From NCBI GenBank assembly GCA_964187785.1, contig OZ076409.1:25298001-25362000 (forward strand): 64,000 nt of DNA, written 5' to 3'. Of this stretch, positions 1-64,000 are shown one piece after another. The translations under genes were made by a program, and so were the position numbers. Below the pieces are notes generated by a model, which saw only the letters and a list, made by a program, of their open reading frames with translations, was not told the origin of the DNA and searched no databases. Positions within the stretch are counted from its first letter, which is position 1, and each line of letters begins with the position of its first letter. Source of the stretch: Amphiscolops sp. MND2022. Lineage: Eukaryota.

Positions 1-97
1 TTCTTTTGAAGAAGATTTCAAAACAGAGACAAATTGTTGGATATCTTGGCCAGCTTCCTGGCGTAACTTTCTGAAATTGTGCACCGAAAATGTTTTT
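1..97 (-). pseudogene. Ty3/Gypsy-type gag remnant, C-terminal continuation (joins 23163-23437)
   Basis: The minus strand reads KTFSVHNFRKLRQEAGQDIQQFVSVLKSSSKE. This continues in frame from ...LEKYFSERYSK at 23163 once the intervening 23 kb is removed, and matches the F..R.Q....I..FV..L pattern of invertebrate Gypsy gag. Confidence 0.65.
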
Positions 98-495
98 AAT
101 ATTTCTGCTTTAGCAGGAATATTATTGAAATCTGGAAGCGTCTGCTTTTTTTCAGAACAATTTTTTGGACGATCTGAATAATTCAGATATTTTGTTCCGC
201 AGTGAGTGTAAGCGAGAGATTTAAATTCAATTCTAGTGCGATGGAACGAGCGAGTGGTAATTATCCATTCGTATGCTGACGTCATTGAGATGAAGCGAGC
301 GAATGTTCGTAATTGTGCTTTCGTTGCCCCGAGTTATTGAGATGAAGCGAATGAGTGTTAATTATTCGTTCTCGGAGAGCTTCGCCTGCATTCAAATGCG
401 AATGCGAAACTCGTCTACGCTTAGTAGTTATATTATCTTTAGTCCGAGAAGAATTAAAGGCGGTGTAAACTTGTACAGTGATTACATGTAATTGT
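98..495 (+). mobile_element. Helentron/DINE-1-like non-autonomous element (HINE-like), copy 1, 5' part
   Basis: Starts in a T run with TATTTCTGCTTTAGCAGGAATA (subterminal IR plus adjacent partial IR). Highly similar to 26091-26600 and 59193-59759. Its 3' part resumes at 23034. Confidence 0.7.
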
Positions 496-528
496 TGTGA
501 TAAACTTATTAAATAGTTTCCGGTTGTG

Positions 529-1305
529 ATGACTAAAGCCTCTACTTCTTCATCCAAGTGTGGCAGTTGCAAGAGGAGTGTCAAAGATGGGGACAAATCT
601 GGCATCGCATGTGACAACTGCTCTCTTTGGTACCATGGAGCTTGTGCAAGCCTGTCTGAGGAGGATGTCAAGTTGATGGGACGAATCAAAGGATGTCTCT
701 GGCTCTGCGATTCCTGCCTCAATGATGACATCTTCAGCCCTGAAGCTAAGTACAATCATATTATTGATGCCAAAAATATGAAAAGTAGTATGAAATCAAT
801 TCAAAATTCTTTAACTGAAATCCAATCTGCCCTCAGACCAACCCCTGAACCTGTCAAAAAACATGTAAATGAAGAGAGTCTATCTCGTGAGATAATCATA
901 AATGGTCTTGTTGAGGATAAAGGAACTTTTAAGTCGTCTTTCGAAGCTGACAACTCCAAACTACAGGAAGTATTCAACCATATGGATGAAAAAACTCTCA
1001 AAATAGAATCTACCCGCAGGTTAGGTCAACCCAAAGCTGATATGTCAAAACCAAGGCCGCTCCTCATTCGTTTTGCCTCAGAATGGGATGCCAGGAAATG
1101 TCTTTCAAAATCCTACAGGCTGAAAAATTATCATGAACGAATATTCATATCACAATCTCTGAATAAAGAAGATCAGGCAACCAAACGGAAGCTTTTGCAG
1201 AAACGGTATGAAATGATCAATAGTGACGGGGTACCACGAGATGAAATCAAAGTGAAAGGTCTTAAGCTCTTCAGAAACGGAACTGAAGTTACCTTCCAAA
1301 AGTGA
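529..1305 (+). CDS. LINE ORF1p with N-terminal PHD finger
   Basis: CGSC...IACDNCSLWYHGAC...WLCDSC is a C4HC3 PHD finger. It is followed by a coiled segment and the IIINGL.E / RRLG / PRPLLIRF / IFISQSL motifs typical of CR1/L2 ORF1. ATG at 529. Confidence 0.88.
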   Translation: MTKASTSSSKCGSCKRSVKDGDKSGIACDNCSLWYHGACASLSEEDVKLMGRIKGCLWLCDSCLNDDIFSPEAKYNHIIDAKNMKSSMKSIQNSLTEIQSALRPTPEPVKKHVNEESLSREIIINGLVEDKGTFKSSFEADNSKLQEVFNHMDEKTLKIESTRRLGQPKADMSKPRPLLIRFASEWDARKCLSKSYRLKNYHERIFISQSLNKEDQATKRKLLQKRYEMINSDGVPRDEIKVKGLKLFRNGTEVTFQK

Positions 1306-1311
1306 CTGCAG

Positions 1312-4178
1312 ATGAAAATTTGCCTATTGAATGCACAAAGTGTTATCAGTCTCCAGCAACGATTGAAACTACTCAACTTCTTAAGTTTACACTCACCTGA
1401 TTTGGTTTTTGTCACTGAAACTTGGTTATACCCAGAAATCGAAGACTCTGAAGTTTGCCCATTGAAATGTAACTACTCAATCATTGCCAGACAAGATCGC
1501 TCTGGTGGCGAACACGGCGGTGTCCTCGTTGCTGCCAAAAAGGATTTCTGTTTCAACTACTCTGACCTAACTCAGAAAATTGGACGCAATATGAAAATTG
1601 GCCAAATCAATGATTTTGCCGTCGCGTTTTCCATTACAACCATCCAGGGTTCTCACTTGTTCCTTTTAATTTACAATCCACCATCGACATCTCCATATCG
1701 AATCGAAGCGAACCTTTTGGCTGATTGGATCTCCTCGTGTTATGCTAAATTTGAAATCAATTATCTCAGCTCTTTCTCCATTTTAGGAGACCTCAATCTG
1801 AATGATGTTTGCTGGGCAACTGTAACTGGCCAGAGCGACTATTCCAAAAGCTTCATAGTTCAATCTCAAGCGATGAATCTCAATCCTTTAGTTTTTGAGC
1901 CTACTCATAAGTCTGGTAGCACTCTGGATATAATTCTAACCTCACATTCCGAGCTATTCAATGTTTATGTTGACTCACATCTCTACTCTGATCATTACCC
2001 TGTTTTTGCTTTGCTAAACCTTCCTATCCCCTATTCAGAGGCAGCTACTAATACATCAATTATGTACTCTTCGTCATCTTTTTCTAGTACTCTGTTCAAC
2101 TCCCATTTATCCAATGGTTTCGACACATTACTGGCACTACCAAATTGCAGCTTCAGTGATGTTTCTATGGAAGAATATTTCTCATTGTGGCAACAAACAG
2201 TGTTGTATGCTCTAAATATGTCTTGCAAAATCAAAACTTCTCGCCGATCACAGTATCCGTACTTCTATTCCTCCCACTCAATTCACCTGATCAACAAACT
2301 TCGTACAGCTAAAAAATGTAACTACAGAAATGGTACCACTGAAAGGTTAAAACAAGAGATTAGTTTGTCAGTTGAATTAGACAAAACAGTCCTCCTTGAA
2401 AATCTATCTCCTGTCTCCACTCGTTCTTGCTTCAAGTTTTTACGCTCTTTCTCTTCGAATCGCTTGCCAAATCAAATGAACTGGAACACACTGAAAGCAA
2501 ACACCAGTAACGAAATTGCTAATCTGTTCAATAGTTATTTCAGCTCTGTCTTCCAGAAAAGTTTAGATATACCTTTGCAACCACCTGAACTACCTACAAT
2601 CCGTTTGGAAGATTTTACCATCAATCCCTCTGAAGTCGCAGATTTACTCTCGAAAACTAAAACTTGTTCATTGAGCTCAGACCCTATTCCTACTTTTTTG
2701 CTGAACTCATGCCCAGATATTTTGGCTCCGCTGGCCACTCAACTTTTTAATGTAGTAATAAAGGCAAGAAGTTGGCCAACTGATTGGAAATGCTCATATA
2801 TAACGCCGATATATAAGTCTGGAAACCCCGAAAGTGTGGAAAATTATCGGCCCATCAGCATTCTACCACAGCTCTCACTTATTCTCGAAAAATTGCTCTT
2901 CCGACACATATACCCGCAAGTGCGATTCTCAATCTGTGATGAACAACATGGTTTCACAAAGAATCGTTCTCCTATTACCCAGCTCTTACCCTATCTAGAC
3001 GATTTGTATAACCAAAAAGATATTAACGCTTCTAGTTATGCTATCTACTTCGACTTCCGGAAGGCCTTCGATTTAGTTCCACATCATATTCTTCTGGAAA
3101 AACTGGCAAATTTTAGCTTTGATGAAGATTTTTTGACCTTATTCAAGTCTTACTTATACTCAAGGTCACAACGAGTATCAATAAATGGCTCCCTCTCCCA
3201 GATGGTGGACATTAATAGCGGTGTACCTCAAGGCAGTGTCATCGGACCTCTTTTCTTCATTATTTTTATGAATGATCTTCCTGACAAAATTGTCAATTCC
3301 TCATGCTATTTGTTTGCAGATGATAGTAAATTACTGTCTCTTCTGACCAAACCTGATTTACAAAAGGATATTGATCAGTTTACTGAATGGGCTTACAGGA
3401 ACAAAATGGAATATAACATTGACAAGTGCAAGTCAATCACTTTCGAGGAAAAATTAGCGTCGTCGGATCCTCTGTTTCTGAACGGTAATATTGTTCCCAC
3501 CGTTGACTCAATTAAAGACCTTGGAATCACCATTTCAAACAATATTACTGGGACAACCATATTCAAAAGAAATTGGTGGCTGCTAGAAAAGCTTATCATT
3601 TCTTGAAGCGCTCAATTCCTCATAGTGTTAGTTCTTCCACGAAGCTTATGTACTACAGGTTGTGTGTTCAGAGTATTATACTATACGGATCCCAAATATG
3701 GTACCCCTCCATTAATTACCGACGGAAGTTGGAACTATTCAATAAAGAATGTCTTTTTTGGGTAACTGGTTTACAAAATTATTCACAGCAGCTGGCAGCG
3801 TCCAATACCCTACCTCTATCATTCTATTTGGTCCTAAATGACATGGTCTTCCTCAACAAGGCCATAAATAACAAATATGACCTAAATCTCAGCACCTTTA
3901 TTTGTTTCAGCAAACGTTGCAAGGATCTCAGAAGTTCCAAATACCAACAACTCCTGCCAGTCAAAAGATGTCGCAAATTCTCCACGAGAGACTCCTTCTT
4001 CCAAAGAGTCTGTGACTACTCCAACTTCCTCGCCACAAAAGAGATTGACGTTTTTGACCCAACTGAAAAATTTAAACGTGAACTCATGGCATACCTACGC
4101 AATCAAGTCCCAATGTTCAATTTAGACCGAAGCTGCTCCTGGTTTATAAAATGTCTCTGTAGCATCTGCCGCTCTTAG
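1312..4178 (+). pseudogene. LINE ORF2p (apurinic endonuclease + reverse transcriptase), single frameshift near 3548
   Basis: APE motifs LNAQS, VTETWL, GDLN, TLD, SDH. RT motifs NYRPIS, YFDFRKAFD, GVPQGSVIGP, LFADD, DLGI. After a 1-nt loss near 3548 the frame continues as WDNHIQKKLVAARKAY... to CLCSICRS* at 4178. Confidence 0.9.
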
Positions 4179-4256
4179 ATTTGATCAACTCAGTTTGTAA
4201 AGCCTACATTACAACTGCTTGAATGTTCCTTTATATAAAAAGGGAATTAAGTCTTC

Positions 4257-4342
<86 letters not shown>

Positions 4343-4358
4343 GTAGTAGTAGTAGTAG
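4257..4358 (+). repeat. (TAG)n microsatellite, 34 units (one TAT variant)
   Basis: Read directly. Confidence 0.97.
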
Positions 4359-5770
4359 CTGTAGTCTCGGTCCGAAAAAGGCGGAGTGACTACCCTTTTT
4401 CAGACCATGGCCAACAAACGCTTAGGACCTAGATCAGATTACCGTTTTCAGACCAGCTCTGTAAAAACCCTTTTTCAGACTTCTGCAATTTCTGAAAAAG
4501 GAGTCACTAGGAGTTTGAAAAAGGTGATTTAACCCTTTTCAGACTAACTAGGCCAAATATTGGAGACGGAATCTTACACCAATTCGCATCATCTTTATTT
4601 TCATCAGTATAGCTTTCATGTTTTGCAACGATAAGGGTTCGAATACTTGGTACAGTTTTATTGAATAGACGTACACTTGAATAACATTAAATGTTTGTTT
4701 TAGGCACTTTTGAGGAGGTGGAAAATTCAAGAATGCAGAATTCAAGGATGCAGAATTGACACCAGAGACTTTATGAATTTTGTTCATGAATTTCACAGAA
4801 AGTTTTATTGATTACCAAGTTCTTGAACCTTCCTGGGAGCTAATGATTTCTTTCTATAGATTTCTTGCTACTCTACATTGATATCGCCACTGTGTCAAAA
4901 AGAAAAAAAACTCTCAAAAGATTTGATTCAATAACTATTCAAACAGTTTCGAGAACTCTCAAAACAGTTTCGATTCAGTAATTCGAAGATTGGAGGAAGA
5001 AATAAAAGTACACAACATTAAAAACAAGTCACTCATCTGCCAACGTGCACTGATCAAAACAATCGTCAAACAATGTTATCACCAAAACAAGTAAACTATA
5101 AACATGTAAAACTTGTGAACTAATTACGGATCAATGAGGCCAAATGAATACAAAAAACATCATCGTCATTCAATAAACAAAAAAGAGAAGCCAATGACAG
5201 GAAATTTAATTGAAGAAAATCATAAACATTCTTACCAAATCTAATAATTGTAGCCCGAAAAACATGTGCTCTGAAGCATGTACGAGATTGTTTTTCACGA
5301 AACGACATCACAGGATCCGTCAAAAGAAAAACTTGTAGAGGAATTTTAATAACTGTAAGGAAAACACAGAATCGTTCAATACCCCAAAACATGACTTCCA
5401 AAACATGTACAGGAAATCAAATGACTTAAAATTCAAAGCATCAACTCGATGAGCAAGCCAAACCCAACCCCCTAATTTTTGGTTCCAGCCATGTATGAGA
5501 TGAAGATTTTGATTGTCAGCGGAGTTAAAATTCCAAAACGTGAAATCAATGACCCAAAATCAAAACATATTCTTTTGTAAATCCACTTTGAACTCGAATA
5601 GAGGTTTGTCATTGTCAATTTAAAGGCGTTTCAGTCATGTTGAATAAACACTTAGAAGATGGTTAAGAACCACAAATTAGGTCATGAGGGGTATATTTAT
5701 CATCATCATCAAAATATCATTTGATGAGTTCCATTCATACAAAGGGTGGTAGCTCGAAACGTCAAAGTAA

Positions 5771-8700
5771 TCAGAACATTTTATATCCACAATCCTTCCA
5801 TTCATACAGAACTTTCATTAAAAACTGTACTGTGGAGTATTTCAGGTTTTGTACTTTTTTTACGTCTTTGGTTAGTTCCACGAAGGTGCGTTTTTCTTTT
5901 CCTGTTTCTCGTCGGACAAACTCCGAAGCAACAATGGAGTATACCGCTGTGCTGTATTCATGTCGTTGAGGACGTGACCTTAAGAATTGCTCTACTAAGG
6001 TTTCGGAAGGGACACCGTCTTCAAATTTCTTCTCACTGCCGAAAGGAAGACAGACTTTAGATTTCGACTTCTGTTTGATGACGCGCCTCTTCTTGGAAGC
6101 AGGGTCCTCATTGTAACTTTCATCTGACTCGTCATCATCGACATCGTCATCATCAGCACATTCATCATCCTCGCTGACATCAGATTCATCTCTCATCTCT
6201 TGGTCCTTGCTGGCTGAATCGGCTTCGAAAATTTCATTCAAAGAATTTTTAATTGTAACTGCAAACTCTATATCGAGATCATTTTGTTTAATTGTAATGA
6301 CCCTGTCAACTGCATTAGAGGTGGTGCAAGCATCGTACTCCTTCTGTATCATTTCGTAGTGAGTTCTCGCTACGTTGCGAGAATGGCCAATGTGTCGATC
6401 GAGAGATCGTTCCATCTGGACATCTTCTAAGTTTTCAGCGAAAATAGTACAGAACGTTTTCCTCCAACGATTGGTGTTAATTGGTACAGGTAGTTTTAAA
6501 TGGCATTCGAGGTAACGATTCCACTTTCCCATTACATTTCTCCGAATGGGTTCGCCTTCTTTTTGATCTAACTGTAAAAACAACAGGCTCTGCTCAGCAA
6601 CACGCAAAGTGCACTTTATCCTCAAATATCGAATAAAGCAGAATAATTCTTTCTCTGATAGAGCCACACGGCGAACTCCTTCGCTTTTAAAGTTCTTGTT
6701 TGTGTTTCTGAAATCGTTTGTGACTTCATCGATGATGCTCCGGATTCCAGTCTTCTTTATGGCATTCAGTTTCTTTAACTGATGTTCATCAATAAGTTTA
6801 AATACAAATAAGTTACCTTTGACATGACGGATATTTTGCAGATATTCTTTGCGGATGTATAGCGCAGTAGAAATTCGGCACACGTTGCGGCACACAAGAA
6901 TAAAAATGAGGCAACATTGAAGATGCTTATACTGCCTTTCTTTATTCGTGTAGGTTTCGTTTTCAAACGCATCCAAAAGTTCATATAGATATTCGGTCAC
7001 TTTTTGGTAAACTTCGAGAACAGTTTCCTTAGAAGCCACTTGTCTCGATCCGACTTCCTTTGCTGTGGCCTTTCTGAAAGGCAATTCGGCACTGACCGAA
7101 GACTGGTATCGATTAAGTGATCTCTCGACTTGATCACATTTTAGGGCGAAAGTTTTGGAATGGGGATCGGAGGCTAAACGACAGAATTCGACGAAATCTT
7201 TTAATTCCCGACAAATCTGGCTTTTCGTCTGTCCTGCCTTTACATTCTGTTCTACTTTAAGTTTTGCAAAGTAGACGCTGACACTCTGAGCACTTGAAAA
7301 ACCTTCTGTGACAACAACAAAAAGTTTGATTTTTTTGAGCAAGTTTGATATTCGTTCATCGGCGTATCTTCGAGCTCCTTTTCCGTTGTCAAAATCAGCA
7401 TGTTTCTCTTCGCGCCATTGATTGATGATTCTCAAAAAATCAAGTTCCGCCGAAAATGATCTAACTTGCAATTCCAATTTCGAACGCTCTGTATTGTCCG
7501 GCTCTCCGAAGAAGAGGACACTTTCGGGTAAATCTTTCACTTTGGAGATAGGTTTAATGTAAGTCTTATGTCCCGAGATTGAATGTTTGTCGCGCCTATG
7601 GAACACAGCAAGACATCCTTCTTTACTACAGATGTACATGCATTTCCTCGTACCTCGGTTCTTCGCTTCAAAATAATGCATTTTGACTACAGCATTTAGG
7701 GCGGCTTTGCTTGAGTAGTTATGAATTCTTTTGAGATGCTTTGGAAGACACATGTGCGTTTTTAGTTCTGTCTTACAAAAATGGCAGCGCACAGAGTAAG
7801 GGGCTTTGCGAACGGTTGATGCTTCTCTATTCTTGTGCTCGTCAAGTTCGTTTCTATCTGAAGAGTCTTTTCGTGCCAGGTTCCTTACGACAGCTTTTAC
7901 AACGTTGTCATCAAAGCCCACACTTTGATAATTGCCCCGGTTGTCCCCTGTTTCTAATCTGGGTTGCTCTGAATGGATATCCTTCAAATGTCGCCGGATA
8001 TGTGTTTTCTCGCTGTCGAGAAAAATTGTTCTGCATCTGAAAAGAACAGATCGTTTTAAAAGGTGAAACTTCTAACCTTGACAAACCTAATGACTTCTTG
8101 CAGGAAATTACAAACTCACATTCATTTTTAGTTTTTCCACGATTATGTTATTTGTTTTTCAATGAGAGCATTTCTTGGTAAGATTTCAGAAACAAGTTAT
8201 AATTAATGGATATATATTTCAAATGCATATAATAATATTATATTACAGTCGAATCCGCCTAATTCGTATCGCTAGGGACCGAATAAAATACTACGAATAA
8301 CGAAAAATACGAATTAACACGATGATATTACTTTGGTCGTACGAATTAAACGAAGATCCGAATTATCCGGATACGAATTAACCGGAGTTGACTGTATTAT
8401 TCTTATACGTATAACATACATTTATATATATACTGAAAAAGTTTCCCGAATGATACTTTTGTAACACAGAATTTCATTGCAGTTTGTTCTATTATTGTCA
8501 CCTTCTTCTGACTTTCAACAAAAAACGCTTTTTTAAAAAAAACTCGATGATCTAATTGTTAATATAGGTTTTTTTCAGAAGTCAGAAAAAGGTGATAAAC
8601 ATGTAGCTAACATCATTGTTATATCATAAGTATCACATGAAAGAGTTTCGCATGAAGGTATCATAATCGAGGCGATCTTGAAAAAACACAGTTTGAAAAA

Positions 8701-10031
8701 GGGGATAAACTCAATTGAAAAAATTCGAGGAAGGTTTTTTACCTGAGACAAATGGTGGCATTTATGTCTCTTACATCAAGAAATTGGAATCGTTTGGTAC
8801 ACTGCTGACGGAGGTAATGTTTGACAACATCAACTTCCTGTTGCAAATTTTCCCCGCAGTAGTGACAGGTGCAGCAGTACTCTTCAGATACGGATTCAGT
8901 TGTAACTTCACTTGTCGGCTTCTCTTCTTCCTGTGTTATGTTAACTGACAGCAAAACGTCTCTCTTTTCATTTTCTGAATTCTCCACTTGAAATTCGACG
9001 GTCAAACTGCTGGACACTCCTGTCATTTCCTGCAGATCACACTGCACTTTTTTACAACTCGTTTCTAGAACAAACGTCTGCACAGAGACATCTCTTTGAG
9101 TAGAAGCTGCGTTCTCGAATTTAAGTTGAGAACCAAGTTTGAACGATGTTGGTAAAGATTCACCAACTTGAACACACTTCGAATTTGCATCGATGGCCCG
9201 CACTTGAGTCATCACTTCCTTTTTGTTGAGACCCACAGACGAAACGTGTTTGACATTTCCCCCGAGATGAACTCCCCAGTAGAACACGTCAAGGTCGCAG
9301 TTTACACCTGGACATTATTTGCATTAACAGAATATTTTGAATTAAATTGTTCAAAGTTTTTTGAAAACTGGAATAACAGTTGGGTTTATTGTTTTTTGAA
9401 ACAATTTAGAGACCACAATTCTCTATCATAAATTTGTCAATTTGGTACAACGAGAACAGTGAATTCAAGATGTCCGATTCATTAGATTAGTTACGAAATC
9501 CTATTTGATTATTCGGAATAATTTTGTAATGCAAATTCCAGTACCTTGATCGACACCTCCACGGATTTTTATTGGCGTCACTGACGCTTGTGTTGAGCGC
9601 CATGGGAACGATTCTGCATTACCTCTCCCACACAAGTAGTCGTACCTAATTTCATCTCCGACGGTAATCTTTTGCTTCGCCTTCAGGCCGATGTAGGAGT
9701 TTGAATTGATAACAATTTCATATGGGCGAGCGTTGGGTTTGCAGAAGTCATCATTAATGAATCTAGCGAGCCCAGATTCAACATTTCCGGCATCAATGTA
9801 TTCATTTTTATGTGGGATATCAAAAATATACCCATTATCCTTCTCAGGGGTACCTTTTCGTCGTTCTCCTCTGTATATTAGGAGAAAGTCTCCTATGTCG
9901 TAGTCCTTTGTTGCAAACAGACCGTATCCAACGTTGTCATCAATAAACTTGACATTGAAGCAGTTGTCAGGGTCTTTCTCAAGATAATCTTCAGCTCGAA
10001 CAGATTTTCTGGGTAAGCTTCTGCGAGACAT
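5771..10031 (-). CDS. SET(PR-Set7/KMT5A-like)-zinc finger-tyrosine recombinase fusion, 3 exons (10031-9545, 9307-8743, 8036-5771), ~1105 aa
   Basis: GT-AG introns of phase 1 and 2 join three ORFs into one stop-free 3318-nt frame; the second junction rebuilds a C2H2 finger (CLR|CRTIFLDSEKTHIRRHLKDIH). SET: GYGLFATKDY..GDF..Y.G, YIDA, LARFIND, GDEIRYDY...FPW. YR: RNVCRIST (R), NKNFK (K), NTNRWRK (H/NxxR), HIGHSRNVARTHY (H...Y). Confidence 0.82.
8246..8394. mobile_element. Tc1/mariner-type MITE in intron 2 of element A
   Basis: TA|CAGTC.A.TCC...GGAGTTGACTG|TA with TA target duplication. A second copy lies inverted at 52677-52850. Confidence 0.85.
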
Positions 10032-10967
10032 TTCTTTGAACAAAATGAGATTTAAGAACACTCAGATCTGAAAAAGGTATACAGATTAAGAACTGTTCCT
10101 AAATCAATTTGAAAAATGTTTCCAAAGTATTGAAATTGAACTTCTACTTGTCCTCTTTTCTTAAATACAATGGCACCAAGAGAAACATGTGGTTAGAACA
10201 TCAAAACTCCCCAGGACATCTAAGGAAAAACGTCAATAATAATGTGTCAGGTTTATCTTATTGTTTTTTGTTCTGGGGTTGGCCACTGCCCCGTGTCCAC
10301 TTTGAACCACCGACCCCAACTCTCATAAATAGTAAAGGTTCTGGTGACACATGAGTCTCTTCATTAGATAACGAAAAAAACGTTTCCGATTGTTTCGTGG
10401 TTCTGTAGTGATGTGAGAAAAACTAGAAGAAATGTGAGAAATGAAAGACTAGAAGTTATTCGAATTTTTGAGAAATGATTTTTCCATCGAAACTTTTTCC
10501 AAGAAAAGGTGTTTGAAGGACTCGATTACACCAAAATGGGAATGATGCAGTAATTCGAGTGAAAACAGAATTTTTATCATTTTGCGTTGTTCGAAAAGGG
10601 TTTCTTGTAGCTTGGAAACGTGGAATAAAGCCAGTAACCGTGGATGAACTAGATGTTTTCTTTACTGACAAAAACTTTGATCTCCTATACCGTTTCAATT
10701 TGATTATATAATTTTTACATCTTGGCTGTCAATGAGTGGTTTTGTATCGGCAAATCTGCTTTCATTTTTTCGGTAGGGTGACTTCAAATCATTTGAGCTT
10801 CGTCTGAGCGAAGAGTGAGAAGGTGAAAAGGGAATTTCACAGTTTTGTCATGGGTTTTTCTTCAATTCTTCGTCTCTCGTTTCATCTTTTTTTTTCAATT
10901 TTTCTTCACAATTGCTCGATATGACAAACTGAGGAGCTTATAAGAATTCCGAACGTTCATCACTTTC

Positions 10968-11075
10968 AGAAACAGTTACCACATCCAATGAAGGCAGCAG
11001 GCTCGGAATTACCCTCTTCTAGCGCGGAGAGGTAGTGACTAGTAATAACAGGATGAGCCCTTCGGGGCGAACCTT
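10968..11075 (+). other. Short diverged 18S rRNA-like fragment inside element A (not a functional rRNA gene)
   Basis: AGAAACAGTTACCACATCCAATGAAGGCAGCAGGCTCGGAATTACCC...GAGGTAGTGAC..TAATAAC matches the conserved eukaryotic SSU stretch GAAACGGCTACCACATCCAAGGAAGGCAGCAGGCGCGCAAATTACCC...GAGGTAGTGAC...AATAAC. Confidence 0.8.
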
Positions 11076-12097
11076 GGACTGGTGAGAAGGTAACCTCACT
11101 AAAGCATACGCTTGCTCAGGCTGTTGTTACTGTGTCGGCTGGCACCAGACTTGCCCTGAGCTAGAAAGTGAAAACGTCTAATAATTTTTTTCAACGATCC
11201 ACTTTCGTTGACTTTCCAAAATGTCTTCTTTCCCTCGTGTTTGTGGGAACTCTGCGAATCAAATGTCTCTACCCTTGTTGTTGACAAATTTTTCCAACAG
11301 ACGTAACATTGTATAGTGTTGATAGTGAGGATGTGCTTCGTTACAGGACTTTTCAGTTGTGTGTATAACGAAAAACACAGTACCACAAGCGTTTAAATTT
11401 GGAAAATTGTGGCAATGAAGCGATAAATTAGTGTCTCTAGTCATATATTTTCTATTTCTCCAAGTCACGAAGCGTAACTAAACCCTGTGGAGCCGCTTTA
11501 CAGGAATCCTGTAAAAAAAATTTTTTCACTCTTCTCGAAAAGTTCGGAAACACCTGTTTCCAACTAGAGATGTTGGAAGAGATTATCCCATTTTTACACG
11601 TGGTCACATATATCAATGATTTTTGGTGGATAGACCCTCTACCCAAAGGGATCTTCAGAGGCGAAAAGCTGTGCTCAGAAACTCATTCTGGGAGGAGAAC
11701 AGAATGACTCGTTCTTGGGCCTTCTGGCCATGTTTTTCGTCCCTAATCGTAAGATTCTCTTGTACACCAATGTGATCTCTGAGCACCTGCTTTTTAGTAT
11801 GAAGGTTTAGTTCTGGTCCTGATGTTTTGATTAAGAATGAAAGAAAGGTCGGAAATGTTCATTTTATTTAATTGTGTGTTCAATGACAGAAGCCTCCAAC
11901 GAAGGTTCTTCTCCATTGATTAAAACCTGTAGCATTTTCTTCGAAGAAGAAAATGTTTGACAAAACCCATCATAACAACTGCCACTGAACAACGTTCACT
12001 GAGAAACAGCTCAGAAGTAATGATATTTCACTTGGAAAAAGTGCGAATGATTTTGGGTAATTTCCGCAACTATCTACCTTTTTCAGAGTCTGGCTAC

Positions 12098-12206
<109 letters not shown>

Positions 12207-13474
12207 TAGATATGGAGGACAATTTAAACCCCTTGCGGTAGTAAATCTGAGGACAAGTTGAATGGCACAGGGGTTTAAAATGGCATCTTAAAATGGACAT
12301 GCCAATTAAATAACACTGGTTGCCATTAGGCAAGCAAAAATAGTCTAGAACGTCTAATAAGGCCAAAAAACAAAAAAAATCAACTAGTTGAAGTTGTTAT
12401 TTCTTGCGATGAAAAAAGTATTAGAAAATTTTTTTGGGGGACAATTTGAACATAAGTAGGACAGAATAATGACAAGCATTTCAAGTTGGCATGATGATTA
12501 ATCTCAGTAGTAAGAGCTTGGTGGGAGGCAGATTCTCCAACATAAAGTTCAAGTTGCAGCTATTTTTGACATTGACGTGAACTTTCACGACCAGTTTAAA
12601 TCATATTGTGTGGGGGCATTTTGTGAAACTGCGATTAAGAACCAAACTTTACAAATGACCAGGATGATGTCTCAGTTAAAAATAAAAAAAAAGATGTCGG
12701 GCGTAGATGAAAGTTGGGATTAAAAATAGCAACAAACACTTTTGCCCAGAATTTTGTAATTTTAAAGAGGCTCTCAGTTAGGGGAACACATAGTGTCACC
12801 CATAACAAGACCCACGTCGGGAACGTGGCCTCTGACGGGTCTCATCGAAACAAGCAACATAATTATTGAAATTATTAGTAAAACATTATTACACCAACAG
12901 TTTCAAAAACAATTATTGTTTCTTTTTTCATGATTTCATTGTAAAAAACCAAGTTCAGGGGTCTTTTGTCGTGCGAAGAAGAAATCAGCTAATTGAGGTG
13001 TGAAAGTGAAGTTGCATCTGATTGGTTCTGGCTACGCCAATCAATTTGTTTGATAGTTTTTAAATACCCTGTATACAGTCAATTTATACAGTCAATTCAA
13101 AATTATTATAATAAATTTGAAAAACCCTGTTTACAGTCAATATTTCTACCGTTGAAAAGGAAAACAAAAATGCAGAATTTATTGCAGGATCTAAAAATTG
13201 AAAATATAAGGGTATTGGGGATAACAATAACTTTAGGGGATATTACAAATATAAAGAAACAAAAAAATAATTTCAATACGTTTTTGTATTTGAAGATATA
13301 AGTTTATTGGGGATATCAGTAAATTTAGGGGATTTTACGTTTATAATGTATTCCATTAGGAATTCCATTCGTATTGTACCGAATTTGATGAATTATTTCA
13401 AGTAAAATTATATCTAAGAAGTATATCTAAGAATTACATGTAAGAATTATATCTAAGTAAAAATGGAAAAACAA

Positions 13475-13556
13475 GAGAGTTGATGGGATTCGAACACACT
13501 CTTAACCAATCGGAATCACATTCATCATCTCGAAGTAACCACTAAGCTATCCAGCG
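13475..13556 (-). other. tRNA-like (Pol III A/B box) sequence, probably a SINE head or decayed tRNA
   Basis: Minus strand GGATAGCTTAGTGGTT (A box) ... GTTCGAATCCC (B box). A complete cloverleaf is not evident. Confidence 0.5.
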
Positions 13557-14274
13557 TTAACGGTGACATGTGGAACTTCAATATAAAATGAATAGAAACT
13601 CATTTGTTATAAATTATAGGACTAGAAATTCATTTGACTGCAGGAAAGAAGTGGGTGGAGGAAAACTTGGAGGTGGAAAGGAAAACCCAATCCCCTAGAT
13701 TTCCCCCATCCCCATCTTTGATAATTCATTTTTACTTGATCACTTATATTTGATTATGAGGATATGCACAGAATCAAAATTCCAAAGAAACAATGCTGAT
13801 ATCGGATTGCTAGTACAGCTCTGTGTTGAAAAACAAGATGCAGGAGTCTATTTTTGGAAAAGGGTTCAAATGTACCCGGTTTTACTTAACATTAGAATAT
13901 CATTTGTTAATTTAGTTTTATTATAAAGTTTTTTATATTAGATTTATATTATTACTTAACCCATCAAATTAGACGCAAATTTTATATATAAAGTTTCAAG
14001 TTTTTCAAGTTCATAAATGCGTCCAATTTGACGGGTTGAGTAAGTCATCAGTCACAGTCGGCTCATACTTTAACACCTAGATTTGATTGGGTAATACCTC
14101 GCATCTGATTGGTACATCCAGTTTTAGTGACTCTTTTTGTGGCCTCCATATTTCTACTTAAATCTATTCATTATATTACAACTCACATCCAACTAGCAGA
14201 CTGTTTAAATCACCGTACAAAGTCCTAATACATTTTTCTCCAATTTGTCCAATTCCAACCATTCTTGAAGAAAG

Positions 14275-17200
14275 ATGCCAGTTGCGCTAAGACGCCGACA
14301 AGGCACTGAAAAAAAACAAGCGGAACCGCCTTCGAAGAGTCGTAAAATTGACCCCCCTGAACCAATCGAAGGAAAAAATACAAGAAATAGACAGCAACCA
14401 AATCTGACTGAGAAGTGTACGACTGCCGCGAAACCTCTGGAAAGAAAGAATCAAAGAAACATTGCGCAAAAATGTCAGAAAGGGACAAATCCTCCGGAAG
14501 AAAGTGTACAACCCTCTCAATCGAGAATTACTCGACAGCCAGTAAAAATGGCAGAGAAACCACCGCATTCGAGAACTACTAGACAGCAAAAAAATGCAGC
14601 TGAGGAAAAAGGACTCACATGCCAAAAAACCACAGATGTCAACCACGAGGAAAAAAATGCGCAAAAATGTCAGAAAGGGACAAATCCTCCGGAAGAAAAT
14701 GTACAGCCCTCTCAATCGAGAATTACTCGACAGCCAGTAAAAATGACAGAGAAACCACCGCACTCGAGAATTACTCGACAGCAAAAAAATGCATCTGAGG
14801 AAAAAGGACTCACAAGCCAAAAATCCACAGACGTCAACCACGAGGACCGCGACAACATGATAGAAAAAAGTATAACGGGCGATGAAAATGAGGAAGTGAC
14901 TTCGAATTTCCACCCCTCAACCACATGCGAAAAAACCACAGACGTCAACCACGAGGACCGCGACAACATGATAGAAAGAAGTCTAACGGGCGATGAAAAT
15001 GAGGAAGTGACTTCGAATTTCCACCCCGCAACCACATGCGGAAAAACCACAGACGTCAACCACGAGGACCGCGACAACATGATAGAAAGAAGTCTAACGG
15101 GCGATGAAAATGAGGAAGTGACTTTGAATTTCCACCCAACTAGTTCTTCAACATTTATAGAAGAACACATAGAAAAACTACAAGATCCCGCAGACGGAAA
15201 CCAGGAGGAAGCCATCGAAATACAACAGCACGAAATCAGAGAAACACCTTTTTTCGACCACCCTTTCGATTTGGACGTAATCAGCGAAAAGTTAGCAGTT
15301 ACGCCCTCAATGGAAAGTCTCCAGTACGATTTCAAAAGGGCTCAAATTCGAACAGTAGATGTATTCAAACGTCCTTACAAACCTTGGGAAATTTTGGGTT
15401 TTGTTGACGCAAAGCTGACGGAAGATTTTATTGACAATACATTTGTCACATCTCATAAGCTCTGCATTCATGAGAATTACCCAGAATTCATCAAAGAGCC
15501 AAAATATGACAAATTGAATCTGATGATGTATCAGTCATATGTGGAGGCAATGGAGTCGGTGGCTTTTGTCCCAACACCCAGCTACGGGGACGGCCAAGGG
15601 TTCACACAACTCGCAGTAGTAGCCGGTAAAACAATTCCACGAAAAAGGCTGATTGGCGGATTGAAGGGATTTACCGCGATAATTGATTCGCAAGACCTGA
15701 AACCTGGCATGGGATTTTCATTGTTTGCCCGAAGTCTAATCCAAAAAGAAGAACGAATCATGTTAGGTGCGGCCAGTTTTCTCAACCACTGTTGCGACCC
15801 AAACTCCAAGTGAGAATGTTTTCAAAAATTTACTAGTTATGATAGTAATACGACAAAAATAAAAGTAATAACCAATTAAAAACCACTGGTTGCACTCAGT
15901 ATCATAGATATGGAGGACAATTTAAACCCCTTGCGGTAGTAAAACGAATAATCCAAAAGCCAAATTAATTTAAATATCCAAGGGCTGGCTTCAAGGCGGA
16001 TTCGATCTCCAGGCCCTGTGCTTGCAAACTTGACGCACTAACCATTCAGCCATCCCACCTACATTTGTTTCTATTTGTAATTAAATAAATTGTGGTTAAG
16101 AATTTGGATTAACTTGAAGCTTCCTCATGCTCAGAATAATTCGAATTTTTTAGATAATATTAGTCTAATACTAACAAAATTAATATTTAATAATATAATG
16201 GTAACATTACAAAAAATACAAATATTATATGTAATATTAATTTGATGTTTTAGATACGTGGTAACTGGGAAAAAAAGTGCAACACTTATTACAATAGAAA
16301 CCATCCGAGAAGTTAAGAAGGGAGAAGAAATAACAGTTTATTACGGCAGTGATTATTTTGGTGAAGATAACAAGGATTGTTTGTGTCCAGAATGCAAAAA
16401 GAAAAAAGTTGCCAAAAGCAACCCTCAAACTAAAGAATTCAATCGAAGCGAAATTCGAACGGAAATTGGAGTTACGTCCCCCGCAGTGGAACTTCATGAA
16501 GATGAATTGAATCAAAGCGAAGTTAGAACAGAAATTGGAGCTACGTCTCCCGAAGTGGAACTTCATGAAGATGAATTGAATCAAAGCGAAGTTAGAACAG
16601 GAGATGAAGGCACCAACACAGTTGAAGCCACACCCCGCGCTGCGCAACCTCCTGTTGCAATGAGCCCACCTCGAGAAGCTTCTGACGATGAGTTGCAGCT
16701 CATCAAACGAGAGAAAAAAGTCAAAAACACGCCGGGGCCAAAACAGTGTATTGTGTGCAAAAAACTTTTTCTACGTATGGACAAACACATCGAGACACAT
16801 GCCGATCGTTTGCCTGAAACTAAATGGCGACGGTTCATCTTGGATTTCTACCGCTGCCGAAATGCGCCACCAAACATGAAAATTTATGACTGTTCGGCAT
16901 GCTTCAGACGTTTCAGGTCACTGCCTACGCATAAGTATGGTCCCAAATGTTCTCCCGCTTCAATTACAGAAGTCCCAAACCCGGGAAGCCGAAGTTCACT
17001 TCCCGACGAAATCAGAAAAGCACTGAAGTCGGATGTACTGCCCAGCCAAAACGACTTGGAAATAGCTGAAAAATTTATTGAGTATAGAAATCAACTGGCA
17101 GTCTGTGGGGGAAATGAGAAATGGAGCCAAGACAGACTGGGGATGAAACAGCTCATGGCCATGTTTTATCAAAGAACAAATGGATTGACTCAACCAGAAT

Positions 17201-19904
17201 GTCTAGTGCAAACTTGCCTACAAATTCAAAAAGAAAGGAACCTTAAACCCCAAACAATGTTAAGTTACCTGTCCACGTTCGTTCTTTTCTGTGATTATTG
17301 TTTCCTCTATGGCGTAGGCGTGAGTTCAACCTCAAATGGAGACCGAATTAAAGCAGCAATTAAGGATGCCAGAAAAGCGTTTGCCCCGGCCGCTGTACAA
17401 AATTACAGAGAAACAGCGCAGGAAATGATGACAAAGGTCCCCAGTAGCACTTTGGTGAGACTTAGAATCAAACAAATTGTGGAGAAGTTGCAAAACAACT
17501 TAGAGGAGAATGTTTTCAACTACAAAATTCAGCAGAGCTTGAATTTTTTCCTGCTTCAAGCTAGAATTAACACACGGTACGTACTTTGGAATAATTTTTT
17601 GAAACAAATTGAACTCACCTGCAATTCTAGTAAAGCTGGTAGAAAACTGAAAACGATTAACTAACAGATTTGTTGGATGGGTAAACAGAGGTAGTAAGTT
17701 GAAGTTGCAGCAAAAGGGGATAATTCAAGTTTGTGAATAATGAAAGTGAATTCCAATGTGAATTTTTCAAGTGTATAATTCAAGAATTAGTTTTGTTATG
17801 AATTCATACTGAAATTAAAAGTTTACAACGTTGAAGTGGAAGAAAAGTAAACTAAAAACATCTAAGAGTTATTGTGATTGGAATTTACAAATTCACTGTA
17901 CTAGGTGAACCAAACCAACTTTTGAGTACTCAAAATTCCGAATATTTGTCAACAAACGTTTCAAAGCTTTGAAAGTGAGAACGAAATGACTGGTATAGAC
18001 GTCTAGACTATTTTTGATGGTTAAAACCAAATGATTGATGGTTAAAATGATTGATAGATAAAATTGAGAGATTCACGTTTTTTTGGTTCACCTAGAATAG
18101 GAATATCAGTTGACAATCATTCAGTTCAACAGAACAGTTAATCAATACACGCACTCTGTACGCAGAGAAAGATAAGATGATTCAGTTCTGCACACAACGT
18201 ATTTCACACTACATGCACTGTGTACGCACAGAATGATTCAGTTCTGCACACAACGTATTTCACACTACATGCACTATTTACGCACAGAATGATTCATTTC
18301 TGCACACAACGTGTTTCACAATACACGCAGTGTATGCACAGACTCATTCACTTCTGCTCTAAACGTGGCTGCTGATATTACACCGTAAACACTGTAAATA
18401 GAGTCAACGGCATTTTTGGAAGAAAGTTTATTTGAATTTAGGAAAAATATTTTGATACTAATGTTTCAGGATATTACAAAAGTAGAATTCATTTCAAAGT
18501 TAATCAAAGTTATGAATCAAAGTTAATAAATCATGAGTTATAGTTCAAAGTTGTTCTCCAAAATTTGGAATTCAATAAATTTTAAGGTTTTTTACAAAAT
18601 TCCATATGCTTTCTAGCATGTGAAATTATAATTCAGATGACAATATATAATTTAGATAAGAAAATATAATGAAGATTATATGATAAAACGGAGATAATAA
18701 AATATATTCAAGATGATAAAATATAACTAAGATGATATAATATAATGTTATATTATGATCTAATATTAATATAAAAATATATAATTTAATAATGATTCAG
18801 ATGAGAAATTATAGTGTTGATGAACAGATAATTTTTGCTGATTTATTCATGCTGATTTATTTTAGAGCGGGACCAATCTTACAGTTGAATTGGGAAGAAT
18901 TTGAGTCAATTTGTGAGACAAATATGGGTCTGACTACAAACAAACATAAAACTGGGAAGTTTTATACAGTTCACCTGTACGTCAACCAAGATCAGAGACC
19001 ACTGCTGCGGAAAATGCGACAGACCTACATTGACGAATTTAATGCCACCCCACGATATATATTTTCATCGCCGAAGAACAAAGTCGAGTCCAGCATTTGC
19101 GCCAACCTCCAAGAAACTTTTCAGAAGGTTTTTGGGGACAATCCAGCTGAAGTTCGGTTTAATGCCAACTCAATAAGGAAGTACTGGGAGCGTCGCTGGC
19201 TCGTGATTCAGAAACAAGTCAGTGATGGTGTTTCGAAGGCGCATTTTGCGCAAACTGCGCATAGCAAAAAAACAGCTGAAGAAAATTACTTGGAAAAAAA
19301 CGGCACCCCAGAAGATCGAAACATACTCTTTGCAACATACGGCAAAGATTTAGAACGTTCGGACATTGAACAAGAGGAACCCGAAACAGCACCGCCCAAC
19401 GAATCAGTAGAATCCGACTTTGAAGATGATATGCCAACTGTGAAGCCTCAGCACATTCAAAAGCCAAAGGTACCACCAAAGCCAACTCTTCGATTCAATC
19501 CCCTAAGAGACTCTCTTCAAAACGACCCCTCTAGGTCCCCCCTAGTGGCATCCCCTCTTGTGGCATCCTCTTCCTGTGCCCAACTTCCTGTGGCCCAACT
19601 TCCATCAATTTCTGCAGTCGCGGGCCGAAATAAAGAGAGAGAATCCTTAACTTCAACACTTGAGACCATTGATACCCCGAAGAAGAAATATTTTGCATCG
19701 TTGAAATCCTTCAGAGTCAAACCCAATAGGCCCCCATGGACGGAAGAGGAGAAGAAAGCATGTATGTTCTTCGAAGACTACCCTTACGTCAATCGAGTTG
19801 AGGTAGAAAAACGAATCCAAGAATGTGGAATCACTCTGACAGCTGCAGCCTATGACAGGATTTGGGCAAAAATTAAGACTGCAAGACAAGTTTTGAAGAA
19901 GTAA
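14275..19904 (+). CDS. SET(Suv4-20/KMT5B-like)-zinc finger-tyrosine recombinase-Myb/SANT fusion, 3 exons (14275-15809, 16254-17576, 18866-19904), ~1298 aa
   Basis: Two phase-2 GT-AG introns give a stop-free 3897-nt frame. Junction 1 rebuilds SET: FSLF...MLGAASFLNHCCDPNSK|YV...REVKKGEEITVYYGSDYFGEDNKDCLCPEC. Junction 2 rebuilds the YR arginine motif: RINTR|AGPIL. Also KHKT (K), NANSIRK (H/NxxR), TAHSKKTAEENY (H...Y), a CIVC..H...H finger, and a C-terminal RPPWTEEEK...WAKIK Myb-like segment. Confidence 0.85.
14464..15140 (+). repeat. In-frame coding tandem repeats (195-nt unit x2, 111-nt unit x3)
   Basis: AQKCQKGTNPPEE... starts at 14464 and 14659. TDVNHEDRDNMIE.S.TGDENEEVT.NFHP occurs three times at 111-nt spacing. 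Confidence 0.9.
15903..15943 (+). repeat. Internal direct copy of element B left terminus
   Basis: 15904-15943 is identical to 12206-12245 (40 bp). Confidence 0.92.
15984..16059 (-). other. tRNA-like (Pol III A/B box) sequence in intron 1 of element B
   Basis: Minus strand GGGATGGCTGAATGGTTAGTGCG...TTTGCAA...GATCGAATCCGCC. Stems are imperfect. Confidence 0.5.
18117..18358 (+). repeat. 56-bp minisatellite (~4 diverged units) in intron 2 of element B
   Basis: TGATTCAGTTCTGCACACAACGTATTTCACACTACATGCACT... starts at 18178, 18234 and 18290, with degenerate flanking units. Confidence 0.88.
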
Positions 19905-20584
19905 ACGAGTTGAAGGAGTAGTTGTTATAAACTTGTTATGAACTTTTCTTTTCCTTTCTTGGTGCTCTTAAAGAATTCATCCTTTTCCTCCGTTCTATTG
20001 CTTTCTTATAATAATTATTATATAATCTTATTATATTTTATATTATAATATTTTATTATTTTACATAATTATTATATTATATAATATTACTTTTATATTC
20101 ATTTCAATTTAAAAAAGTTTTAACTTCCTTATTTCTTCTTGAAATTTAAGGACGCGAGTTTTGGTCAAGGACCGTTAATTTGAAAGATGAATGGTAACAT
20201 TTTTGAAATGAGTTTTTCGAAATTCAATAAATAACGTTAAATAAATAGCTTTAAAAAACGTAAAATCTTCCGTCAAATTGAAAGTTAAATAACAAATTTG
20301 AACGACTAAAATTGAAATTCATTTTACTAAGGTCCAAAACAGCAGGAATTCGCGTGACTAACATCAAAAAAGGTAATTTCCTTAATGAATAACCCAAATT
20401 TTTTCTACTCTGCTGAAATTATTTCAAAATGGTTCTTCAAATAATGACGGTAGTAAGCTAACAGAGGACAATTTAAAATTAATACTCAGTATTAAGCCCT
20501 TTTAAATTGGCACTTCGAGCAATAGAGACTTATTAAATTGGTATCAGAATACTAAATGACTACTTAAAATGTCCTCCATATCAT

Positions 20585-23162
<2,578 letters not shown>

Positions 23163-23480
23163 TTTTCGAATATCGTTCACTAAAATACTTCTCAAGAGCG
23201 GCAAGTGCTTTCTCATAAGTGTCATTTTCTGGTAAATCTTCAAAAATTTCGTAAACTTTTGGATGACGATTTGCAAGTAAGATTGCCCGCTTGTCCGTAC
23301 AAGGTAGCGCTGAATAATTGGAAGCTCTCATAGTTTTTGAACATAGATTTCCACAACTTCCACTCGGTGGTCTTATCCTCATGATCAAACGGTTGAGGAG
23401 GTTTGACATGATGTCTCAGTTGTGGAGGCGTTGACATGTCAGAGTGTATGATGCTTCGTCACTCAGTAGTGCAATAATAA
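23163..23480 (-). pseudogene. Ty3/Gypsy-type gag N-terminus (frameshifted) with a degenerate PBS-like sequence upstream
   Basis: MSTPPQ..KPPQPFD...EWKLWKSMFKNY / DKRAILL...VYEIFEDL..DTYEKALAALEKYF. Upstream on the minus strand is ACTAC-TGAGTGACGAAG. Confidence 0.65.
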
Positions 23481-23512
23481 TATAAACAATAACCCGCCAA
23501 ATATGCTGCTGA

Positions 23513-23862
23513 GGGTGGCTGTAAATAGGTCGAATTTTTCTGGTCGAAACGACTGAGGTCGAAGCTTTTGATCGAATTACAGGGATCGAATGGAATGCGG
23601 TCGACTTTTATCGTATTTGTTGTATGGCTCGGTCGCTTCGCTCCCTTCGCCAAGTAGCAACATTGAGGCATGGCCACATGGCACGTCGCTCCGCTTCGCT
23701 TCGCTCCTGCATTCAGGGCACTAGGGGTATGTGAACATATCTGACTACGTTATAAAAATTTCGATCCGAGTTGATTCGATCCCATTCAAAAATTTGGTAT
23801 TGTCGACCTGAGGACTAACTCTGATTTTCGATCCCGTTCCTTCGACCTGTTTCCGCCCACCC
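23513..23862. mobile_element. Mutator-like MITE
   Basis: TIR GGGTGG..AAATAGGTCGAA / TTCGACCTGTTT..CCACCC. Perfect 9-bp TSD TGCTGCTGA at 23504-23512 and 23863-23871. Confidence 0.8.
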
Positions 23863-24596
23863 TGCTGCTGATATTTGATAATAATCTTGCTGACTGCGCC
23901 AATTGTCACGTGTCCGAGCCAAAACAAGATTATAAGAGTAATGTTAATTCAACATAATGCAATGATAAAGAGTGACATCGTAACCATACATCTGGAATGC
24001 AACATATACATTAGAATATATAAGCAATAAATTATGCATGTAATGCCTAGAGATCGAGGCAAACAAAGTATAACGTCACATACTGTCACATCCCGAAGGT
24101 TAATTGATCTCTTCTTCTTCATCTATTTCATGGGACTCGTTCTTTCGACCCCCAGAATTTTTCCTTTTTTCCCTCCATCAGATATCATGGATCCTCGTCA
24201 TCAATCAAGTGCCATGTGTACCATCATGTTGGGGGGAGAAGACACACACCCGTGGTCTGCAACGAACGTAGGAAACCCCATACTAGCCACTATCCCAGTC
24301 GACTGGTATAAATTTTTGAAGCTGCAATGATATAGAGGTTTTTTTTAGAAATAAACTATTTTTAATAAATTTCTTCGAACACATCTCTGTCACTCACAGT
24401 TCCTAGAACACAGGCCGCATTGCCGATCTGAAGAGCCATTGAAATCCGCTACTTCAAAAAGCTGCCAGCTCGTTGATCGTCGTGCGAATCGCCGAGAATA
24501 GTTAATTTTGATGAAATACCTGTATGATCTCATCATTTTGTGGCATATGCCCTCTAATTGCTCACAAATCATAGTGTTTCAGATTATTATTCCAAA

Positions 24597-24815
24597 ATGA
24601 AAATTTCAAGAATGGACAGATTTTTTAACATCCTCCACAAAAGTGCAGTCTTCGGATTAATAGGAGCAACCGTTTTCCTCGGTGTACAAATTATTACTTT
24701 GCTTCCTGGAGCGAGGGAAACAAATCGGAAACAGTTGAAGGTTGACAGAGAGGAATATGTGAAAAAACTTGAGAAGAGTGGAGAAACTGGTGGAGTTACA
24801 GACGGATCGAATTAA
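24597..24815 (+). CDS. Small single-TM protein, COX14-like cytochrome c oxidase assembly factor (72 aa)
   Basis: DRFFNILHKSAVFGLIGATVFLG followed by a charged helical tail resembles the COX14 family pattern D..H+..V..L.G.T...G. A splice acceptor TTTCAG lies just upstream (24577-24582). Family assignment is from memory of the motif. Confidence 0.55.
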   Translation: MKISRMDRFFNILHKSAVFGLIGATVFLGVQIITLLPGARETNRKQLKVDREEYVKKLEKSGETGGVTDGSN

Positions 24816-25107
24816 CTCATTTCTTTCCAAGTGTCGATGAGAATTGCTGCCGATCGAAATTTCTACAGCTTCTCAGTTGGCTGTATACCTTCGAAAACTG
24901 ACTTTTGGTTAAGATTAACAGGCTTTTTGGAAACCTATTTTTAAATTAGTGACTTAATATTAGTTTATCCTCCAACCGCTCAATTTTATATACATTTTTG
25001 ATTTTCAGAGCTCGTAATTATAGATTAACTGATTTTTTTGAAAGATTTCAGAAACGATTGTTGACATGTGAGCCGGCAGCTCTCGAAGGAGGCTCTCCCG
25101 CCTTGAG

Positions 25108-54853
<29,746 letters not shown>

Positions 54854-55161
54854 GTACTTTTCAACTGATGCATGCATATACAGTTGTGGCAAAAATGTTT
54901 AGTGCTACGATCCGTGACAAAAGTTTTGGACGAAAGATAAGTTCTAAAATTTCGCAATTAAATTGCTTAAAATAGCAAATTTCAAAACCAAGTATCTTGA
55001 AAATTGTCAATTTGCAATTTCCAACATTCTCAATATGGGTCGTTGAAATTTCAAACGAACATTTTTGTGAACTAGATAAAATTCCGACAAATTTTTGAAG
55101 CTGACATTTTTGTATTTGTGACAGTTTGAGATATTTGGTTTTCAAATTTGCCCTTTGAAGC

Positions 55162-57770
55162 AATGGATTTGTGTTATTATTTTCCGCCCATATTTCATAT
55201 GGGAAAGGAAAATATTTAAATCAAACGGTTTTTTTACAAAATTTGCCAAGAAATAATTTCACCGAAACTAAATTTAACTTTATGGGCGTTACCCATAGAA
55301 TTCAACTGACATAAATTTAGCTTGGTGCGATATGTATCTGTGGAGAATTCTGGACTTTTTCAGTTGACCCCAAGGACCCCAGAATGACCCAAAAAAAGAG
55401 AATTTGCAAAAATTCCAATTTTTCTACGTTTCAATGCATTTTTTTGATAGATATCGTGAATTAGAATTTTGAAAACGTTCAACAAGGCACGAAATCGTTG
55501 TCCAGTAGTCTTCTATAGTGAGATAATTGCTCTTTTCCAAATGAACAAGATCTCGAATAGACACCAAAAATGACAAAAAACCAAAAATTTTCCGATTTTT
55601 ACCTTTTTTATGCAATTTTTGTCAAATTTCCGATAGACTTCGTGGATTAAAATGTTGAAAACGCTCAAAATGGCACAAATTCGTTGCCCAGTAAACTTTT
55701 GTGGAGAGATAATGGCTGTTTTCTAAATGAAAAATATCTAAAATTGTCACCGAAAATTACAATATTCAATTGTCACCGAAAACTTTGAAAATTGACAAAA
55801 ATATTCAAAGTTTTCCAATTTTTAAAGTTTTTATGCAATTTCTGTCACAATTTCGACAGACTTCGAGAATTAAAATGTTGAAAACGTTCACCAAGGTAGC
55901 AACTCGTTGTCCAGTAGTCTTTAAAGATGAGATAAAGTCAGTTTTTTAATCGAAAAGAGTCTAAATTTGACACCGAAATTGACAAAAACCCCCAAAATTT
56001 TCAATTTTCAAAGATTTCATGCAGTTTTTTCCAAATTTCAAAAACTCAGGAAATTGGAATATTGGATCGAGTCCACAAGGAGTGAATTGGATATCCATTA
56101 TGCTTAGTGAAGAGATAAATGCAGTTTTGTAAATAAAAATTGTCTGGAATTGACATCGGAAAAGACAAGTTTAAAAATTTTCCTATTTTCACCATTTTTG
56201 TTCAATTTTTGTCAAACTGTCGATAGAATTCGTAGACTACAATGGTAAAACCCCTAAACAATGGGGAAATTGTTGTTTTTGTGAACTTTCGCCAAGAGAT
56301 AATTTCAATTTCTCCAAATTGATCCTGAAATTGTCGAAAAATTCGAAGATTTTGTCGTTTTTGATGCAATTTCTGTTGAATTTCCGAGATTTTTCGTCAA
56401 AGGTTCCAACACAATCAACAACGAAAGAACGAGCTATGGATTACATTTTTTGAAGAGAACGTTTCAGCGTTTTGCTTCAAAAACACTTCAGAATGACTCC
56501 AAATAGTCCAAACATTCAACATCTTCGTTTTTACACAACCTATGTCTACTTTTTGAATCGTTTTGGAATCAGAATGATGGTAAACGTTCAACAAAGATTG
56601 AACTCAGACTTCTGTCGGCTTTCAAAGAAATATTTGCAGACTTCGGTTGAAAAAAGGATCAAAATTGACCGCAAAAATTTGAAAGTGTCAAAATTTTTGT
56701 CGATTCCTGGCATTTCAGTTTATTTTAATTTGAGATTGGAACATTTTGGTAAGATAAAAGCTTCAAAGAACTCCAGATGATAAAACTAGACCCACAGCAC
56801 GTTTTTAAAAGAAACCCACAGCACGTTACATATTATATGGCAGAGAGTTTCTTCAGAATGACCCAAAAGTTGCAGAAATTGAGAATTTTCTAGTTTTCAA
56901 AAAAATTTTGGGCAGTTTTTTGTACAATTTTTGAGCTACTATCTTGCATAAAAAGTTTTAAAGGCTCAACAAGGACTACTCTTGGTATCCAGTAGACAAT
57001 TTTAAAGATATCATTGCAATGTTTTGTTGGAATTGGCCTCAGAGCACCCAAAATCCATTGAACAAAAAGGCACGTTTTTTGACAAATTATTCCCAATTTT
57101 TGTTCAAACCACAAAATTGCTCGTAGAATAGAGAACTTCCATTGACCCGAGCGTTGAAACAATAGGGCATTCAAAACGCAAGTTGGGAAAAAAAGTAGGC
57201 AGAAGTTCGTCGAGTTTACAACAAAGGTGTCAAAAGTTCTGATTTTCCTCACTTTCCAACAATGTAGTCCCACTTTTGGACACTTTCCGAAAATTTAATT
57301 CAATCGGAAAACCCATAGGCTCAAGGTTGAAACGTGTAGCTACAGGTAGTGTTTCGAAAATATATCAGACGAGCTTATTCGCACAACATAAACTAGTTGA
57401 AAACGTAAATTTCGACCTTATTTGTCAAACATTCAATATTCAGTAAGCTCCAAGCAAAGTTACTAGATACCGAGTAAACCTTCCAAAGGAAAATGTTTCG
57501 AACTAGTAGAGTGGGTTAGAATGGTCTAAGCATTCAACAACAACTAAAATCCTTGTCCAGTAGGCTTGTTTGCGAAGAGACATGTGTAGATTCATTTAAG
57601 AAAAGTTCTCCAAATTGATCCCACAGTTTTCGAAAATATTTCCAATTTTTGACACTTCTGGTGGAACTATGTGCAATAATACAACAAACTGGGACCGCTC
57701 AAGTTTCCTACACTTGCAAATGACCTAGTTTCAAGATTATACTATTTTCTCAGTGCCAAAAATTACCCCC
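55162..57770 (-). repeat. Long dispersed repeat with degenerate ~120-bp tandem units (boundaries approximate)
   Basis: Recurring TTGAAAACGTTCAACAAG...CGTTGTCCAGTAG units; inverted relative of 45300-47630. Confidence 0.6.
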
Positions 57771-59192
57771 AAGAATTACGCCTGAGACTCGGAGACCATT
57801 CTTTCCCCAACAGGAATCTCAAAAGCCAATTTTTTGATTTTTTTTTCGATAAAGACCTTGGATGGCAAAACAAGTTTCAGCTCACAAACTATCTTTCTCA
57901 TGCTGAAATCAGCTATGAAATCAAGGAGGTACCCTTCGACCAATTGAAAATTTCGGAAAGACGCACAGAGCTGAAAAAAACTGAAATGAGGTATTTTCCA
58001 CAATTAATAAGAAACCTCATCAGTTCCACATGATCAAAAGTACCAAAGAGGTCACCCTCAAAACTCGGGAAACTTATTTACTTTACAGAAAACATCAAAA
58101 ACTAAAAAATGCGGAAAATGTCCTTTTACTCGGTAAGTTGCATAATGCCCAAAAAACGAAAACTGGCCAGCTATCGCAGAAGTAATAAAATAGGAGTTTC
58201 CTTTAAAAATGGGCAAAGCTGAATCAAAACTTTCTTTTCTTTCTCAGCATTTTTATAGAGCATTGGCTATTTTTGAGCCTCAAATTTATGTAGTTTCAGA
58301 ACAGTTCGAGGCGGAAAATATCTCGCTGCTCAGCGGGCGTCTTGTTTTAGAACGCTACTGTACATTAGATGTATTGACGGCTACTCGAAAACTACAACTC
58401 ATTTCAGAACATTTGTCTAACTAGAAGTTTTTTGCAATTTCAATTAGATTACAATTGAATCGTTCCCTAAATTCAAGGATCAAAATTGCAAAAGTGCGTA
58501 AGAACACCTTCACATGTATTAAAATGGAAGTGTGGTTCGGTATAACTTAACCTACTATAATATTTGCACCCTATTTACTGTCGAATGCAAATTCCCTATT
58601 GATGGGAATCCTGACTTTCAACACCGTCATTTCATTTTCATTCAAAGCCAAAATCATTCTGTTTGAGATTTTTGTACCCAATCTTATACAGTGTTTTGGA
58701 AGACTAGCTGCATAAACTGCGAACTTTGACTTCAAAATTGTAGAATGTTACTTTTGCTGGAGAAAAGTTGCTCGGGATTGGATGTAATTTACAAATGTAT
58801 TTCTTTGAAAATTCTGTGGCAGTTATCGAGAAAGTTCCACATGACTGATTAGCCTGAACAGGTTATTCAGACTTTTGATTGTTTCGTTTGATTTTATTTT
58901 CGGATGAGTTTTGTGCTCAACGAAGCATATAAATCGCCTGAAGCCAGTAATTGAACTTGATTCGAAAATGTTTCAACTTCATCGTGAGTTTTCGAAGACA
59001 TCACTGTACCCCGATTGAAAGTTTTCAATCTCATGAAATCAGATAGCCGAATTGCTAGCGTCTGGATGAGGGAAGGAACAATTTTCTATAAATGGGTTGA
59101 TGACAATACTGTTAATACTCTGTGAGGGGTTTATTTGAAGCAGGGATTGAACTTGGGTACAACTTGACTCTGTAGAATCATGTTTTATTTTT

Positions 59193-59759
59193 ATTATTTC
59201 TGCTTTAGCAGGAATATTATTGAAATCTCAAAATGTCTACTTTTTTTCAGTACAATGCTTGGTACGATACTGAATAATTCAGATATTTTGTTCGGCAGTG
59301 ACTATAAGCGTAAGAATTAAATTTCTCAAGCTGCCGACGACAATTCAATTCTCATGCGGTGGAACGAGAGAGTGGTAATTATGCATTCGTAAGCTGACGT
59401 CATTGAGATGAAGCGAGCGAATGTTCGTAATTGTGCTTTCGTTGCGCCGAGTTATTGAGATGAAGCGAATGAGTGTTTATTATACTTTCGCGGAGAGCTT
59501 CGCCTGCATTCAAATATATATCTGCTTTAGTCCGAGATCTGAATTGATTCTAGTCAGAAATTGATTCCAGAAAGAAATACTTGATGATATTTACATGTAC
59601 AGATTTTTTAAACAACAGATTTAAAGGCGGTATAAACTGGTACAGTGCTTAATTGTGCGCTAAATAATGATTAAACAGGAGTGTATTGGTATTCCAGATA
59701 TGATTCTATTATTAATGAAAGATTAAAGCAGAAATAGTAGTGTGCCCCAGAGGGGCCTA
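59193..59759 (+). mobile_element. HINE-like element copy 3, uninterrupted (~570 bp)
   Basis: 5' TATTTCTGCTTTA plus adjacent partial IR, 3' TAAAGCAGAAATA subTIR, hairpin GCCCCAGAGGGGC, T-run flanks and no TSD. This is the DINE-1/Helentron layout. Confidence 0.78.
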
Positions 59760-59789
59760 TTTTCAATAATCAGTAGCAATCATCAACTA

Positions 59790-62550
59790 GCAATAATGAA
59801 ATTAGGAGCCACAGAAACACAATCAATCTTTCACATGAACATCAAGTCCTTGAATGAACATTTCCAGGAACTGCAAGTTTTTCTCCAGTTTTTCGAGCGC
59901 AAGCCCATAGCTATATGTCTCTCTGAAACATGGCTCAAGAACTCCGCCGAAAAGCGCAGCATATTAGAGACTACCATGAACCGATATCGCAAGCTTTTGT
60001 TAACAAAGTTAGTGGAGCTAGCTTTATGTCAGGAAAGACTGTCGTTGCCATCCGGTTAATATCACCACCCAAATAGAGAATGTTACTGTCATGATCAACG
60101 GCGAAAGTACAAGCAAGTTCATACTGTGTTGTATTTACAATTCGCCTTCTCTTTCAAAGGATATTCTGTTGAAAGACATCGATAAACTACTAACAAAGCT
60201 AAATGATAAATATATACCAGTATATGTTTTTGGTGATATGAATTTAGATCTTCTGAAGGAATGGAAATTCAACGAAAAATACCTTTAGACTTTACAACGT
60301 AACGGATTTGAACAAGTGATCAAAGAACCAACAAGGGTGCAGAAAAATTCCAAAATGTTGGTAGATCATGTACTCATGAAATCTACAGATGTGGATAAAA
60401 TCCAGAATAGAGTGATGAAGACTACAATAACTGATCATTACTCAACATTCGTCAAAATCCTGTTCCTTGCGAACGTTAACTCAATCAAGAAAAAAAGTTC
60501 ACTTTTTTGACACAATGATCAGATCAGAACTCAAGGCGCTTTTTAACGGAGAAACACTGGCTACAAATGTGCAAGAGGCTACTGAAAACTTCTTGAATAA
60601 AATTTCCTCCGCTTCTGTCAATTACACGAAAGAATACACCATGGTATAGCAGTTTCCTGAAAAATCAAATTTTGAAGAAATAAACCATCAAATTTATCTG
60701 AAGAGCAAGACTGATGACAATGCAGTGAAATACAAAGACATGGAACGGAAAGTAAAAAAACTGCTCCAATCGGCCAAAAAAGATTATAATGAGAATCTCT
60801 TTCGGACCTCATTTGGAGATTTTTCTTTAGAAAGAAGAACTGATCATATTCAAAGTGTAATATATAAGGAATAAGAGTTCTTTGATGATGCAATCATTTG
60901 TGAAAAATTCAATGAATATTTTGTTAACGTAGCCGCGAGTTTACTGAAAGATTTAGAACCTATCACCACAAGCGTACGTAGAGAATTTCTAACTAAAAAT
61001 GTTTTTTCAATGTATCTGAAGCCCACAAATTCTGGAGTATTTGAGTAACAATAAAGCACCAGGCTTAGGTGGCATTACTGCAGAGGTACTGAAGATGTCC
61101 AACGAAATTCTCAGCCCAGTATTATCTAAATTGATCAACCGATCTTTTGAACTTGGAATCTTCCCGGACTGTCTAAAACTAGATACGGACTGCCAATCCC
61201 GAAAAGTGGCAACAACAGAGAAGTTGGCAACTTTCGACAAATTTCCATATTACCTGTTGTTTCGAGAGAGCAATGTACACTCGAGTGTACTCTTACTTCG
61301 AGCGTTTTAATCTCTTCACAAGTTCTCAGTTTGGCTACCCCAGAATAAGATCTACGGTTGATGCAATCATTCAAATAATCGAAAAATTCGAGATGATGAC
61401 CAGTTTTTGTGTAATTGTTCGTTCCTCGACTTCAGCAAAACCTTTGACACACTAGATCATGAACGTTTGATTATGAATTTAGAGCGGTATGGAATTAGAT
61501 GTCCTGCCTTAAAATGGCTCGAATCATGCCTCGAAGGACAGAAGCAGCTTGTTCAGGTCAATGAAACGTTGTCTCAACCCAAGGTTTCGAGCACTGGCGT
61601 ACCGCAGGTTTCGATATTGGGACCTTTGTTGTTTCTAATTATTATGAACGATCTGGAAAACATTTGTACGTTTTTTCCCGACATTTTTTGCTGATGATAC
61701 AAATCTTCGAATTTCTACATCAAAGGCTAATCATAATATAGATCAAATTAACTATGAACTTTGCGTTATCGAAGAATGGTTCAAAATGAACAAATGGATA
61801 TTGAATGGATCGAAAACGAAGTTTCTTTTCGTACTCGGATATCTATTCCTTTATTTCCTCAGAAATCACTTCTTGAAGAAACCGAAACTTTGAAATACCT
61901 AGGTATTACATTGGACAAAAATCTCAATTTAGACGAACACATCAAAGATCTATCGGGAAGTTGGGGAAGCATATTGCAACAGTTTCGATATTGCGGCATT
62001 TTGTTACCCAAGAAATTTCGCTTAGCTACTACATGTTTCATGTTAAACCCGTGATACAATACGGCATATTCGTTTATGGGGGAACATACATTGGTAAACT
62101 TGTGAAAATGAGCATTCTACAGATAAAATTTTTCCGGTTGCTGTTTTTCGAACGTTATACTGATAGCATCGATGCGGAGTTATTCATGAACAACGTTTTT
62201 ACACAGTAAAACAATTATATTTCTGAGATTTTCAAGTTTGCATTAAGAAGTATAAGAAAAGAACTAGCCACAGAAGATACTAACAATATGTTCGTAACAA
62301 ACGATCATACACGAAACACAAGATGCGCGCTACATAATAAATTCGTTTTACCGCTTACGAAAAACAACCGGAGACAATCTTCATTGAAATATCGTGGATC
62401 AAAAATCTTATATTTCTTGATAGGCATGCGTTTAATCCCGTCCAAATTTTTGGAAAAAATTCCGCATCAGGTCGAGGATGTAATTCACAACCTCAAGGAG
62501 TATGTCAAAAACTTGCCCGATCACGCGGTTGAAGATATTTTGCGATAAGC
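59790..62550 (+). mobile_element. Degraded CR1/L2-group LINE ORF2 (APE + RT)
   Basis: HMNIKSL, CLSETWL, GDMNLDLL, TDHY, KAPG, FLDFSKTFDTLDH, GVPQVSILGPLLF, ADDT, KYLGI spread over many broken frames. Confidence 0.85.
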
Positions 62551-64000
62551 TAAGATATGAAAGCCCCACTAGAAACATTGGTGAAACACCGATCCTTCAC
62601 ATCGGGAACCCACAACTTCCAAGTTGTGAGAAGTAACGAGTGTTTAAGGCTCTCATCGCTCGGTTTAGTTGATGATTGATCAAAATCGTTCGTAAAATGT
62701 TCCCAAAATGTTGCCAGATTTCTCATATTGGGAAACATATTTTTTTGGCGAAAGTGATCGAATTCTTGTTCTAGGGGGTAACCTATGCCCAAATTTTCAA
62801 CGGCTGAAACGTGTGTTTTCCAGGGTTACCCCGGTTAAAAGGAAGCGCTTTATTCTCTCCGAAATACTGCTGATTGTTTTTTTGTGTTTTGTTTTCTCTT
62901 TTTACAATGATTACAGCCATACATGCCTGCGGTTTCAATATTAGACACAGGTCCCGATATCGAGGTACATCGTCGTCGCTTTCCAACCTGAAAACAATGT
63001 TTTCTCATTGAAGAATACTAAATTATACTGAAGAAAACAGGAATAGATTTGTTATAATTTTTTCTCATTTAGCCAGGTTTCGACTGGATTGGCATTGTTA
63101 TGCTGTTCGGACCCTCTTCAGACGTGATTGCTACTGATTCGACGTATCAACTGATGTTCTATCTTTTGATGAAACTATAATAATAAGTTTAGAGATGTTC
63201 ATTTTTGAAAAATCGTTCGTTCATGTGCAATTTTCGTTGTACGTGAATTTCAAAAAAATAGTTGGTTTTGGAAAATTCTGTTGAACTTTTGCGATCGAGA
63301 TTTTCTAAGCGAGTTTTTTTTGCAAAATATCAAATAACTCTTTCGGCCGTATTGTAGTTTCTACAAATAGAGTGTTATCATTGGCTGGGAAGGGTCTCCT
63401 TCTCAAACTCCGTTCTTCCAAGACAGTACTGCACATGTAGAAGGAAATAATTTCATCAAGAAAGTTGTTTCTCCTAAACAAAATCCTAAATTTTAATATA
63501 TTTGCTGACAGAATAAAACAAATATTGTAGCAGTATTTAGTTTTCTGAAACTAAAATTTAGTGCAGTTCTTATTTATTTTTTTGGCAAATTGCAGTTCAG
63601 CTCAATTTTAAGATTACGGATCCTTTCTCTAACTACGATAATCTTTCGCATTTCGAATGAAATGTTCCATGATCATAATTCGCGTCAAAATTTAGCTTAG
63701 ATACTTGGTGTGAGCTTGGACTACTGTAAGTTTCGACTCGATGTTCAGATGTACGTTCTATTTCGCTTCATTTGCTGGTGAGGTGTTTTGGGGTCGCTCC
63801 TATCATGCATTCTTAATCTATCAACGGTCTATCTTCTCATTGTATTATCTTCATCAATAGCTGTATTTTTTGCCATTTATCTTTCAGAAAAAAAACAATG
63901 TTACCGCTTTAAGGATTGAGAATTTTTTGTCTTTTACGGTTTTATCAACATTGTAAAAGCTAGACAATTGTTGAAATTTTGAATTCCAGATTGAGAAAGC

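Follow-up and report, generated by a model that had tools for sequence, protein, structure and literature searches.

Tyrosine-recombinase DNA transposons with microsatellite-specific insertion have been described as CryptonV (Kapitonov and Jurka 2012, Repbase Reports, as cited in a short description in PMC8869645), and Cryptons F, S and A, as described in PMC3212892, lack terminal inverted repeats and have terminal direct repeats of 4-6 bp. SET domains have been reported in transposons of other kinds, namely HarbingerS and MuDR of Phytophthora (PMC12730594) and proto-Helentron, the SET of which was compared with Clr4 (PMC4067079). Among fungal transposons, TET/JBP has moved from lineage to lineage (PMC12730594). 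SET domains on transposons and Cryptons that target microsatellites are each known on their own, and their combination was not found in the literature searched. SET-recombinase transposons were also not found there; Repbase Reports and most subscription papers lay outside the scope of this search, and an earlier description is possible in them.

Two neighbouring transposons in one TAG array

The window, that is, the whole 64,000-nt stretch of DNA analysed here, contains two elements, A and B, in the following arrangement:

4257..4358 (+), (TAG)n array at the other end of A
4359..12099 (-), element A, a 7.7-kb CryptonV-like DNA transposon with a TAG array on either side
12100..12204 (+), (TAG)35 spacer between A and B, a remnant of the shared target array
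12205..20585 (+), element B, an 8.4-kb CryptonV-like DNA transposon with a TAG array on either side
15904..15943 (+), 40-nt copy of the left end of B, within B intron 1
20586..23033 (+), (TAG)816 array at the other end of B

Both elements are young DNA transposons present in several copies, and they share one (TAG)n array. A genome search returned nine matches to A at 99-100% identity, and TAG arrays at both ends together with identical junctions were found in six of eight other A copies. Element B has two further copies, 99.6% identical over 8.4 kb and both flanked by TAG, plus one diverged copy. The ends of A are short imperfect terminal inverted repeats that agree at 17 of their first 25 bases, and those of B agree at 18 of 25. 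A reverse-transcriptase frame is absent within both elements, each of which has two predicted introns. As the initial annotation had stated, the spacer consists of exactly 35 TAG units and the two genes are divergent. The idea that the TAG arrays are LINE tails was rejected, since comparable LINE ends adjoin arrays in either orientation.

Predicted proteins of A and B

The coding parts of the two elements are as follows:

9545..10031 (-), A exon 1, SET domain of the PR-Set7/SETD8 lineage (moderate assignment; Pfam SET, E = 1.6e-11)
8743..9307 (-), A exon 2, linker and beginning of a Cys/His-rich region, with predicted GT-AG junctions in frame
5771..8036 (-), A exon 3, motifs resembling zinc fingers, tyrosine-recombinase-like domain with core-binding and catalytic parts, and acidic tail
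14275..15809 (+), B exon 1, N-terminus rich in repeats, helical region as at the N-terminus of Suv4-20 (D..T..D....SHK) and beginning of the SET domain
16254..17576 (+), B exon 2, rest of the SET domain, zinc-finger-like motifs and recombinase core-binding region as far as the first catalytic Arg
18866..19904 (+), B exon 3, tyrosine-recombinase-like catalytic domain (K...SIRK...AH...Y) with a helical region at the C-terminus

With predicted GT-AG splicing, the three exons of A join into one open frame of 1,105 amino acids and those of B into one of 1,298, with zero internal stops in either. Each SET domain is the N-terminal part of a predicted SET-recombinase fusion of about 1,100-1,300 amino acids, and relatives of both SET types consist of a single ORF (L136, L141, L143 and L151, also P0002, P0004 and P0005). 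P0013, an intronless relative of A (79% identical), reads through the first junction of A, and the A exon 2 region is uninterrupted in both P0013 and P0002. The SET domain of B is divided by a 444-nt intron, and L124 and L125 read through this junction. Inheritance of the intron from the host gene was ruled out, because host KMT5B has no intron at this position. A database search for longer proteins with the B recombinase exon as query returned none among 104 candidates.

The motifs GDFLLIYRG, IDA, LARFIND, GDEIRYDY and FPW, noticed in A at the outset, were all found in the minus-strand exon 10031-9545. FPW, which had been called terminal, does close the SET domain, but the protein continues beyond it in the spliced frame. 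In B, SHKL, GFSLF and LGAASFLNHCCDPN lie at the end of exon 1 (to 15809) and the remaining 25-residue motif lies in exon 2 (from 16254).

The C-terminal domains of A and B are likely tyrosine recombinases. Across 18 recombinase sequences, R, K, R, H and Y columns are invariant or near-invariant and the first His is replaced (N.xRK), which gives a catalytic set of the R-H-R-Y type; in A exon 3 the catalytic residues (R...K...RWRK...GH...Y) lie at approximately 7021-6281. Pfam did not detect a recombinase domain in A or B, and neither Foldseek nor a PDB profile search gave a significant recombinase match; matches came from a wide structural search alone. In this search, with a low-confidence recombinase model (pLDDT 66), 17 of the best 50 matches are titled integrase or recombinase, among which XerH matches with Z 8.7, rmsd 5.4 and 242 aligned residues. 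Phage and Xer recombinases are among the matches, and Xer, lambda and Cre recombinases match at Z 6-9. A phage-integrase lead for a relative was obtained from the Atlas.

Two SET lineages

Both SET domains resemble the H4K20 families far more closely than chance would allow. With a profile built from 14 B-type SETs, SUV420H1 is the best match (99.9 bits, E = 1.8e-27; the next family scores 43.9 bits), and B groups with Suv4-20/Set9 at 100/100 in both the 70-row and the 53-row tree; by sequence, B firmly belongs to the Suv4-20 lineage. The assignment of A to the PR-Set7 lineage is moderate. SETD8 is narrowly the best match for a profile of 16 A-type SETs (62.1 bits vs 58.4 for MLL1), and with the A SET alone as query yeast Set2 comes first and SETD8 second. 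A-type SETs group with host SETD8 at 97/93 in the 53-row tree and at 93/93 in the 70-row tree before pruning, and topology tests reject a Set1/MLL grouping (p-AU 0.033) and retain an EZH grouping (p-AU 0.075). The best fold match for the predicted model of the A SET is hSET8 (Z 16.7, rmsd 4.2, 140 aligned). Profiles and trees agree with the two lineages and the separate origins that had been proposed for the A and B SETs.

The host carries its own SETD8 and KMT5B genes, the latter missed by a DNA pattern and recovered by a protein query. A recent capture of the B SET from host KMT5B was rejected (p-AU 0.019, a test that long branches may bias).

The A SET has an N-terminal RRS..RK, Tyr at both monomethylase positions (columns that we take to be Tyr245 and Tyr334 in SETD8 numbering), a C-terminal PW and no post-SET cysteines. 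Its cofactor motif is ND instead of NH, as in 16 of 16 aligned element SETs, and its i-SET region is about 10 residues shorter than that of SETD8 in the alignment. RRS..RK aligns with the basic stretch of host SETD8, nearer the SET core and in a region where confidence of the structure model is low; in human SETD8, Arg188 and Arg192 are the nucleosome anchor (PMC7893823).

In B, the Ser161 equivalent, Tyr217 and the zinc cysteines are retained. Exon 1 has Met at the Trp174 position, and exon 2 opens with Tyr at the position of Phe191 in Suv4-20h2, followed by the catalytic Tyr and a CxCxxC zinc site, so that the pocket requiring H4K20me1 in Suv4-20 is altered. Tyr also occupies the Phe191 position in 8 of the 13 intronless Suv4-20-like relatives, 3 of which keep Phe, and in 44 of the 70 element-like proteins that were scored, against none of 42 fungal Set9-like proteins. 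The roles of Ser161 and Tyr217 in Suv4-20 are described in PMC3874154, which reports a dramatic loss of activity upon Phe-to-Tyr substitution in Suv4-20h1, on substrates named in its supplement. Since this change cost activity there, the B enzyme may have become weak or inactive instead of switching its specificity. SUV420H1 has a C-terminal acidic-patch anchor of Y349, R352 and R357 (PMC10697951); judged by eye, there is no clear match to it downstream of the zinc site of B, while a motif like it is present in snail and host KMT5B.

Element population, insertion polarity and possible SET replacement

Well over a hundred such elements exist in the genome (hundreds of candidates), and at the loci inspected insertion of A/B-type elements is specific to microsatellites. 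At 12 of 15 A-type loci only CTA is found on the coding strand; only TAG is found there at 9 of 14 loci near B in sequence, and CTA at none. Orientation relative to the TAG strand is fixed per family, antisense in A-type and sense in B-type elements, and the divergent layout of A and B is therefore forced.

In the recombinase tree, 16 Suv4-20-type recombinases form one clade (99/100), which is joined to 10 PR-Set7-type ones (90/97) and lies apart from those of the A type. This position suggests domain replacement; the root of the tree was placed on distant rows and long branches were flagged, which leaves the direction of the replacement unfixed. TAA arrays are the target of some Suv4-20-type subfamilies, the same Suv4-20-like SET is also present on CACTA-like transposases, and another element family adds a PHF8/KDM7-like demethylase. 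Other host SET families were not repeated element-borne types among the 30 loci inspected. Between subfamilies, the SET domains are under purifying selection (dN/dS 0.06-0.18 or saturated dS in 8 of 9 pairs; one young pair, 0.92).

Possible functions of the SET domains

We see an even chance that A and B are SET-recombinase transposons in which each SET serves its own element through H4K20 methylation at the recombinase site, with no relay between them. By analogy with the Crypton model, the recombinase would bind the element ends, excise the element and integrate it with fixed polarity into TAG arrays, and such integration would cause different families to pile up in the same arrays. Each SET would methylate H4K20 where its own recombinase binds. 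Judging from its residues, A is probably a monomethylase, and B, without the pocket for pre-methylated K20, may be a monomethylase or a relaxed Set9-like enzyme. With that pocket lost, B would act without the product of A, and given the SETD8 and KMT5B genes of the host, it would not depend on A for a primed substrate. The SETs are best read as interchangeable, because the N-terminal slot that holds a Suv4-20-like SET in one recombinase clade holds a PR-Set7-like SET in the nearest relatives of that clade, and both types would meet one need, to set H4K20 methylation on nucleosomes of the element or of its target.

It seems rather doubtful that the SETs instead serve to bind nucleosomes or act as decoys, or methylate a target other than histones (e.g., the recombinase itself), and leave H4K20 unmodified. 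Such a role could accommodate the His-to-Asp change and short i-SET of A, as well as the activity-damaging Phe-to-Tyr change and shortened N-terminal domain of B, and the purifying selection noted above suits any retained function. However, the GxG-like motif, Asn, catalytic Tyr, Ser161 and zinc ligands are near-invariant across subfamilies only 28-60% identical, and two H4K20 writer lineages and the PHF8/KDM7-like eraser are found on these elements, whereas among the 30 loci inspected other host SET families were not repeated element-borne types.

The initial annotation proposed that A and B could act in sequence, A writing H4K20me1 and B converting it to me2/3. Such a relay, in which both families would gain from adjacency, now appears quite unlikely. 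The two lineages do match the two host steps (PMC6130214), Ser161, Tyr217 and the zinc cysteines are intact in B, and the proteins could act in trans wherever their genes lie. A-clade/Suv4-20-type neighbours number 5 against 3.0 expected, an excess in the direction of a relay that is not significant (p = 0.16), and mixed PR-Set7-type/Suv4-20-type neighbours, at 9 of 22 pairs, are no commoner than in label shuffles (10.3). One of nine A copies adjoins a near-identical B, and one of three such B copies adjoins an A. Against a relay also stand the polarity that by itself fixes the divergent layout, the occurrence of convergent and tandem layouts, the Tyr and Met in the B pocket, the host enzymes for both steps, and the Suv4-20-type subfamilies on TAA arrays or CACTA-like transposases. 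The local adjacency of A and B is itself ordinary, and the two likely sit together through a shared target rather than as a relay.

It is equally improbable that the SET of A actively methylates histones but differs in origin or target (EZH-like, on H3K27 or another lysine), which would make the H4K20 convergence only apparent: the slim margin over MLL1, Set2 as first match for A alone, the retained EZH grouping and the altered i-SET specificity region fit this, but the best tree, best fold, N-terminal helix with a possible basic anchor, PW at the C-terminus and absent post-SET cysteines favour SETD8, and the Set1/MLL grouping is rejected.

Beyond the proposal that each SET serves its own element, we tentatively raise the possibility that H4K20 methylation is a battleground between host and transposons, with repeated capture of both H4K20 writer lineages and a PHF8/KDM7-like eraser by recombinase and CACTA-like elements, swapping in one slot, and rewiring of Suv4-20 (Phe-to-Tyr, separately in wasp elements) to an unprimed monomethylase. 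If true, the SET-recombinase fusion would amount to a naturally targeted histone writer, placing its mark where the element itself integrates. The chromatin enzymes that transposons carry indicate which marks hinder or favour them, and here two writer lineages and one eraser lineage on three element types single out H4K20; an established role of H4K20 in transposition was not found in the literature searched. These elements offer young, intact enzyme genes and a natural Phe-to-Tyr series bearing on Suv4-20 product specificity, and they account for a class of SET proteins, listed as 'uncharacterized' in annotations of animals (sea urchin, fish, wasps), as products of transposons.

Comparison with known systems

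Like PR-Set7/SET8/KMT5A, A has a basic stretch that may be anchor-like, with a helix, the two monomethylase Tyr and the C-terminal PW, lacks post-SET zinc, and finds SETD8 best in tree, profile and fold. Unlike it, A has ND for NH, an i-SET about 10 amino acids shorter and a fused recombinase, and its protein begins at the basic stretch, without a PIP-like region upstream. B shares with Suv4-20/KMT5B and fungal Set9 the D..T..D..HK region, the FS motif (Ser161), LG..F.NH.C.PN, Tyr217 and CxCxxC. It differs from Suv4-20/KMT5B in Tyr at Phe191, Met at Trp174, a shorter N-terminal domain, the recombinase fusion and the lack of a clear C-terminal arginine anchor, and is not sister to host KMT5B; fungal Set9-like proteins, like B, have no Trp at the 174 position.

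With CryptonV, as briefly described in the source cited above, A and B have in common a tyrosine recombinase, the absence of reverse transcriptase and microsatellite insertion, and they differ in carrying a SET domain, which that description does not mention. In contrast to Cryptons F, S and A, A and B have imperfect inverted ends and TAG units on both flanks. The SET and TET/JBP transposons resemble them in having captured chromatin enzymes that moved between unrelated transposase types. HarbingerS, MuDR and Helentron, however, are DDE or rolling-circle elements, whereas here a SET of H4K20-writer lineage lies in one predicted chain with a recombinase, in an animal-type genome.

Structure and copies of elements A and B

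Both CryptonV-like elements lie in (TAG)n arrays, and each is predicted to encode a SET-recombinase fusion.

4359-12099, minus strand: element A; TAG array on either side; imperfect short inverted ends (17/25 bases matching)
12205-20585, plus strand: element B; TAG array on either side; imperfect short inverted ends (18/25 bases matching)

The SET motifs quoted in the initial annotation are present in the window sequence, as are the divergent orientation and the separation by 35 TAG units that it described. With predicted GT-AG splicing, three exons give a single open frame of 1,105 amino acids in A and of 1,298 in B. These junctions are predictions, backed by intronless relatives (P0013, L124 and L125) that read straight through them; SET and recombinase share one ORF in the related loci L136, L141, L143 and L151 and proteins P0002, P0004 and P0005. 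Both elements are young and dispersed. The SET exon of A has nine matches at 99-100% in this genome. Of eight other A copies, six have a TAG array on either side, one is cut short and one is without an array; two represent one duplicated segment, and three carry frameshifts. B has two additional copies (99.6% over 8.4 kb, TAG on the flanks of both) and one diverged copy. Intron 1 of B contains, at 15904-15943, 40 nt that repeat the left end of B itself; the two near-identical copies share this feature, which may be a recombination site inside the element or a short nested insertion.

The C-terminal domain has tyrosine-recombinase spacing, and across 18 aligned sequences the R, K, H and Y columns vary little or not at all. 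Confidence in the structure model of this domain is low (pLDDT 66); of the 50 best matches to the model, 17 are titled integrase or recombinase, and XerH resembles it with Z 8.7 and rmsd 5.4 over 242 aligned residues. No significant match to a recombinase came from Pfam, from profiles run against the PDB or from Foldseek; Atlas gave a phage-integrase lead (0.92) for a relative.

Lineage of the SET domains

Profiles and trees place the SET of B in the Suv4-20 lineage: a profile of 14 B-type SETs matched SUV420H1 at 99.9 bits (next family, 43.9), and B joined Suv4-20 with support of 100/100. One candidate host gene each was located for KMT5B and SETD8; placing the element SETs as sister of host KMT5B was rejected (p-AU 0.019, with possible bias from long branches).

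The SET of A is best placed with SETD8. The two grouped at 93/93 in a tree of 70 of 72 rows (two partial rows omitted), together with one long-branch host SET, and at 97/93 in a tree of 53 rows, with that SET, partial rows and close relatives (19 in all) omitted. Grouping of A-type SETs with Set1/MLL was rejected (p 0.033), and grouping with EZH was not rejected by the tree test (p 0.075). The top match of A's structure model was human SET8 (Z 16.7, rmsd 4.2, 140 aligned; MLL1, Z 14.3). An N-terminal RRS..RK of A aligns to a basic stretch of host SETD8, where Arg188 and Arg192 of human SET8 bind the nucleosome (PMC7893823). The placement is weakened by a profile margin of less than 4 bits over MLL1 and by Set2 being the first match for A alone.

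Further repeated SETD8-related SETs (L163-L165, L039-L045, L053 and L054) lie C-terminally in their frames, several with NH kept. Their grouping with host SETD8 and with a fish protein that combines a recombinase with a C-terminal SET suggests a separate capture. The host loci also include three near-identical copies (L028, L029, L030) and three genes (L026, L031, L032) whose SETs we take, by motif, to be SUV39-like and NSD-like, respectively.

Active sites and selection

A and B depart from the host enzymes at their active sites. In A, Tyr is retained at both monomethylase positions, the i-SET is shorter, and NH is replaced by ND, a change seen in 16/16 aligned element SETs. In B, Ser161, Tyr217 and the zinc cysteines are conserved, position 191 is Tyr and position 174 is Met. 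Ser161 and the pocket residues Phe191, Trp174, Ile181 and Ala178 of Suv4-20h2 impose a requirement for H4K20me1, and a Phe-to-Tyr change in Suv4-20h1 dramatically lost activity, the substrates tried being a matter of a supplementary figure (PMC3874154). At the Phe191 position, 13 intronless Suv4-20-like relatives have Tyr (8), Phe (3) or Trp (2), and eight intron-bearing loci have Tyr (4, one a B copy) or Phe (1), three being unread. Crude motif rules were used to sort 150 database hits; Tyr occupies this position in 44 of the 70 element-like proteins scored (21 others went unscored), in 11 of 16 scored other proteins, several named as wasp proteins, and in none of 42 proteins presumed, by motif, to be fungal Set9-like.

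Six divergent chalcid wasp Suv4-20-like proteins (P0122, P0130, P0131, P0133, P0153 and P0095) all have this Tyr, and one sits after a recombinase fragment. A recombinase fragment with a Tyr-bearing Suv4-20-like SET was found in the wasp Trichogramma kaykai, its SET grouping with wasp SETs and not with element SETs of this genome. Sea urchin XP_011669515 combines an ND-type SET with a recombinase.

SET codons between subfamilies are under purifying selection: among nine pairs, dN/dS was 0.06-0.18 in four, dS was saturated in four, and one very young pair gave 0.92.

Related families in the genome

The best 150 candidates were scored in searches for Suv4-20-like SETs (of 348), PR-Set7-like SETs (of 483) and B-type recombinases (of 761); all 61 A-type recombinase candidates were scored, with 48 matches. 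In a 37-row recombinase tree, which carried a long-branch warning, 16 elements of Suv4-20 type fall in one clade (99/100), which joins 10 of PR-Set7 type (90/97), with A's clade apart. This suggests that a Suv4-20-like SET replaced a PR-Set7-like SET in the same slot, a direction that we infer. SETs of the same Suv4-20-like lineage also lie upstream of, or fused to, transposases (L132, L137, L139, P0057, P0075 and P0151) termed CACTA-like from DUF1258 and Transposase_21 matches mostly below curated cut-offs; several have NS in place of NH and an altered last zinc ligand.

A young, abundant recombinase element (L168, L167 and L169; C2:75320567-75346566) carries a PHF8/KDM7-like JmjC gene (E 1e-8; metal motif HQD...H present) some 0.9 kb upstream of a PR-Set7-like SET, followed by the recombinase. 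There are 309 candidates and at least 40 scored copies at 99-100% identity; comparison of the match lists by eye gives a SET match about 0.9 kb away for 30 of these 40. No microsatellite flank was found in the 26 kb of this locus. PHF8/KDM7B demethylates H4K20me1, as well as H3K9 and H3K27 marks (PMC6130214).

Target, polarity and neighbours

Orientation relative to TAG is a family trait. On the coding strand, 12 of 15 A-type loci have only CTA runs (one mixed, two none), nine of 14 B-near loci have TAG (five none), and a second PR-Set7-type clade has TAG in 9/10 loci. Where an A-type element lies to the left of a B-type one, the two must therefore diverge. Among the matches listed, 152 recombinase positions (two approximated from loci) were typed on 13 large contigs, leaving 141 after one duplicated segment was dropped and internal repeats were merged. 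Twenty-two neighbour pairs lie within 15 kb, against 0.3 under uniform placement, an excess attributable to the shared target. Mixed pairs number 9/22, with 10.3 expected from shuffled labels (p 0.78), and A-clade/Suv4-20-type pairs five, with 3.0 expected (p 0.16); the test is rough, with classes set by identity tier and checked on about 45 loci, and has low power for a small effect. The adjacency of A and B is ordinary.

Adjoining TAG arrays range from about 5 to more than 800 units; the window holds a near-perfect (TAG)816 array at 20586-23033. Related elements at L127, L128, L130, L133, L135 and L147 have (TAA)n/(TTA)n or (AC)n flanks, not (TAG)n, reflecting target switching within the group. 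A LINE with a PHD ORF1 and endonuclease-RT (517-4256) abuts a TAG array with its 3′ end, as do the same or similar LINE ends, in both orientations, at L020, L115 and L117. A BEL/Pao-like LTR retrotransposon (~26600-39020; direct repeats, 243 nt) has broken frames and an internal 1.7-kb segment present as four tandem copies.

Proposed role of the SET domain

Alongside the observed element structure, copies, target, polarity, SET lineage and selection, we propose that the recombinase would move the element between TAG arrays, by the excision and site-specific integration modelled for such elements (PMC3212892, PMC9977147). Fused to the recombinase, the SET would reach the same nucleosomes and there, most likely, write a low state of H4K20 methylation, with each element acting for itself. 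We give this account roughly even chances. With active-site residues both kept and changed, a non-catalytic role or a non-histone target for the SET is a doubtful second reading. A relay, in which A makes H4K20me1 and B converts it to me2/3, had been read from the A/B arrangement; it is unlikely, as mixed neighbours are not enriched among the typed pairs and divergence is dictated by polarity. Another target for the SET of A is marginally less probable still, given its placement with SETD8, even with the narrow margin over MLL1.

The literature searched gave no account of SET-recombinase fusions of an H4K20-writer lineage, nor did the searched text of PMC9406493, PMC5753468 and PMC9004415, and Repbase Reports may have one. 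What merits testing is the convergence, across the genome, on enzymes related to H4K20. Transposons are already known to capture SET domains, in HarbingerS and MuDR (PMC12730594) and in Helentron (PMC4067079), and the recombinase DNA transposons called CryptonV are known to target microsatellites for insertion (PMC8869645, citing a Repbase report).
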